Assembly: GCA_964486045.1 (NCBI GenBank)
Contig: CAZALK010000011.1
Location: forward strand, 1 to 64,000
Direction: 5' to 3'
Length of the DNA stretch: 64,000 bases
DNA from: an uncultured archaeon
GTDB lineage: Archaea; Asgardarchaeota; Lokiarchaeia; Sigyniarchaeales; SOKP01
Shown here: positions 1 to 64,000 of the stretch, piece by piece
Layout of the letters: each line of letters starts with the position of its first letter
How positions within the stretch are numbered: position 1 is the stretch's first letter
Position numbers and translations under genes: made by a program
The notes under the pieces: generated by a model
The model's database searches: none
What the model was told of the DNA's origin: nothing
The model's input: only the letters and a program-made list of their open reading frames with translations

Positions 1-53
1 TTATAATCGTAAAGAGAAAGATTCATATCATTGCGTCCTAAATACCATTCTAA

Positions 54-728
54 ACTTTAGAAGATTATTTAGAATAATATGCTCGAGACCAAGGAACCAA
101 AACAATCGCTTTGTTCGCTGAAGGTTTACGAGCAGGGAAGAGATTTAAAGAAATATGTTACGAAACTACGAAAAAAAAACCAATCATTTTTCTTAAAGCT
201 GGAACCACTAAAACTGGTGCTAGAGCCGCAAACAGTCATACCGGGTCAATTGCAGGTTCTTTAGATATTTACAAATCTTTATTTAAACAGACCGGTGTGA
301 TATTGGCAGATCAAATAGAAGAATTTATTTATTTAGTTAAGGGAGCACAATATTTATTACCTCTTCCTACAAATGGGCGCCTAAGAGCAGGAATTGTTAG
401 CGGGGGAGGTGGGTTTGTCGTTCACCTTACAGATCTTTGTGAAAAACACGGACTTAATGTTGTTGATTTAAGAACAGAGCCACATGGTCCTAAACTTATA
501 GAAGATATTTCAAAACATCTTCCGTTTTATTGGAGTCATAATAATCCTGTTGATCTGGTTGCTACTGGTGATCCTAAAGTTTATCGGACGGTTACCGAAC
601 TAATGTTAAACTCTGAATGTTTTGATGTAATAATTACAATGTCCTCGGCTACATTTTTTGATCGAATGAAACTCCTAAAACCCAGTATCTTTTGGTCAAC
701 TTCTTGGAATATTGAAAGAGCGTCCTAA
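54..728 (+). pseudogene. Fragment of ADP-forming acyl-CoA synthetase alpha-subunit family gene
   Basis: KKPIIFLKAGTT..GARAANSHTGSIAG, GGGG and NNPVDL motifs. The frame continues upstream of 111 as TLEDYLE*YARDQGTKTIAL with an in-frame TAA at 75-77. The N-terminal CoA-binding domain is absent and the C-terminus looks truncated. Confidence 0.7.
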
Positions 729-1443
729 TGATTATAATTTTATTCCTTAAATAAAATACAATATAAACAAAAAAATTTAATGATAAAATTATCCTTGTAA
801 ACTTTGTTGACTCGAAAAATTAAAGGATTAATCTTTTTTATAAAAGTCTATGTACTCTTAGATTTGATTGAAAAACAATAGTCTTAATTTATTGATACAA
901 TATCATTCAATTTTATATATTCAGACATATCTTCTTTTTTCCTTTTTAACTTACTAATACTTGATTCAGCTCTATAACCAATATAAGATATTCCATCATC
1001 AACAAACCGATCTAAATATCTATATAGAGTGCTTAGGCTTTTGGGAGTAAATATTCTTAACTCTTGCGTAGTAACAATTCCATTATTCCCAATAAACTAA
1101 AATTTCTAATTTTAGTGTTATAATTGTTATCTAAAATAAGAACTCGATGGTTCGAAAGATTTTCTAACCCTCTCAACTATAAATGAGCCTTGTGCAAAAA
1201 AATGAGAAAAAAATAAGAATATCAACTATATCTTTTGGGTTAGTTTTTTATTTATAAATGTAGAAAAGAATAGTGTTTAAGCAAAGAAGAAACAATTCTA
1301 AGGATATTAAAGTAATGAATAACGACACTATAGATAGTGTTCAAGGGAAGGAAATGCAACCTGAGAAAAAAACAGATAAACAAATAAAAAATGGGAAAGT
1401 GTGATAATTTTATGGTGTTTTTTGGGATTTTTTAAAATTATAA

Positions 1444-1695
1444 TTAATTCAATAAGGTCTTTTTTTGAAATACTTTAATTAACCCATCTTGTTCAACAAC
1501 AAAAAGACGATTTGTACCATCTCCCGCGTCATATATTCCAAGTGGCCTAGAAAAAGATAAATCTGGAAAAGCTATTTGAACGTCGTATTCATCGTTTACT
1601 TTAGAAAAATTTAGGAAAAGAATTAATCCAACTCCACTAGCAATAAGGATTATCATTAAGAATGTAAAAAATAACTTTTTCTTAACATGAATCAC
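1444..1695 (-). pseudogene. N-terminal part of PQQ-dependent glucose/sorbosone dehydrogenase family gene, separated from its C-terminal part by an inversion
   Basis: Signal anchor followed by AFPDLSFSRPLGI..AGDGTNRLFVVEQDGLIKVFQ. Joins in frame to the + strand sequence at 3207 through a shared TTTCAAAA. Confidence 0.8.
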
Positions 1696-2415
1696 TTCTC
1701 GACATTTTAATTATCAAATAATAGATGGGAGGATTATTTAAATTTTGCATGAAAAGAATTTCGGTAATAGAACTATTTATGAAATTACCAAGTATTAGAA
1801 TTGAGGTTATAAAAAGTAATTATGGAGTAGTTTTTTAATCAGGTGTAAGTTGGTCAAGATCGGATAAATCTAAGCCGCTATCTTTAACACTTGTCATTTA
1901 TCACAAGTATTTTTTTATACCATTGATAAAATCTGTGAATCATGGATATTATGGGAAAATCCCACGTTAATAGACTTGTCGATCTCAGCAAGAAATCACT
2001 TTTCATAATAAACTGGAAAATTTGAAAAATAAACTGGAAAAATAAAAACCAATGTTAAAAGTGTGAATTTTGAGTTAGAAGAAAGACTATATTAGAACCG
2101 CATACAAATTAACTCCTAAAGGAAGTAAACTGAGAAAAAAAAAATAAAGGATTATGTGATGAAAATCCTTTCCAGTGAGATTGAAACAATGATAAAGCAG
2201 AAAATTAGTAATATTGAGGCTCCTATAGTCCAAAACAAGTAAAAATAGATTACAACCTTCTTATTGGAGTTTTCAGAAGAATTTAGGGGGATGATAGATA
2301 ACTCTAAAAGAGAAGCAAGCAGTCCTTAAAAAATTGGTTGAAAATTTACTTTAACAAGATTTATTTTTACTTACAAAATCTTTGAAAGTCATTATATCCA
2401 CTTCAAGATAATTTT

Positions 2416-3214
2416 TCATTTTCTATTCAAGACTTTTTTGTAATTCAAGATGAACAGGCAAAGGGCTATTAAGAATATTCCCGTCAGTAATAATGGAATC
2501 AAATATACTGGGATGGTTGGATTTCCAATTATCGTAAATGTTTCACTGTAATCGTGAGCACTGTTATCTGTTGCATTTATTCGGAGATAATAATCTGCAC
2601 CAGTCTTAAGATATGAAGGTATAATCCATTCAAACGAACGAGTATTATCTGTAGAAGGAGAAATCTGCAAAATACTGATATTATCCTTCATTAAATCAAT
2701 AGACATATACTCGGTTGGTGTGTCGGTTCTCCAAGTAATATCCATTATATCTCCTGATTCATAAGAAGTGTTTCCTTCTGGAGAAATAATTTCAAGATAT
2801 TTTTCATTTTCGATAGTAAAGTTTGAACTAAAATCGAAAAACTCAGGAGATGCACAATCCTCTATTCGTATTTGGTAAAGTGAATAGTTGGCAAGTGAAT
2901 AGTTACTCCCTTGCCACACTTCCCACAAATATCTATCTTCGTTGAAGAGGTTATCAGCAATTTCTAAGATATGGGTTGAATTAAGATATAGATCGATTTT
3001 TACATGTGTACCCATTCCTGTGCTAATCCAGTCTATTCTTTCCGTAGTATGTGGTATAAATATATCGTCGCTTCGGCGTTGAGATAGTTCTATCTTTCTT
3101 TTAAAAATTGTAAAATAATTGCTGAAGTCATATTCACCTGAAGATTGTCCCGTGATTTTTATTCTATAATTTGTTCCGGTGTTAAGATTATCGGGAATAT
3201 GGCAATTTTCAAAA
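2416..3214 (-). pseudogene. N-terminally truncated membrane-anchored surface protein with repeated Kre9/KNH-like Ig-fold domains
   Basis: Repeats of I.W...ID.L...I......W.IP..L.TG.Y.+RI......D.S..FTI and a C-terminal TM helix. No signal peptide. The 5' end coincides with the inversion breakpoint. Confidence 0.65.
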
Positions 3215-4148
3215 TAATGTGAGTACAAGTGAATATCAAGTATTTCTTGATTTAACTACTGAAATTTCAATTAACGAGAATGAAAGAGGTTTATTAGGCT
3301 TAACTTTTCATCCCGATTATAGCATAAATGGTTATTTTTATGTCTATTATACTGAGGTTGGAACTGGTGATTCCGTAATTTCCCGATTTAAAGTTAATTC
3401 TACTGATATTAATAGATCTAATAAATCCAGTGAGGTTTATATATTACAAATCTCCCAACCATATGGGAATCATAATGGTGGTCAAATAAATTTTGGACCT
3501 GATGGTTATTTATACATTTCTTTGGGAGATGGTGGAGGGAGCGGTGATCCTGCCGGTCACGGGCAAAATCGAGCAACTTTGTTAGGATCAATACTAAGGA
3601 TTGATGTAGATTCAACATTCCCGTATGCTATTCCTAACGACAATCCCTTTTTCGGGAATTTATATGGTTGGGCAGAAGAGATTTTCGCATTCGGACTTAG
3701 AAATCCCTGGCGTTTTAACTTTGATACTGTCACCGGATTGTTGTGGGCTGGTGATGTTGGGGAAAATGTATGGGAAGAAATTGATCTTATTGAAAATGGT
3801 AAAAACTATGGGTGGAACGCTAAGGAAGGTAGTCACAGTTATAATTCAGGAATAAATGTAACTGAATTAGAAGATCCAGTTTTTGAGTATAATCACTTAG
3901 AAGGCGTCTCAATTACTGGGGGATATGTCTATAGAGGATCATCTCTCACAAATTTAATCGGAAAATACATCTATGCAGATTATGGCTCAGGAAAAATTTG
4001 GTCATTGGAATATGTTGGAGGAATTGTCAAAGACAATACTGAACTTATTGATACTAATTTAAATATTCCTTCTTTCGGTGTAGATTCTAATAATGAATTG
4101 TATATTTGCGCCTTCGATGGAAAAATATACACTCTGATAGAAGTTTAA
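3207..4148 (+). pseudogene. C-terminal part of PQQ-dependent glucose/sorbosone dehydrogenase family gene
   Basis: ERGLLGLTFHP, NHNGGQINFGPDGYLYISLGDGG, GLRNPWR and GGYVYRG motifs. The missing N-terminus is at 1463-1695 on the minus strand. Confidence 0.85.
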
Positions 4149-4313
4149 AAATTTTTTTAAAAATCTCTTCTCTTCAAAATTTAGCTATTTCTCTTTCCTT
4201 AAACAACTCAATGTTTTTGGTATAAACAGTGATTTTAATCATACGAAACCTTTAAGGGTACTAGATTCTTAAAAAAAAAAAAAAGGAGTTTTTTATGATT
4301 CAATCAGAACCTT

Positions 4314-4493
4314 TTATTCTTCTTTTATAACTAATCCGATAACTCCACCGACTAATACCAAGATTGGTTCAAAGTATAAATTAGTCACAAAAAACGCTAC
4401 TGTCCCGATTATGGCGATTAATCCAATAACTATAGCTATATAATTTCCTATTGGTTTACTTATTGCTGCAACGAGTCCTCCACACAAACCTAC
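4314..4493 (-). pseudogene. C-terminal half of a small multi-pass membrane protein
   Basis: Manual translation VGLCGGLVAAISKPIGNYIAIVIGLIAIIGTVAFFVTNLYFEPILVLVGGVIGLVIKEE*. No start codon. Followed by a 14-nt T run on the minus strand (4271-4284). Confidence 0.55.
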
Positions 4494-4625
4494 TTCTCTA
4501 TAACTTTGAATATTTTAAAAAACGTGAGATTTAATAATAAAAGTGAACATAAATATTTTATCGGATTATGAAAAAATTAATATTTATTAACTTTATAATT
4601 AATCTGAAGGAGTTGAAATAAAAAA

Positions 4626-4772
4626 ATGTCGGGAGAATGGGTCATAATTAAAGATGATTTGATTGTTGAAAAGAATATGGATATTAAAGTAATCCTAGAA
4701 TTATCGGAAAAATATAAAGATGAAGAAATCACGATCTCTAAAGTTCCTTCTGCTACTTTTTGTTTTTATTAA
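4626..4772 (+). CDS. Small DUF5678-like protein, 48 aa (not in ORF track)
   Basis: MSGEWVIIKDDLIVEKNMDIKVILELSEKYKDEEITISKVPSATFCFY. The GEWV.I....I+ pattern and position directly upstream of a retropepsin-like gene fit this family. GGAG at about 4609. Confidence 0.6.
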   Translation: MSGEWVIIKDDLIVEKNMDIKVILELSEKYKDEEITISKVPSATFCFY

Positions 4773-4784
4773 TTTCCTATAACT

Positions 4785-5282
4785 ATGAAGAAAACATCCT
4801 TAACTTTTAAATATAATGTTAAACCTGGTGAAAGGAGATTATCTAAAGAAGTAAAAGCAAAATTACAAACTTATCCTCTTATACCTGTAAGATTTTATTC
4901 AAAAAGGGGAAAAACCCCGATAATTGAAGCCTTGCTTGATTCCGGGGCAGACATTATTCATATCAATAGAGGAATCATGGCTTATCTTGGTTTATCTAAA
5001 GGGAAGGAAATAAAAGGTGGAGGGATGGGAGGACAATATTCTGCTTTTGAAACTAAAGTGGGATTAATATTAGGACGTGGAGGAAATGAAGTTGATTTTG
5101 GTTATGTCAAGGCAGTATTCCCTGAAAAAGAAGAAGCTGTCCCAATTTTGATCGGAAGATCGCCTGTTTTTGAAGAATTCCAAGTAATTTTTGAAGAATA
5201 TAAAAAGAAATTTAAATTAATACCAAAAGAAGAAATTTTAGAAAAAGCAAAAAGACAATCAAAAGCTAAAAGGAAACGTTAA
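4785..5282 (+). CDS. Retropepsin-like (clan AA) aspartyl protease
   Basis: YPLIPV, ALLDSGA catalytic motif, GGMGG flap and ILIGR motif. Confidence 0.8.
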   Translation: MKKTSLTFKYNVKPGERRLSKEVKAKLQTYPLIPVRFYSKRGKTPIIEALLDSGADIIHINRGIMAYLGLSKGKEIKGGGMGGQYSAFETKVGLILGRGGNEVDFGYVKAVFPEKEEAVPILIGRSPVFEEFQVIFEEYKKKFKLIPKEEILEKAKRQSKAKRKR

Positions 5283-5305
5283 CCATATCTTCATTAAGGA
5301 TAATA

Positions 5306-5413
5306 TTATAAAGTTATTAATGGAATTAAGACCGGAGAAATAGCCAATAATAATCCCCCGATTATTGCGAGAACAGGACCTATAACTCCCTTACCTTTTA
5401 CAAATTTTACCAT
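5306..5413 (-). pseudogene. N-terminal part of small membrane protein, probable partner of 4314-4493
   Basis: Manual translation MVKFVKGKGVIGPVLAIIGGLLLAISPVLIPLITL*. Upstream GGTG. Confidence 0.5.
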
Positions 5414-5542
5414 TTTTTACACCAAATTATTTTAATCGAATTTTTAATTGAGGTTTTATATTGTTAAAGTTAGTATTTTTACTTTCGCACTTTATTTAAG
5501 TATTACGTTTTATATTATTAATCACAATTTCAAGCATAAATA

Positions 5543-6601
5543 TTAAAGAAGATCATGTTCTTTAACGATCTTAAGGAAGTGATCGCGATCACGACGCAGA
5601 ATTTTTATTTCCTTCTTCAGGTCTATTAGTTGCTGGTTGATATTCTGTTTTTCATTAGAAACTCCCAAATTCTTATTTGTTAATTTCTTCTTATCAAACT
5701 CCAATTTTTCTATTGAATCAAGACCTTCCTCATTTTCCCTTTTCAATTTTACTACTTGAAATTTTAATTTTTTATTGGTCTCATTTAGTTTTTCAATGTT
5801 TTGGTTTAGGGTTTCATTTTCAAGTTTAAATTTTCTAAATTGTTCGAGAAGTTTTTCAGCTCCATCCTCTATTTCATTCTTATCTTCTATGATATTTTTT
5901 AATTTGAGGATTTGGTCCTCCTTTTGTTGGAGGGTTTCTTTTTGTTTTTTGGATGCGCTATTAAAATCTTTGAATTTTCTGGTTAAATTTGCGTTATATT
6001 CATTAAGCTCAGCCATTTGAGCAGACCAATTATCTAATTTCGTATAAAGGCCATTAATTTCATCTTTTAAAGCATCTACATTCCTTAGGTGATCAGATCT
6101 ATCTGACACTAATAATGAAACTTTTTGAGCTAAGTCATCAATCCTTTTTCGTTTAGTACCTAAATCCTGAGTTAATTCAATCATTTGTTGATAATATGGG
6201 TCAAGTTCTCCTTTTTTGAGTAATTCAAAGCACTTTACGAATTCCTCGTAGAATTCAGGTTTATGATTATTGGGTAACAATTCGAATGCAATACGTCTTA
6301 CTTGACCTTCAAAATTTTTTGGGAGAGTATCATCATCAGAGAGGAAAATTGTAATAGCATGATCTGGCTTTCCTAGAAAACTTCTTTGAGAATGACCAGT
6401 AAAAAAACTAGCAACACTAATATTTCGTTTAATTTGCATTTCAAGATAATTGGGTCCTGTTTTTACGTTTTTATGTTGCTCAATCATGCTTAAAAGTCCT
6501 GATGTTGAGATTTGTAAATCTTCGCAAATAGTTTCTGGATACTGAACATCAATGGTCGGTTCAGACTTTTCGTTCAGATGAAGAATTATTATTCCTCTCA
6601 C
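5543..6601 (-). CDS. Longin/uDENN-like N-terminal domain plus long coiled coil
   Basis: The N-terminal ~110 aa align by eye with the cytoplasmic domain of the 44221-51144 protein. The C-terminal ~200 aa are a heptad-rich E/K/L coil. Confidence 0.6.
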   Translation of the reverse strand: MRGIIILHLNEKSEPTIDVQYPETICEDLQISTSGLLSMIEQHKNVKTGPNYLEMQIKRNISVASFFTGHSQRSFLGKPDHAITIFLSDDDTLPKNFEGQVRRIAFELLPNNHKPEFYEEFVKCFELLKKGELDPYYQQMIELTQDLGTKRKRIDDLAQKVSLLVSDRSDHLRNVDALKDEINGLYTKLDNWSAQMAELNEYNANLTRKFKDFNSASKKQKETLQQKEDQILKLKNIIEDKNEIEDGAEKLLEQFRKFKLENETLNQNIEKLNETNKKLKFQVVKLKRENEEGLDSIEKLEFDKKKLTNKNLGVSNEKQNINQQLIDLKKEIKILRRDRDHFLKIVKEHDLL

Positions 6602-6708
6602 AGTATATCCCCAAATACGCGAATCCAGAAGGTTAATTACTTTTTTAAGTATTTATATATAAATTATATTCAAACTAATATAATAATTCTGTTGATAATC
6701 GAAGCTTT

Positions 6709-8256
6709 CTAAGTATAAATATGAGTAAAAGTTTCTATTGTTTTTTTAACATCCATAGATAAATAGTTCAGTTTAAATATTGAGGCAAAGAAAGCTCTAT
6801 CCTCTGGATCAAAATACTTATACCCAAATTTTTTCCATTCTACATTGGATTGTAAAGGAGCGAAAATAGATAGGAAATTTTTCACTAAATTCATTAGGAG
6901 AATACGTCTCTCTTGTTTGCTTTTTTTCGATGCAATTGTTAATAATATATCCTCGTTAAAAGTAGCCCATGTATCTTTAAACTGTAAACAAGATTTCTTT
7001 ATGTCGATTTTATTTTCTACAATCAATTGAGCAATTGTATTTATAGCTGTTTCATAGGTTTTTTCCGCATTTTGACTAAAAAAAGGATTAGAGACGGTTA
7101 AACTCGGAGGATTCTTTAAATCTTTTTGATATTGAGGAAGACAATACTCGGGTAAGACTTTCAGCTGATTTAATCCAAGGATGTTTTTTATATCTCTTAT
7201 TGTCCCCCCTTGATCAAAAAATTGTTTATTAATGATGTATTTTAGTAATTTTTGTGAATGTACATCTCCAAAATAAGGGTAATCACTTGCATAAAGGAGA
7301 TATTCTGACCAAGTACGATTTTCTACTCTTTCTTTATTATATGATTGAAACCAATCTCGAAAACTTTCCAAAAAATTTCCCGCCCCTGGACCATGGAGCA
7401 TTGAAAGATCTCCATAGGTATTTGGTTGAACAATAGTATCGTAAACTTCATGATCATCAATATTTCCTTGAGCAAAATGGGCAATAATAACCTTAAAATG
7501 AGGCAATAAATCGGGGTATTTTGACTTTAAAACATTTCTTGTAGATGCAATCAATTGTCCAATTTTCAATATAGAACCCCGTCCCCTTGTATCAAAAATA
7601 ATAGGCATAGAAAACGACGCTGCTTCGATGAGAACTTGAGATACTTTCTCTGAATTAATGCTATCAATCCAACCTTCAGAACGGGGATGTAATTTTAATC
7701 CACGAAGTCCTAAAACCTCCCTCATATATCTTACTTCATTCACAGCTTTTTCTCCTTCCATAGGATCGCAGCGACCATAGCCTATTAGTTTCATTGAGAA
7801 GGGAAATCTGGTCGTAAAGCGTGAAATGTTAATATTACTTGCCCTATATAGTGCTTCAGGACGTTTATCGCGAAAAGTATCTTGAAATGGAAAAACTACA
7901 CCTTGATCTATCATTGAATAAAATTTAGATTTCTCCTTTAAATCAGAATGCTTTTTACCAAGTTTCTCTAAAGCAATGTAAAGCTTATCTGTGAAGGGAT
8001 ATGGAGTAAATGACCAAGAAATTTTTGTGTTCTTTCCATCCAAGTTTGTTGTGAAAGATTGGTCTCCAGATTTTTCCCAATCTGCTTTAATTCTCCCTTG
8101 GACATTTCCCCAAAAGTCAAAAGTTCCAGCTCCGGGAGCCAAAGGATTCATCATTGTAGCACCATCGACATCTTGACCAAGATGAGAATGAGCATCAACA
8201 ACAAATATATTTTCGATTCTAGTTTTTCCTTCTTGTTGTATAGTTGCTGTTAACAT
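6709..8256 (-). CDS. Amidohydrolase superfamily (Amidohydro_2-like) metal-dependent hydrolase
   Basis: DAHSHLG, GLRGLKLHP, IIAHF and YASDYPY motifs. Confidence 0.8.
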   Translation of the reverse strand: MLTATIQQEGKTRIENIFVVDAHSHLGQDVDGATMMNPLAPGAGTFDFWGNVQGRIKADWEKSGDQSFTTNLDGKNTKISWSFTPYPFTDKLYIALEKLGKKHSDLKEKSKFYSMIDQGVVFPFQDTFRDKRPEALYRASNINISRFTTRFPFSMKLIGYGRCDPMEGEKAVNEVRYMREVLGLRGLKLHPRSEGWIDSINSEKVSQVLIEAASFSMPIIFDTRGRGSILKIGQLIASTRNVLKSKYPDLLPHFKVIIAHFAQGNIDDHEVYDTIVQPNTYGDLSMLHGPGAGNFLESFRDWFQSYNKERVENRTWSEYLLYASDYPYFGDVHSQKLLKYIINKQFFDQGGTIRDIKNILGLNQLKVLPEYCLPQYQKDLKNPPSLTVSNPFFSQNAEKTYETAINTIAQLIVENKIDIKKSCLQFKDTWATFNEDILLTIASKKSKQERRILLMNLVKNFLSIFAPLQSNVEWKKFGYKYFDPEDRAFFASIFKLNYLSMDVKKTIETFTHIYT

Positions 8257-8337
8257 TATTTACCTCTTTTAATAATTATTAAGCTAATTTTTTTTCATGA
8301 AATTCTCAAAAATATTATTTAGAAAACCTTTAAGATG

Positions 8338-8790
8338 TCATTCTGAAACTATATAGATTTTTGCTTTAAATTCTTCACTAACTTTTTTAATTATCCCTTC
8401 TGATAATTCTTTTTCGTTTAAGAAAAAAATTGGGCAATCTTGAAAAATTCCTAAAGAAATAGAAAAACAATCAGAAATCGCAAGAGGATATTTACATTTT
8501 ATATCACCCGCAATCTCATATAAAAATTCACCACTAATAAAATTTATATACTCCTCAATATCCTTTATAATCTTTTCTGCTTTAACCTTTCCGATTTTTC
8601 TACACATGATATAATACATCTCAGCTTTGATGAAGTAATGCCCATTAATTGTAATTTCAGAAGTTTCTGAAAATAAGTGTTCTCTTAGCGTTTTTTTAAG
8701 TTTAATTTCACCCTGTTTAAAATATTCTATGAGAATCCCAGTATCAATAACAATATCACTATACTTTTTAAAAATTTCAATATCAATCAT
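8338..8790 (-). CDS. PIN-domain (VapC-like) toxin
   Basis: IVIDTGILI, AEMYY and LAISDC acidic PIN motifs. About 150 aa, downstream of a small antitoxin-like gene. Confidence 0.8.
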   Translation of the reverse strand: MIDIEIFKKYSDIVIDTGILIEYFKQGEIKLKKTLREHLFSETSEITINGHYFIKAEMYYIMCRKIGKVKAEKIIKDIEEYINFISGEFLYEIAGDIKCKYPLAISDCFSISLGIFQDCPIFFLNEKELSEGIIKKVSEEFKAKIYIVSE

Positions 8791-8805
8791 ATTTATACTC
8801 TTAGT

Positions 8806-9093
8806 TCACGTTCTTTTTAATGGTGCTCTACGTTCTTCACGTTCAAGATCTTTTTTTTTTTCGGTTAAATAATCTTTTAAAGCAGACTCTGGGAGAATGC
8901 CCTCAAAACGTCTAAATTCTTTCATATTTTTTTTTCTAATTAAATTGATTTTTTGATGTTTAATTAAATATTTGATGATTTCATTATACGTTACAGCACT
9001 TCCTTTTTCCTCTTCTAACTTTAGTTTTATTTTAAAGAGCTTCTTTTTTATCTTATCATCAATTTGGATTGTAGTAGTCATTTTTTTGATCAC
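8806..9093 (-). CDS. Putative VapB-like antitoxin (ribbon-helix-helix type)
   Basis: MTTTIQI.D..K..L..+K.......TYNEII..L pattern. Ends 15 bp upstream of the PIN gene. Confidence 0.65.
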   Translation of the reverse strand: MIKKMTTTIQIDDKIKKKLFKIKLKLEEEKGSAVTYNEIIKYLIKHQKINLIRKKNMKEFRRFEGILPESALKDYLTEKKKDLEREERRAPLKRT

Positions 9094-9221
9094 TCGATTC
9101 TATAAGTCTATATATAAAATAGTTTTATAGAATAATAATTTTATTTCTTTTTTACACAAATTCATTGTAGAAATTTTTAAATTAATTGGGCTCAACTTTA
9201 TATGCTTTTTAAATCGATATT

Positions 9222-9660
9222 TCAATCTCTCATTTCTATTGGTAAAGTTAAAGTCCCTGTGAGTGGATTATTTAAGGGATCTTGACAATATTGAATTGTG
9301 AAATATATTAAATCGTATAAAATACTCGGGTCCTCTCCATTATCCAATTTATACTGATATAGACTTAATTGATATTCTGCTTCAGTAATGGGTGCTTCTG
9401 CATAAGATACACTTTCAAATACGGATTGTAATATTGGTTTAAAGAATGGGCTATAAAGAAAGCCCAGCTCTATGAGAACATCCTTCAAATAGAAGAGCAT
9501 CCTTTGTACAGCTTGCATCATGTACCTTATTGGCTGATCAATTGGACCTAAGTATTGTTCGGCGAATGTGGGATCATATTGTGCAAGTTTTTCACGATCA
9601 ACATTTTGGGGTCTAAACAAAGATATTAAACCTCTTTCGATTGCTGCTTTTCGATTATAC
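9222..9660 (-). pseudogene. Diverged duplicate of the C-terminal ~145 codons of the adjacent glutamate--cysteine ligase family gene
   Basis: YNRKAAIERGLISLFRP...NNPLTGTLTLP aligns with the end of 9664-11325. Begins a few nt after that gene's stop codon. Confidence 0.8.
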
Positions 9661-9663
9661 TTG

Positions 9664-11325
9664 TTATCTCATTTCTTTAGGTAAAGTCAGAGTCCCAGTG
9701 AGTGGGTTATTTAAGGGGTCTTGACAATATTGGATTGTAAAGTAGATGAGGTCGTAGAGGATGCTGGGGTCTTCTCCGTTGTCTAATTTGTATTTATAGA
9801 GGCTTAATTGGTATTCAGCCTCGGTTATGGGTGGTTCTGCGTAACTTACGCCTCCAAAGACGGATTGGAGTACAGGTCTTAAGAATGGGCTATAAAGAAA
9901 ACCTAATTCTTTTAGTTCGTCTTTTATATAAAAGAACATGCGCTGCACGGCTTGCGTCATATAACGGACTGGTTGGTCTTCTGGTCCTAAATATTGTTCC
10001 GCAAATTCAGGATCATAAGTTGCGAGTTGTTCTCGAGTAAGATTAATTGGTTTAAATAGTGAAATAAGTCCTCTTTCAATAGCTCCTTGACGGTTAAATG
10101 TGATTGTTTCTGCTCCAGCATCTGGCACCCATACGCCTTTTTGTAGAAGTTTTTTAGTCTTGTAAAGTAATGTTTGAAGGATTAATCCTAAGCCAATCCT
10201 TCTACAAATTGAAATTTGAGCATCACAAATTCGGACTTCGATCGTGTTCCAATCTGTAAAACAGAACAGGTCTTGAAACCTTCCATCTTCTAAGCTCGCT
10301 TTTTGCACGACTTTGAGGAGATAGTTCTGTGAATTCTCGCTTGTATCTGTTAAATATGGAATGTAATGTTTTGGATCATTGTTACTAAGCATTGTAGTGT
10401 TTAATTTTAGTCGAAGTGAACGAACGCAGTTAGGGGCGGTAATTCTATTTCTAATCACCTTGACCTGGTCTGTTGGTTTATTATTTATAATTGGAGAATT
10501 ACAAGATAACGCGATTAAGTGTGGCACAAAGTTCCGTATCATGCTATATCCTTGGGCTTTTTCCAATTCTGATTCAAACGTGCCAAAATGATGGTGATCA
10601 CTTTGAGATAGTCCCCGCATGTATTCTTTTGTCGCAGGATTTATAGCAGAAGCAATTATATGTAAATCTTTTGGTAACGTAGTTTTCGCTAATAAGAATA
10701 GAGTGCTTGCCCAGTATGCTAGCTCTTCAACATAAACACAAGGAGGAGTTACGAGCTCTAAGATATAAGTGATGGCTGTCACATTTCCATCTCTTGCAAA
10801 AGTATCAATATCTACAGATGAATCTCCTAAAGCATAACGTATATCCATTGCGTAGCCCTTTTCAAGATCATCACGACCCCAGGGTTTAGCCAAGACTTTT
10901 TGTTTAATATAATCTGGTACAGGAAGAAAATCGCTTCTGCCTTCATATAACATTTCATCCATAATTTTAATCGCATCTTTGACAATTTCTTTCATTCGAT
11001 AAACCATTTCTTCGCCAGGTGGATATTCTCCATTATCATTTGCGATGATTAATTCCATTTCGATACCATGTGTATAGGGTAGGGGTGTCCAATGTTCAAC
11101 ATCGACTAATATATCCGCCCATGGTCTTTCTGGTATGAGTACCTCTTTATAATCTGTTCCCAGAAAGAGTTTGTCACCAGATCTATCAACACTTTGACCT
11201 AATGTAACACCTGTAGGAGCCGTTACTTCACCCTTTTTTGTTATTACTTGAGAAAAGGTGTCACTTTGATGTTTTTTCTTCTTCTCTTTCTTCTTCTTTC
11301 CTTTCTTTTTCTTATCTTTTGCCAT
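9664..11325 (-). CDS. Glutamate--cysteine ligase (GCS2)/carboxylate-amine ligase family protein
   Basis: HGIEMEL, LELVTP, HHHFG, LIALSCNSP and TIEVRICD motifs. Lys-rich N-terminal tail. Confidence 0.75.
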   Translation of the reverse strand: MAKDKKKKGKKKKEKKKKHQSDTFSQVITKKGEVTAPTGVTLGQSVDRSGDKLFLGTDYKEVLIPERPWADILVDVEHWTPLPYTHGIEMELIIANDNGEYPPGEEMVYRMKEIVKDAIKIMDEMLYEGRSDFLPVPDYIKQKVLAKPWGRDDLEKGYAMDIRYALGDSSVDIDTFARDGNVTAITYILELVTPPCVYVEELAYWASTLFLLAKTTLPKDLHIIASAINPATKEYMRGLSQSDHHHFGTFESELEKAQGYSMIRNFVPHLIALSCNSPIINNKPTDQVKVIRNRITAPNCVRSLRLKLNTTMLSNNDPKHYIPYLTDTSENSQNYLLKVVQKASLEDGRFQDLFCFTDWNTIEVRICDAQISICRRIGLGLILQTLLYKTKKLLQKGVWVPDAGAETITFNRQGAIERGLISLFKPINLTREQLATYDPEFAEQYLGPEDQPVRYMTQAVQRMFFYIKDELKELGFLYSPFLRPVLQSVFGGVSYAEPPITEAEYQLSLYKYKLDNGEDPSILYDLIYFTIQYCQDPLNNPLTGTLTLPKEMR

Positions 11326-11408
11326 AGAATCCTTACTCCTTGTTTTTCTCTGTTATATTATTTAAATATTTCCAGTCTAATTTATCATTTTGGTTATAAA
11401 ATTTGTCT

Positions 11409-13178
11409 TTAGAATAGTGTTTGGATAAATTCTATTAAGATGTTATAATCATTTATAAATTCATATGAAAGAATCAAATTAATAATCTCACTTTTAGCTG
11501 GTGGGAATATTTCTTTTAAAATATCATAGATTTTACCTTCCTTAAACATTGAATCGTCAATAATTAAATTAACTTTATCCTCAAGGTTTTGGATTTTGGA
11601 TTTAAGACTCTCATTTAGATCAGATTCAGATGATAATATAATAGTTGGTTTGCCTAAATATGGGATGAAATCCAAATTAAAGATATATAATTGATTTGAT
11701 AAATCTGCAAAATTTCTGAAAAATTGGTTTAAAGTTGTCTTGAGTGTTGTTAGTTCAGTGTTTTGATAATTATCAATCGAAGGGAAAACATAGTATCCTA
11801 TTGATTTCTTCATGTTAAATTTTACATCATTATATACTCGATCGATAATTGGATATATGCTGAAATTAAAACTAAATAAGGATAGAAAAGCAAGTTTAAA
11901 GTTAAAATCACCCGAAAGAATATTATTGCTTATATTACCACCAATATTGCTGAAACGTTTAATTTCATTATTTATATTTGAAACGTAGGTATTTAGTAAA
12001 AAAAATTGAGAAAAAGCTAATTCAGATTCTATTTTAGTCTTAATTTCATCCACAAGTACATAAATAGTATCGAACATATCTTTAACAATTTTTTCCTTAA
12101 GTTCTTGTTGACTAAATCCTTCAATAATCCCATGTGTAACTCCAGGATTTTCAATTTCAGCTACAACCTTTAAAGCATCTAGAAGAAATTCGTATGAGCG
12201 TTTTTGTTGTTTCCTATCATTATTCGGGCCTAATAACACTAAGGAAGACTCTATAATACGATCTAAAATATTTTTTAAGTCAGAAGTTTTATGTTCTTCA
12301 TGTAGTTTCTTCACAATGTTAAACAATATCTTAAATTTTAGAGCCATATCATCACCGCTTTCAGCTAATTTAACAGAAGAAATAGGATTAACTGAGATTT
12401 GATCAAGGATAATAGATTTAAATAAGACTTGTTTTCTTTTCTTATCATGTAGACTTTGAACAATTCTTATAGTTTCCTCTAAATTATTAAAAGCATAAGC
12501 TCTTATCAATTTCGAATAAAATTTAATCTGTTCTGCCGCATCAGATAAACTCAGCGCAAATTCTAAAGATTTAAGTAAATTTTTATGTGAGAGATATCCT
12601 TTAGCTAATTTTCTTATATTTTTATCAATATCTTCAATTTTTACTTCTGGATATGTTTCGGTACTGTTTGAATCCAGGGTTAATAATGAGTTATAATTAT
12701 TTTTCATTATTTCTAAATTGTCTTCATATTGCTGCAGTTCTTTTTCCGACAACTCAATAAGGTAATCTTTAGGGGTGATAACCTCAATATTTTTTGCCTC
12801 CTTAAAAGCATAATTTTCTAGTAATGCCTTGATTTTGCTTTTCAGGACAGTTTTTCTAACTTTTTTTACTTTAACAGTAAACTCTATAATTTTCAGCCAA
12901 TAGGCATTAATAGTAAGCTTCCCAAAACCATCTACTTCTGGGTTTAATTTTATATCTATATTTTTAGTTTCATTTGGGGCAAATTCAATGTGATCTCTTA
13001 AATTCTCAGATATTAAACTAATAGTTAAATTTTCCCCCTCAAAAACAAATCGAAATTTTTCATTTTTAGTTGAATTACTAGTAGCTTGAATACTAACACT
13101 ATTCTCATCACTAGGGATTAAAAGTTTTTGAGGAAATTGCGTGATATTTAATGAGATAATAGTGGATGAATTTGACAT
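11409..13178 (-). CDS. Hypothetical protein (N-terminal beta-rich domain, central helical repeats)
   Basis: Uninterrupted 589-aa ORF co-oriented with its neighbours. No family motif recognised. Confidence 0.6.
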   Translation of the reverse strand: MSNSSTIISLNITQFPQKLLIPSDENSVSIQATSNSTKNEKFRFVFEGENLTISLISENLRDHIEFAPNETKNIDIKLNPEVDGFGKLTINAYWLKIIEFTVKVKKVRKTVLKSKIKALLENYAFKEAKNIEVITPKDYLIELSEKELQQYEDNLEIMKNNYNSLLTLDSNSTETYPEVKIEDIDKNIRKLAKGYLSHKNLLKSLEFALSLSDAAEQIKFYSKLIRAYAFNNLEETIRIVQSLHDKKRKQVLFKSIILDQISVNPISSVKLAESGDDMALKFKILFNIVKKLHEEHKTSDLKNILDRIIESSLVLLGPNNDRKQQKRSYEFLLDALKVVAEIENPGVTHGIIEGFSQQELKEKIVKDMFDTIYVLVDEIKTKIESELAFSQFFLLNTYVSNINNEIKRFSNIGGNISNNILSGDFNFKLAFLSLFSFNFSIYPIIDRVYNDVKFNMKKSIGYYVFPSIDNYQNTELTTLKTTLNQFFRNFADLSNQLYIFNLDFIPYLGKPTIILSSESDLNESLKSKIQNLEDKVNLIIDDSMFKEGKIYDILKEIFPPAKSEIINLILSYEFINDYNILIEFIQTLF

Positions 13179-13290
13179 AATAAGAATGAAAAATTAAACT
13201 CTCTTTTAATAATGAATGATTATTCTGATATTTATTTTTATTTTTAATCTTAGATCACTAAGATTTTGAGCAAAATAGGTTTTTCTTGAG

Positions 13291-14028
13291 TTAACGTCCC
13301 ATACGTCTTTTTCTCTGTGTAAAATCGATTAAATCCTCAAGAACCATCTCTTTATTATAATCAGGCCACCATTCTTCCCTAAACTTAAATTCCGCATAGG
13401 ATGAATCCCACAATAAGAATCCTGAAATTCTTGCTCCATCCGTCATTCCAGTTCTGATAAGATAGTCTAATGGGGGGAATTTATTTGACCATAGATATTT
13501 TTTAATTAAACCTTTATTTATTTCTCCGGGATCTACGCCGTCATTAACTATTCCTCTTACTGCATCAACTATCTCTTCATGTCCATCATACATTATGCAC
13601 AAATTTATAAAATTTTGATCATGATTTTTAGTGAACTCAATTAATTCAAAAATCTTTTTCCTTGTTTCCGTTGGAAGCATCCCAATCCGCCCTATTACGT
13701 TGAAATTGACCTTTTCTTCTCTTACGATAGATTCATTTATAACAGTATCGACAGCCTTAATCATTATTTTATACAAATAATCAAGTTCTTCAGGTGTTCT
13801 TTTCTTAACATTTTCTAGCGATAGTATATATAAACTGAGATATTGGATTCCTGCGTCAAAAAAATCAAACAACCTCTTTTTAAGATTTTCATATCCTACC
13901 ATATGACCGAAATTGACTTCTAGGTTTCGTTCTTTTGCCCATCTTCTGTTTCCATCGATGATCAAACCGACATGCCTGGGTAACCTATCTATAGCAACTT
14001 CTTTTAGCTCTTCTAAAGAGGATGTCAT
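13291..14028 (-). CDS. uppS: cis-prenyltransferase (undecaprenyl diphosphate synthase family)
   Basis: PRHVGLIIDGNRRWA, SLENVKKR, DYLIRT, RISGFLLW..SYAE and RRMG motifs. Confidence 0.93.
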   Translation of the reverse strand: MTSSLEELKEVAIDRLPRHVGLIIDGNRRWAKERNLEVNFGHMVGYENLKKRLFDFFDAGIQYLSLYILSLENVKKRTPEELDYLYKIMIKAVDTVINESIVREEKVNFNVIGRIGMLPTETRKKIFELIEFTKNHDQNFINLCIMYDGHEEIVDAVRGIVNDGVDPGEINKGLIKKYLWSNKFPPLDYLIRTGMTDGARISGFLLWDSSYAEFKFREEWWPDYNKEMVLEDLIDFTQRKRRMGR

Positions 14029-14226
14029 CTAAGAATCTGAGGTCGTTTTAGTATTAATATTAATATCAAATATATTAAATTTATCTAGAAAATCTAAGGA
14101 AACATTATTTATCAATTTAATACGTACCTATATTTTATTCATCAATATAAGACTACTTGTGATAATATATACAAGGAACAAAAATTATGCCATCTAGATG
14201 TATTTAGGCTCAAAAAGTACTTGGAA

Positions 14227-15696
14227 TTAGATCTCGTATCCCTTGGGTGGTTGGAATCCCCCAATAATCTCTGTCAAAATGCCAGCAAGATCTATTGGGG
14301 TGGCATCTTCTAAGTAAGGTCCTATAATTTGAAGACCTACTGGTAGTCCATCCTTTGTTAGTCCTATTGGTGCCGTGGTTGCTGGGAGACCTGTCAATGT
14401 TGCAAATGAGATCCAGAATAAAATATCTAAGTATGGTCTTGGACCTTCAAGTGTATTTAAACAACGGTTTGTCATGGGTTCACTATGGTCATGAGGAAAT
14501 GCTGGAATAAATGTTGTAGGGAGGAGAAATGCATCATGAGTACGAAAAAATTCTTGCCATACTGCTCTTGCCGTCATTCGTGCTACGTTAGCCATCTGGA
14601 AATGTTTGTGGGGCGCAGTCCAAGCCCAAGCAGCTCGTGCTTCATCACTTCCATCCTTTTTTGCAGCTAATTCACGAGTTTCATCTATCTGATTATCTTG
14701 TAGCTGATAGGCATATGTGGATAATAGTAGGAATCGATAAGTTTCATATTGACCTGAAGGATTGACACCAGGTGGCCAACCTTCCTCTAATTTTGCTCCA
14801 TTCTTACGAAATGCTTTAATTGCTTGAAATAATACCTCCTTCACCTCAGGAATAACCGGACAAAGCGGATCATCCAATATATAACCAATACGATAATCAG
14901 ATAAGTGAGTTCCTCGCGAAGGTGGCAGGGTCCAACTATATGCGATAGCTTTATCGGGTTCTGGTCCTCCAAAGATCTTGAGTGCTATTTTGAGATCAGC
15001 GGCACTTCGTGCAAGTGGTCCGATTACACCTAAATTTCCCGGCGGGCTCAGAATTCCTGGGAGAGGTGGGATATGACCACGACTAGGAATGACATTTAGA
15101 CTAGGCTTATGACCAAAAACACCGCAGAAATTAGAGGGGGTGCGGATCGATCCCCCTATATCACTCCCTAATGATAAGTAACTCAATCCAGCAGCAAGTG
15201 CAGCTGCTCCACCTCCAGTTGATCCTCCCGGGGTAAGTTCATGATCCCAAGGATTATTTGTTGTGCCAAAGATCTCATTGTAACTCTGCAAGTCCCCTGC
15301 CATTATAGGTACATTAGTATGACCAATAATGACCGCACCTGCCTCACGTAATCGTGCAACAACAACTGCATCTTTTTTTGGTATATGATTGGCTAATGCA
15401 GGTACCCCTGCGGTTGTACGAATATTGGCTATTTCGAATGTGTCTTTTACCGAGCAAGGGACGCCATGTAGTGGTCCCCATAATTCCCCTTTAGTAAAGG
15501 CCTCATCTGCAGCACGGGCTCTGTTAAGGGCATCATCCTTGAGGATCGTGATAACAGCATTGATAGCTGGGTTATATTTCTCAATCCGTTCTAGAATCTG
15601 TTTAGTGAGTTCTAAAGAGGATACTTCACCACTCCGAATAGCCCTTGCTGCTTCTAAAGCGGAAACAAAAACAAGGTCAATTGGTTCTGTCGGCAT
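14227..15696 (-). CDS. Amidase signature family enzyme
   Basis: GPLHGVP..VKD, PGGSTGG, GSDIGGSIRTP and GLPVGLQIIG motifs. Confidence 0.92.
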   Translation of the reverse strand: MPTEPIDLVFVSALEAARAIRSGEVSSLELTKQILERIEKYNPAINAVITILKDDALNRARAADEAFTKGELWGPLHGVPCSVKDTFEIANIRTTAGVPALANHIPKKDAVVVARLREAGAVIIGHTNVPIMAGDLQSYNEIFGTTNNPWDHELTPGGSTGGGAAALAAGLSYLSLGSDIGGSIRTPSNFCGVFGHKPSLNVIPSRGHIPPLPGILSPPGNLGVIGPLARSAADLKIALKIFGGPEPDKAIAYSWTLPPSRGTHLSDYRIGYILDDPLCPVIPEVKEVLFQAIKAFRKNGAKLEEGWPPGVNPSGQYETYRFLLLSTYAYQLQDNQIDETRELAAKKDGSDEARAAWAWTAPHKHFQMANVARMTARAVWQEFFRTHDAFLLPTTFIPAFPHDHSEPMTNRCLNTLEGPRPYLDILFWISFATLTGLPATTAPIGLTKDGLPVGLQIIGPYLEDATPIDLAGILTEIIGGFQPPKGYEI

Positions 15697-15869
15697 TACT
15701 CATTTCCTCCCAAGGCATGTGAATATTCTCATTATATTATCTCAAAAAATTTTAAATATTTATAAAGTAGTTTATAAGCGATATTTATAGGTTCTTTATA
15801 ATATTTCTTATATTTAGAATTTGCATTACCTTAGGATGAGCTTAAGTAATTAATGAGCCCTAAACCTCT

Positions 15870-16826
15870 TTAATTATGCTCTGGGATTAAAACTATGAAT
15901 TTACTACCTTGGGTATGATTTCCTTTAATTTTATCTTTTACTTTTATTTCACCATCAAATTTTTCTACAATCTTTTTTACCAGTAAAAGACCTAATCCTA
16001 TTCCTGTAGATATTTCATCTTTTCTATAATTTCTTAAGAAAATAATATCTTTCATAGAATCAGGAATTCCTCGACCGTTATCAAAAAATTCTAACTTTAT
16101 AAAATTAAAACCATTTATGTTTTTGCTCGAAATTATGATTAAAATTTCTATAATTAGATTTTCATTATGAACAATGGCATTCATGAGGATATTTTCAACA
16201 AGTCCTCTCAATAATTCGCTTCCTTTAATATAATACTTATCATGAGAGGATTCAAGTGTAACATTCATCTTCCTATATGAAAAACTTTCCTTCAACTTTT
16301 CAATGGTTTTTTTTAGAATTTTTAATACTTCAATGCGAGATAACAGTATTTTCCCTTCTTCAATTTGAGATAATTTTTGTACATTTAATACTAGTTTTTT
16401 TCCTCTTGTTATCACATCTTTAATATAGTTATTCATTTCTTCTAATTCGTCTCTTCTATCTACATTGCCTGAATATAACTTTGAAAGCTCAAAAGAGGAA
16501 AGAAGATTTTGAAGTAAATTATTAACATCATGAGTAAATATATCTTTGTATAAATTAGTGCGATTATACGCATTTCTATATTTTTCTTCAGATTCACTTA
16601 ATTTTCTTTCTCCACTTTTTTGCTTATTACGACTATATTGAATAAATAGACTTAAAATAATAAATAGACCAATTAGTAATACACGGATCAAAAATTCGTG
16701 AAATGGATGAGAAAACGAGTGTTGATAAAATAGGAATAATTCAAGAATCCCAAATGAAATACATATTATTGAAGTTAATATTATGATATTATATCTTTCT
16801 TTTAATTTTTTGAAAATATCACTCAT
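15870..16826 (-). CDS. Membrane-bound sensor histidine kinase
   Basis: Two N-terminal TM helices, H-box THDVNN, N-box ENILMNAIVH, DNGRGI and GIGLGL. Confidence 0.9.
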   Translation of the reverse strand: MSDIFKKLKERYNIIILTSIICISFGILELFLFYQHSFSHPFHEFLIRVLLIGLFIILSLFIQYSRNKQKSGERKLSESEEKYRNAYNRTNLYKDIFTHDVNNLLQNLLSSFELSKLYSGNVDRRDELEEMNNYIKDVITRGKKLVLNVQKLSQIEEGKILLSRIEVLKILKKTIEKLKESFSYRKMNVTLESSHDKYYIKGSELLRGLVENILMNAIVHNENLIIEILIIISSKNINGFNFIKLEFFDNGRGIPDSMKDIIFLRNYRKDEISTGIGLGLLLVKKIVEKFDGEIKVKDKIKGNHTQGSKFIVLIPEHN

Positions 16827-17147
16827 GATCAGCTAATCCCTGTTAGCTTATAGATAAAACGTTGAATAATTTTCAATTTATCAATATAGAAAAAACAATT
16901 AACTTAATCAAAATGATCATATTTAACATTTGACTTTGATTCGCTGATTTAAAATTTAGTATAACTAAATCAAATCTTTAATTACATTTCTTCTTGGCAA
17001 AAATAAGTAAGGAAAAAATTGAAGTAATTCTTTTCTCTTTCAAAAAGCTAGTATTTTTCCTACAAATCAAAAAATCATTAGCAAATCATAATTAGCTTTT
17101 TATAATATCTAAAATAACCTTAGAAATATCAATATTATTTAAGAAAA

Positions 17148-17625
17148 ATGAAAATTGCTGTTCTTGCAGATATTCACGGTAATCTTCCCGCACTTAATGC
17201 AGTTTTGGCAGATATTAAAGATGAAGATGTTAACAGAATATTAGTTGCGGGTGATATTTTAGGGGGTCCTTATCCTATAGAAGTGATTAGACTATTAAAT
17301 AACCTTAAAGCATGTATGATTAAGGGAAATTTTGAAGAGTATATACTTAAAATCTATTCAAATCCATCGGATTCAAATTGGTATACAAGCAAACAATTTG
17401 CTCCTACTTACTGGATATATAAACGTCTCAATCAACGTTGGTTAAGTCTTATCAATTCTCTTCCGAAACAGAGGATTATTTCTTTAAATGGAACCGATGA
17501 TATTTTAATGATTCATAGCATATACCAACCAATGCTTCCTTCTGACGCTTCTGGAATTTTAATTACTGACAAATATAATGAAATTGTTGATTCTTACACG
17601 AAATCAATAGAACAATCAGTCCTCA
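17148..17625 (+). pseudogene. 5' part of YfcE-like metallophosphoesterase, interrupted by an insertion
   Basis: LADIHGN, AGD and KGNFE motifs. Ends in the first copy of a 20-bp direct repeat. Confidence 0.85.
17606..17625 (+). repeat. 20-bp direct repeat AATAGAACAATCAGTCCTCA, left copy
   Basis: Identical to 19733-19752. Confidence 0.92.
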
Positions 17626-17776
17626 AAATATAATTGGATACAAGGAGGAACGAATCGTTCAAATTAAGGTTTGAATATTTTTTTAAGAATGATAGGATTA
17701 TCACCATAACAATATTTAAATTCATAATAGGTGATTATAATATTATCTCAATCCAATACAATCAGTCAACTTTCTT

Positions 17777-19048
17777 ATGAAAAACCGAGATTTTGATAGA
17801 AGGGGTTTAATCAATAAATGTCCGAGATGTAAAGCAAAAATCTCCCTCGGTTATCGTTTTTGTTCTTCATGTAGTTATAGATTTATTAAGACCGAACAAT
17901 CGTCATCAACTAAAAGAGAAAATAAAGAAGAGAAAATTGTTAGAACATATCACGATAATACATCATCAATACCTCCAATTTCACAGTTAATAAAAAAAAC
18001 AGAAACCCCAAATTCTACAAACACCTTCCCACAAATAAAAGTTCGAGAATTTCAGCCAGCACCCATGAATGAAAAAAAAGAAAAACTCAAAGTAATTTCT
18101 TATGACGAACCGGTCAATCTGATTAACAGTGAAGCAAAACAAAATCTATTATCTGTAACTAATTCTCTAATACGTCGATTGAAAATCCAAGAAACCTCAT
18201 TAAGTCAATCTAGTTTAGATAGATTAGATTCTCAATCTTTTCTAAAAGTCAACCGGTTTTTTTGTAATACATGTAAAAAATTCTCTAAAAAAAATAGAGG
18301 ATATTGTGAAAATTGCGGAAGTACTTATAGTTTAAGAAGAAGTAAAAAGAAACATCTGATTTATATAAAAAGAAAAATGGAACAAAAACAAGGGGGAATT
18401 ATAGATAAACCTTTAAAGAAATATCTATATATTGATAATGGAAAAAGAAAGGTTGTTAATTTACGATGGGTAGAGCTACAATATTATTCATTAGGGAAAA
18501 GTATTCAAGACATCGCTGATGAACTGGGATTGAGTATGATTTCAGTCCGGAAATGGTTTAATAAATATAGCGATGTTTCGAACCAAAACCTAAGAAATAA
18601 TTTACCTCAGCTAAAAACTAATGAAGAGCAACCAAAACGACCAATAACTGGCATCTCGGAGACCTCAATTAATCCTCAGAAGAGACAAATTTCAGGTTCT
18701 TCTTGGACTGAAAGAATTCATGATTTACCTAGAGAAGATCAATCATTTTTAACAAAAAATGAGAAAATACAAGAGCATGCTACAGTTCTAAACAATCATT
18801 TGAAACCTGATCACATGGGGTCACCATCTGAAAATATCTCACCAAAACCTATAATTGATAGTGTTCAAAGTAAAGAAATAGTACCAATCTCAATTCCTGC
18901 AATACCTGAAGAAAAAAAGAAAGAAGTAAAACCTAAACCAACTTATTATTTCTGCAGTTTTTGTGGGATGAAATCAAGAAAAAAACCCAAGTTCTGTATA
19001 CAATGCGGAACAATTGTAAAGAAAAGCATCGAAAATATATCCACTTAA
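17777..19048 (+). CDS. Zinc-ribbon and HTH containing protein
   Basis: Three CxxC...CxxC clusters (N-terminal, middle, C-terminal) and HTH-like YYSLGKSIQDIADELGLSMISVRKW. Confidence 0.7.
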   Translation: MKNRDFDRRGLINKCPRCKAKISLGYRFCSSCSYRFIKTEQSSSTKRENKEEKIVRTYHDNTSSIPPISQLIKKTETPNSTNTFPQIKVREFQPAPMNEKKEKLKVISYDEPVNLINSEAKQNLLSVTNSLIRRLKIQETSLSQSSLDRLDSQSFLKVNRFFCNTCKKFSKKNRGYCENCGSTYSLRRSKKKHLIYIKRKMEQKQGGIIDKPLKKYLYIDNGKRKVVNLRWVELQYYSLGKSIQDIADELGLSMISVRKWFNKYSDVSNQNLRNNLPQLKTNEEQPKRPITGISETSINPQKRQISGSSWTERIHDLPREDQSFLTKNEKIQEHATVLNNHLKPDHMGSPSENISPKPIIDSVQSKEIVPISIPAIPEEKKKEVKPKPTYYFCSFCGMKSRKKPKFCIQCGTIVKKSIENIST

Positions 19049-19141
19049 TCTATTTCAATCGAGCTTAACTTATAATAGCATAATTCATTTTTGTATCATA
19101 ATATATTTCTACTTTTACAAGTTAAAAAGAGATATAATAAG

Positions 19142-19255
19142 ATGGACAAACAAGATGTTATTGATAAAGCTCTGGAATTAGGATTTGCTGATGTAGGATT
19201 CACGACCATGGAACCTTTTGAGTCTCAAAAAAAGATTCTGAATTCTAGGGATTAA
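19142..19255 (+). pseudogene. 37-aa N-terminal remnant of a QueG/epoxyqueuosine reductase-like Fe-S protein
   Basis: Manual translation MDKQDVIDKALELGFADVGFTTMEPFESQKKILNSRD*. The A.ELGF..VG pattern fits the family. Confidence 0.5.
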
Positions 19256-19281
19256 TTACATTAAATAGTTTCGTTAAAAAT

Positions 19282-19737
19282 TTTCTATTAATATTCGATC
19301 TTAACCAATTCAATGATCGGGAGTTACTACAAATCATCCCGACCCTTCAGTTTTTCTATGCTAACATTTTAATCGAGGGAGGTTCTCATTTACAATATAA
19401 ACCAGCTTGGTCCCTTAGTGTTGATTCTGTTATGCCAGTCTTATCCGAACCAATAATTCAAACCTACAATTTGTTAGAGAATCTTTTTGATAACTATCCT
19501 GCCAATGTAAGATATTTCTCTGTCTTTTTCCACAGATCCTCTCCATCAGGCATACATTATAATTCAAATCTACATGATCGAATAGGAACTTCGTTTGATG
19601 ATTCACTAGGTGAATTAGAGGGCACATTTTTCGATATAGATAGAAATGATCCTCAATCTGTTGCTGACGCGATAGCTTCCATTATATATTATATGGTTAA
19701 ATTTAATTCTTTAACTATCATAAAAGAGGGAAAATAG
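19282..19737 (+). pseudogene. Internal fragment of an unknown gene
   Basis: The frame of ORF 19432-19737 stays open about 50 codons upstream with no start codon. Its stop is supplied by the right repeat copy. Confidence 0.4.
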
Positions 19738-19752
19738 AACAATCAGTCCTCA
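19733..19752 (+). repeat. 20-bp direct repeat, right copy
   Basis: Identical to 17606-17625. Confidence 0.92.
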
Positions 19753-20180
19753 TTTTTGCACATAATCATGTTCCTTGGAACCAAAAAATAAATGGAAGTC
19801 TCGCTTTAAATCCCGGTTCTGTTGCTTGCCCCTTCAATGGTACAATAGGTGCCCAATACGCAATGATGGAATGGATTACAGATCATTGGGAAGCAGATAT
19901 TAGAACGGTCCAATATAATCTTCAAGAAATAAATAACGCATTTGTTGAGTGTGGATTTTTAAAAGAAGGAGGTCCTATTGCTAGGATACTTCTTTACGAT
20001 ATTAATACTGGTAAGGATGTATTAGGTAAGTTTCTCAGATTCACCTATCAATTAGCTTATAAAGAGGGGTACAGAGATTTTGAAGTAGTTCCGGATAAAA
20101 TTTTGGAATTAGCTGAAAAAAAATGGGATTGGAATAAATTTTTGAATGAAAACAATTTTAAAGATAATAAAAAAGAATGA
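19734..20180 (+). pseudogene. 3' part of the interrupted metallophosphoesterase
   Basis: Reads IEQSVLIFAHNHVPW...LNPGSVACP...AQYAMMEW, supplying the missing HxH and NPGS motifs in the same frame as 17148. Confidence 0.85.
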
Positions 20181-20240
20181 GTTTCAAAATTCTTGTAGAC
20201 TTTAGTAGTTTCGATTAATAATATTGATTGAACCAACTTC

Positions 20241-20624
20241 TTAACTTGGATCAGTTAGGAGTTCTTTAATTTTCTTAAGGAAGAAATCAATTTTATATGG
20301 TTTTTTAATGAAAGCTTTTGCCCCTTTCTTAAAAGCAAGCTTTTCTAAATTTGGTTTATCATAACCAGAAACTGCCAAAATTACTGCTTTTTTATTAATT
20401 TTTAAGATTTTCTCTATAGCTACAATACCTCCCATATCCGACATAAGAATATCCATAATCACCAGATCAGGTGATAATTCTTTATATAAACGTATTGCAT
20501 CCGGTCCGTTTGAGGCTTCAGCTAAAATTCTAGCAAATTCTGTTTTTTTAATTATTTCTTTTAATGCATTTCGAGTAAATGGGATATCATCAACAATCAG
20601 AATAGTTTTTTTTGTTTCTACCAA
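20241..20624 (-). CDS. Single-domain CheY-like response regulator
   Basis: ILIVDD, PDLVIMDILM..MGG and FIKKP motifs. Confidence 0.92.
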   Translation of the reverse strand: MVETKKTILIVDDIPFTRNALKEIIKKTEFARILAEASNGPDAIRLYKELSPDLVIMDILMSDMGGIVAIEKILKINKKAVILAVSGYDKPNLEKLAFKKGAKAFIKKPYKIDFFLKKIKELLTDPS

Positions 20625-20727
20625 ATTCTTTCACTACTTTTGCAGTTAGTCTATTTCTTCAAAGTCTGCGCCAAGTTAATATAACAATCCAATAATAATA
20701 CAATTTTAATTTAAATTTATTGAAAAT

Positions 20728-21051
20728 GTGCTACTTAGAGGATGGAGAAAAAGGAAAAAGGATTTAAAGGATCGAGGGGGGAATCCGATTGAATTTGTTG
20801 GCATTGATTTTAATCTTTCAAGAGAAGAATGGTTAAAAAAGTTAGTAGAAAGACAATTAAGTAAATATCATTATGAAAAACGATTAAGCAAACAGCAAAA
20901 GATTAATCTTGTTATCTATAATATGAATTTCAACATTATAATGTATGAGAAACATAAAAAGCCTAAAAACAATAGATACGATAAGAAAGAATTGAATTAT
21001 AATCAGTGGACTTTAATATCTCAAATCGAATCTATTAAGAACAAAAAGTAA
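20728..21051 (+). CDS. Hypothetical basic protein or gene fragment
   Basis: 107-aa ORF with no recognised motif. Confidence 0.35.
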   Translation: MLLRGWRKRKKDLKDRGGNPIEFVGIDFNLSREEWLKKLVERQLSKYHYEKRLSKQQKINLVIYNMNFNIIMYEKHKKPKNNRYDKKELNYNQWTLISQIESIKNKK

Positions 21052-21140
21052 CTTCCTTTTTCTTTTTTTTTCCTTCCTGTACTAATGCCAAAAATCTTTG
21101 TTCAAAGCATGAAACAGAAACAAAATGATAAAATCCCTTT

Positions 21141-22352
21141 TCATATCAAAATTAAGGAAGAATATGGGGGAATAATATAAAATGATGTTCCCCTCTTTCT
21201 TCTTCCATTTAATATTAATCCTAAATGCATACTGAAAAATCCCGTTCTCATATTGCAATTCAATACTAATCCCATCCAGCTTAAATTGAACGAGAAAAGT
21301 CTTATAATTGCGTTTTTTGGCCCAATATGTATAGGAAGTTCCTTTAATAAGTTATTGCTGAGTAAAAGGACTTCAATTTTTTTGAATTTACAGATTGATT
21401 CTGGAAGCCTCTCCAAAGAGTTTGCCGGGAGCCATAGAGCTTTTAGCTGTGTTAAGTCTCCAATATTTTTTGGAAGACGCTTAATTTTATTATTTCCTAA
21501 AGATAGACGTTCAAGATTTTTAAGGTTGCATATAGAATCGGGGAGATCTGTTATGTTATTATTTGATAATAGCAATTTAGTGAGGGATAACAACCTATCT
21601 ATATTTTGTGGTATTTCTTTTAAATTATTATTTCTGAGATCTAATACTTTTAAAGTTACAATTTTTAGAATAGATTTTGGAAATACATCCAGCTTGAGTT
21701 TCCATAATTTAAGTTCAACAACTTGCCGATTCGCAATTTTAACATCCCCGCTTTCAATTAAATTATATAAAAATTGTTTAACCGGGTATTTTATTTTTGC
21801 ACCGGCAATTACAGAAGGGAGAATCTCTAATGAAAGATCTAATAAGGCGGTTAAACTATCATTATTTAATAATAAATGTAGTCTTTCATCAATCGGTAAA
21901 AAATCTAAAAATTTCTCGATTTCAAGAAACTCTCTTGTTGTGTTTGTCCCTTCTTCATATCTTTTAATTATCTCTTCTCTAAATACTCTCTTAGCTAGAG
22001 GATCTCCCACTTCTGTTAACTTTCTCAGTAGGGGGAATGCTAAATTACTGTGAATAAGTCTTGTATCATAATCATGCTCATGCCATACTTGTAGATTCGA
22101 ACAATGCCCCCAAAACTCGGTTTCGGGAGGGATTCCAAGTTCATATCCCTTTGTATGATTTTCTATTGATATGTCTAGCTTTTCCACCGCTTCATCAACA
22201 GATTCTATTTCGTCAAACGAGCTCAATTCCTCGATACTGATATTCAGCAGTAAAAACGCACATTGCATGAACCGTGCACGTGCGACATAAATCATGGTAT
22301 CTTCGTCTTCGAGCCGTAGGGATAAAAACTCGTTAATTTTAAATTCTTGCAT
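21141..22352 (-). CDS. Lokiarchaeal-type leucine-rich repeat protein with aberrant C-terminus
   Basis: N-terminal F.INE.L.L+LE...[27 protein letters not shown] domain, then LxxLxLxxNxLxxLP repeats. The last ~60 aa are not LRR. Confidence 0.8.
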
Positions 22353-22683
22353 TTTTTTCTTTTTTTCACTTATATAGTGTTTTCATGCCTATTTAAATAA
22401 CAACCCTCTAAAATTTATATTTTCAAAAAAATAAATAAGTTCACTGCTTAATGCACTTATTATTATTATTATTGGGTAGGCAACGAAAAGTAGGTGAATC
22501 TTTTCTTATTATAAAGTCATTTCGAACTTTAATAGTCTCAAAATTAGTAGATTAGTATTTGTATCATTAGGTTTAAATATTCGCACCTTTTACTATGAAT
22601 AATTTACTTAGATAAGTTTTTGAACTTATAAATATTGCTTTAATTTATTTATTTTTTAATCGGAATAAAATGAGATATGAACT

Positions 22684-24318
22684 ATGATTTCAGACGACCA
22701 TCTATTCGGTAACGTTGGTATTGACTCGCTGGGTTTTCACGCGCCTCGGCATTTTGTAAAGCTAAAGGAACTTGCCCTTGAAAGGAAAGTAGATCCTGAA
22801 AAATATGCCAAGGGACTTCTCTCTAAGGAGATGCGGATCGCTGATGTCGATGAGGATATTATTTCTCTTGGATTGAAGGCAGGATATAATGCCTTACAAA
22901 GGGGTGGGATTGATTCTAAGAGTATTGACGCATTATTTGTCGGTACGGAGACAGAGGTATATGCAGCAAAGAGTATCTCGAATATCTTTGCCGAGATGTT
23001 GAGCATATCGCCCAACTCATTTACTCAAGATACGTATAACGCCTGCGCGGGTGGGACGCTCGCAATATTAAATGCCATCGCGATGATTCAAAATGGGTTA
23101 ATTAGCAAGGCTTTAGTAATTAGTGCGGACATCTCTCAATACCATTTAGGTTCCCCCGGAGAACCAACACAAGGCTCAGGAGCTATCGGTGTGGTTATTT
23201 CAGAAAACCCGAGAATCGCAAAGTTTAGCAAAAAATTCGGAAGAATTTCTGGGAACGTAAACGATTTTTTTAGACCTCCAAATGATAAGAATGCAAGGGC
23301 TTTTGGCCGATATTCTCAGGACACCTATATTGACTTTCAATTAAAAGCGTATGACGATTTAGTTAACGCTATGGGGGATTTTCATGCCGATTTTTATACT
23401 TTTCACGCACCCTTCTCAAAACTTCCAATTAAAATAATGCAACAAATCATACTAAAAAGATGGATAAATCACATAACTGATTTACCTAAGTTTGAAAAGA
23501 ACCACTATAGATCATCGATTTTGAAAAAAATTGATTCATTCCTACATGATGTAACTGTCCTTCCTGAATATCTTTATTTAAAACTTAATGAAAGAGGATT
23601 TTCATCATCAGCTTTAGAAAGATTATCGAAATGGGTAAACACAAATGTAAAAGCGAGGGTTCTTCCTCAATTACGAGTTCCTATGCATTTTGGTAATATG
23701 TACAATGCCGCAGTATGGGCACAGATATTATATTTAATCGAAAATCATACCATTGTCAATGATACAATTTATTTTGGCTCTTACGGTTCAGGAGCTACGT
23801 GTATTTCTGGACTTTTAAAGATTCAAGAAGGTTTTAAAAAAGTAGTTCAGCAAGGCCCAAGTATTAATGATTTCATTCATTTAAAGCGAAAAAAAAGTGT
23901 TCTTGAATACGAGCTGGTGAAAGATGGTAATGTTAGACCGATTGTTTTATTAGGACGTATTGCTGAGCACAAGCAAAATAATAACAGAGGTTTTACGCTT
24001 AATTTTTGCGATGAAGGATGTATAATACCAAATATAAAAGGTTTAGATCACTGTCCTAAAGGGCATTCTGGGTTACATGAAAGATTTTTTCCTCTTTTTG
24101 CCAAATTAGAATCTGAACCAGTTGCTCAAAATGACTTTGAAGATCTTAAATACCTTAGAAAAGGTTTAGTAAGAGTAGCAGGTAATGTAGGTAAAGGTAA
24201 TTCTATGGAGTATGAAATTAGGAGAGTCGAGACCGAAAACGAAGAAAACCCCGATGCTAAAGGATTACTCAATTGGTCACCAATATATATAACTATTCCA
24301 GAGCATCATATTTATTAA
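22684..24318 (+). CDS. Hydroxymethylglutaryl-CoA synthase with C-terminal DUF35-like extension
   Basis: VGTET, catalytic NACAGGT, GEPTQGSGA, FHAPF, GNMYNA and GSYGSG motifs. First gene of the mevalonate cluster. Confidence 0.9.
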   Translation: MISDDHLFGNVGIDSLGFHAPRHFVKLKELALERKVDPEKYAKGLLSKEMRIADVDEDIISLGLKAGYNALQRGGIDSKSIDALFVGTETEVYAAKSISNIFAEMLSISPNSFTQDTYNACAGGTLAILNAIAMIQNGLISKALVISADISQYHLGSPGEPTQGSGAIGVVISENPRIAKFSKKFGRISGNVNDFFRPPNDKNARAFGRYSQDTYIDFQLKAYDDLVNAMGDFHADFYTFHAPFSKLPIKIMQQIILKRWINHITDLPKFEKNHYRSSILKKIDSFLHDVTVLPEYLYLKLNERGFSSSALERLSKWVNTNVKARVLPQLRVPMHFGNMYNAAVWAQILYLIENHTIVNDTIYFGSYGSGATCISGLLKIQEGFKKVVQQGPSINDFIHLKRKKSVLEYELVKDGNVRPIVLLGRIAEHKQNNNRGFTLNFCDEGCIIPNIKGLDHCPKGHSGLHERFFPLFAKLESEPVAQNDFEDLKYLRKGLVRVAGNVGKGNSMEYEIRRVETENEENPDAKGLLNWSPIYITIPEHHIY

Positions 24319-24380
24319 TTTTATTCTAATCTTCTATATTTCTACCAGAAATTTAGAAAAGTTTATTAATTTTTAGGAGT

Positions 24381-25673
24381 GTGAATTATATTATGAAGGA
24401 ATTTCATTCGGATATATCTGGGTTTTACAAGTTATCAATGGAAGAACGTCAAAAATTATTAGCATCATTAGTTAATTTAAATCAGGATGAGATGAAAATA
24501 TTGCAAGAATTAGGTTATTTTACGCGTACACAAATCGATACTTTAATTGAAAATGTAGTAGGAAGTTATATATTACCATTTGGTCTTGCTTTAAATTTTA
24601 AAATTAATGATAAAGATTATATTATCCCTATGGTTATAGAAGAGCCATCTGTAGTTGCTGCTGCTTCGAATGCAGCAAGAATGGCTCGAATACATGGTGG
24701 ATTTCAATCAGAAGAAGTAAAACCTATAATGATCTCTCAAATTCAGATAACACAGCTAAAAGATATTGAAGTGTCGAAAAAATCTCTACATGATAATAAG
24801 GAAAAATTATTAAAAATAGCAAATGAGCAGGATCCTTTGTTAAATGAGTTAGGTGGAGGCGCTCGTGATATAGAGATAAGAGAAATTAACACAAATAAAG
24901 GAAAAATGATTATTCTCCACTTACTAGTTAATGTTTTGGATGCTATGGGTGCAAATGTAGTTAATACTATGGCCGAAGCTATTAGTCCTTATATCGAAGA
25001 AATAACCGGAGGTAAAGTTTATCTGCGGATTGTTTCCAACTTAGCAACACATCGGTTAGCCAAGAGTAGTGCAACATTTGACAAAGAGTTGTTAGGGGGG
25101 GAAGAAGTTGTTGAGGGGATCTTAAATGCATATGAGTTTGCATTAGCCGATCCTTATCGGGCAACTACTCATAATAAGGGAATAATGAACGGAATAGTTG
25201 CACTAACCTTAGCCACGGGAAATGATACACGAGCTATTGAAGCAGGTTCTCACGCTTATGCTTCTTTTAGTGGGAAATATTCTCCTTTAACCAAATTCAA
25301 AGTAAATTCTGAAGGAAATCTAGTTGGAGAAATTGAACTACCCCTTGCCCTGGGAATAATCGGTGGAATGACTAAAATACATCCTATGGCACGTGTTGCC
25401 TTAAAAATCTTAAATGTGAAAAGTGCAAGCGAACTTTCACAAGTGGGTGCTGCTTTAGGTTTAGCCCAAAATGTTGCAGCTTTGAGGGCTTTAGCTTCAG
25501 AAGGCATTCAAAAAGGACACATGGCACTTCATTCTCGAAATATTGCCAAAGTTGCAGGAGTGCCTGATGAATTACTTGAAAAGGTAGCTCAACTAATGGT
25601 AAAAGAGAAAAAAATCAGAGTGGATTACGCAAAACAAATACTCCAAAGATTAAGTGATAGTGAAAACCTTTAA
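24381..25673 (+). CDS. mvaA: Hydroxymethylglutaryl-CoA reductase, class II
   Basis: IENVVG, EEPSVVAAAS, DAMGAN, RATTHNKGIMNG and GIQKGHMALH motifs. Confidence 0.93.
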   Translation: MNYIMKEFHSDISGFYKLSMEERQKLLASLVNLNQDEMKILQELGYFTRTQIDTLIENVVGSYILPFGLALNFKINDKDYIIPMVIEEPSVVAAASNAARMARIHGGFQSEEVKPIMISQIQITQLKDIEVSKKSLHDNKEKLLKIANEQDPLLNELGGGARDIEIREINTNKGKMIILHLLVNVLDAMGANVVNTMAEAISPYIEEITGGKVYLRIVSNLATHRLAKSSATFDKELLGGEEVVEGILNAYEFALADPYRATTHNKGIMNGIVALTLATGNDTRAIEAGSHAYASFSGKYSPLTKFKVNSEGNLVGEIELPLALGIIGGMTKIHPMARVALKILNVKSASELSQVGAALGLAQNVAALRALASEGIQKGHMALHSRNIAKVAGVPDELLEKVAQLMVKEKKIRVDYAKQILQRLSDSENL

Positions 25674-25763
25674 TTTTATAAAAAGTGTTTCTGTAACTCC
25701 TTTAAGAAAAATCATTATTGTTATTAATGTTATCATTATGCACAAGTAGTTGAGATAGATATT

Positions 25764-27065
25764 ATGGGATTTAGAGAATATATTAATCAAATTGATAAGG
25801 AAGGATTACTTAGAAAGGTAAATCTTGAAGTTTCAAAAAAATTAGAAATCTCAGGAATTTTAAAGGAAATTGAACCAACACCAGTATTGTTTAACAATGT
25901 GAAAGAATCTGAATTCCGTGTTGCCGGTAATGTTTTCTGTACTAAGGGTGTGATCGCCTCTTATTTTGGTGTGACTCCTGCTGATCTTATACCTATGCTT
26001 TCAAAAGCGATTGATGAGCGTTCTGAACCAGAAATTGTATCTAACGCACCATGTCAAGAAATAATTGAACCAGACGTAGATTTAGACAAGATTCCTATAT
26101 TATTTCATTGTGACAAAGACGGTGGAAATTACATCAGTTCTGCTGTCGTTGTTACGAGAGACCCCGATTATGGTCAAAATTTAGATTTCCATCGAGCAAT
26201 GCAGTATTCAAAACATAAATTTGCTGCTCGAATTGTTAAGGGTCGCCATTTTTATAAATTTTTAGAAAAAAATGGTGAAGTAGAGGTGGCATTTTGCATA
26301 GGTAATACTCCTAATATCCTAATTGCCGGAGCTACTTCTGTAGACATTGGTGTTGATGAGCTCCACATTGCCAATGCACTTGAACCAATTAAAGTTGTAA
26401 AAGCAAACTCTGTTGATCTTTTAATCCCCGCAGAAGCTGAATTTATTCTGGAAGGAAAAGTATATTTTGAAGAGAGACATGCCGAAGGTCCATTTATTGA
26501 TCTAACTGAGACATTGGATATAATTAGAGAGGAACCTGTTTTTGAAGTTAAAAAAATCACTCATAGAAAAGAGGCAATATGGCAAGCTTTATTACCAGGA
26601 GCATTGGAACATAAAATATTGATGGGAATGCCTCGAGAGCCAACGATTTTCAATAAAGTAAATGCAACAGGAGTTAAATGTTTAGATGTAAATATTAGTC
26701 CTGGTGGATCTTCTTGGCTTCACGCTATAGTTCAGATAGATAAGAAAACAGAAGAAGATGGTAAAAAAGCAATAGAAGGAACTTTTTTAGGTCATACTTC
26801 CTGCAAGCACGTTTTTATTGTTGATAAAGATATAAATATTTATGATCCTCTATCTGTAGAGTGGAGTTTCGCCACCAGATTTCAAGGAGACACCAGAATG
26901 GTTGTTAAAGACAAGGAGCCGGGAAGCAGCCTGGATCCAAGCGCTGAGCCAGTGACCAAGATGACAACAAAGATTGGATTCGATTTAACCAAGCCTTTAG
27001 TTATTAAAGGAAAAAGTTTTGACATCGCAGAATTTCCTAAAGTCGATGTAAATAAATATTTCTAA
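25764..27065 (+). CDS. UbiD-family decarboxylase, probable anhydromevalonate phosphate decarboxylase
   Basis: DGGNYISS, N+.FHR, AEFILEG, EGPF.D and VD.DINIYD motifs, plus operon context. Confidence 0.85.
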   Translation: MGFREYINQIDKEGLLRKVNLEVSKKLEISGILKEIEPTPVLFNNVKESEFRVAGNVFCTKGVIASYFGVTPADLIPMLSKAIDERSEPEIVSNAPCQEIIEPDVDLDKIPILFHCDKDGGNYISSAVVVTRDPDYGQNLDFHRAMQYSKHKFAARIVKGRHFYKFLEKNGEVEVAFCIGNTPNILIAGATSVDIGVDELHIANALEPIKVVKANSVDLLIPAEAEFILEGKVYFEERHAEGPFIDLTETLDIIREEPVFEVKKITHRKEAIWQALLPGALEHKILMGMPREPTIFNKVNATGVKCLDVNISPGGSSWLHAIVQIDKKTEEDGKKAIEGTFLGHTSCKHVFIVDKDINIYDPLSVEWSFATRFQGDTRMVVKDKEPGSSLDPSAEPVTKMTTKIGFDLTKPLVIKGKSFDIAEFPKVDVNKYF

Positions 27066-27081
27066 AAAAAGGTAGACTAAA

Positions 27082-28275
27082 ATGAAATTAACACAAGAAG
27101 AACAGGATATGCTGAGTGGTAAATTCGGAAAAGCAGCTAAAAAATCTATGGAAATATTAACAACTTTAGGAGAAATTTTTGATGCTAAGTATATGATTGA
27201 TGTCTATGGAGTCCAAATAGCTGGCGTTTCCTATGCTAATCTTGGGGAGGCAGGATTGGAATTTTTAAGCGAATTGGCTGAAGATGGCAAAGTTCGTGTT
27301 CTAACAACTTTAAATCCAGCTGGTATGGATCGTGAGAATTGGCAAGCATTAGGAATAGATAAAGAATTTGCTAAAAACCAGAATCGCGCTATTGATGCAT
27401 TTGCTAAAATGGGTATTATTACTACATGTTCTTGTACGCCATATTTAATAGGTAACGCTCCACATTTTGGTCAACATATTGCTTGGGCTGAGAGTAGTGC
27501 TGTATGTTATTCAAACTCTGTAATTGGTGCTCGGACTAATCGTGAGGGGGGGCCAAGTGCATTAGCTTCGGCTTTAACAGGAAAAACGCCTTATTATGGA
27601 TATCATTTGGATGAAAATCGTCATGGTGAGGTTTTAGTAAATGTGGATGCCACAGTAAAAGGCACCGATGAATTTGGTGTTTTAGGAAAGATAATTGGAG
27701 ATAAGCTGGGAGAGTTAGAAAAAAAAATACCATACATAACAGGAATCCCCTCTGCTACGGTTGAAGAGCTCAAATCCTTCTGCGCTTCTGTTGCCACATA
27801 TGGTGGAACAGCATTATTCCACATGGAAGGAATAACACCAGAATACAATAAATATCCCAAACCAACTGAAATTAGGATTGAAATTAATCAAGCAGATTTA
27901 GATAACACTCGATCTGAGCTCATTGATGATGATATTGAAGTTGATTTTGTTAGTGTTGGATGTCCTCATGCCTCGATTCACGAAATAGCTGAGATATCAA
28001 ATTTATTGAAAGGAAAGAAAGTAAGAAAAGAATTTTGGATTACTACAGCTCGACCTACAAAAAGAATTGCAGATGAAGCGGGGTATTCTAAAATAATTGA
28101 AGATTCCGGAGCAAAATTCGCAGCAGATACATGCTGTGTTGTAGCCCCAATTAAAGAGCGTTTTAAAGGAATTATGGTAGACTCAGCAAAGGCGTGTTAT
28201 TATGGTCGAGCAAAAAATAAATTTAAAGTAAAAATCGGATCAATTGAGGAATGTATCGAGGAGGCAACAAGATGA
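27082..28275 (+). CDS. Aconitase X catalytic subunit (phosphomevalonate dehydratase large subunit)
   Basis: QIAGVSY, TTLNP, CSCTPY, WAESSAV, GARTNREGG, GCPH and DTCCVVAP motifs. Confidence 0.9.
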   Translation: MKLTQEEQDMLSGKFGKAAKKSMEILTTLGEIFDAKYMIDVYGVQIAGVSYANLGEAGLEFLSELAEDGKVRVLTTLNPAGMDRENWQALGIDKEFAKNQNRAIDAFAKMGIITTCSCTPYLIGNAPHFGQHIAWAESSAVCYSNSVIGARTNREGGPSALASALTGKTPYYGYHLDENRHGEVLVNVDATVKGTDEFGVLGKIIGDKLGELEKKIPYITGIPSATVEELKSFCASVATYGGTALFHMEGITPEYNKYPKPTEIRIEINQADLDNTRSELIDDDIEVDFVSVGCPHASIHEIAEISNLLKGKKVRKEFWITTARPTKRIADEAGYSKIIEDSGAKFAADTCCVVAPIKERFKGIMVDSAKACYYGRAKNKFKVKIGSIEECIEEATR

Positions 28276-28661
28276 AGCTAATGGGAAGAAAAATTTACAA
28301 AGGAATTGCTGAAGCAGAAGCAATTGTTACAAAAGATGGAATTTCATTTTATGGAGGAGTTGATCCTGATACAGGTAAAGTGGTAGAGGTTGGGCACGAA
28401 CTTGAAGGCCAATCAATATCTGGAAAGGTTTTGGTCTTCCCAACTGGTAAAGGATCAACTGTAGGATCTTATACGATGTATAGAATGAAGAAAAACAATA
28501 CAGCCCCAGTAGCAATTGTGAATAAAGAAATTGATACCATTGTAGCGGTGGGCTGCATTATTAGTGAGATTCCTTGCGTTGATAAAATTGATCTAAATAG
28601 CATTAAAAGTGGACAAATAATTATTGTTAATGGCTCTGAAGGAACTGTAGAGGTAAAATAA
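28272..28661 (+). CDS. Aconitase X swiveling subunit (phosphomevalonate dehydratase small subunit, DUF126)
   Basis: ISFYGGVDP.TG and GKGSTVGSY motifs. The ATG at 28272 overlaps the upstream TGA (ATGA). Confidence 0.9.
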   Translation: MKLMGRKIYKGIAEAEAIVTKDGISFYGGVDPDTGKVVEVGHELEGQSISGKVLVFPTGKGSTVGSYTMYRMKKNNTAPVAIVNKEIDTIVAVGCIISEIPCVDKIDLNSIKSGQIIIVNGSEGTVEVK

Positions 28662-29628
28662 ATGGGTAATGGAAAAGGATACGGAAAAACCATATTATTT
28701 GGTGAAATTTATTTCTCATTTCAGGAGTAAACGCTAACATTTTGTCGTGTATGGTCTTCCAGCAATTGCATCAGCATTAGGTTCTTATTCAACTGCAAGC
28801 GTGAAAGTTTTGGAGGGGGCTGGTTGGTTTGTTGATGATAAAAGACCTGCTACATCAGGCTATAAAAAAAAGAAATATCAGGAAGCAATGCAATCAATCA
28901 AGAACGTGCTTGAATATCTGAAAATAGACACCGAAAGTCAAAAACTTGAAATTACTTTTGCGGGAGATTTATTTGCTGCGAGTGGGGTAGGAGCCTCGGC
29001 AGCTCAATGTACATCACTCTCACGCGCGTTAAACGACACATTTGATCTAAAATTAAACGATGAGAAAATAAATGAAGCCGCTTATGAAGGAGAAAAAGCC
29101 TACCATGGAACACCTTCAGGAATTGACAACACTGCTTCCACTTATGGTGGTTTAATTTGGTTTGCGAAAAACTTACATGGTGGTAAAAATACGATGGAGC
29201 TTCTACAAACCCCAAAAAAGATGTTTTTGGTGATTGCAAATTCAGGAATAACTGCATCAACCACAGAAGTAGTAGCTGATGTTAGACATTTAAAGGAAAA
29301 TAATCCGGATAAATTTGAAAAAATATTCACCGAGTATAAAAATTTAGCCGGAAAAGCGAAAGAAGCGTTGATAACAGGAGATGTTAATACTTTAGGTAGT
29401 TTAATGAATCAAAATCATAAACTGCTTCAAGAAATCACAGTTTCAGGGGAAATAAATGATAAATTAGTTGATATATCGATCAAAAACGGTGCCATTGGGG
29501 CTAAAATGACCGGAACAGGTCGAGGTGGCTTGGTCATTGCGTTGGTTGAAAATAAAGAAATTCAAGAAAATATCGCCGAAGCTGTCGAAAAGGAAGGTTA
29601 TGATGCATGGAAAACCATGATTGGATAA
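28662..29628 (+). CDS. mvk: Mevalonate kinase, join(28662..28706,28738..29628), 311 aa after removal of a 31-nt intron-like insert
   Basis: Exon 1 MGNGKGYGKTILFGE plus exon 2 HFVVYG restores the GHMP GK.ILFGEH.VVYG motif. Also SGVGASAA, HGTPSGIDN and GAKMTGTGRGG. The ATG directly abuts the upstream TAA. Confidence 0.9.
28707..28737 (+). other. Putative bulge-helix-bulge (tRNA-endonuclease type) intron, 31 nt
   Basis: Central helix GGUG(28701-04)/CGCU(28732-35), bulges AAA(28705-07) and AAC(28736-38), intron stem UUUAUUUCU/AGGAGUAAA. Canonical cuts after the second bulge nt give the exact in-frame junction. Confidence 0.82.
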
Positions 29629-30457
29629 GAGAGAATCAATATTGAATAAAAAAATAAATATTATTATATTAAAATTAGGCGGAAGTTTATTAACTGATAA
29701 AAATAGCCCTTTTTCTATTAGAGAAGATATTGTCAAAGATTCAGTTCGACAAATTATTGATTCGAAAGAGAGACTAATATTAATTCATGGAGGAGGTTCT
29801 TTTGGGCATCCTCTCGCAAAAAAATACAAGATTAAAAATGGATTCGATTCCTCAGTTCCAAATCAAGTTCTTGGTCTTACTGAAACTCATCATTCGATGA
29901 ACAATTTCAATTCTTTTATGATTAAAAGTTTTTTAGAAATGAACTATCCTGCATTTTCAATTCAAGCATCTAGCATCTTCATTAGAGATTCACTAGAAAT
30001 TACAATGTTTTCAATGGGAATAATTGAAACAGCTTTAGATCTTAATATTTTACCAATTTTGTACGGTGACATTATACTTGATAAGCAAGGTTCCTTCTCA
30101 ATTATTTCGGGAGATCAAATAATTCTAGAATTATGTAAAAATTTAGACAGATATTGCATTTCGAAAGTTATATTCACAATGGAGACAGATGGAATATATG
30201 TTACAGATAAAAAAAATAGTGATAGTTCTATATTGGCTACGGAATGCTATCCTGATCAGCTGGAAAACCTAAAATTAGCTAATCTTGGTCAAAAAATAGA
30301 CGTTACTGGTGGTATTAGAGGAAAAATTAAATTCATTCAAAAAATTTGTAATCATAATATACCTGTCCAATTAATAAATGGACTAAAAGAAGATTACATC
30401 TATAAATCCCTCAAAGATGAAAAAATAAATTGTACAAATATACTAATAAAAAGATAG
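29621..30457 (+). CDS. ipk: Isopentenyl phosphate kinase
   Basis: ILKLGGSLLTDK, HGGGSFGH, PILYGD, SGD and DVTGG motifs. Confidence 0.92.
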   Translation: MDKRESILNKKINIIILKLGGSLLTDKNSPFSIREDIVKDSVRQIIDSKERLILIHGGGSFGHPLAKKYKIKNGFDSSVPNQVLGLTETHHSMNNFNSFMIKSFLEMNYPAFSIQASSIFIRDSLEITMFSMGIIETALDLNILPILYGDIILDKQGSFSIISGDQIILELCKNLDRYCISKVIFTMETDGIYVTDKKNSDSSILATECYPDQLENLKLANLGQKIDVTGGIRGKIKFIQKICNHNIPVQLINGLKEDYIYKSLKDEKINCTNILIKR

Positions 30458-30466
30458 TTTGAAATT

Positions 30467-31591
30467 ATGACAAGTAGTAACCATAAAGAAGATAAAATGC
30501 ATGAACAAAATCAGACTAAGGGGATAATGGAAAGAAAAATAGAACATCTTAGAATCCCCTTAGAACATGATGTACAACATTCCATAAATTATTTTAAAGA
30601 CATTAAATTGATTCATCATCCTATCCCCGATTTTGATTTAGAGGATATAGACCTCTCAATTAATTTCTTTGGTAAAAAAATTTCTGCCCCGATATGTATC
30701 TCCGCAATTACGGGTGGTCATCCCATTTCTAAAGATATTAATGAGATTTTGGCTAAAGCCGCTGAAGAAGAAGGTATTATAATGAGTGTAGGCAGTCAGC
30801 GCGCTGGTATTGAAGAATCAACTTTATTAAATTCCTTTAAGATTACACGTGATGTTGCACCTAATATACCAATCATAGGAAATATTGGTATAGGTCAAGT
30901 AAGTAATCCAAATTTTGAAATAAGGGATTTTCACGAATGCATCAAAATGGTTGATGCTGATGTAATGGCAATTCATTTAAATATTTTACATGAATTAGTC
31001 CAAGATAAAGGAGATACCTCGTATAAACCATTTCGCGAAAATTTCACAAAAATTCGAAATAAATATAAAATTCCAATAATAGCAAAAGAAGTTGGAACGG
31101 GGTTTAACTCCGATTTAGCCTTTAGCCTTGATAAACTCGGGTTTGATGGATTTGACATTGGAGGGACTGGAGGGACTAGTTTTGCCGCAATTGAATCTAA
31201 ACGTAATAACTTCGATAATCAAAAATACACCCGAGATCCTGCTGATGTATTTAGAGAATGGGGTATACCTACTCCTGTCAGTATTGTGTATGTCAGAAAT
31301 GTATCTCAGAAATTAATCATTGCCACTGGTGGTTTAAGAACAGGAATAGATATAGCCAAATCAATAGTATTAGGGGCTGACATTGGAGGGTTTGCTTATA
31401 AATTTCTCCAATCTGCATGGCAAGATAGAAAGGATAAATCCATTTTTAAAACAGTCAGGGAAATTAGAACGTTAAAAAATGAATTACGTACCTGTTTATG
31501 GTTAATGAACCAGGAAAAGATTATTGATTTAAAAGGTAATAAAAGTAAGTGCGTTGTTTTAGGTGACCTATATCGATGGTTAAAACAATAA
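30467..31591 (+). CDS. fni: Type 2 isopentenyl-diphosphate delta-isomerase
   Basis: RK.EH, AITGG, VGSQR, HLN.LHE..Q..GD, KEVG.G, GGTSF, WGIPT and ATGGLRTG motifs. Confidence 0.93.
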   Translation: MTSSNHKEDKMHEQNQTKGIMERKIEHLRIPLEHDVQHSINYFKDIKLIHHPIPDFDLEDIDLSINFFGKKISAPICISAITGGHPISKDINEILAKAAEEEGIIMSVGSQRAGIEESTLLNSFKITRDVAPNIPIIGNIGIGQVSNPNFEIRDFHECIKMVDADVMAIHLNILHELVQDKGDTSYKPFRENFTKIRNKYKIPIIAKEVGTGFNSDLAFSLDKLGFDGFDIGGTGGTSFAAIESKRNNFDNQKYTRDPADVFREWGIPTPVSIVYVRNVSQKLIIATGGLRTGIDIAKSIVLGADIGGFAYKFLQSAWQDRKDKSIFKTVREIRTLKNELRTCLWLMNQEKIIDLKGNKSKCVVLGDLYRWLKQ

Positions 31592-31706
31592 ATCTTATTC
31601 TTCTGTAATTAATGTAGTAATTGTATACTAAAGCTATATTCACCAATTTTCAGCTATGAAACAAATTAGTAATCAGTTTGCTAAACTCAATATTACACGG
31701 TTAAGA

Positions 31707-32093
31707 TTAGTCATTGTTATCTTCTAAGGCATCTTCAATTTTTTCTTTAAATCCTGAATAAACTCCAATTCGACCCTGGTAATTCTCTAGGTCATTATAA
31801 TAGAGTTTTATGAATTTCTTTGAAATTTTTTCTAAAACACGATTTACTTTTTTTTGGTTGAATTGGATAGACGAGTTTGCAACAAATAAAAGATTACTTT
31901 TTTTGATTATTGTGAATCTCTTATTGTTTAATTGAAAATTTGATAAACCCCCATCAGATAGCTGTTCGGCAAATGTGTTTAATGCACTCATCATTGCTCC
32001 AAATAATTGAGGTGATATAGATTCTTTAAAAGTTCTATGAAACACAACTATTCCTGATTTATGCAGAATCCAAACATCTTGGAGTACTTTCAA
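31707..32093 (-). CDS. Stand-alone longin-like domain protein
   Basis: WILHKSGIVVF, QLFG...SALNTFAEQL and F.KLY patterns. Resembles the C-terminal domains of 57858 and 59181. Confidence 0.65.
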   Translation of the reverse strand: MKVLQDVWILHKSGIVVFHRTFKESISPQLFGAMMSALNTFAEQLSDGGLSNFQLNNKRFTIIKKSNLLFVANSSIQFNQKKVNRVLEKISKKFIKLYYNDLENYQGRIGVYSGFKEKIEDALEDNND

Positions 32094-32142
32094 TTAAAAC
32101 CCTTTTTGATTATTCTTATAATTTAGATTGAATATCTGTAAA

Positions 32143-32694
32143 TTAATTTCCCCATCTTTTTATATCAATTTCTATTCCTGTTTGATCTAGTATCCTCCCG
32201 ATTGTATGGTTAATAATATCATCAACATTCTTAGGATTGTGATAAAATGAAGGTACTGGTGGAAATATTACAACACCGAGTCTTGTTAATTTCAGCATAT
32301 TTTCAAGATGAATAGCACTTAAAGGAGTTTCTCTAACGACAAGAATAATCCTTCTTCTTTCTTTTATCATTACATCCGCAACCCTGCTAATTAAATTATC
32401 AGAATAACCATTTGCTACAGCTGCTAATGTTTTCATTGAACATGGAATTACAACCATGTTTTCTATCACATATGATCCGCTTGACGGGGCAGCTGTTAAA
32501 TCATTTACTTCATAATTTATTGCCGCCAATTTACGTACATCTTCAATACTATAATTAGTTTCAGCTTTTATTATAATTTCAGCTTTTTCAGAGATAATTA
32601 GTTCCGTTTTAATTTCAAGGTTTTTTAATTCTTCAAGAAACTTAATTCCTAAGATAGCACCACTCGCACCTGTCATAGCAACTAGAATTTGTAT
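32143..32694 (-). CDS. ubiX: Flavin prenyltransferase
   Basis: ILVAMTGASG, SSGS, PCSMKTLA, R.ADV..KERR and RETPL motifs. The first beta strand (IQILVA) lies upstream of the ATG at 32676, so the start is uncertain. Confidence 0.9.
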   Translation of the reverse strand: MQILVAMTGASGAILGIKFLEELKNLEIKTELIISEKAEIIIKAETNYSIEDVRKLAAINYEVNDLTAAPSSGSYVIENMVVIPCSMKTLAAVANGYSDNLISRVADVMIKERRRIILVVRETPLSAIHLENMLKLTRLGVVIFPPVPSFYHNPKNVDDIINHTIGRILDQTGIEIDIKRWGN

Positions 32695-32816
32695 TACACG
32701 TTCCAGACCAAATCTATATTTTCAATAATTAATGAAGAATGGGTAATTTAATATGAGAAATGATAATGATTTAAATTTTTTATTAGAATTTTTACATTAA
32801 AATTAAAATAAATTAT

Positions 32817-33884
32817 TTAGAAAGATCTGTTTAAGACAAAATCTAATAAATTAATAAAAAATTCTGTTTCAGATTCATTAATAGTGGACTTTAACTTCTC
32901 AATCGCTGTTTTAGCCTCTTGATAATATTTTTTGGCAATTTTCTTACAAGAATTAGCTGAATCTGCTCTAAGAAATAACTCCTTAACTTCATTAACGTCA
33001 TTTTCAGCCATTTTTGGCTTTTCAATTAATTCTAAAATTCGATTTTTTTCCTTTTCATTAGACTTATCTAAAGCTTCTATTAACAAACAAGTATGCTTAC
33101 CTTCTCGTATATCTCCATCAGTTGGTTTTCCCGTGATTTTTTCATCTCCAAAAGTTCCTAAAATATCATCAATTATTTGAAAAATAATGCCGAGATTCAC
33201 TCCATAAATTGAAAGAGGCTTTCTAAACTTTTCATCGGCTTTCGAATAGTTTGCTCCAATTAAAATCGATTTCTCAATTAATGCTCCAGTTTTTAGAGAG
33301 ATCATTTCAATGTAATCATCCATGGAAATTTTTTTTTGATTCACCATATCAGTTTCAATTAAAACACCATTGATTATATCCGTAAATGCTTGCTCATAAA
33401 GTTTAATTGCATTTAGGTTTAAGTCAACCTCAAAGTCATTGAAGAAATAAGCTTCTAATCCTGAAATAAACGCGGAATCACCTCCTATTATTCCAATGGA
33501 ATTACCAAAATCAGAGGCAATCATTTTTTTAAGTTGATACTTTTCATGATAATTTCTAAATCGGAAATGAAAAGCTGGTTTTCCCCTTCTAAAATCATCC
33601 TTATCAATGATATCATCATGAATTAATGAACCATTATGAAGGAATTCTGTCCCTACACTTGGTACGACAATCTTTTCGTCCCTTTGACCTTTAAAAGCAT
33701 TATAGGCGGCAATACATAGTAAAGGGCGTATTCTTTTTCCACCCGCTAAGAAATACTCTCTTAATTCTAAGTAATATTCTTTTAGAAATGAATTTTTTAC
33801 ACTTTTTAGTTTAGAATCATAAATAGATTTAATTGCATCATTTATTTTCTGTTTATATTCCTCAACATAATCTATAAATTTCAG
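32817..33884 (-). CDS. Polyprenyl (geranylgeranyl) diphosphate synthase
   Basis: The frame stays open 120 codons upstream of the tracked ORF and contains GGKRIRP and LIHDDIIDKDDFRRGKP. Downstream motifs are KTGAL and FQIIDDILG. Probable CTG start at 33884. Confidence 0.9.
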   Translation of the reverse strand: MKFIDYVEEYKQKINDAIKSIYDSKLKSVKNSFLKEYYLELREYFLAGGKRIRPLLCIAAYNAFKGQRDEKIVVPSVGTEFLHNGSLIHDDIIDKDDFRRGKPAFHFRFRNYHEKYQLKKMIASDFGNSIGIIGGDSAFISGLEAYFFNDFEVDLNLNAIKLYEQAFTDIINGVLIETDMVNQKKISMDDYIEMISLKTGALIEKSILIGANYSKADEKFRKPLSIYGVNLGIIFQIIDDILGTFGDEKITGKPTDGDIREGKHTCLLIEALDKSNEKEKNRILELIEKPKMAENDVNEVKELFLRADSANSCKKIAKKYYQEAKTAIEKLKSTINESETEFFINLLDFVLNRSF

Positions 33885-34027
33885 AAATTACCACTATTCT
33901 CGTTTTTATTTTAAATTATAAAACAAAAATTTTTGTTTTATATAAGTGATATCAAATTATCAATATTCTTAATTACTAGAGAGTAAACTCTATTCTCAAA
34001 ATTTAAAAATTAGGGTAAAAACGCTTT

Positions 34028-35716
34028 TTGGCAAATTTAAAAAAATTAAAATCAAATAAAAAAAAATTAGGTTTAATAATCAGTATCTCAATAATAATCA
34101 TTGGGGTAGTACCACTACTTATTTTAACATTTGTTCCTGAACTGAGACATTCATATACAATTGAGCCATTAGCTCTTGAATCCGAAGATAACATATATAT
34201 TAGTGCTTTTAAATATACTCCAAAAGGGGAAAAAAGCCATGGTGGGATCGTTGTCGGTCATAGTTTTTTTGGGAATAAGCTCAATATGCAACCATTGAGT
34301 ATAGAATTTGTTAAACGAGGATTTACAGTAATAAATATAGATTTTCGAGGTCATGGTGCTTCCGGTGGAAATTTCTACCGTAGTGAATTAATAAAAGATA
34401 TGAAAGCTGCGGTTGATTATCTCGAATATAATTTATCATACATTTCTGAAATTGGACTCGTAGGACATTCATTAGGTGCGGAAGTAGCATTAAAGTTATC
34501 AAATGCTTATCCCGATAGAATCAACGCAACCGCGGCAATTGGGGCAACAACTGGCAATATTACATCAGTTTCGAATCTATTTTTAGCAGCAGGGGAATAT
34601 GACACAGGTTTATCTGAAGAAATAATGCTTGATGTCCTAAGATCATATACCGGGGAGGAAAATGTAGTAGTTGGTCAAATGTATTATGGAGATTTCAATG
34701 GAGGAAATAACATACAAGGTTTTATTAGCCCCTTTTCAGATCATTTAACTGAAATTATAGATTCAGCCATTATTTACCAAACAGTTCAATGGTTCGAGCA
34801 AGCGTTTAATGGAGAATTGGGGAGTGATATCTTTATAACAGCTACAATTTTGCAAGTTTTTTCCTATGTAGCTCTTTTTGGGGTAATCGTGCTGAATGCG
34901 GTATTAGTAATATATATTAGTACCTTCATTTTTAAAAATAGAAAATTTTTCCCCGAAAAAGAAATATTAAAAGAATTTGGGAGTCTATCATATAAAAAAC
35001 TCTCACTATATTATACCGTCCCTGTTGTGGTAATTCAATTTATCTTCTTTTTATTTCTCTCAGACATTACACTAGATATATTCCCCTTTTCTACGACAAG
35101 TATAACATTATTGCTAATCGTTGGAGCTGCGGTTGGGATAATACTTGTATATAATTTCCTTTTATTAAATTTAAGTGAAAAATTTTCTATCAGAGATTTC
35201 TTCTTGAAAATTAAATTAATGTGTTCCAAGAATTCTGGAAGGTCGGTTATTTATGGAACCCTAATAGGGTTACAAGTGATATTCTCAATAGCGGCAATTT
35301 GGCATTGGTCTGTACAAAATTCACTCCCAACTTTAGAAGGAATTGGGAGAATGATATTGATAACTCTTATATCTTTCCCTTTTTTTTTAATTAAAGAATT
35401 CTATTACAGAAATGTTCAGGGACGATTAAACATTTTAAGTCGATATGATGAATACATTGTAATGGTTGGAATTGGAATTATTATGGATAATACGCTTATC
35501 ATTTTTATAATAATAATAGGAAGAATCAATTTAGCTTACATACCAGCATATGTTCTTTACCTTTTAGGATGGGTCATTTTTTCAATTATACAACATGCCT
35601 CAGTTACTTATGTATATATGCATTCAGGGAGGAATATTTTAGGATCGACGATTTTTATAAGTATCTTTTACTCTTGGATTGTAGTTGTTTTTTTCCCATC
35701 CTATGGATTTCTGTAA
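34028..35716 (+). CDS. Alpha/beta hydrolase with C-terminal multi-pass membrane domain
   Basis: DFRGHGAS, nucleophile elbow GHSLG, N-terminal TM and about 8 C-terminal hydrophobic segments. Confidence 0.8.
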   Translation: MANLKKLKSNKKKLGLIISISIIIIGVVPLLILTFVPELRHSYTIEPLALESEDNIYISAFKYTPKGEKSHGGIVVGHSFFGNKLNMQPLSIEFVKRGFTVINIDFRGHGASGGNFYRSELIKDMKAAVDYLEYNLSYISEIGLVGHSLGAEVALKLSNAYPDRINATAAIGATTGNITSVSNLFLAAGEYDTGLSEEIMLDVLRSYTGEENVVVGQMYYGDFNGGNNIQGFISPFSDHLTEIIDSAIIYQTVQWFEQAFNGELGSDIFITATILQVFSYVALFGVIVLNAVLVIYISTFIFKNRKFFPEKEILKEFGSLSYKKLSLYYTVPVVVIQFIFFLFLSDITLDIFPFSTTSITLLLIVGAAVGIILVYNFLLLNLSEKFSIRDFFLKIKLMCSKNSGRSVIYGTLIGLQVIFSIAAIWHWSVQNSLPTLEGIGRMILITLISFPFFLIKEFYYRNVQGRLNILSRYDEYIVMVGIGIIMDNTLIIFIIIIGRINLAYIPAYVLYLLGWVIFSIIQHASVTYVYMHSGRNILGSTIFISIFYSWIVVVFFPSYGFL

Positions 35717-36126
35717 TTTTTTTTATTTTTATCCATTACAGAATTATCCAGCATTGGTTTTAAGTGACTTAATAAATCATCAAAATCTGCTAAATCAAAA
35801 TGTTTTTTCAAAAAACCGTCTGCTTTTGTTTCAAGAGTTTTAATTGCAACCTCCGCTTCTGGAACTCCAGAAAAGTAATAAACAAGGATATCCTTGTATC
35901 TATCATTTGATTTGATATAGCTACAGAACTCATATCCACTCAAATGTGGCAAATGTACGTCTAAAAGAATTAACTGTGGTTTTTGGTTTTTTAATTCTTC
36001 AATTGCTTCTGAGGTATTACCAACAGATTTACATGAATAACCCTTAATTCGGAAAATCTTTTTTAGTAAATCAATTATATATTTGCTGTCATCTATAATT
36101 AAAATATCATATTGAGAATAGACCAA
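35701..36126 (-). CDS. Single-domain response regulator
   Basis: ILIIDD, PQLILLDVHLP..SGYE and ADGFLKK motifs. Confidence 0.88.
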   Translation of the reverse strand: MVYSQYDILIIDDSKYIIDLLKKIFRIKGYSCKSVGNTSEAIEELKNQKPQLILLDVHLPHLSGYEFCSYIKSNDRYKDILVYYFSGVPEAEVAIKTLETKADGFLKKHFDLADFDDLLSHLKPMLDNSVMDKNKKNYRNP

Positions 36127-36394
36127 TTTGAGATCAACTACAATTCATGTTGTTTTAGGTCCTTGCAACATCACTTTTTCTTAATATCCCTAATAACATA
36201 TCTCTAACAATAACAGAATTATTTAAATTTGAGTTTTTCGTTATAATTACTTGAGAATTTGATTTTTTCATATAAAAAAATGACACTTAAATTATATCAT
36301 ATCTTTTTGTCTCATTAGTTATAGATTTTAAAAATTCATATAGCTCTCTTTTTTTAGTTCCCCAGTTTTTCTTAGTCGTTAACAGATTACATCA

Positions 36395-39187
36395 TTAACT
36401 AGTTTCAATTTTAAAAGTTACAATAACATGAGGTTCTAATGAAATACTTAGTTGATTTTCACCATACCTATTAATTTTTGCTTTAATTTCATTTATTGGT
36501 TCTTCTTCGAGGAGGTTTACAATTTTCACACTTGTTATCGAAATTTCCTTAAAAAAAGTTAATAAAGCCTTTTGAGGAATGGATGATATGTTGTATACTC
36601 TTAGAATTAAATAATTTCCTACTTCAGCCTTTTTCAGAGCACTTAAAATTACATTGTTATTATCTATTTCAAGAAAACTAAGGACTGGTGGAAGGTAAGG
36701 CTTTAAATTTAATGATTTGGATACATCAAAGTACGATATAATTCCAGATGGTTGTAATATCACTTTATCTGAAACTCTAATAGGACTTTGTACCATATTA
36801 GGAAAAAGAGGTCTGAGGGGGCTGTTAAATTCTTTTCCTTTTTGATGTATCTCCGATTCTAACCAATTTGATTTTGAAGTAGTAATAAGCGATAATTCAA
36901 ATAAGTGTTTTCCAAGACACTGAGCACCTGGAGTGTTATATCCTGGACCAGCATGAGACATTTTTGTCTTAAAATCATCACGAGATAACCATCCAATACA
37001 TCTCAGAAGAGTAATCGCAAATGTTATTTTCTTTTCTTTATTAATTATAGCTTCATACTCGGGTATACCTTTATTAAGTACTGCAAAAGTTCTCGAATCA
37101 TCACTAATAGATATGAAATCTTTTTGGTGGTTAGTTGGTAAGGGTTTTTGGACCCAATCATCAGCGGGGGGTAGTTTTACACTCCTTGGAACAACATAAA
37201 AATGACCATCGGCATAAATTTTATCTGATTTTATTTTGGTAGGAAATAAAACACGAATTCGATGATCTTTACAATTATTTTCTAACTCAATCTTAAAATC
37301 GATTCGTTTTATACCTTTAAATAAGGAAATATATATGATTATTTCATTATCTACGAGACAATCTTCTCTATTGTTTCGTTCTTCTGTAAGTGAGTTGGGA
37401 AGCTTTAGATTTAGTCTTATTTTAAAGATTTTCTGAGTGGGACCATCTACATATATGGATCGTTCAATAACGGTAGCATCTTCAGATAGGAAAACTAAAT
37501 CTGTTTGATTTTCTTTTGGACCTGAAAAATCATATTCATCACCCCAATCTCCCATATCTTCAAATTCACATATATTTTTATAGGTCAGACCTGCTTCCTT
37601 GTCTACGACTTTAATAAAGCCATTAGAATCTATATCAATTCGATAAAATTCATTTTCTAGAAACTCTTGTTTTATATTAAAGAAATTGCTCTCCAATGGA
37701 AAAACATTAGCAGAATCAACTGGTTGAAGGTAATAAACTTTATATCCACATGCAGGTACTTCTGCCAAAAAGGTAAATTTATGACTTATACCAAGTTTTC
37801 GGGTGAATCTAGACTCTTCTTTAACTGAATGATATTGATAGGCAATTTCTCTTCCCTCAAAATCAGTCAATTTAAGATTATATGGAAATTTTTCACCACT
37901 CACTTTGCGAGATATTGTATTAAACTTGACAATATCCTTTCGTTGCCATGGGAGTGGATTAAATACTAGTATTGTATGTTGCCCATTAAGTTCATTATCA
38001 ATTTTTATAAGCTGAGCTAAATAAAGAAAGGAGTTTTTATAGACCTCATTTGCAATTTGTTCTGCCCAATCAAACCGAATTTTCATTTCATCGTGAACTT
38101 GGTCGATGCTACAGCCACATATACTGTCATGAGGCGCATTTTTTTGAAGCCACTTTAAACCAGTCAAAATATAATCTTTAGGGTAAGTAAACCTGTTATA
38201 TTTGTCTAATAACCACGTTATTGTTGATAAAGGTTCTGAATATCTTTCATAAAGGTATTCTATAGTAGTATTCCTCTGTTTAATCCAAATTCGAGCAGAA
38301 AAAACTCCAGATAATAGGTGAACATACCTTCCTCCTCTTAATTCTCCTTGAAATTCTTTTAATCCTGGATTTGATTCCAATACCTTATTGACATAATATT
38401 CAAAATCAGCTTGTACCATTAGTTGATCAGGGTGTGTTGTATTCCATTGTTTTATTATTTCAGGGATTTCTGGGCGTGCTTCATGGTGATCTGAACCATT
38501 GTTAAGAAGTATATTTGGAGTAGCTATGTATTTTTGAAAATTTTGTATCCTTTGTTTAATTGTTCTGAGGGCTGTTTTGTATTCACCCTTGATTTTTTTT
38601 CCATTTAATCTAGCTAGTGAACCATAGCTATAGATCAAATAAATCCCTAAAATTGATGCTGCTTTACCAGGTGCATTCCATGTAAATTCCATATTCAACT
38701 TATTATTTTCAAACTCATTGCCAAAGCCTCTCCAAAATATGACTGATGGGATTTCAAAACCGTGAATTATTTGAGGTAATTGAGCAATATGGCCAAAGGG
38801 ATCGGGGATATATCCAGCATTCATAACTCTACCAAACCTTCTACTAATTTGGTGTCCAATCATGAGATTTCTGATTATAGATTCCCCGCTGACTAAAAAT
38901 TCATCAGGTAATACATACATAGGACCAATAGAAAGCCTTCCCTCTTTTACATATCTTTTTATGTCTTCCTCTTTCTCTGGGCGTATCTCTAAATAATCCT
39001 CTAAAGGAATAGTTTGCCCATCTAGAACAAAATTTTTATACTCGGGATTCACTCTAAAAATTTCCAATAGTTTATCCATCATCATTACAAGTCTAGCACG
39101 GAATTCTTGAAAAGGGAGGTACCATTCTCTATCCCAATGAGTTTCTGGAACGATTATAATATTATTAGCTTTCATGAGAAATAGCAT
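36395..39187 (-). CDS. Glycoside hydrolase family 38 (alpha-mannosidase/mannosylglycerate hydrolase-like)
   Basis: THWDREWY, LDGQT, PDPFGH and HDSICGCSID motifs. Confidence 0.92.
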   Translation of the reverse strand: MLFLMKANNIIIVPETHWDREWYLPFQEFRARLVMMMDKLLEIFRVNPEYKNFVLDGQTIPLEDYLEIRPEKEEDIKRYVKEGRLSIGPMYVLPDEFLVSGESIIRNLMIGHQISRRFGRVMNAGYIPDPFGHIAQLPQIIHGFEIPSVIFWRGFGNEFENNKLNMEFTWNAPGKAASILGIYLIYSYGSLARLNGKKIKGEYKTALRTIKQRIQNFQKYIATPNILLNNGSDHHEARPEIPEIIKQWNTTHPDQLMVQADFEYYVNKVLESNPGLKEFQGELRGGRYVHLLSGVFSARIWIKQRNTTIEYLYERYSEPLSTITWLLDKYNRFTYPKDYILTGLKWLQKNAPHDSICGCSIDQVHDEMKIRFDWAEQIANEVYKNSFLYLAQLIKIDNELNGQHTILVFNPLPWQRKDIVKFNTISRKVSGEKFPYNLKLTDFEGREIAYQYHSVKEESRFTRKLGISHKFTFLAEVPACGYKVYYLQPVDSANVFPLESNFFNIKQEFLENEFYRIDIDSNGFIKVVDKEAGLTYKNICEFEDMGDWGDEYDFSGPKENQTDLVFLSEDATVIERSIYVDGPTQKIFKIRLNLKLPNSLTEERNNREDCLVDNEIIIYISLFKGIKRIDFKIELENNCKDHRIRVLFPTKIKSDKIYADGHFYVVPRSVKLPPADDWVQKPLPTNHQKDFISISDDSRTFAVLNKGIPEYEAIINKEKKITFAITLLRCIGWLSRDDFKTKMSHAGPGYNTPGAQCLGKHLFELSLITTSKSNWLESEIHQKGKEFNSPLRPLFPNMVQSPIRVSDKVILQPSGIISYFDVSKSLNLKPYLPPVLSFLEIDNNNVILSALKKAEVGNYLILRVYNISSIPQKALLTFFKEISITSVKIVNLLEEEPINEIKAKINRYGENQLSISLEPHVIVTFKIETS

Positions 39188-39276
39188 TTAATTGAAAATT
39201 CTAATTGCAATGATAAAAGAATACTTTAATAAAAATTAATTGAATATAAATGTAATAATTTGAAAAGGAAAAGTAA

Positions 39277-40809
39277 TCACCAATGTTGTTTGTGAGATAA
39301 AACTGATTGACCAATTACACTTGAATGAGGTTTCTTCCCTAACAAATCTAATAATGTGGGGACTATATCCGTAGTTTTACAATAAGATAGTCTAATTTTA
39401 GGAATTTCAAGAGATCCCCCTATGATTAAAGGTACAAGCATAGATCTTCTACTTGCTATGTCATGATTATAGAGTGAAATGTCTTTTGTCTTTCCATGCT
39501 CAAAATTAAAACAATATTCACCTCGAGTCGAAACCATAATATCACATGAACGAGGATTTTTGAAATAACGAGGAAGTTGATCTATTAACCCAACAAAATC
39601 AGATTTAAAGGTAGCTGAAAACCATTCATCAACAGTATGCCCTTTATCATCAAGTAAACCCTGAGATTCTTCGAAATTTTCATATCCCAATAAATCTTGA
39701 GTCTCATAAGCGTATTTAGTTTTCTGATCTCCTTCTATTCCATTATATTCTATTTTCCCTTTTAAAATTTTTCCATATTCTTTATCATAACGCTCTATAT
39801 GTATAGTTCCTTTATCAGGAGTACAATTGTCATCCTTATAATACATCAATTTTACACCAGGAATTTCCCATAATGTTTTAAACAGGTTTAGGGAATTGTT
39901 TCCTGCTCTATTTGTTTTATAATTCTTCATTTCCTTTATGGTTGGGTGGTGATGCCAAGTAGTTCCATGAAAATTGAAAAAACCAACACCACCAAAATTA
40001 GAATCAAAATCACCTAAACCTGTTTTTGGATTATAAGGTATTAGTCCTTTATTGTGGAAAAAAGGTTTAAGATCATATGATTTCTCAGCTTTATAATTTC
40101 CATGATCGGATGTAATGCAGATTGTGGTATCTTCATAATATCCTGTTTGTTTAAGAGTTTCTACTAACGATCCTATATAATCATCACATCGTAATATAAG
40201 ATTTCGATACTCTGGGTGATCGAAACCCAACTCATGCATATAAGCATCAGTATGAGGAATGTAACCAACCGTAATTATAGGAACCTCATTACTAGAAAAA
40301 AATTTATTTGGGTTTCTGTAAACTTCTTCAATCTTTTTAAAAATCGATTCTACTTTAAATTCATTAGGAATAGGGAAAATCGATCCCCGATATAAAAAGT
40401 TAATAACACTCAAAAGGTTTCCGTCGTCAACTTGCTCAAAAATTGTCTTTACACTTGACCCAACATCTTTATTGATTTTAAAAATATCACGCCGTTCACT
40501 ATAATTACGAATAAATGGTGGTTTTTTTCTCTCCAAAGGTGGATCTCTGCGATCAATCCAATGATAACTTGGTACTCCACTACCTTCTTTAGGATAATAT
40601 CCGGAATAAGATCCAGTTAGAATATTTGAATAACAAGGTAACGTTACACTAGGAAAAGATGTAATGCAATTTTGGCTTGTAATACCATTTTTAGCTATCT
40701 GTGCAATATTTGGAAGCTTTCCCTCAGCCAACCACTTGAACATATGTTCAGAGCGAACGTCATCAAGGATAATTAATAAAACTTGGTTAACTTTAGCACT
40801 ACGACTCAT
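39277..40809 (-). CDS. Alkaline phosphatase superfamily (nucleotide pyrophosphatase/phosphodiesterase-like) protein
   Basis: LIILDDVR, FPSVTLP, D.YMH..G, TSDHG and DIVPTLL motifs. Confidence 0.82.
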   Translation of the reverse strand: MSRSAKVNQVLLIILDDVRSEHMFKWLAEGKLPNIAQIAKNGITSQNCITSFPSVTLPCYSNILTGSYSGYYPKEGSGVPSYHWIDRRDPPLERKKPPFIRNYSERRDIFKINKDVGSSVKTIFEQVDDGNLLSVINFLYRGSIFPIPNEFKVESIFKKIEEVYRNPNKFFSSNEVPIITVGYIPHTDAYMHELGFDHPEYRNLILRCDDYIGSLVETLKQTGYYEDTTICITSDHGNYKAEKSYDLKPFFHNKGLIPYNPKTGLGDFDSNFGGVGFFNFHGTTWHHHPTIKEMKNYKTNRAGNNSLNLFKTLWEIPGVKLMYYKDDNCTPDKGTIHIERYDKEYGKILKGKIEYNGIEGDQKTKYAYETQDLLGYENFEESQGLLDDKGHTVDEWFSATFKSDFVGLIDQLPRYFKNPRSCDIMVSTRGEYCFNFEHGKTKDISLYNHDIASRRSMLVPLIIGGSLEIPKIRLSYCKTTDIVPTLLDLLGKKPHSSVIGQSVLSHKQHW

Positions 40810-40927
40810 GTTATCTAATAATTGATAATAACTTATATAAATTTTAAATAAAATAATGTTGTATAAGATTAGAGTTTTTGATTATTAAAAATTGAGGAAT
40901 GATCATTAGTAACTCTGTAAAGCGATA

Positions 40928-42004
40928 ATGAACACAAATCACACTATATATTTCAAAGATTCATCTGATATGAGTGAGTTACAGTCAAATTCTATTGATT
41001 TAATGATCACATCACCACCTTACCCCATGATAGAGATGTGGGATGCGTTATTTTCTTCTTTTAATGATGATATAAAACTAGCACTCGAAGAAAAGGATGG
41101 AAAAAGTGCATTTAATTATATGCATGAAGAGTTAGACAAGGTATGGCGAGAAGTCGCGCGTGTTTTAAAATCGGGGGGAATAGCTTGTATTAATATTGGA
41201 GATGCTACAAGAAAAATCAAAAATAGTTTCCAATTATATCCAAATCATGTTAAAATTACTAATTTTTTTCTGAATAGTGATTTTAATGAATTACCTTGCA
41301 TATTATGGAGAAAACCAACAAATATTCCAAATAAGTTTCTAGGTTCTGGGATGTTACCTCCTAATGCGTATGTTACTCTGGAACATGAATATATTTTGAT
41401 TTTTAGAAAAGGTAAAACTAAAAGAAAAATCCCCCCCAAATCAAAGAATAGATACAATAGTGCTTTTTTTTGGGAAGAAAGGAATAGATGGTTTTCTGAT
41501 ATATGGAAAAATATAAGAGGTATTTCTCAAAAATTAAAAGCTGATAATGGTATTCAAAAAAATTTGAGAGAACGCTCAGCAGCTTTCCCATTAGAATTAC
41601 CATATCGATTAATTAATATGTTTTCAATATATGAAGATTATATTTTAGATCCATTCTGGGGAACAGGCACTACTTCATTAGCTTCGATGATCTCAATGAG
41701 AAACTCATTTGGGTATGAATTAAATACTAACTTTTTAGAAATATTCAAAAAAAATGTAAACAATTCAAAGCAATTAAATATTGATATTAATAAAAAGAGG
41801 TTAAATAATCACATCAAATTTATTGACAATTACAGCAAGAAAGGAAAAGATATTAAATATAAATCAATTCACTATAAATTTCCTGTCATGACTAAACAAG
41901 AAACGAATTTTTTATTATATTCGATTAAAGATTGCAAGGAGAATCGAAATAAAATTATAATTGACCATGAAACTTTTAATATTGCCAATTTTATTGATGA
42001 ATGA
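40928..42004 (+). CDS. Beta-class DNA methyltransferase (probable N4-cytosine)
   Basis: TSPPY motif IV precedes ILDPFWGTGTT motif I. Confidence 0.88.
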   Translation: MNTNHTIYFKDSSDMSELQSNSIDLMITSPPYPMIEMWDALFSSFNDDIKLALEEKDGKSAFNYMHEELDKVWREVARVLKSGGIACINIGDATRKIKNSFQLYPNHVKITNFFLNSDFNELPCILWRKPTNIPNKFLGSGMLPPNAYVTLEHEYILIFRKGKTKRKIPPKSKNRYNSAFFWEERNRWFSDIWKNIRGISQKLKADNGIQKNLRERSAAFPLELPYRLINMFSIYEDYILDPFWGTGTTSLASMISMRNSFGYELNTNFLEIFKKNVNNSKQLNIDINKKRLNNHIKFIDNYSKKGKDIKYKSIHYKFPVMTKQETNFLLYSIKDCKENRNKIIIDHETFNIANFIDE

Positions 42005-42156
42005 TACATTCATTATAAAATTTAATCTCAGAGAATAATTTAGAATTCTTCATTAATCGTTTGACCATTACATTTCATTAACATTTATAAGTAAACAACT
42101 CAACTTTCAATTAAAAGCATTAACAGATAATTTTATCATTCATTTAATAGAACAAG

Positions 42157-42973
42157 TTGAATTCAAATGAGGTAGAATTTTTCATGAAAGAAGATGATAA
42201 CTACGTAGTTCAGTTGAAAAGTCAGATACGGAAATTAAAATTAGAAATAGAAAAAAAAAATCAAGAAAATAATTCATTTATTGAAAGAATTCAGGATAAT
42301 GAGGAAGAGCTTATGAAACTTCATGAACTTACTTCAAAAACACCCACTCAAGAAAATACTCAAGATTTAATTAAATCTAAGTTTGATTTTAAATTAAAAG
42401 AGAAAAATAGGGAGATTAGGGACTTAAAAAGTCGAATGGGATATTTAAGAAAAGAAAAAACCATGGTTCAAAGAGAACTTGAGGAATTAATAATATCAAG
42501 TAAATCATCCGCGATGTCTATAGAAAAAATAAGGGAGGAGGAAAAATATGCTAAAGATTTGTTAAATCTTGAAACATTGAATAATGATTTACGCAGAAAA
42601 TTGGATATGCAAAAAATTTTAATTAGTAAATTGAGAAATGAAATTGGAGAAAAAAAGAATCAAATTAATAATATAAGTCTGAAAGCGAAAGAATTAAATC
42701 AAAGATTAAAAAATCAAAATTCAAATTTAGAAGGGAAATTTTTCAATGAAAAAAAAAAAAAAAAAGCTCAAAAAAGGTTTGCAAAAGGAACTAAATGAAT
42801 CTAAAAAACAAATTGATGACTTAAAAAATCAATTATCTAAATACAAGAGACCTAAGAGAGATAAAATAAAAAATGATATTGAAATACAGGACCTTGAAAA
42901 TAAGATTACCCTTTTAAAAGAAGATTTGGATAGAAAAGATGGTATAATTAGCAGACTCAAGTCAAAGAATTAA
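42157..42973 (+). CDS. Coiled-coil protein, frameshifted at a 17-A run (42749-42765)
   Basis: Two overlapping coiled-coil ORFs (42157-42798 and 42746-42973) change frame at the homopolymer. Confidence 0.6.
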
Positions 42974-43026
42974 CCATTAAAATTCCATAATGCTTTATTG
43001 ATAAGTTTTCATTAATTGAACTAATT

Positions 43027-43971
43027 CTAAACTGATTCTAAAAATTTATAAGCTATGAACAAGAAGGAGTCGCTTACATTTTCACCAGTTTTAGCTGAAG
43101 TGAGAATATAATTGAAACCATGTCGATCTGCTACCTCTTTTATGTCTTCTTCGCTTATGACTATTTCCTCTGTTAAATCTGACTTGTTTCCTATTAAAAC
43201 AATGGTTAACTCCGTCTCAATTTGTTTTTTGATTTCATTATGCCAAATCTCAAAACTTTCTAATGCGTTTGATCGCGTTCTATCTAATACGATAAATGCG
43301 GAATTAGCACCATTAAAAAATCTTTTTCGATACGGTGCCATTTGGATTATCTGTCCTCCTATATCCCAAATAACAAAATCCATCATAGTTTCTTCACTTA
43401 AACTCAATTTTTTCTGAGAAATTTCAACGCCTATAGTTGATTGATAACTTTCTACAAAAGAATTATCCACGAATCTATTAATCAACGAAGTCTTACCTGC
43501 TTTATAATCGCCTGTAATAATTAGCTTAATTGGAAACTCCCCTGTTGGGATTCTTCCATCTTTCGATTTGGCGAGAACCCTTAAAAGTGCGGGGATCTCG
43601 AGAGAAACATTTTCATTTCCCTCTAACAATAATTCTATTTTTCCAGCAATATGTTCTGAGAAGACCCTTAATTCCGTGTCAGATGTTGATAAATCTGAAA
43701 TCGTTAAGAGAATTGACTTTAAACCCATAGAACAGTATGCAAATTTCTTATCCCCGATTATTGTAATATTGAAAAAATTAGTTTCCCCACTAAATTCACC
43801 TTTAATTCTATCAATATAACTATCCACTGTCGCGGCTATTGCTCCTAGTACAGTTTCATCTTTCGTATCTCCTCTACTTTCAGAAGATATTATCAATCCC
43901 TCCCGATCACTAATAACTACTGAAATTATTCCTTCAACATTGGTCATATATTTTATCAAAAGAGTTGACAA
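43027..43971 (-). CDS. Roadblock/LC7 domain fused to Rab-like small GTPase
   Basis: N-terminal EGIISVVISDREGLII roadblock signature. G1 GDYKAGKTS, TIGVE, G3 WDIGGQ, G4 NKSD, G5 SAK. Confidence 0.88.
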   Translation of the reverse strand: MSTLLIKYMTNVEGIISVVISDREGLIISSESRGDTKDETVLGAIAATVDSYIDRIKGEFSGETNFFNITIIGDKKFAYCSMGLKSILLTISDLSTSDTELRVFSEHIAGKIELLLEGNENVSLEIPALLRVLAKSKDGRIPTGEFPIKLIITGDYKAGKTSLINRFVDNSFVESYQSTIGVEISQKKLSLSEETMMDFVIWDIGGQIIQMAPYRKRFFNGANSAFIVLDRTRSNALESFEIWHNEIKKQIETELTIVLIGNKSDLTEEIVISEEDIKEVADRHGFNYILTSAKTGENVSDSFLFIAYKFLESV

Positions 43972-44220
43972 GAGATCTCTTAAAATCGTGATTCACCTTC
44001 TCTATGATTTTTTTTATATTCTTTAACTAATTAATCTTTTAATAACTGATATATTTATGCATTAGCAGATAACTTACGATAGAGCATAAAATTATATAAT
44101 ATATATTGATAGTACTTTTAATTATTATAAAAAGATTTTTTTTGCTAAACACCAAAAATAATATAAGAATATTATTTTGTATTTTCATAAATTAATCTCA
44201 TTTAAAATTAAAATTGAAAT

Positions 44221-47200
44221 TTGTCAGAAAAACTTGAAAAAATAGAATACTTTAAAATGGACTTATTTAATAAAAAGTGGAAAATTAGAGCCAAAACATT
44301 ATTTATTTTATTGTTCGCAATAATCCTTCCACTAATTCTTAATTTATCAGTACAAAACTTTTCTAATGGAGAAAATAATAACTTAAGTTATGATGGCGAC
44401 AATTTACAAGACTTACAGGTCTCTTCGAATAATCCCACGAATGTAAATTACTTTAGCTTTTATAAAAATATTACTATTGATCATACTAATGTAGCAGGAT
44501 CAGGAAGTCATACAAACTTTCCCCTGCTTATCTCTCTTACTGATACAGATTTACATGATGATGTCCAACCAGATGGTGATGATATTGCTTTTGCTATAGA
44601 GGCAGATTGGTTAGATCATGAAATAGAACTATTTAATCCTAGCTACACTCCAACTAAAGCTCAATTGATTGTTTGGATCAGAATTCCTTCACTATCTACT
44701 TCTATTGATACTATAGTAACTATGTATTACGGAAATTCAACAATTAATTCACGCCAAAATCCTGATGGTGTATGGGATATAAACTACGAGGCAGTATACC
44801 ATTTACATGATGATTTTTTCGACTCATCTTCGTATAATAAAGACGGAACAAATGGAGGTTCCATAGATATAGCAGGAAAAATAGGTGATGGCCAAGATTT
44901 TGAACAAAATGATAATAGTGACAATATAGATATAGGAACTTGGAGCATCATAGGAACGGAGATTACGATCCAAGCTTGGACAAGGTTTGAGTCTTTTTCA
45001 GTAGGAGATGCTCGGATTTTATCAAAAAATTCGGGTATAAGTGATAACACTGAACACCATGTATGGATGCTTGGAACTAACACCGGTCCAAATAGGTTAA
45101 GAGGAAGAATTAAAACAGGAACAAGTGATTCTTCTGGGACTTCAACAGTAATTGCATCATCAGGTGAATTATCAACAGGTACATGGTATCTGACTACTTT
45201 AGTCTACGATGGTTCTAATATTAGATTTGTACTTAACGGAAATCCTGTAGGATCATTTGGTAAATCTGGATCATTACGTGTTAATAATTGGCCAATAACT
45301 ATTGGGAATAATCCTACCGGATTCAAGCCAATAGATGCAATCATAGATGAAGTTAGAATTTCATCAACAGTAAGATCTAACGATTGGTTGTTAACTGAAT
45401 ATAACAATCAAAATGACCCCAGCATATTTTACTCAATAGGAGTAGAATTGCAAGTATCTATTCAACCTTCAAACTCAGATTATTTTAATTATTATAAAAT
45501 AATAACCATTGATCATACACAGGTCTCTGGAACCGGAAGCCATATAAACTTTCCTCTGCTGATTTCTGTCCTTGATGGAGATCTACATGATGATGTCCAA
45601 AGTACAGGAAACGATATTGCTTTCTCGTCTAATGGTCAATGGCTAGATCACCAGATCGAGTTATTTAACCAAACATATAATAATACACACGCTCAGTTGT
45701 TTGCCTGGGTTCGTGTTCCTTTTTTATCAACAACAGCGGATACTAATGTGACTATGTATTATGGCAATTTTACAATGAACTCGCGTCAAAATCCTGATGG
45801 TGTTTGGCATTTAAATGATTATCCAACTGGTTCAAGCTTAGACATCAAAGATAGTTCTTTTCCCAATAGCGATGGATCTTCAAACTATATGACATCTACT
45901 GATCAAGTTCCTGGAATGATTGGTGGGGCATTAGACTTTGATGGGAATAATGATTATATTAATATTATAAATACCCCAGAATTGCAAATTACTGGAGAAA
46001 TTACCGTTCAATTATGGTTTAAAACAGATTTAGTAAAAAATGATTATTTATTTAATAAGATGGGAGGTAACGGATATCGTGGATGGGATTTAAGCTTCAA
46101 TGATGATGTGGGTATAACTCCTGATGGGTGGATAGAATTTCGTATTAATGATGATGGTTGGGATCCAGGAAGTAGTGTTCCAGATAGAAGAGTTAATGCT
46201 GGGCAATGGTATCAAGTAGTTGCGGTTTATAAACCAAATGATTACTTAAAGTTATTTTTAAATGGGTCTATGGTATCGGAAAATACAATTGGAATACCAC
46301 CTTCTATATTTGATCCATCATTACCTGTACGTATAGCTAAAAGAGCTGATGGGTCGGGTACAAATTACGATGGAGTTTTTGACGAAGTTCGTATTTCCAA
46401 TATATCACGGTCAGACGGGTGGATTAATACTGAATATAATAACCAGTTCGATCCTAATTTGTTTTACTCCATAGGGTTTGAAAAAGATGCGAAGGAAACA
46501 GTATATCTTGAAGCCCAAATCAATGCAATTGACTTATATAGCAATTTAATACCCGATGCAAATGTTTCCTTAATAAAAAATGAGCAATTGATAGCTAGTG
46601 ATATTACTAATTCTAATGGGAGTGTGTCATTTTCAACTATAATTAAAGGGGAGTACAATTTTACTGTCTCAATTACTTCTAATATTGAAAATATAACCGA
46701 AATTGTTAATGCAACCTCCCAATCAATCCTAATCGATAAAGGTTTCCAAACAATTAATTTAATCTGTAATGTTAGTGTGAATTTCCTTGAAGTTTTCGAT
46801 GTTGATGGATTGCCTGTCGAATCTGGATGGATAATCGTTGAAAACAGCTCAAATTTGCTTCAAAACTGCACTCTTGATAGTTCTGGAAAAACTACCTTTT
46901 GGTGGGTGAACACTACACCATATGAGTATAATTATACTGTATATTATCAAAACCAAGATTACAATCCTGATACGCAGGAATTGTTTTCAGGAAACATAAG
47001 TTCTCCCGATACGATAATTCAAGTTCAAACAGAATTAACTACTGTTGAGTTTACTATTTCGATTATTGGAGTTGGTGATCCAGTTGGAGGTGCTAAGCTT
47101 AAATTAAAAGTTAATAATACCTTAGGGAGTAGTATAGTAAACTTGACAACGGACATAAGTGGAAAAGCAACACTACGGTGGTTGAATTCTTCCGGTATTA

Positions 47201-50200
47201 ATGGTAATTATTCATTAGAAATTGAATTTTTCGAACAGAATAGATATTTTAATATAACATTTAACGGTCCCCCCGTAGTAGATAATACTAACTTTTCGGT
47301 AGGAAATAAAGAATCTAAAGAGTTTCGAATTGCAATTAATCTTGCAGATTTTCAGACAGAACTTATTTCATTTAACCCAATAGATTATATCCAAGTTACT
47401 TGGGGAACTCAAGTAAAGTTCAGAGTTTTATTCAATGTTACTAAAGCTGTTGGACTCCCACCAGAAATTTTGGGTCCTAAGTATGCAGATTCTGTAACAT
47501 TTCAATTGTTACTTGGAGGAAATTCAGTTTATTCCGGACAGATGTTGAATGAGATCGATTATATGGGTAAGCATTATGCTGTTATTGATTCAACATTAAT
47601 TAATAGTGATGTAACGTATGTTATTAAGATTAGTGCTCAAAAATCTGGGTTTACATTACCACCTGATTTATTTCTTCAGTTAAATATCCTAAATAATGAC
47701 TTAGAATTGAATCAATCAGAAAATAACGATTCTGCTTTGTCCGTGTTTTGGTCAGATAGCGTTGATATGTCGTTAAATTCTTATAGTAAAAATATTGAGA
47801 GTTTTACTGTAGAAAATGCGATTTTTCAGGATAATAATCACGAATTTAACTTCTCAATTCCTGATATAGAGACCAATTGGAACTTATCTCATGTTATTTT
47901 CAACATATATAATATTTCTTGGGACAATATTACATCTAATATAAACATAACAATCGAAGACCCTTATGGTAATTTCTATATGTATCATAAGGATAATCAT
48001 ACGGGATGGGATTATAGTCAAGGAACATGGACTGGAATTTCTCTTTTCTTAGATAAGGAGAGCCCTACCGGTGATAATAATTTTGATTTTATTATTGGGG
48101 GATCATATAATAATCCTGTCGATATAATTGCCGAATCTTATTTCATAAGAGATACAGAAAATGTCGAATATCCCAAATTCAATCAAACAGACAGTATATC
48201 TATTCCTACTGAAGTCGAAGGGTGGGCAATTGAGAGTATCACTTTTGAAATCTCAGATTGTTATGAAACCTCTACATGGGCTAAGGCAAATTTATCAACG
48301 CTAACTAGTCTGAATATAACCACTAATGAAGATATCAAGTATTCCCTAGATTTTGGATACGAAAATGGGACAGGATTCTTGACTATTGATGATCGAAACA
48401 TTTATCCTGTAGGAAGTCAATTCTTGTTTAATGTAGAAGGATATACAAGTTTAAGTTTCAACACAAAAATTAAAGTCCAATATGTTCAAGAATTCTATAG
48501 AAACCAATATTTTGAGACTTATAATACTACGATTACTTTGAAAGATATAAATACTGGGGGAATCATCCAACTTTCCGCTTTAAGAAATAGTTGGGACGAA
48601 AATAATGCACATCTATTTATTAAGGGTATAAATGATGGTGTTTTGTATTATTACCCAACTGATATTTTAATGGAGATTATAATTGGGGGAATTACTTATA
48701 GCATTTCGGATAATTCGTTAGGGGAGGGATCGTTTACATTAGAAGGTTTTACTAAAAATGAACTTCAGAATGCGGATATTAACACGAATATACCTGTGAA
48801 TTTTAGTTTATTTCTATTAATCGAGAATTCTAAAACTGTGTATTATAAAACATTAGGAACACTTAATTATATAATTCGAGAAGCACCTTCTGAATTTGGA
48901 GTAGTTTCTTATGATTCCATTATGGGATATTATTTCCAACATATCGATACTTCAATAGTAGATGCTGATGAATATACTGTAAGGTTTACTTTCCAAAAAG
49001 ATCATTTTGAAACTACGATAAAAGATCTTGAGTTAATAGTTCAGAATCGATTAACTTTGATAAACGGAGAAGTAGAATTTTATAGAAGTATTGAGAATGT
49101 TTATGTCAAAGATGGTATGAATTTTACCCTTTTTTACACTGATACGCTAACTGGGGCAAAAATCACCAATTTAAAAACTCAATTTTTCATATGGGAGAAA
49201 TATTCAAGTAATGGCAGTGTAATAGAAACTAATCAATCTACAATTTTCACATCAAAGGATAATTCATATATCTTAGATTTTGATACTGAAACAAGATCAG
49301 TCGGAGAATACCTACTAATTGCTACATTGGATAAGGAGAATTATGATTATAAAAATGCTATGATCCTTTTATCTATAAACAAACGAGAAATTGATTATAC
49401 TATAGGTAATAGTTTTAAAAATAAACAAACAAGTGTTGTACAGGGAAATGTTATTCCGATCATCATAAATTTAACTGATCCAACACAAGGGGATATACCA
49501 TTACTAAATACTACAATTTCTCTAACAATAGGTGGTGTGGAATATGAGATTAAGGAACTCGCCAATGGAACCTATAGATTTGATTATCAAACAAGTAATG
49601 TTAATGCATTTTTTACTTCGACAACACTTAGAGGAGTTATCAATATTTCAAAAGAGAATTATAATTCTGAAGAATTTAGTATCATAATTGTAGTTGAGAT
49701 GCATGAGATTTTTCCTGGAATCCCAACATTCTACTTCTTACTAATTGTATCTGCTGTAGTTGCTATTACTGCTAGCCTTGTAGGATATAAGGTATATAAA
49801 TACGCCAAGATACCCACATTTGTTAAAAAAGTTAGAGCTATGAAAAAAGCAATTGAGGGAGATAAATCAATTTCTGAATCGCTCCTTTATCGTACTAAAA
49901 ATGCATTTATAGGAGAGAGAGTCAAAGATAAATGGGAAGATATTGGATTATCAGTGGAAAATATTTTAGGTTTAAAATCCGTAAAAGATATGAAGTCTGT
50001 CAAAATTGAACGTAGGATCAGTGAAACTGTTGAACGAAGAAACATTAAACCTACAGGGTTGATTGTCATGAAATGGGATGAAAGAATAGGCACGGAAATC
50101 ACGGCTAAATATCCAGAAGAAACTGCAATTTCAGAGAAAACTCTGATGCAAATATATAGCACACATGAATACAGTGGCGAAAAAGGAATAATTAATTTGA

Positions 50201-51144
50201 CTTCAGGACTGTTAAATATTATATCTTACTATGCAGGACCAGAAAAGGGATACTACTTAGTTTTACTCCTAAATATTGATGATGATCCTGATGTTTACGA
50301 AGGTGGTATGGCAGATATCTTAAGAGTTCTTTTAGATAACATCAAAGATGATTCATACAAACAACTGTTACCGTCACTTTTCCAACGGTTATCGGTTTAT
50401 CCTTCTCTCAGCGATGAAGAAATCTTAGCACTTCACTATCAAGATGAGATCAAAAGGATGATTATAGAAAACTTGAGGGATGTCGGTGTAATTACCAAAT
50501 CTGAATTAATGGTTTGGCTCAGAGAAAAATATACCGAAGGGTTTATTGACATAGACGCTACAATGCTTGAACTTCTAAAAAGAGATATTATAAAACAAGT
50601 TTCAGTTAAAGGAATCGCATCTGAATTGATACTGCTTACCAATGATTTTTTCATGCTTCGCGTTCCGCCTGCTAAGCTATTCGCAGATCCTGCAATTAAA
50701 GGATTACCAAGTAAATTTATAAAAGAATATAGAGAAGAGATTACAAGATTCTTCCAAAAATACCACCCAACAGCTGAAGACAACTTAAAAGTTATTGAAA
50801 TTTTAATAAACCCCCAGGCATACGAAACAATTAGATTATTAAGATCTTCAATAGTTACTTTGAGGGACTTAGAAAAGCTGAAGAAAAAAGGAGTGGAAGA
50901 TGTATATAGTATTTTGAAATTACTGTGGGATAACCAAATAGTTAAAGTTTTTAGAGATGAGAAAGATATTGAATATTATGCTCTCTTGTCTGATTTTTAT
51001 ATGGATTTAATATTTCCGAAGTATCTGTTAACAGTGATAAAGACAGCATATGAGCAAAAATCTCAGGTAAATAATGTATTAACTGAATATCTTAAAGTAT
51101 TAGAGGACACATACTTTGATTTAAAATCTCAAGAAAAAACCTAA
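44221..51144 (-). other. No substantial minus-strand gene in this interval (the + strand CDS is the real gene)
   Basis: Only short antisense shadow ORFs are present. Confidence 0.3.
44221..51144 (+). CDS. Giant (2307 aa) single-pass surface protein: two DUF2341+LamG units, Ig-like stalk, TM helix and cytoplasmic longin-like/helical domain
   Basis: Signal anchor, then two repeats of K.ITIDHT.V.G.GSH.NFP+LIS...DIAF...WL.H.IE...W+R+P...MYYGN followed by LamG-like DEVRIS...RS..W..TEYNNQ. TM helix at about 49720-49800. C-terminal domain of about 440 aa. Confidence 0.8.
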   Translation: MSEKLEKIEYFKMDLFNKKWKIRAKTLFILLFAIILPLILNLSVQNFSNGENNNLSYDGDNLQDLQVSSNNPTNVNYFSFYKNITIDHTNVAGSGSHTNFPLLISLTDTDLHDDVQPDGDDIAFAIEADWLDHEIELFNPSYTPTKAQLIVWIRIPSLSTSIDTIVTMYYGNSTINSRQNPDGVWDINYEAVYHLHDDFFDSSSYNKDGTNGGSIDIAGKIGDGQDFEQNDNSDNIDIGTWSIIGTEITIQAWTRFESFSVGDARILSKNSGISDNTEHHVWMLGTNTGPNRLRGRIKTGTSDSSGTSTVIASSGELSTGTWYLTTLVYDGSNIRFVLNGNPVGSFGKSGSLRVNNWPITIGNNPTGFKPIDAIIDEVRISSTVRSNDWLLTEYNNQNDPSIFYSIGVELQVSIQPSNSDYFNYYKIITIDHTQVSGTGSHINFPLLISVLDGDLHDDVQSTGNDIAFSSNGQWLDHQIELFNQTYNNTHAQLFAWVRVPFLSTTADTNVTMYYGNFTMNSRQNPDGVWHLNDYPTGSSLDIKDSSFPNSDGSSNYMTSTDQVPGMIGGALDFDGNNDYINIINTPELQITGEITVQLWFKTDLVKNDYLFNKMGGNGYRGWDLSFNDDVGITPDGWIEFRINDDGWDPGSSVPDRRVNAGQWYQVVAVYKPNDYLKLFLNGSMVSENTIGIPPSIFDPSLPVRIAKRADGSGTNYDGVFDEVRISNISRSDGWINTEYNNQFDPNLFYSIGFEKDAKETVYLEAQINAIDLYSNLIPDANVSLIKNEQLIASDITNSNGSVSFSTIIKGEYNFTVSITSNIENITEIVNATSQSILIDKGFQTINLICNVSVNFLEVFDVDGLPVESGWIIVENSSNLLQNCTLDSSGKTTFWWVNTTPYEYNYTVYYQNQDYNPDTQELFSGNISSPDTIIQVQTELTTVEFTISIIGVGDPVGGAKLKLKVNNTLGSSIVNLTTDISGKATLRWLNSSGINGNYSLEIEFFEQNRYFNITFNGPPVVDNTNFSVGNKESKEFRIAINLADFQTELISFNPIDYIQVTWGTQVKFRVLFNVTKAVGLPPEILGPKYADSVTFQLLLGGNSVYSGQMLNEIDYMGKHYAVIDSTLINSDVTYVIKISAQKSGFTLPPDLFLQLNILNNDLELNQSENNDSALSVFWSDSVDMSLNSYSKNIESFTVENAIFQDNNHEFNFSIPDIETNWNLSHVIFNIYNISWDNITSNINITIEDPYGNFYMYHKDNHTGWDYSQGTWTGISLFLDKESPTGDNNFDFIIGGSYNNPVDIIAESYFIRDTENVEYPKFNQTDSISIPTEVEGWAIESITFEISDCYETSTWAKANLSTLTSLNITTNEDIKYSLDFGYENGTGFLTIDDRNIYPVGSQFLFNVEGYTSLSFNTKIKVQYVQEFYRNQYFETYNTTITLKDINTGGIIQLSALRNSWDENNAHLFIKGINDGVLYYYPTDILMEIIIGGITYSISDNSLGEGSFTLEGFTKNELQNADINTNIPVNFSLFLLIENSKTVYYKTLGTLNYIIREAPSEFGVVSYDSIMGYYFQHIDTSIVDADEYTVRFTFQKDHFETTIKDLELIVQNRLTLINGEVEFYRSIENVYVKDGMNFTLFYTDTLTGAKITNLKTQFFIWEKYSSNGSVIETNQSTIFTSKDNSYILDFDTETRSVGEYLLIATLDKENYDYKNAMILLSINKREIDYTIGNSFKNKQTSVVQGNVIPIIINLTDPTQGDIPLLNTTISLTIGGVEYEIKELANGTYRFDYQTSNVNAFFTSTTLRGVINISKENYNSEEFSIIIVVEMHEIFPGIPTFYFLLIVSAVVAITASLVGYKVYKYAKIPTFVKKVRAMKKAIEGDKSISESLLYRTKNAFIGERVKDKWEDIGLSVENILGLKSVKDMKSVKIERRISETVERRNIKPTGLIVMKWDERIGTEITAKYPEETAISEKTLMQIYSTHEYSGEKGIINLTSGLLNIISYYAGPEKGYYLVLLLNIDDDPDVYEGGMADILRVLLDNIKDDSYKQLLPSLFQRLSVYPSLSDEEILALHYQDEIKRMIIENLRDVGVITKSELMVWLREKYTEGFIDIDATMLELLKRDIIKQVSVKGIASELILLTNDFFMLRVPPAKLFADPAIKGLPSKFIKEYREEITRFFQKYHPTAEDNLKVIEILINPQAYETIRLLRSSIVTLRDLEKLKKKGVEDVYSILKLLWDNQIVKVFRDEKDIEYYALLSDFYMDLIFPKYLLTVIKTAYEQKSQVNNVLTEYLKVLEDTYFDLKSQEKT

Positions 51145-51224
51145 AATCAATTCTCAAGATATAATCTCCTTTATTTTTAAATTTTAGTTCGAATTTTTTT
51201 ATTATAAATCCGTACCCGAGCAAG

Positions 51225-51278
51225 GCTTTCATCAAATAACTTTCCTTGGAGGGAATTTTTTTATTTGAATCATTAAAA
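51225..51278 (-). promoter_or_regulatory. Putative eukaryote-like SECIS element in the 3' UTR
   Basis: Minus strand AUGAU-UCAAAUAA-AAAAA-UUCC(CUCCAA)GGAA-AG-UUAUUUGA-UGAA: AUGA/GA core, perfect 8-bp helix, unpaired A run and apical mini-stem. The core starts 16 nt after the stop codon. Confidence 0.75.
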
Positions 51279-51289
51279 TAGATTTTTTC

Positions 51290-52210
51290 TCAATCACAAT
51301 CTTCTGCTTGCTGCCGATTAATTTTTATAAATGCTTCTTCCTGTAGATTTCTTTGCACTGATTTAACCGATCTATTTACTTGGTTTAAATATCTCATTGC
51401 ATTAATCTTTCCATCTCTTATATTTTGAACGAGTTCTTCCCTGTTAAGACCACCAGAAATAACTAATGCCGTTTGAAAGGAGTTATCCGGCGCTAATGTT
51501 TTAAAATCAACTTGTAAAGCAGATAATATTTCTCCAGCTTCGCTATATAAGGTGTTAGACAGATTTAATCTTCCTAAATCAACTTTAAAATCTTTTGTTA
51601 AACAGGTTTCGAAAAAAGTAGATTTTGTGATGGGTGAAAACCCCCCATGTATCCCCGAATCATCGTATTGGTAAATTATATCATACTTTTCATCATATCC
51701 AGATAGATCATTATCATATCCTGAAAGACCATTAATATCGAAATCGAATATGAAATACATTGAGAAATCATTTAAGTCATAATCTGAAGTATTTTTTATT
51801 GTGAAAAAAGTATTAATGTACGGTACTTTTGGACGGTTAAAAATATCTATGAATAGTCGAACATATTCATTTTTTCTAAAAGTAATCGGTTTAAGCTTTT
51901 CTTCTTCAATCATCTTTTTTAAATACTCAGAGATATTAAAATCCAATGTTATTCGATTTATTGTAGAACCCATTCTAGTATTGACCATATTATAAATTGG
52001 TGTGGGCTCAATATTCTTTAACAAAACAGGAATTGTGCCAATTCTCTCATCTTCTAGTTTAAAACTAAACCATGGCCCTGCTAATTCTTGTTCAGCTAGA
52101 TATATTAAGTGTCTTTCGTCAAATTTTAATTCTTTTATTGAGAATCCCATAAGATACCCAGCAGCGTTTCAAGTGGCAAATATTTCATTGAATTGAACTT
52201 TTAATACAAT
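51290..52210 (-). CDS. Candidate selenoprotein of unknown function (306 aa, Sec at residue 14)
   Basis: SD AGGAGGT (52226-52220), ATT at 52210, frame (M)VLKVQFNEIFAT-TGA-NAAGYL-MGFS continuous with the tracked ORF. TGA at 52171-52169. SECIS-like element downstream. Confidence 0.7.
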
Positions 52211-52318
52211 CTTTTTTTAACCTCCTTTACACAATTTTGGTTTTTATTATTTAATTTTAGATTTTGCAACTAATATTAGAAAGAAGACAATTTGATAAAA
52301 ATATTTGTCTTAAAAGGA

Positions 52319-53302
52319 TTAAAGAGATTCTATTACTCTATAAGCAATATACAAAAAAGCATCATTAACATTTTCACCCGACTTGGCTGATGTAAGAATA
52401 TAGTGGAAATCAAACTTTTTAGCTATATCTCTTATTTCATCTTTACTAATTACTAGTTTATCTGATAAATCAGATTTATTTCCAACTATAACAACAGGAA
52501 TGTTTTTTGGGATTGAAGATTTTATATCATTGTACCATTTTTCAACACTTTTAAGATGATCTGGGCGAGTTCTATCAATTATTATAAATGCCGCATTAGC
52601 ACCATTGTAAAATCTAGCTCTATAAGGAGCCATTTGAAAACTTTGCCCCCCGATGTCCCAAATAATGAAGTTCATCTTATTATCCTCAGTCAAATTAATT
52701 GTCTTCTTCGATATCTGAACACCAATTGTTGAAATATAATCCCTTTTAAACGAATTTTCCACGAATCTTCTAATAAGAGATGTTTTACCTACTTGGTAAT
52801 CACCTGTCAAAATTATTTTATTTGAATATTCACCGGCTAATTTTGGAAGAGCTCCAGCTCTGGTTTTTGCGAGAGCTTTAATAATTTCAGGGATTTCAGT
52901 AGATACGTCCTCATTCCCATCTAGAATTAACTCGATCTTTCCAGCAATATGTTCCGAATATACTTTTAATTCAATATCACTTGTAGATTGATCTGTAACC
53001 GTAGTCAAGATCGATTGTGGACCTTGTGAACAATAGGCAAACTTTCTTTCCCCTGTTGAGGTCATATTAAAAAAATTACCTTGAGACCCAAATTCATCTT
53101 TAATTCGGTCTATGTAATTATCAAGAATAGCGGAAATTGCGCCTAGAACTGAATCTGATTCTTCCTGATTTCCTTCTTTGAATTCTGAAGCGATTATAAA
53201 ACCATCTCTATCGCAAATCGCGACACCTAATATGCCTTCTACTTCTTCGAAGTAATTTTTCAAAATCCCTCTTAAGTGTTTTGCACTTGGGAGTTTTTCC
53301 AT
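52319..53302 (-). CDS. Roadblock/LC7 domain fused to Rab-like small GTPase (paralog of 43027-43971)
   Basis: EGILGVAICDRDGFII, GDYQVGKTS, TIGVQ, WDIGGQ, NKSD and SAK motifs. Confidence 0.88.
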   Translation of the reverse strand: MEKLPSAKHLRGILKNYFEEVEGILGVAICDRDGFIIASEFKEGNQEESDSVLGAISAILDNYIDRIKDEFGSQGNFFNMTSTGERKFAYCSQGPQSILTTVTDQSTSDIELKVYSEHIAGKIELILDGNEDVSTEIPEIIKALAKTRAGALPKLAGEYSNKIILTGDYQVGKTSLIRRFVENSFKRDYISTIGVQISKKTINLTEDNKMNFIIWDIGGQSFQMAPYRARFYNGANAAFIIIDRTRPDHLKSVEKWYNDIKSSIPKNIPVVIVGNKSDLSDKLVISKDEIRDIAKKFDFHYILTSAKSGENVNDAFLYIAYRVIESL

Positions 53303-53449
53303 TTATCCTCAATCTTAAAGTTAGAGATTTTAAGAATATAATATCCTTTAATAATATAAATATAGGTATTTAGATATCACGATAATCATATTACCGAAGA
53401 CATCAGCGTACCATATTATTTTTTATTAGATTTTTAAAAATTATAATTC

Positions 53450-53626
53450 ATGATAAGAGATTCCTCCTTAAAAAATAATACAAGAGATATTGCAAAATTT
53501 GAAGAAAATATTACTAACATCTTAGATCGTGCTGTAAATCTCTTTAGAAGAACAGATCTCCCCGAACTCGCTGATAAATGGGATAAAATCTTAAATACAT
53601 ATCGATCTAAAAAGAAAAGTAGTTAG
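53450..53626 (+). pseudogene. Short helical ORF or C-terminal gene remnant (58 aa)
   Basis: Manual translation MIRDSSLK...ILDRAVNLFRRTDLPELADKWDKILNTYRSKKKSS*. Confidence 0.3.
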
Positions 53627-53710
53627 TTTGGAGTAAAATGTTAACTTTTTAGGATATATTTTTTTCTTTTAATTTTTAACTTTCTTTTAGAGCAAAATTT
53701 CACGATAAAT

Positions 53711-54283
53711 TCATAAAACTCCTTTAGTTGATGGAATCTCTTCTGAGATGACCATTTTTGCTTGTCGGATGGATATTGCTAAAGATTTAAACGCGGCTTC
53801 AACTTTATGGTGCTGATCTTCCCCATAAAGAATATGTAGATGCAGGTTCATTTTAGCATTTTCAGCAAAAGAAGTAAAAAAATGTGTGATATCTTCAACA
53901 GCAACATTTTCTATTTCACATTCATTTAAGTTTAAGTCAAGAATCAAAGCTTGTCGACCACTAAAATCTAATGCACATCTCGCAAGGGTTTCATCCATCG
54001 GAATTAGGGCAGATCCATACCTACATATACCTTTTTTATCACCTAATGCTTTTTGAAAGCATTTTCCTAGTGAGATTCCTATATCTTCAATAATATGATG
54101 ATTTAAATCTCCTGTTGCTTTTACCTTAAGATCACAATTAGAATGTTTTGCTAACAATATTAGCATATGATCCATAAATTTAACACTAGTATCAATTGAA
54201 TTTTCTCCAGAGCCATCCAAATTTAATTCAATTGTTATTTCGGTTTCACTTGTTTTTCTTATAACCTTAGCTGTTCTTCCCAT
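53711..54283 (-). CDS. hisB: Imidazoleglycerol-phosphate dehydratase
   Basis: R.TSET.I, F.DHML, HHIIED.GI, PMDE.L, D.SGR and HHKVEA.FK motifs. Confidence 0.95.
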   Translation of the reverse strand: MGRTAKVIRKTSETEITIELNLDGSGENSIDTSVKFMDHMLILLAKHSNCDLKVKATGDLNHHIIEDIGISLGKCFQKALGDKKGICRYGSALIPMDETLARCALDFSGRQALILDLNLNECEIENVAVEDITHFFTSFAENAKMNLHLHILYGEDQHHKVEAAFKSLAISIRQAKMVISEEIPSTKGVL

Positions 54284-54350
54284 ATTGTTATCACCAAGAA
54301 ATAATATTAAAACAAAGATTATAATTTTTAGGAATTTTCAATCAAGTATC

Positions 54351-55748
54351 ATGTTGAAAATTTCATTCATTGGTGCTGGTTCTTTAATTTTTGGAAGAAA
54401 TGTTATCACTGACATCTTAACGTTCCCTGCTTTTCGCAACAATACAGTAATTTGCCTTGAAGATGTTGATCCAAAGCGTTTAGATTTAATGTTTAACTAT
54501 ATGCAAAAATATAAAGAGTCTTATCCCCAAGACACAGAAGGGATTGTCTTTGAAAAAACAACAAACCAGAAAAAGGCTGTAGAAGATGCAAAATATATTA
54601 TTAATGCGGTTCATATTGGTGGCTTAGATGCTTTTAAATTAGATATAGAAATACCCTTTAAGTATGGTGTAACACAATGTGTTGGAGATACACTAGGTCC
54701 TGGTGGTGTTTTTCGTTTCCTAAGAAGTGTTCTATTTTTTAAATCACTTTTGAAAGATATTAAAGATGTTGGATACAATCCAAGAAAATCTGAGACAAAA
54801 CCATTAATCCTAAATTATACCAATCCCATGGCAATCAACACTTGGTTTTGTAATATTGTTTCACCAGATTCTACTATTGGATTATGTCATGGAGTACAAG
54901 GAACTGCTGCTTTATTAAGGGATTTAATTAGTTCGGAGAAATCAATTGAATTGTCTAATAGAGATTTTAGTTATATGTGTGCAGGTATTAATCATATGGC
55001 TTGGTTTCTGGAAGCTAAATATCGAAATCCTGAAATTCTTAATGGAGCTTGGATAGATGCTTATCCAGTTTTAAATAAAATAATAAAAAACAAACCTAAA
55101 TCTGTGTTAACAGAAAAACTCCGTTTTGACATGATGAAAGCAACAGGTTATTTTATGACGGAATCCTCTGGACATCTCAGTGAATATCTTCCTTACTACC
55201 GAAAGAGAGAAGATCTTTTAGAAAAGTATAAAGGAGGTAACAAAGGACATAGAAGTCTGAAACATTCAGAAGATTATAACATGCAATTTATACAACAAGG
55301 TGATATGGAAGAAAATTTCAAGAAGAGAATGGCGAATAAAACATTAAAATATAAAGAGAAACCCTCAGGAGAATATGCTTCCAGGATAATTAATGCTCTG
55401 GAAACAGGTAGGCCATTCCGATTTAATGGGAATATATTAAATAAGGAGAGGGCTTTTATTACCAATCTCCCAATAGACTGCTGTGTTGAAATGTCAGTAT
55501 TCGCAGATAGACATGGATTACATCCTCAGGGGGGAATAAAACTACCTACTATCTGTCAAGCGTTATGTATGTCAAATATCATGGTACAAAAAGCAGCTGT
55601 AGAAGGGGCGGTTGAATTAAATAAGGATAAGATTTTTCATGCTGTGATGTTAGATCCAAATACTGCCAGCGTTAGTTCTCCTACTGAAATTCAAGAGATG
55701 GTTGATGAGATGTTCGAAAAGGAAGCAAAATGGATACCGCAATTTTAA
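54351..55748 (+). CDS. Glycoside hydrolase family 4 (alpha-galactosidase/glucosidase)
   Basis: KISFIGAGS, GDTLGPGG, NYTNPM, GLCHG, GINH and ESSGHLSEY motifs. The ATG at 54351 is preferred over the tracked 54285 start. Confidence 0.92.
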   Translation: MLKISFIGAGSLIFGRNVITDILTFPAFRNNTVICLEDVDPKRLDLMFNYMQKYKESYPQDTEGIVFEKTTNQKKAVEDAKYIINAVHIGGLDAFKLDIEIPFKYGVTQCVGDTLGPGGVFRFLRSVLFFKSLLKDIKDVGYNPRKSETKPLILNYTNPMAINTWFCNIVSPDSTIGLCHGVQGTAALLRDLISSEKSIELSNRDFSYMCAGINHMAWFLEAKYRNPEILNGAWIDAYPVLNKIIKNKPKSVLTEKLRFDMMKATGYFMTESSGHLSEYLPYYRKREDLLEKYKGGNKGHRSLKHSEDYNMQFIQQGDMEENFKKRMANKTLKYKEKPSGEYASRIINALETGRPFRFNGNILNKERAFITNLPIDCCVEMSVFADRHGLHPQGGIKLPTICQALCMSNIMVQKAAVEGAVELNKDKIFHAVMLDPNTASVSSPTEIQEMVDEMFEKEAKWIPQF

Positions 55749-57640
55749 CGATTCATAAATTCTAAAATATGTTGTTTATGTGATTCTGGAATTGTGTAAA
55801 TAATAAATACAAGATCGTCTACAATTTTTTGTATTTGTCTTATTTTTTTGTCACTTTTTTCATTAGAATTCAATAAGATTTTAGTGTTTTCTATTATTTT
55901 TGACGCTATTTTTCTTTCCTCTTTACTCTCAGGAACTTTTATAGGGAGATCTTTAATTTTTTCAATCAAAATTCGTGGAAACAGCTTTTTATAAGAACCA
56001 AATAATTGGGTAAAATAATAAGATAAGAGTAAAGAATTAAGTATTCCAAGTAAATATATATTGTTAAACTCCTTGACAGGAGATTGACAGACTTTTAAAT
56101 TATAGAAAGACTGAGATGTAAAAGATAAATTTTTATCATATGTGGCACATATAAGGTTCTTTTGGCTCAATTGTCTAATTATTATTCTATCATTATAGAT
56201 TTCCAAGTTCTTATAATTAATACCAATTTTGTTTGTGTTGATATATTTATATTCTTTTATCTCATATCGGTTTAATGAATAGATAAACAATTTAAATATG
56301 CCTTTATCTTCTATAGGAACGGAATCAGATATTATCTTTTCAATACTTTCTCGCTTTAGATCACATTTGCAATTAGGGCATATTAAATCTTTTTTGGGTA
56401 AAGGGATAAATTTTTGACAATCAATACAGAAAATAATCTTTCCTGTCTTAGTTAGTTCCACACCTCTGCTTAATAAAATTCTAAAATCCTTTTTTGTTAT
56501 TAACTCATTCAATTTAGGGTTTTTCTTGTTTAAATTACTAAGAATTGAGATATCAATATCATCAATATCGATTAAAAATTTAAAATTCCAATTCTTGAAA
56601 GAACTTTGGAGAATCTTATTTTGCTGTAGATCTCTTGTTTTTGTGTCAATCCAGTTCTTTTCCCTGTTATTAACATATTTCTCTTTTTCCATAATAATAA
56701 TTATGTTTGAAACCACGGACATATGGAACGAAGGTCCAATATGATAAATCTCTTTAATCTTTGTGTGATCATAAATATATTTTCTAATTATTGAACGATT
56801 TGATAAAGCTAGCAAGGAATCTGGGACAATATATCCAAGTAGACCCTTATTTTTTAGAAATTTAATTCCCAGTTCAATAAAAATTTGAAAATAATCATAT
56901 TGACCCTTATTTGTGTAAAAACAATTCTCTTTAATTATCCGTTTCTGCTCTTGTGGAATATCCCTTATAAATAAATATGGTGGATTGCCCACTACAAAGT
57001 CAAATTGGTCTGTTTCTGTGATTATTAAAGCATTTTGGTTTTTTATATTAAAAATAGGAAAATGGTAATCGCTTTCCTCAATTCGGATTTCCTTCAAGAA
57101 TTCGAAAAGAATAAAATGAATATGGATTTGGCACAATATACAAGCAATTGGATTTATATCTATACCATAAATATTTTGTTTAACACTCGAGACTATTAAT
57201 CTAGCTCTTTCAGCAATTGAACCTAAATTTTCCCATCCCTTGCAATTTTTATAAAATCTATTAATTAAAACTCTGATGGCTTGAGCAAGAAAGCTTCCTG
57301 AACCACAGCTTATATCAATTAATTTTTTATTTTCAATTTTTTTTTTAGGATTAAATCCTACAGCTTCTAAAATATAACTCACAATTTGATTTGGTGTATA
57401 GAATTCGCCTAATTTTTTACGTTCCTTGGGAGAAATTTTCTGCTCATATTCATTCCCAAAAATATCAGGATGAGTAATCGATAAATCAAAATTTCTGCTA
57501 AAATCTGTTAAAGGATGGTCATTTCCACAAATATTCTTCAAATATTCTTCTAGAACGCATTTTAGATGTGGAACCTTATAATGTTCTATAAGTTTCTGAA
57601 TAATTTTGTCTTTCCTCAAATAGTCGAAGAAATCTTTCAT
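55745..57640 (-). CDS. Gamma-class N6-adenine DNA methyltransferase (Eco57I/TaqI-like) with C-terminal target recognition domain
   Basis: GEFYTP, DISCGSGSFL, VVGNPPY and TaqI_C-like YLLGILNS...IK.LPI motifs. Confidence 0.88.
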   Translation of the reverse strand: MKDFFDYLRKDKIIQKLIEHYKVPHLKCVLEEYLKNICGNDHPLTDFSRNFDLSITHPDIFGNEYEQKISPKERKKLGEFYTPNQIVSYILEAVGFNPKKKIENKKLIDISCGSGSFLAQAIRVLINRFYKNCKGWENLGSIAERARLIVSSVKQNIYGIDINPIACILCQIHIHFILFEFLKEIRIEESDYHFPIFNIKNQNALIITETDQFDFVVGNPPYLFIRDIPQEQKRIIKENCFYTNKGQYDYFQIFIELGIKFLKNKGLLGYIVPDSLLALSNRSIIRKYIYDHTKIKEIYHIGPSFHMSVVSNIIIIMEKEKYVNNREKNWIDTKTRDLQQNKILQSSFKNWNFKFLIDIDDIDISILSNLNKKNPKLNELITKKDFRILLSRGVELTKTGKIIFCIDCQKFIPLPKKDLICPNCKCDLKRESIEKIISDSVPIEDKGIFKLFIYSLNRYEIKEYKYINTNKIGINYKNLEIYNDRIIIRQLSQKNLICATYDKNLSFTSQSFYNLKVCQSPVKEFNNIYLLGILNSLLLSYYFTQLFGSYKKLFPRILIEKIKDLPIKVPESKEERKIASKIIENTKILLNSNEKSDKKIRQIQKIVDDLVFIIYTIPESHKQHILEFMNR

Positions 57641-57857
57641 ACGGGATTAAATGAATAAGTTCTTTTCTATTATTATTGTTTTTATTTATTTCTTTTTTAT
57701 TATTTGCTATTTAATAAAACAGCTTATTTGATTCGGGAAATAAAGTATGAATTGTAGTGACTTTGTAATGTAATATTTGATATAATACATATTTATATAA
57801 TATTGATATATATATCCTTTAGCTGAACAAAGAAATCATCTCCAACGAGGGAGTATA

Positions 57858-58979
57858 ATGATTCCGATAAGTATTTTTCCTATGATAGTTTCAATCGTGA
57901 TTTCTATGATTGGTATTATATACAGTTATTTAAATCGGGAGAATTATGGGACTTTGTTGAATGTCTCGCTAAATATTCTGCTTTATCTCTTTTTAGGAGT
58001 AATATTTTCAATATTATATGTTCTTTCTGCATACGTAGATTTAAATATAAGCACAGCGTTATTGATTTGGAAAATTTCAATTATTTTTTGGACGATTTCT
58101 ATAAGCCTTTTAAGCCTCCTTCAAGTTGCTGTTATTAGGTTCAAAAATTTAACACCGCTCCCCTCTATTTTCTACGCCTTAATAGGGGGTTTTGTTATAA
58201 GCCAATTATATCTTTCAAATTCAATTGAAATTCTCGAAGGTTCCGACTCTCATTATTATTTTGTATTTAATAATTGGTTGTTCCCGTTTTCTCTTATTAC
58301 ATTTAATATAATGATCGTAACTATTATGTGGTATAATTTTACTTCCAATTTCTCGAGTTTTCGAGATAAAGCAAGAGGTAGAAATTTAGGTTTTCTTACT
58401 ATTCACTTTACACTAATTATATTCATTTATTCCCTGCATCTGATTTTTCAAAGTATTATTTTTAGATATCTTTATTTAATAGTTTACCTAATTGGGTCAT
58501 TAATTGCAACGTATAATATATTCAAGCGACCTACTTTGTTTTTTGAGTTGACAAATAAAATTTTTGATTTCATTATTTTCCACAAGAGTGGAATTCTTTT
58601 ATATTCATATAATTTTGAAACAGGAAAGGAAACAGATGAATCTCTACTTAAAGGTTCAATATTAATAGGAATAAATCATATTCTCTCTAATTTCATAGAC
58701 AAAAAAGATCAATTAAATCTTATCAAAATGAAGGAAAGGGAAATTGTTTTTGAATATGATAATACTCATGGGTATGCTATTCTCTTGACAACCAATCATA
58801 GAAATAATTTCATAGAAAAAGCAGTTAGTAGTTTTATGGAAAAATTTACAAAATTGAATAAAGAAAAATTGAAAAGCATGCAAGGTATTATAGATATTTC
58901 AGAATTTAAGAATGCTAGGGAATTAATTCTCGAAAATTTTGACCCCTATATCTCAAATGATTTAAAGTCTAAGAATTAA
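57858..58979 (+). CDS. Seven-TM membrane protein with C-terminal longin-like domain
   Basis: Seven hydrophobic segments by eye, then a soluble domain FIIFHKSGILLYSYNF...ILIGINHIL...F.EKF. Confidence 0.7.
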   Translation: MIPISIFPMIVSIVISMIGIIYSYLNRENYGTLLNVSLNILLYLFLGVIFSILYVLSAYVDLNISTALLIWKISIIFWTISISLLSLLQVAVIRFKNLTPLPSIFYALIGGFVISQLYLSNSIEILEGSDSHYYFVFNNWLFPFSLITFNIMIVTIMWYNFTSNFSSFRDKARGRNLGFLTIHFTLIIFIYSLHLIFQSIIFRYLYLIVYLIGSLIATYNIFKRPTLFFELTNKIFDFIIFHKSGILLYSYNFETGKETDESLLKGSILIGINHILSNFIDKKDQLNLIKMKEREIVFEYDNTHGYAILLTTNHRNNFIEKAVSSFMEKFTKLNKEKLKSMQGIIDISEFKNARELILENFDPYISNDLKSKN

Positions 58980-59180
58980 TTACAATTATTTCTTTTTAAT
59001 TATTTTTCCAAGCCGAAGCTATTGATTGTATTTTAACAAATGAATGTTTCGGAAGAAAAACCTTAATTATAAAATTTGAATCTATTCTATCTATCAGAGC
59101 TATGTTTTAAAAGAATAAATTTAAGTTATTCCCAAATATAATAGTAATAGAATACGTGAATTCCTCCCTTTAAATTAACC

Positions 59181-60326
59181 ATGAATGTATTATTTTTTAT
59201 TTTATTGGCAATTGGGTATATTTTCATTTTTTGTATATGTATTTTTACCCTAATTCATTTAATTCGTTTTAAAGAAAAATTTGGGGTGAAACTAATTGCC
59301 TATATTAATTTTTTAGCAGTGTTCATTGCAATAATAATATACTCATCCTTATATTTTACATCTATTACAATATATTTTTCAGAGAGTCTGAATTTAATTC
59401 TGTGGAAACTTTCAATTGCTTCAGGAATTTTAAGTTTCTTATTTATTTCTCTTATGTTCACCTTCTTAAAAGAATTTAAGAAAATCCCTGATTTTCCATT
59501 TTTATATTTCTTGACACTTTTTGGGTTTTTGATAGGTTTTTTATTTTTTCCTGATTCAATAAAAATAAATAGTAGTATTTCTAATTCTCCCCCTTTCCTC
59601 CAAATAAACTCATCTACTGTTAATTATTCTTTTAGTGTTATAGTTAAGATTATAATTATTCTTTTTTATGGCTCCATCCTGATTTATTTTTCCTTTCTCA
59701 CAATTATGATTAATCAAAGAACATGGAATGAAGAAAGAGCAAAGAAAATGATTCTAAATACAGTAATTTTTAGCTTCCCAATATTATCGCTCATCTTACA
59801 CATTTTGTCAGAACTTCCAGTTTTTAGAGAAATGCATATTCTATTTTTTTGGATTACACTGTTGGGGATATGTATAACCTTGCTTAAAAAGCCAGAAATG
59901 TTTATAGAATTAACAAACCAGATTTATTATATTAATATCTATCATAAATCAGGGATTTTACTCTACTCTTATCAATTTGATCAAACTAAAAGTGAAACAG
60001 ATTCAGCCATATGGGGAAATATTCTTATTGGGTTAAATCAAATTTTATCTGAATTTGTAGATAAACAAAATCAAATCGATGTTCTTCAAACGAAGAACAC
60101 GGATATAATTGTGCATTATGACGACTTTGGGTTTGCTGTTGTTTTGATTGCAAAAAAAAAAAATATCATCCTTCAAAATCTAATGAAGAAATTTACTGTA
60201 GAATTTAGAGATAAATATAAAGAAGAATTGCTTGAAATTCAAGATCTTAACAAATTGATTAATGTTTCTGGGTTTACTGAAACAAAAGAACTAATAGAAA
60301 AAGGATTTCAACTTTACATTTCGTAA
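59181..60326 (+). CDS. Seven-TM membrane protein with C-terminal longin-like domain (tandem paralog)
   Basis: Same architecture. Shares LWK.SI, P..F.ELTN.I, HKSGILLYSY.F and ILIG.N.ILS.F.DK..Q with 57858. Confidence 0.7.
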   Translation: MNVLFFILLAIGYIFIFCICIFTLIHLIRFKEKFGVKLIAYINFLAVFIAIIIYSSLYFTSITIYFSESLNLILWKLSIASGILSFLFISLMFTFLKEFKKIPDFPFLYFLTLFGFLIGFLFFPDSIKINSSISNSPPFLQINSSTVNYSFSVIVKIIIILFYGSILIYFSFLTIMINQRTWNEERAKKMILNTVIFSFPILSLILHILSELPVFREMHILFFWITLLGICITLLKKPEMFIELTNQIYYINIYHKSGILLYSYQFDQTKSETDSAIWGNILIGLNQILSEFVDKQNQIDVLQTKNTDIIVHYDDFGFAVVLIAKKKNIILQNLMKKFTVEFRDKYKEELLEIQDLNKLINVSGFTETKELIEKGFQLYIS

Positions 60327-60469
60327 TATTTATAGTTCAGTCTAAATGGTATTCGCTTTTATATTAATAATTTATTAAAATTGGACTATACAACTATTTA
60401 ACAATTCATAAATTAAAAACTCTTAAGTAAAAAAAACAAGTCTAATAATATCAATTTGGTGTTCTTAAA

Positions 60470-61090
60470 ATGGCATTAAAATTTTGCCCTAAATGTGGAA
60501 ATAAGTTGGACCCAGAGGCATCTTTTTGTAACACTTGTGGAGCAGACTTGAAAATTAAAACAGGCCCACCTGTTGTTACATCTCTTGTCGCTAAGACTCC
60601 TGAATTAAAACAAACTGCTGAAAAACAAGAGTCTATAACCGAAACTGTGATTTATGCGTACTTTTTGAAAAGAGTAATTGCAATATTCTTCGACACTATT
60701 ATAATCGGAATTGTCGGATCGTTCCTTTCGTGGATCATTATCAATCCCTTGGTCACTATTAATTTCTTTGATCCTTTAGGATTTACTTTAGGAGCATGGT
60801 GGTTCACTTTCCCTTTTGATTGGCTAGCCGGATTTTTGTACCACTGGCTTTTAGAGACACATAATAATGGTCAAACAATTGGAAAAATGGCAATGAGTAT
60901 TAGAACTGTTGATGAAAAAACTCTCGGACCAGCAAACTCAAAGAATCTAGCCCTAAGTAATATTTTCAAGAGTTCTCCATTTCTCATTTTAGATTTGATT
61001 ATAGGCGTTCTTAAAAATACAGGTGATCCTAAGAAAAGAATAAGAATTATGCAAAATGTCTCAGAAACAGTCGTAATTTTATCTAGATAA
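60470..61090 (+). CDS. Zinc-ribbon plus RDD family membrane protein
   Basis: FCPKCG...FCNTCG, KRVIA..FD and GQTIGK motifs. Confidence 0.85.
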   Translation: MALKFCPKCGNKLDPEASFCNTCGADLKIKTGPPVVTSLVAKTPELKQTAEKQESITETVIYAYFLKRVIAIFFDTIIIGIVGSFLSWIIINPLVTINFFDPLGFTLGAWWFTFPFDWLAGFLYHWLLETHNNGQTIGKMAMSIRTVDEKTLGPANSKNLALSNIFKSSPFLILDLIIGVLKNTGDPKKRIRIMQNVSETVVILSR

Positions 61091-61205
61091 AATTTTACAC
61101 CAATTCTACACCTATTTTTTTTTCTTTACTTTATTTTTTTAAGTAATCAGAAATCTGTATGATCCTCAATATTTATATAGGTGAATTTATATAAATTAAC
61201 TCAGT

Positions 61206-61406
61206 ATGCAAACATATCAAGATTATCAATGGGCTCATGATTGGAATATTATTGTGAAGATATTTGACACCATTGATGATTTAAAATCACAATTTAAACA
61301 ATTAGATGTTACCTATTTGCGTGAAATTCAACAAAAAATCATAGTTTTAAACCTTGAAAAATATGCTTTTTCTTTGCAAAACTATATTATTCAGAAATAT
61401 TCGTGA
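61206..61406 (+). CDS. Small hypothetical protein
   Basis: 66-aa ORF filling an intergenic gap, with an upstream AT-rich TATA-like sequence. Confidence 0.55.
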   Translation: MQTYQDYQWAHDWNIIVKIFDTIDDLKSQFKQLDVTYLREIQQKIIVLNLEKYAFSLQNYIIQKYS

Positions 61407-61523
61407 GAATAAATTACTTGATTTTTTTAAATGATAACACTTTAGTCTAATTTCAAATTGTGGAAATCTATATTAAGTAATCCTTCAAATATATATAGAA
61501 AGTTACTAAGTTGTGACTAATTT

Positions 61524-62930
61524 ATGAATGAATCAAAGATACAACCAGAAATAAAATTTGAAGGATATGGAAAAAGACAAAAATGGAGTTTTGGGATGGC
61601 TTCATTTGCTCAATTCTTTATTAATACGTCGTTCAATACTTGGGTCCTAACATTTTACTTTGCAGCTGTCGGATTAGCTATGGGATATATCATGCTCGCA
61701 TTTGTCTTGTGGGCTATTTGGAATGCGATTAATGATCCACTTATTGGATATCTTTCAGATCGTACTAATACTCGTTGGGGCCGCCGAAGGCCTTATTTAA
61801 TGATTGGATTAATTCCCGTACTTATCATTGAACTTATACTATGGTTGCCGCCTGTGGGTAATCAGATACTAGGATTCGTTTATTTACTTATCATGTTAAT
61901 CAGTTACGATACATTTTATACCATGCTCGCCCTTCCAACAGATAGTTTATTTCCTGAATTATATACATCTGAAGAAGAAAGAGCTGAAGTAAACACCATT
62001 AGACAAATCTTATCAACTATCGGTTTAATCTTAGCATTTTTAGTTCCAGGGTTGTTTATTGGGGACATCACTGAACCATCTGGTTATCTAATTAATGGGA
62101 TAGTTACATCAGTTATTGTGGGTATAACTATGCTTATTTTTATAAAATGGGGTGCTAAAGAACGTTCAGAATTTCAAATGGACCATCACCATGAATTCAA
62201 ATTTTTCCAAGGCTTAAAATATACTTTTAAAAATAAAGGATTTCTCCTTTATACGGCAATATTTTTCTTATATGAATACACAATTCTCGTTTTAGCTACT
62301 ACTGTTCCATTGTTTGCTGTTAAAGTACTAGGTGTAGCAGAGGAAGATACTTTACTTACAGCATTACTGCTAGGAATAATGTTTATTATTGCTATTATAT
62401 CGGTGTTTATTTGGAAGAAATTAGATTTGCTATTTGGGAGTAAAAAAGCATATGCGATTTCGATTATTGCTTATCTTTTAGCATCAATTCCATTAATATT
62501 TGTTTCAAATTTCCTTTCAGGATTGATTACAGTAATAAGCATGGGATTTGGATTTGGAGGAATGCTATATTTTATTTATCTTATTATAGCAGATGTCATT
62601 GACGAGGACGAGATTAAAACAGGTGTAAGACGAGAGGGGACCTTCTTTGGAATTACAAACTTCTTTATGCGACTTTCTATGATTTTATCAATAGTAACAG
62701 TTGGATTAGTGTTCACAGGGGCCGGTTGGGAAGAATATACGGCGATTTCAGGAGAAATTGAAACAATAATAGGTCTTAAACTTCTCGTTTTCTTATTTCC
62801 AGCAATTGCCCTTAGTTTATCATTAGTGTGCTTATATTTTTATCCCTTTTCAAAATCGAGGGTTGAGGAAATAAAGGTAAAATTAAATGAGTTACATAAA
62901 GAAAAGAAAGAACGAATTAAGGCTACTTAA
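61524..62930 (+). CDS. MFS transporter, glycoside-pentoside-hexuronide (MelB-like) family
   Basis: WNAINDPLIGYLSDRT.TRWGRRRPY and ADVIDEDE.KTG.RREG motifs. About 12 TM segments. Confidence 0.92.
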   Translation: MNESKIQPEIKFEGYGKRQKWSFGMASFAQFFINTSFNTWVLTFYFAAVGLAMGYIMLAFVLWAIWNAINDPLIGYLSDRTNTRWGRRRPYLMIGLIPVLIIELILWLPPVGNQILGFVYLLIMLISYDTFYTMLALPTDSLFPELYTSEEERAEVNTIRQILSTIGLILAFLVPGLFIGDITEPSGYLINGIVTSVIVGITMLIFIKWGAKERSEFQMDHHHEFKFFQGLKYTFKNKGFLLYTAIFFLYEYTILVLATTVPLFAVKVLGVAEEDTLLTALLLGIMFIIAIISVFIWKKLDLLFGSKKAYAISIIAYLLASIPLIFVSNFLSGLITVISMGFGFGGMLYFIYLIIADVIDEDEIKTGVRREGTFFGITNFFMRLSMILSIVTVGLVFTGAGWEEYTAISGEIETIIGLKLLVFLFPAIALSLSLVCLYFYPFSKSRVEEIKVKLNELHKEKKERIKAT

Positions 62931-62953
62931 AAATAATTTCTTTTTTTTTATAT

Positions 62954-63050
62954 CTAAATCTCTTTGATAACCTGTTGTAGATATTTAATTAAATCTTCTC
63001 CATCACCCAACCCTGCAGAAAACCTAAAATGAGAATTTGATATACAAATA
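62954..63050 (-). pseudogene. C-terminal remnant of a Cys/Met metabolism PLP enzyme (cystathionine lyase/synthase-like)
   Basis: Manual translation ICISNSHFRFSAGLGDGEDLIKYLQQVIKEI*, resembling the family end R.S.GLE..EDL..DL.QA. Confidence 0.5.
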
Positions 63051-63249
63051 GAGTATCATAAATTTTTTTGTCATTTACACCACCAGTTGTGGATCGAGTT
63101 ATTGAAGAAAAGCTTGTTTACTATATTAAAAATGTTGAAAAAAGAGCTATAGATCAATATAAAAAGGCTAATGGAATAACTACCGGGAATGTGTCTCTCC
63201 CCGGGAAAGATGTGACACTAGAAGACTAATAGGTTTTAAATCTCTTGAT

Positions 63250-63948
63250 TTAATTTCTTATTTTTTTTAAGAACTTGATAATGTCAACCTTTAACATAAG
63301 ATAAACTGTAATTACCGTAAAATATAAAGATGCTATACTAAAAATCCAATTTTCACCTCCTATGAATTGACAAATATTTAATACGTTATAGGCAAAAATA
63401 AGCATCAAACCATATTTTCCTAACCAAATAAATAAGATAGTTCTTTTCACATCATACTTAATTATCCCTAATGGAATTGTTACCATATCGTCATTTAAAG
63501 GAGTAAATCCGAAAAGGAAGATGAGAAAAGGAGCTAACTTTGGATGATTAACTAAATACATTTGATAATTCTTTAGTTTTTCCATTCTATCATCTGAAAT
63601 TATTTCAGCAGCACCTCTACCAACTAAATACCCTCCCATCTCCCCAATTAAGCATCCTAGTGATGCGGTAAACCCCACTAATAATGGAAAGAAAAAATTC
63701 ATCTGAAGAAAGGGTAGGGAGGAGAAACAAACCACGAATATATAAGGTGTTGGCACAGGGAGCAAATTTCCTACTAAACAAACCCAAAAAGTTATAAGTA
63801 GTCCAGTGCCTAAATTTTGGAAAGAGGCATATTTAGAAATATTTTCAATAGCCTGACGGTGAGAAATATTTATTAATAAATCAATTGAAATGATGGAGAT
63901 TATAATTATTAGAATTAAAAAAATATAATCTGCTTTCTTTAATTTCAA
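63250..63948 (-). CDS. DedA/VTT domain membrane protein
   Basis: G..IGEMGGYLVGR, FGFTPLNDD...IPLG and GK motifs. Confidence 0.8.
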   Translation of the reverse strand: MKLKKADYIFLILIIIISIISIDLLINISHRQAIENISKYASFQNLGTGLLITFWVCLVGNLLPVPTPYIFVVCFSSLPFLQMNFFFPLLVGFTASLGCLIGEMGGYLVGRGAAEIISDDRMEKLKNYQMYLVNHPKLAPFLIFLFGFTPLNDDMVTIPLGIIKYDVKRTILFIWLGKYGLMLIFAYNVLNICQFIGGENWIFSIASLYFTVITVYLMLKVDIIKFLKKIRN

Positions 63949-64000
63949 TACTTGATTTGATTTTTAATTTAATTAAGGTAAATAAAAGACTCTGAATTTT

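What the first reader, a model, noticed from the sequence alone, without database searches (positions are those of the whole stretch)
28662..28760. Bulge-helix-bulge intron inside the mevalonate kinase mRNA
Seen in sequence: the conserved GKTILFGE|HFVVYG motif is split by 31 nt (28707-28737). Read unspliced, the gene gives a 22-aa peptide ending at TAA 28728-30. The junction folds into a 4-bp central helix GGUG/CGCU with two 3-nt bulges (AAA, AAC) and a 9-bp intron stem UUUAUUUCU/AGGAGUAAA with a 6-nt loop. The exon side closes with only one U-A pair, but a further exon-exon stem ACCAUA(28689-94)/UAUGGU(28750-55) is available. Established: the archaeal splicing endonuclease EndA cuts after the second nt of each bulge and RtcB ligates. 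Applying that rule gives cuts after 28706 and 28737, exactly the in-frame junction. mRNA introns of this type are rare, the best-known case being crenarchaeal cbf5. Inference: this Asgard archaeon must splice an mRNA to make a membrane-lipid precursor enzyme. Speculatively this is a regulatory switch, loosely analogous to RtcB-ligated XBP1 splicing in eukaryotes.
Basis: partly seen in the sequence, partly recalled or inferred. Interest (0 to 1): 0.95.

Follow-up and report, generated by a model that had tools for sequence, protein, structure and literature searches.

The report
Spliced mini-intron in Asgard mevalonate kinase
The only mevalonate kinase gene of this Asgard (Promethearchaeota) archaeon is broken by a 31-base hairpin shaped like a tRNA intron. 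Relatives keep it at the same codon while the protein stays under selection, so the mRNA is very probably cut and rejoined by the tRNA-splicing enzymes, although no RNA data were available to show it.

Summary
A 31-nt insert (28707-28737) lies between Glu15 and His16 of the GKTILFGE|HFVVYG motif. Both usable reading frames are closed by TAA, so frameshifting cannot rescue the gene.

- **Real DNA:** four runs from three studies carry the insert.
- **Conserved:** 26 of 41 same-genus orthologues have a 30-31 nt insert at the same codon, and other MAGs have 28-31 nt versions. 15 orthologues have the exact GAA|CAT junction without it.
- **Protein under selection:** exon 2 dN/dS is 0.12 with the insert and 0.11 without. 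Exon 1 keeps its start codon, Shine-Dalgarno and all 15 codons. Exon 2 has no conserved start.
- **RNA under selection:** a Gly third base covaries with an intron base in the central helix (C-G 21, U-A 3, U-G 1). Synonymous diversity beside the insert is 0.15 versus 0.42 in intronless genes, but 0.415 versus 0.417 elsewhere.
- **Geometry:** a relaxed bulge-helix-bulge (BHB) motif, with no adjacent outer helix.
- **Machinery:** a catalytic EndA alpha subunit with a crenarchaeal-type loop, a His-less beta subunit and RtcB are all encoded.
- **Not isolated:** a scan recovered like inserts in other genes, including the only rpoA1.

No RNA data exist, and the XBP1-like switch idea has no support. 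Earlier notes of this scan report similar introns in this and other genomes.

The parts
28650..28654 (+). Shine-Dalgarno-like GAGGT, 7 nt before the ATG of exon 1
   Evidence: Read. A GGAGG or GGTGA element sits at the same place in all 41 orthologues.
28662..28706 (+). Exon 1 of mevalonate kinase: 15 codons, MGNGKGYGKTILFGE
   Evidence: The peptide pattern is identical in 26 intron-bearing and 15 intronless orthologues. It aligns without gaps to solved mevalonate kinases through the intact orthologue.
28707..28737 (+). 31-nt intron (relaxed BHB type), with an in-frame TAA at 28728-30 and TAA at 28735-37 in the downstream frame
   Evidence: Inserts of 28-31 nt sit at the same codon in 32 distinct relatives' sequences, each with at least one stop. 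The insert is present in DNA contigs from three studies.
28701..28704 (+). Central helix H, 5' strand (GGUG, exonic; Gly14 codon plus the G of Glu15)
   Evidence: Pairs with 28732-35. Alignment column 29:59 covaries C-G 21, U-A 3, U-G 1 with no mismatch.
28705..28707 (+). 5' bulge AAA; predicted cut after 28706
   Evidence: Geometry. Cleavage between the 2nd and 3rd bulge nucleotide is seen in the EndA-RNA crystal structure (PMC12397907).
28708..28731 (+). Intron hairpin h': 9-bp stem 28708-16/28723-31 with loop 28717-22
   Evidence: 83% of cells are paired across 25 distinct sequences, and three pairs change on both sides. All length changes fall here.
28732..28735 (+). Central helix H, 3' strand (CGCU, intronic)
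28736..28738 (+). 3' bulge or loop AAC; predicted cut after 28737
   Evidence: Two nucleotides 3' of the H strand, symmetric to the 5' site, giving the in-frame GAA|CAT joint. In the minimum-energy fold 28736-37 pair with 28699-700.
28688..28694 (+). Distal exon-exon stem, 5' strand (A/G-ACCAUA)
   Evidence: Found by RNAfold and RNAalifold. ACC (Thr10) occurs in 24 of 25 intron-bearing genes and 0 of 15 intronless ones.
28750..28756 (+). Distal exon-exon stem, 3' strand (UAUGGU-C)
   Evidence: GGT and CTT codons are favoured only in intron-bearing genes.
28738..29628 (+). Exon 2 of mevalonate kinase (296 codons plus stop)
   Evidence: TIGR00549 scores 217.7 bits (cut-off 163), matching from profile position 11. 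dN/dS is 0.12.
27082..28661 (+). Upstream operon genes: AcnX large (27082-28275) and small (28251-28661) subunits
   Evidence: Pfam AcnX E 1.5e-152 and AcnX_swivel_put E 1.1e-35. The role in the archaeal mevalonate pathway comes from established knowledge.
29621..31591 (+). Downstream operon genes: isopentenyl phosphate kinase (29621-30457) and type 2 IPP isomerase (30467-31591)
   Evidence: NCBIfam NF040647 at 221.9 bits and TIGR02151 at 342.4 bits, both over their cut-offs.

Best explanation
The 31 nt at 28707-28737 are an archaeal tRNA-type (relaxed bulge-helix-bulge) intron in the mevalonate kinase pre-mRNA.

In the transcript, exon bases GGUG (28701-04) pair with intron bases CGCU (28732-35). 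The intron's own hairpin stacks on one side. A distal exon-exon stem (28688-94/28750-56) closes the other side.

The heterotetrameric EndA cuts two nucleotides 3' of each strand of the short helix, after 28706 and after 28737. RtcB then joins the 2',3'-cyclic phosphate and 5'-OH ends. The result is GAA|CAT and an intact 311-aa enzyme with the GKTILFGEHFVVYG motif.

Shown here: the insert, its conservation, its shape, covariation, selection on both exons and on flanking synonymous sites, and the presence of the enzymes. Inferred: the cleavage and ligation themselves.
For: 1. **Interruption cannot be read through.** Frame 0 stops at 28728-30 and the exon-2 frame is closed at 28735-37. The 30-nt variants are in frame but carry stops.
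2. **Real DNA.** Four runs from three studies carry it.
3. **Same codon in relatives.** 26 of 41 same-genus orthologues have it, and more Promethearchaeota MAGs do too, with lengths 28, 30 and 31 nt. 15 orthologues have the exact junction without it.
4. **Gene is functional.** Exon 2 is always 295-296 open codons. dN/dS is 0.12 with the insert and 0.11 without, at dS of about 1. Exon 1 keeps its start codon, SD and peptide in all, and exon 2 has no conserved start.
5. **It is the only mvk.** It is the sole locus above the TIGR00549 cut-off in a 99% complete genome. It matches from profile position 11 and lies in a mevalonate-pathway operon. The intact orthologue aligns ungapped over the junction to solved kinases (2HFS, E 5e-78).
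6. **Structure.** 88% of cells are paired versus 34-48% when partners are slid. The central-helix pair covaries C-G, U-A and U-G with no mismatch. All 32 distinct sequences have at least 3 of 4 central pairs at the homology-defined junction.
7. **Exon flanks are constrained at the RNA level.** Third-position diversity in exon-1 codons 8-15 is 0.152 with the insert and 0.424 without. The rest of the gene is 0.415 versus 0.417.
8. **Enzymes.** One EndA paralog resembles the A. pernix alpha subunit (3P1Z_B, E 1e-33) and aligns through the crenarchaeal loop region. My reading finds candidate catalytic Tyr, His and Lys motifs in it. The second paralog lacks the His. RtcB is present. PMC5829648 assigns (alpha-beta)2 EndA with the L1 loop to Asgard.
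9. **The same cut rule works elsewhere in the genome.** It restores conserved motifs in other genes, including the single rpoA1, which has one TAA inside.
Against: - No RNA evidence: no RNA run was listed for this DNA.
- The motif is not canonical. Only one U-A pair lies next to the 3' bulge.
- The first central pair is G-U in 8 sequences and a G-A mismatch in 17 of the 25 distinct sequences.
- The minimum-energy fold of this genome's sequence pairs away the 3' bulge.
- In a few relatives the AU-rich hairpin has no predicted stability at 37 C.
[quoted passage not shown] The shape alone is therefore weak; the weight rests on conservation and covariation.
- My genome-wide structure-plus-ORF scan was not enriched over chance (413 versus 403).
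Confidence: 0.8

Rival explanations
1. The insert is removed from the RNA, but by machinery other than EndA/RtcB, for example an unknown nuclease and ligase pair or another RNA-guided process. The BHB-like shape would be incidental or serve another role.
For: The motif is relaxed: 3 of 4 central pairs in most relatives and no adjacent outer helix. Relaxed shapes are common by chance. No cleavage assay or RNA data are available.
Against: The cut sites predicted by the EndA rule coincide exactly with the homology-defined joint here and in rpoA1, thiolase, GH57 and the BcrAD ATPase. The exon base in the central helix covaries with the intron base. EndA of the broad-specificity class and RtcB are encoded. 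No other excision system for about 30-nt inserts is known in archaea.
Confidence: 0.07
2. Programmed translational bypassing: the ribosome hops over the 31 nt, as in T4 gene 60 or the byp elements of Magnusiomyces mitochondria. No RNA cutting is involved.
For: The inserts are short (about 30 nt), form hairpins, carry stops and appear in many genes of one genome. This resembles mitochondrial byps (own knowledge). No RNA data exclude it.
Against: There is no matched take-off and landing pair. The take-off codon would be GAA, but the triplet before CAT is TAA, AAT, TAT, TAG or AAA in different species. The codon after GAA is ATT, not a stop. Bypassing does not explain pairing and covariation between the Gly14 third base and the 3' end of the insert. 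It is unknown in archaea.
Confidence: 0.05
3. Exon 2 is translated on its own as an N-terminally truncated kinase, or as a two-piece enzyme with the 22-aa peptide, and the insert is never removed.
For: This genome has an in-frame GTG at 28747, codon 4 of exon 2.
Against: The first in-frame start in exon 2 varies across relatives (codon 3, 4, 14, 25, 45, 51, 61, 78 or none in 100 codons). Exon 1 keeps its SD, start and all 15 codons in every species. The product would lack the Gly/Lys-rich half of the conserved N-terminal motif, which aligns to all solved mevalonate kinases.
Confidence: 0.03
4. The gene is a pseudogene inactivated by a small insertion, and another kinase does the job.
For: A GHMP kinase on contig 12 scores 153.6 bits on TIGR00549, just under the 163 cut-off. 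Some same-genus genomes carry a different, classic mvk next to HMG-CoA reductase.
Against: dN/dS is 0.12 at dS of about 1 across 25 intron-bearing species, equal to the intronless genes, with no further stops or indels. The contig-12 protein has GDK where mevalonate kinases have GEH. The classic type is not found in this genome.
Confidence: 0.03
5. Assembly or sequencing artefact.
For: None found.
Against: Independent contigs from a second sample at depth about 255, and from two other studies, carry the insert. So do dozens of independent MAGs.
Confidence: 0.01

Closest known systems
BHB intron of the cbf5 pre-mRNA in Crenarchaeota (Watanabe 2002; Yoshinari 2006; Yokobori 2009, PMC2738675)
   Same: A short intron (cbf5: 16-44 bp) in a protein-coding gene that interrupts a conserved or catalytic motif. 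It has an unconventional BHB-like motif attributed to the heterotetrameric endonuclease. Length need not preserve the frame. Presence and absence are lineage-specific among close relatives.
   Different: The gene (mevalonate kinase) and the phylum (Promethearchaeota, Asgard) differ. The 3' site lies in a loop closed by a distal exon-exon stem. It is not a lone case in its genome. cbf5 splicing was shown experimentally; this one is inferred.
Archaeal tRNA introns cut at hBHBh', HBh' or BHL motifs by EndA and joined by RtcB
   Same: Same geometry: a 3-4 bp central helix and a 3-nt 5' bulge, with cuts two nucleotides 3' of each helix strand (for the cleavage position). The intron hairpin is h'. 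EndA alpha/beta and RtcB are encoded. Asgard tRNA genes are reported to be heavily interrupted (preprint).
   Different: The host RNA is an mRNA, so the exons are constrained by coding. There is no tRNA body to help recognition, and no adjacent outer helix of two or more pairs.
HAC1/XBP1 mRNA splicing (Ire1 cleavage, RtcB or Trl1 ligation) in eukaryotes
   Same: Non-spliceosomal, protein-catalysed excision of a short intron from an mRNA, with ligation of 2',3'-cyclic phosphate and 5'-OH ends that changes the reading frame (own knowledge; PMC5829648 cites RtcB in HAC1 splicing).
   Different: The nuclease (Ire1) and the recognition motif (two 7-nt loops) differ. The eukaryotic event is regulated by stress. 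No sign of regulation is seen here.
Programmed translational bypassing (T4 gene 60; byp elements of Magnusiomyces mitochondria)
   Same: Short hairpin inserts with stops inside otherwise intact genes.
   Different: The defining matched take-off and landing codons are absent. Exon-intron base pairing covaries.

Membership tests
Archaeal BHB-type intron (EndA substrate) | Central helix of 4 bp flanked by two 3-nt bulges on opposite strands | tested here: met
   This genome has GGUG/CGCU, 4 of 4 pairs (two are G-U), with bulges AAA and AAC. Of 32 distinct relatives' sequences, 10 have 4/4 and 22 have 3/4, the latter with a G-A at the outer pair.
Archaeal BHB-type intron (EndA substrate) | Canonical hBHBh' form: outer exon helix of two or more pairs directly next to the 3' bulge | tested here: not met
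   Only U28700-A28739 pairs, followed by U-U mismatches. The next helix is 5-10 nt away. It can therefore be filed only as a relaxed HBh'/BHL-type motif.
Archaeal BHB-type intron (EndA substrate) | Inner helix h' formed by intron sequence | tested here: met
   A 9-bp stem here. 83% of cells are paired across relatives, three pairs change on both sides, and all indels are confined to this hairpin.
Archaeal BHB-type intron (EndA substrate) | Cuts between the 2nd and 3rd bulge nucleotide give the functional joint | tested here: met
   The rule gives cuts after 28706 and after 28737, producing GAA|CAT. This is identical to the junction in 15 intronless orthologues. The rule is taken from PMC12397907.
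Archaeal BHB-type intron (EndA substrate) | Host encodes an endonuclease able to cut relaxed motifs, plus the RtcB ligase | tested here: met
   Two EndA paralogs are present. One resembles the A. pernix alpha subunit and aligns through the loop region; candidate Tyr/His/Lys motifs are my reading. The other lacks the His, as a beta subunit does. One RtcB is present. The Asgard (alpha-beta)2 type with L1 loop is per PMC5829648. Activity was not assayed.
Archaeal BHB-type intron (EndA substrate) | Intron is absent from mature RNA (spliced joint, excised or circular intron) | not testable with these tools
   No RNA run was listed for this DNA.
Pre-mRNA BHB intron of the cbf5 kind | Short intron inside a coding sequence whose removal is needed for a conserved motif, kept while the gene stays under purifying selection | tested here: met
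   It splits GKTILFGE|HFVVYG. dN/dS is 0.12. It is the only mvk over the cut-off.
Programmed translational bypass | Matching take-off and landing codons, and a stop directly after take-off | tested here: not met
   GAA versus TAA, AAT, TAT, TAG or AAA. The next codon is ATT.
Programmed +1 frameshift | Overlap of the open 0 and +1 frames at a slippery site | tested here: not met
   Frame 0 ends at 28730 and the +1 frame opens only at 28738. The 30-nt variants need no shift yet carry stops.
Mevalonate kinase (TIGR00549) | Score above the curated cut-off, and the N-terminal GxxILxGEH motif | tested here: met
   Exon 2 alone scores 217.7 bits against a cut-off of 163, from profile position 11. Exon 1 supplies the missing N-terminus, as in the intact orthologue.

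The most novel reading that the evidence does not exclude
The mvk intron may be one member of a genome-wide, evolutionarily dynamic population of about 30-nt EndA/RtcB-spliced introns in protein-coding genes of this Promethearchaeota genus. Essential single-copy genes such as rpoA1 are included. Routine protein-catalysed mRNA splicing would then be part of normal gene expression in Asgard archaea, with introns gained, lost and exchanged between close species.
Probability: 0.6. Interest if true: 0.92.

Novelty: new member of a known kind. Interest (0 to 1): 0.8.

Why it matters
In the papers I could search, endonuclease-spliced introns in archaeal protein-coding genes rest essentially on one gene, cbf5 of Crenarchaeota. 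A 2025 paper on archaeal splicing endonucleases still cites only that work. I found nothing on mRNA introns in Asgard archaea; the one Asgard intron preprint treats tRNA genes only.

Here the enzyme that opens the isoprenoid-lipid pathway appears to depend on mRNA splicing in a member of the archaeal group closest to eukaryotes. The same genome shows like inserts in its only RNA polymerase A' gene and in several metabolic genes.

If RNA data confirm it, gene callers are systematically mis-annotating such genes as truncated or split. The evolution of split genes and mRNA splicing in the lineage that gave rise to eukaryotes would also become directly testable. The case offers a clean natural data set of 26 intron-bearing and 15 intronless orthologues for studying intron gain, loss and structural constraint.

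Tried and rejected
- **RNA evidence.** Two searches of public runs listed no RNA holder for this DNA. Expression and splicing could not be examined.
- **Metagenome scan for a spliced-type joint** (intron-type exon flanks joined directly). It gave six contigs. All are intronless alleles of other, mostly distant, relatives on what look like genomic DNA contigs with neighbouring sequence. This says nothing about splicing.
- **Genome-wide count of such introns** by a structure filter plus an ORF-fusion filter.
  - The strict version gave 413 hits against 403 expected by chance.
  - The relaxed version showed only small excesses at 30, 32 and 33 nt.
  - Short spacers between co-directional ORFs and AU-rich hairpins swamp the signal. 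The scan works only as a way to find candidates, and I give no total.
- **Weak scan candidates.** A PurF-like site at contig 20 (10030-10062) and the downstream half of the MoxR-like gene gave no Pfam match. The AIR-synthase-like, HdrA-like and AMP-phosphorylase-like cases are only partly supported, because the domain hits abut the insert rather than clearly span it.
- **Rfam.** No family matched the region; one chance hit scored far below threshold.
- **Mobile repeat.** No other copy of the intron sequence exists in the genome.
- **ARAGORN as a census of tRNA introns.** It found only 31 tRNAs, many misnamed (Pyl, Stop), so it is not usable for comparing tRNA-intron motifs.
- **Frameshift, bypass, separate translation, pseudogene and artefact** were considered and rejected; see the rival explanations.
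Full report
**1. The observation**

The sequence is exactly as described.
- An ATG at 28662, preceded by GAGGT, opens 15 codons (MGNGKGYGKTILFGE) ending at 28706.
- Then come 31 nt (28707-28737).
- At 28738 the sequence CAT TTT GTC GTG TAT GGT (HFVVYG) opens 296 codons that run to the stop at 29626-28.
- Read straight through, the gene gives a 22-aa peptide ending at TAA 28728-30.
- The downstream frame is also closed by TAA 28735-37, immediately before CAT. In this genome no +1 frameshift can connect the two parts.

RNAfold reproduces the proposed structure.
- It finds the 9-bp intron stem (28708-16/28723-31), the helix GGUG/CGCU (28701-04/28732-35) and the exon-exon stem (28689-95/28749-55).
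- The 45-nt core folds at -9.1 kcal/mol, z = -3.2.
- The minimum-energy fold also pairs U28699 and U28700 with A28737 and A28736. The 3' 'bulge' therefore exists only if those two weak pairs open.

In this 31% GC genome, a 4/4 central helix with at least 9 contiguous inner pairs occurs at 6e-6 per position and length. That is rare enough that its coincidence with the homology-defined junction is not chance.

**2. Is it real DNA?**

Yes.
- Public contigs of a second sample from the same study cover 28472-28849 without a difference, at depth of about 255.
- Contigs from two other studies are about 90-95% alike, so they come from relatives. They run through the insert without gaps.
- No insert-free form was seen.

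**3. What the gene is**

- Exon 2 alone scores 217.7 bits on the mevalonate kinase equivalog TIGR00549 (cut-off 163). The match begins at profile position 11, so the N-terminus is missing.
- It is the only locus in the genome above that cut-off (99% complete, 7.8% contamination).
- The next best is a GHMP kinase on contig 12. It scores 153.6 bits and has GDK where mevalonate kinases have GEH.
- Some same-genus genomes have a different, classic mvk next to HMG-CoA reductase. That type is not found here.
- The split gene lies in an operon with AcnX large and small subunits, isopentenyl phosphate kinase and type 2 IPP isomerase. By established knowledge this is the archaeal mevalonate pathway.
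- The intact orthologue of a relative aligns ungapped across the junction to solved mevalonate kinases (Leishmania 2HFS, E 5e-78; also S. aureus, Methanosarcina and M. jannaschii).

**4. Relatives**

Close relatives are titled Promethearchaeota or Promethearchaeia MAGs, which supports the Asgard assignment.
- 41 same-genus genomes have the orthologue (74-81% identity).
- 26 of them carry an insert at exactly this codon boundary: 24 of 31 nt and 2 of 30 nt.
- 15 have the uninterrupted GAA|CAT or GAG|CAT junction.
- A wider scan added inserts of 28, 30 and 31 nt.
- All 32 distinct insert sequences contain at least one stop in the exon-1 frame.
- The 30-nt variants are in frame yet still blocked by stops. 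The insert length is therefore not tuned to any recoding mechanism.
- Length differences lie only in the hairpin.

**5. Selection on the protein**

- Every complete exon 2 is 295-296 open codons.
- Median pairwise dN/dS is 0.124 among 25 intron-bearing genes and 0.113 among 14 intronless ones, at dS of about 1.1.
- Exon 1 keeps a start codon (ATG or TTG), a GGAGG or GGTGA element upstream, and the peptide GxGKG[YF]GKTILFGE in all 41.
- Exon 2 has no conserved in-frame start. The first one falls at codon 3, 4, 14, 25, 45, 51, 61 or 78, or there is none in 100 codons.

Both exons are therefore translated, and translated together.

**6. Selection on the RNA**

These counts use a 26-sequence alignment (A2; column c equals window position 28674 + c).
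- The named structure has 88% of cells paired, against 34-48% when 3' partners are slid by 1-3 columns.
- In the central helix, the third base of the Gly14 codon pairs with an intron base as C-G (21), U-A (3) or U-G (1), and is never mismatched.
- The neighbouring pairs are G-C (25) and G-C/G-U (23/2).
- The outermost pair is G-U in 8 sequences and G-A in 17.
- RNAalifold independently predicts the 3-bp core, the hairpin and an extended exon-exon stem.
- Third-position diversity in exon-1 codons 8-15 is 0.152 in intron-bearing genes and 0.424 in intronless ones.
- In codons 17-296 the two groups are equal (0.415 and 0.417).
- Codon choices fit the pairing:
  - Gly14 is GGC or GGT, never GGA or GGG.
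  - Thr10 is ACC in 24 of 25 intron-bearing genes and in 0 of 15 intronless ones. Its C pairs with a G of the TATGG segment.
  - Phe13 is always TTT.

The exon flanks are thus under RNA-level constraint only when the insert is present.

**7. Distribution on the gene tree**

On a maximum-likelihood tree of exon 2, the intron state needs 6 changes, at least 3 of them forced by well-supported branches. Intronless alleles nested among intron-bearing ones have exon-1 codon usage like other intronless alleles. Exchange of the 5' end between lineages, or rapid relaxation after precise loss, are both possible. I did not resolve this. The pattern parallels the lineage-specific loss described for cbf5 (PMC2738675).

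**8. The machinery**

- The genome has two EndA paralogs and one RtcB.
- The 201-aa paralog is most like the catalytic alpha subunit of the heterotetrameric A. pernix enzyme (3P1Z_B, E 1.4e-33). The alignment runs without gaps through the loop region specific to crenarchaeal-type enzymes.
- From I read candidate catalytic Tyr, His and Lys motifs in that paralog.
- The 200-aa paralog lacks the His at the aligned position, as a structural beta subunit would.
- PMC5829648 reports that Asgard archaea have (alpha-beta)2 EndA with the L1 loop, and that this class cuts relaxed motifs.
- The crystal structure in PMC12397907 shows cleavage between the central and third bulge nucleotide, and states that BHL-type relaxed motifs are substrates for some enzymes.
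- Applied here, that rule gives cuts after 28706 and 28737, which is the homology-defined joint.

**9. Context in the same genome**

Earlier notes of this scan (unchecked AI notes) list many about-30-nt BHB-like inserts in other genes of this genome, so I ran my own blind scan. It required a 4-nt helix, 3-nt bulges, an inner stem, and fusion of two ORFs.

As a statistic it fails: 413 hits against 403 expected. It did, however, recover sites where the same cut rule restores well-known motifs.

Pfam domain alignments run as one stretch through the stop-bearing insert in four genes:
- RNA polymerase A' (contig 13, 44101-44130; the motif GHFGH|IELARP)
- a BcrAD/BadFG-type ATPase (contig 7, 54809-54835)
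- a thiolase (contig 3, 186175-186204)
- a GH57 enzyme (contig 22, 58713-58742)

The rpoA1 locus is the only PF04997 match in the genome and has one TAA inside. An organism whose only RNA polymerase A' gene carries such an insert must remove it. That makes the same reading for mvk much more credible.

Less clear cases are a MoxR-like AAA ATPase, an AMP/thymidine-phosphorylase-like gene, an HdrA-like gene and two AIR-synthase-like genes. The mvk intron sequence has no other copy in the genome, so these inserts share shape, not sequence.

**10. Rivals**

- Frameshifting is excluded by the closed frames.
- Bypassing lacks matched take-off and landing codons and does not explain the covariation.
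- Separate translation of exon 2 lacks a conserved start and ignores the conservation of exon 1.
- The pseudogene reading is contradicted by dN/dS.
- The artefact reading is contradicted.
- Excision by unknown machinery cannot be excluded without biochemistry.

**11. Comparison and novelty**

The closest known case is the cbf5 pre-mRNA intron of Crenarchaeota. It is short (16-44 bp), has an unconventional motif, is cut by a heterotetrameric endonuclease and shows lineage-specific loss. The mvk intron works like it and meets the features I could test, except the canonical outer helix. It is therefore a relaxed HBh'/BHL-type member.

My literature searches found no report of endonuclease-type introns in Asgard protein-coding genes. 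The Asgard tRNA-intron preprint does not mention mRNA.

I rate the single intron as a new member of a known kind. The apparent genome-wide population is the more novel reading, and I give it separately.

**12. What is not shown**

Splicing itself is not shown, because no RNA run was listed. Nothing supports a regulatory, XBP1-like role.

Noticed in passing
G000 contig 13: 44101-44130 (locus L086/L092): The only RNA polymerase A' (rpoA1) locus of the genome carries a 30-nt insert with an in-frame TAA inside the GHFGH|IELARP motif. It is flanked by a 4/4 helix and 3-nt bulges. The Pfam Rpb1 domain 1 aligns through it as one stretch.
   Followed up: partly
G000 contig 7: 54809-54835; contig 3: 186175-186204 and 187694-187725; contig 22: 58713-58742 and 24549-24580; contig 7: 186723-186752 and 192030-192059; contig 5: 195271-195300; contig 1: 759271-759300: Further 27-32 nt BHB-like inserts appear in a BcrAD-type ATPase, a thiolase, a MoxR-like AAA ATPase, GH57, cdhA, an AMP/thymidine-phosphorylase-like gene, an HdrA-like gene and two AIR-synthase-like genes. 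The first, second and fourth were confirmed by single-stretch Pfam alignments; the rest are only partly supported or were seen by eye. Most lie in the 5' half of their genes.
   Followed up: partly
window 28472-28849, run X2 record 3: A lower-depth (18x), about 92% identical contig in the second sample matches 28472-28684 and 28723-28849, with 3027 other bases in between. A related strain seems to have a different arrangement or an insertion at the start of mvk. Many intron-bearing relatives also have a different upstream context and a TTG start.
   Followed up: no
same-genus genomes G007 and G021 (L025: 166-2421): Some species of the genus lack this mvk type. They carry instead a classic archaeal-type mvk (323 aa, about 35% identity) directly after HMG-CoA reductase. 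Two non-orthologous mevalonate kinases are therefore patchily distributed in one genus.
   Followed up: partly
intact orthologue L007:1456-2388: This Asgard mevalonate kinase type is far closer to the Leishmania major enzyme (2HFS, E 5e-78) than to solved archaeal ones (about 1e-24 to 1e-27).
   Followed up: no
whole genome G000: ARAGORN finds only 31 tRNA genes, 20 with 'introns' of 6-964 nt, and several are called Pyl or Stop. This fits heavily and non-canonically interrupted tRNA genes, as a recent preprint reports for Asgard archaea.
   Followed up: no
G000 contig 12: 73622-74566 (L002:1213-2157): A 314-aa GHMP kinase scores just under the mevalonate-kinase cut-off and has a galactokinase-like N-terminus (PGRICLMGDKVDLLG). 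Its substrate is unknown.
   Followed up: partly

Follow-up and report, generated by a model that had tools for sequence, protein, structure and literature searches.

The reverse strand of the window, by which we mean the whole 64,000-nt stretch of DNA analysed (C11:1-64000 of a 5.18-Mb genome), encodes a 306-residue protein that very probably represents a real new family of Asgard selenoproteins. We put the probability that this gene reads UGA codon 14 as selenocysteine (Sec) at roughly 0.9, judging from comparative sequence evidence. The recoding is of a known kind; the family, the fold and the start codon are new to Asgard recoding. Its features in the window, all on the minus strand, are as follows:

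51290..52210, minus: full coding sequence, 306 aa with putative Sec14; predicted β-supersandwich followed by C-terminal helices
52220..52226, minus: Shine-Dalgarno (SD) sequence AGGAGGT, with its GAGG common to orthologs
52208..52210, minus: ATT, a non-AUG start codon, ATA in most orthologs
52169..52171, minus: in-frame TGA, candidate Sec codon 14; invariant in close loci and aligned with Cys
52148..52150, minus: ATG of Met21, start of the gene caller's truncated 286-aa product found in public collections
51296..51298, minus: Cys305, candidate resolving cysteine
51290..51292, minus: terminal stop TGA, 16 nt before the core of the Sec insertion (SECIS) element

The earlier note had placed the SD sequence 9 nt before an in-frame ATT and a single TGA (52171-52169, within FAT-U-NAAGYL) as the only interruption of the frame; both placements hold. 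We refer below to genomes by family: f1 is that of the window, f2 includes P. syntrophicum and L. ossiferum, f12 is Thorarchaeia and f21 is a further Asgard family. A GAGG motif lies 7-14 nt (mode 10) upstream of codon 1 in 75/75 orthologs, with codon 1 being ATA in 68, ATC in 3, ATT in 1, TTG in 1 and AAG in 2; ortholog stop codons are TAA (63), TAG (10) and TGA (7). The ATT/ATA register coincides with the ATG of eight f2 loci that carry a Cys form of the gene, exactly 13 codons before the Cys site. In a rough census of the genome, ATT, ATA, ATC and CTG behind strong SDs open 35 long ORFs compared to 91 for ATG, TTG and GTG, which suggests that non-AUG initiation is frequent in this genome. 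Since ATT, ATA and ATC are common behind strong SDs, an AUU start for the selenoprotein gene is plausible. The "hypothetical" gene very probably starts 20 codons upstream of the called Met21; in public records, members of the family are called hypothetical and their Sec forms are truncated.

Conservation around the TGA carries much of the argument for recoding. The codon is kept in all 80 close Lokiarchaeia loci (63-73% identity), 75 of which are intact, one is cut at a contig edge and four contain an insertion after the TGA. Coding-like conservation upstream of the TGA, which the earlier note had expected, is present: codons 2-13 have codon-position entropies of 0.78/0.29/1.45, with variation mostly at third positions. 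Single-base differences in these codons are synonymous in 8324 cases and non-synonymous in 4231, and the Sec frame is open in 71/71 distinct sequences, while the other two frames hit stops in 68 and 52 of the 71. The UGA is thus conserved among orthologs with a coding signature on both of its sides.

The anticipated alternation of Cys and TGA at residue 14 was likewise found. Site 14 is the second Cys of a CxxC motif in 10 f2 loci, including P. syntrophicum DSAG12_02345 and L. ossiferum NEF87_004727, and a TGA occupies the aligned site in f3, f4, f12 and f21, where it forms part of a CxxU motif. Among the Thorarchaeia, TGA is present in 16/16 loci fetched, with CxxU in 15 of them; CxxU was seen in three f21 loci. 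Within f1 the motif is xxTU, the first Cys being replaced by a hydrophobic residue across the whole of f1. The proposed absence of a CxxU motif is therefore accurate for f1, but not for the wider family, which has CxxU (Thorarchaeia, f3, f4, f21) or CxxC (f2) on a fold other than thioredoxin.

These alignments also bear on two readings that do without Sec. A changed code, with TGA read as Trp or another residue, and a sequencing artefact were both excluded, their probability being close to nil: TGA closes 341 long ORFs as an ordinary stop and TGG usage is normal, the residue aligned to the TGA is Cys and never Trp, and the same TGA is present in more than 100 independent genomes. Were the UGA instead a true stop, a 13-codon leader would precede re-initiation at Met21 to give a 286-aa protein, and the hairpin downstream of the gene would have some other role. 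Met21 is indeed kept throughout f1 and public gene calls begin there, but we consider such a leader very improbable. The Cys forms have Phe in place of Met21, and no SD-like motif lies within 20 nt of Met21 in 75/75 orthologs, which bears out the remark in the earlier note that the called ATG (52150) has no comparable SD. Furthermore, the 20 residues upstream of Met21 read as normal coding sequence in f2 and make up strand β1 in the model, the codon at site 14 is always TGA and never TAA or TAG, and the SECIS element tracks the Sec forms.

The host genome is equipped for Sec insertion, as the earlier note had proposed to verify. It contains tRNA-Sec, with the SepSecS gene adjoining it, and two SelD genes with an in-frame TGA (Sec-SelD). 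The elongation factor EFSec and the kinase PSTK were found only as "-like" genes below cut-offs: the EFSec-like gene, on the same contig as tRNA-Sec and SepSecS, scores 231 bits, just under the cut-off for bacterial SelB, and the PSTK-like gene falls below its curated cut-off. Also present are selenoprotein genes of the VhuD and Prx-like kinds, each with a SECIS element, so that at least three Sec machinery genes occur together with known selenoproteins. The second SelD gene (L049, G000:C1:758869-759897) has an insertion of about 10 codons with an extra TGA that is absent in most relatives and is possibly an intron of the bulge-helix-bulge (BHB) kind.

Directly behind the stop codon, folding, covariation and covariance models identify a type II eukaryote-like SECIS element:

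51207..51284, minus: type II SECIS element, full extent
51273-51270, minus: AUGA, with the GA at 51230-51229
51268-51261/51239-51232, minus: 8-bp main helix, with an A-run above it
51255-51252/51245-51242, minus: mini-stem UUCC/GGAA
51284-51280/51211-51207, minus: lower stem, found by folding with more flanking sequence
51225-51215, minus: 3' side hairpin, inside the lower stem

The type II layout originally drawn just 3' of the stop (AUGA, helix, mini-stem and GA) was confirmed as the core, but its extent was too short, as the element also includes the lower stem and side hairpin. With these two parts, its layout matches that of the SelD, VhuD and Prx SECIS elements in the genome. A side hairpin 3' of the GA and within the lower stem is seen in all known SECIS elements of the genome (L058-L064), in SelD loci L065-L087 and in the window; the accessible parts of the published SECIS consensus descriptions lack this small hairpin. 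The terminal UGA is probably not recoded, being too close to the SECIS element under the minimal-distance rule proposed for UGA recoding (PMC4989117).

The hairpin is no more stable than its shuffled counterparts (z 0.43; -12.0 compared to a shuffled mean of -12.1 kcal/mol), and an Rfam scan returned nothing relevant at its position, so the case against chance is a comparative one. Across 40 orthologs, 93% of cells are paired and 10 pairs show two-sided change; 0/500 shuffles scored as high, and slid controls reached 23-48%. The lower stem and side hairpin contribute most of this covariation, which is among related sequences; the main helix is almost invariant, with a few compensatory swaps. 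In one ortholog (L175) the type II element is replaced by one of type I.

Covariance models gave results of varying strength. MAFFT gave no usable alignment of the mixed known SECIS elements, so a model was built from SelD elements only; it puts the hairpin in first place within the window, though at a weak score (17.5 bits, E 0.066), and missed it in a genome-wide search, a test for which it is too family-specific. The conservation of the hairpin, on which the earlier note made its reading depend, is evident in covariation among orthologs, with the independent SelD model weakly positive. A model built from the f1 elements recovers the known VhuD SECIS genome-wide (E 0.0017). It does not detect the Thorarchaeia elements, which a looser pattern does: that pattern falls on the stop codon in 14/16 Thorarchaeia loci and at the gene end in both f21 loci tested, and occurs behind 0/10 Cys forms. 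A hand-made descriptor gave 50-77 hits in the genome and is not specific. Three f4 CxxU genes (L031, L034, L035) are without a standard SECIS element and share a 3' hairpin (CCAAG/CUUGG with a 5-nt loop) that is perhaps a variant SECIS.

Other candidate SECIS elements were observed in the genome. A second candidate for an unlisted selenoprotein is an ORF of about 160 aa (L215:548-1042, G000:C25:38547-39041, plus strand; also L220-L227) in which two TGAs stand side by side (HAD-U-U-ADVM); it has a conserved type I SECIS, was matched in 24/26 genomes, always with two TGAs, and has no NCBIfam match. Well-formed type I SECIS elements also lie behind two short membrane-like TGA ORFs, L057 (G000:C3:142939), for which no DNA match was found in relatives, and L216 (G000:C35:3783), whose element scores E 2.4e-4 with SECIS model R2.

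The gene resembles known Asgard selenoprotein genes (PMC4989117, PMC11227280) in its in-frame UGA at a Cys-aligned site and, in the Thorarchaeia members, in an AUGA that overlaps the stop codon. With the type II SECIS of Asgard SelD/SPS it shares the AUGA/GA core, A-run, short helix and apical mini-stem near the stop. Type II elements are mainly known from selD, whereas this one stands behind another family. Five Loki selenoprotein families were listed in 2016 (Mariotti 2016, PMC4989117), and the largest survey of Asgard archaea, whose queries came from known families only, later found seven (Huang 2024, PMC11227280): SelD, FrhA/VhuU, HdrA, FrhD/VhuD, Prx-like, AhpF-N-like and DsbA-like. Of 119 prokaryotic selenoprotein families, 11 occur in archaea (PMC13188914), and nearly all archaeal families are marked as common to bacteria. 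Unlike the known Asgard genes, the present one encodes a protein that matches none of the seven families and starts with AUU/AUA. Its lack of resemblance to known Asgard selenoproteins, pointed out at the outset, is upheld: Pfam, NCBIfam and PDB sequence searches with the protein and with alignment members returned no family, and it is absent, compared by name and domain, from open-access selenoprotein surveys of 2016-2026, including those of Asgard archaea. Our literature search found no paper that names the locus tags of the cultured orthologs.

In a search of the phylum, the family was matched in 63/68 f1 genomes, 5/7 f2 genomes, 67/76 Thorarchaeia genomes (some of them only via a weak, large paralogue) and 5/5 f21 genomes, with no match in many other Asgard families searched.

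Structure prediction gave a confident model both for the window protein (pLDDT 88, with residues 1-20 at low confidence) and for the L. ossiferum Cys form (pLDDT 91). Each is a β-supersandwich followed by helices; neither has a thioredoxin fold. The protein is predicted to be a stand-alone, galactose-mutarotase-like β-supersandwich. It matches the N-domains of GH15, GH94 and GH116 enzymes from residue 1 onwards (Z 18-20, rmsd 2.5-3.3 Å over 214-243 residues), which agrees with the carbohydrate-enzyme-like β-sandwich suggested in the earlier note; the match to aldose 1-epimerase (galactose mutarotase) is weaker (Z 11-13). Domains of GH15 glucoamylase/glucodextranase, GH94 phosphorylases and GH116 glucosidase (1ulv, 1lf6, 2cqs, 8bou, 7w2t, 8rf9) share both the fold and the helices that follow it. 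The Asgard protein differs from them in its low identity (8-14%), in standing alone without the catalytic (α/α)6 barrel, the chain ending about 25 residues after the linker helix, and in carrying Sec/Cys sites foreign to those domains. In the Cys-form model, residues 3-12 and 19-30 are strands with the CxxC at their turn, so the N-terminal extension forms part of the fold. By the same models, the 286-aa call is predicted to lack part of the fold, and Sec to sit in the loop of the N-terminal β1-β2 hairpin.

The sequence shows no evident signal peptide or membrane helix. An ESM Atlas feature search returned only unnamed Promethearchaeota/Thorarchaeota clusters, with a GH94 supersandwich as a weak lead (0.82). 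Weak matches to UBD and L10 were rejected. Distant HMM matches within large secreted proteins, which cover only the core strands (approximately positions 100-270) and not the Sec region, were set aside as uninformative on function.

The distribution of cysteines suggests what the Sec residue may do. The cysteine of the C-terminal DCD, singled out early on, corresponds to Cys305 and is invariant in 27/27 Lokiarchaeia rows; Thorarchaeia and f21, which retain CxxU, lack it. The pattern is therefore U plus a C-terminal Cys in f1, CxxU alone in Thorarchaeia and f21, and both (three Cys/Sec) in f2 and f4. Almost all aligned full-length members have at least one Cys besides U/C14, L187 being the exception. 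This complementary pattern is best fitted by a selenol nucleophile with an exchangeable resolving Cys. If Sec is inserted, the logic of the motif makes it slightly more probable than not that Sec14 is a redox-active nucleophile that forms a selenylsulfide with this Cys. Thorarchaeia and f21 would use the Cys of CxxU as the partner, and f1, where the first Cys has been lost, its invariant C-terminal Cys305; the supersandwich would provide a scaffold for binding a substrate or partner. CxxU/CxxC redox selenoproteins of the thioredoxin-fold and SelW-like kinds (PMC13188914) are comparable in having a near-N-terminal CxxU, CxxC or xxTU motif and in exchanging Cys and Sec between lineages. They differ in their thioredoxin fold, the motif here being on a β-hairpin and not at a helix start.

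Sec14 might alternatively be a ligand of a metal or Fe-S centre, in one half of a knuckle whose other half would come from the C-terminal Cys or a second subunit. VhuD and HdrA are likened cases, the CxxC/U motif is followed by G at the tip of a β-hairpin, some homologs (P0021, P0023, P0035) contain CxxCxxC, and f2 and f4 have a total of three Cys/Sec. However, structural knuckles rarely tolerate loss of their first Cys to a hydrophobic residue, the replacement seen in the whole of f1, and the Thorarchaeia have only the CxxU pair. We regard a ligand role as unlikely.

The genomic neighbourhood invites a further alternative. The following gene was identified by Pfam:

52319..53302, minus: Roadblock/Rab-like GTPase gene, upstream of the selenoprotein gene

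It lies directly upstream in 72/75 close f1 loci and in the f2 Cys forms, and was not seen there in the f4, Thorarchaeia and f21 loci examined; it is a conserved neighbour, listed here as context. On the other side, converging on the selenoprotein gene, lies a plus-strand gene (44221-51144); its 2307-aa product has DUF2341/LamG repeats, a single membrane helix and a cytoplasmic tail. The selenoprotein could be a redox regulator of the Roadblock-Rab GTPase, whose gene it follows in f1 and f2, or a carrier or sensor of selenium/sulfur linked to the supply of Sec, given that the f21 gene adjoins a GcvH-like gene and converges on SepSecS, and that a UGA at codon 14 ties expression to selenium. Neither neighbour is common to all lineages, however, and Cys forms occur in genomes that still have SepSecS (G044, G055). 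We rate these roles as unlikely, slightly below that of a metal ligand.

Some relatives carry an additional element at the Sec codon. An insertion of 28-32 nt occurs one base after the TGA in five genomes of the genus (loci L129, L141/L196, L150, L160 and L047; genomes G023, G317, G025, G031 and G032), and the window gene has none. The 4-bp central helix of each insertion (CUUG/CAAG) takes in part of the Sec codon; there are also two 3-nt bulges and an inner stem, and the outer exon helix is weak in some. If the insertion is cut out at the canonical bulge sites, the frame is restored in 5/5, and all five genomes encode the splicing endonuclease EndA. We infer from these features that the insertions are BHB introns removed by splicing. 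They resemble the cbf5 intron of crenarchaeal pre-mRNA (Yokobori 2009, PMC2738675) as short coding-sequence introns with a 4-bp helix and two 3-nt bulges. They differ in lying one base after a Sec codon that also belongs to the motif, and in their patchy occurrence within one genus. A quick tree places the carriers in four positions separated by supported branches, which implies either repeated gain of the intron or much loss.

We can now propose how the gene would be expressed. The ribosome would bind the SD sequence and begin translation at AUU. On reaching codon 14 it would receive Sec-tRNA(Sec) from the Sec-specific elongation factor, an insertion licensed by the type II SECIS element about 900 nt downstream. 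Translation would then stop at the terminal UGA, codon 307, releasing a 306-aa cytoplasmic protein, whereas without selenium the sole product would be a 13-residue peptide. The fullest version of our proposal is of an ancient, Asgard-specific selenoenzyme that performs selenol redox chemistry on a supersandwich of glycoside-hydrolase type, with its resolving Cys swapped between CxxU and the C-terminus and its Sec codon a hot spot where tRNA-type introns have repeatedly entered the mRNA; we rate its chances a little short of even.

The cultured Lokiarchaeia carry the Cys form, which makes the proposal testable, and an archaeal SECIS reporter exists (PMC9622424). More generally, Asgard genes escape gene callers through non-AUG starts, early UGA codons and introns in the mRNA, and the family, with its many type I and type II SECIS elements, provides material for examining how the eukaryotic system arose. 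If our reading is true, the family would rank among the most widespread selenoproteins of Asgard archaea, and would place Sec on a fold that is not listed for any prokaryotic selenoprotein.
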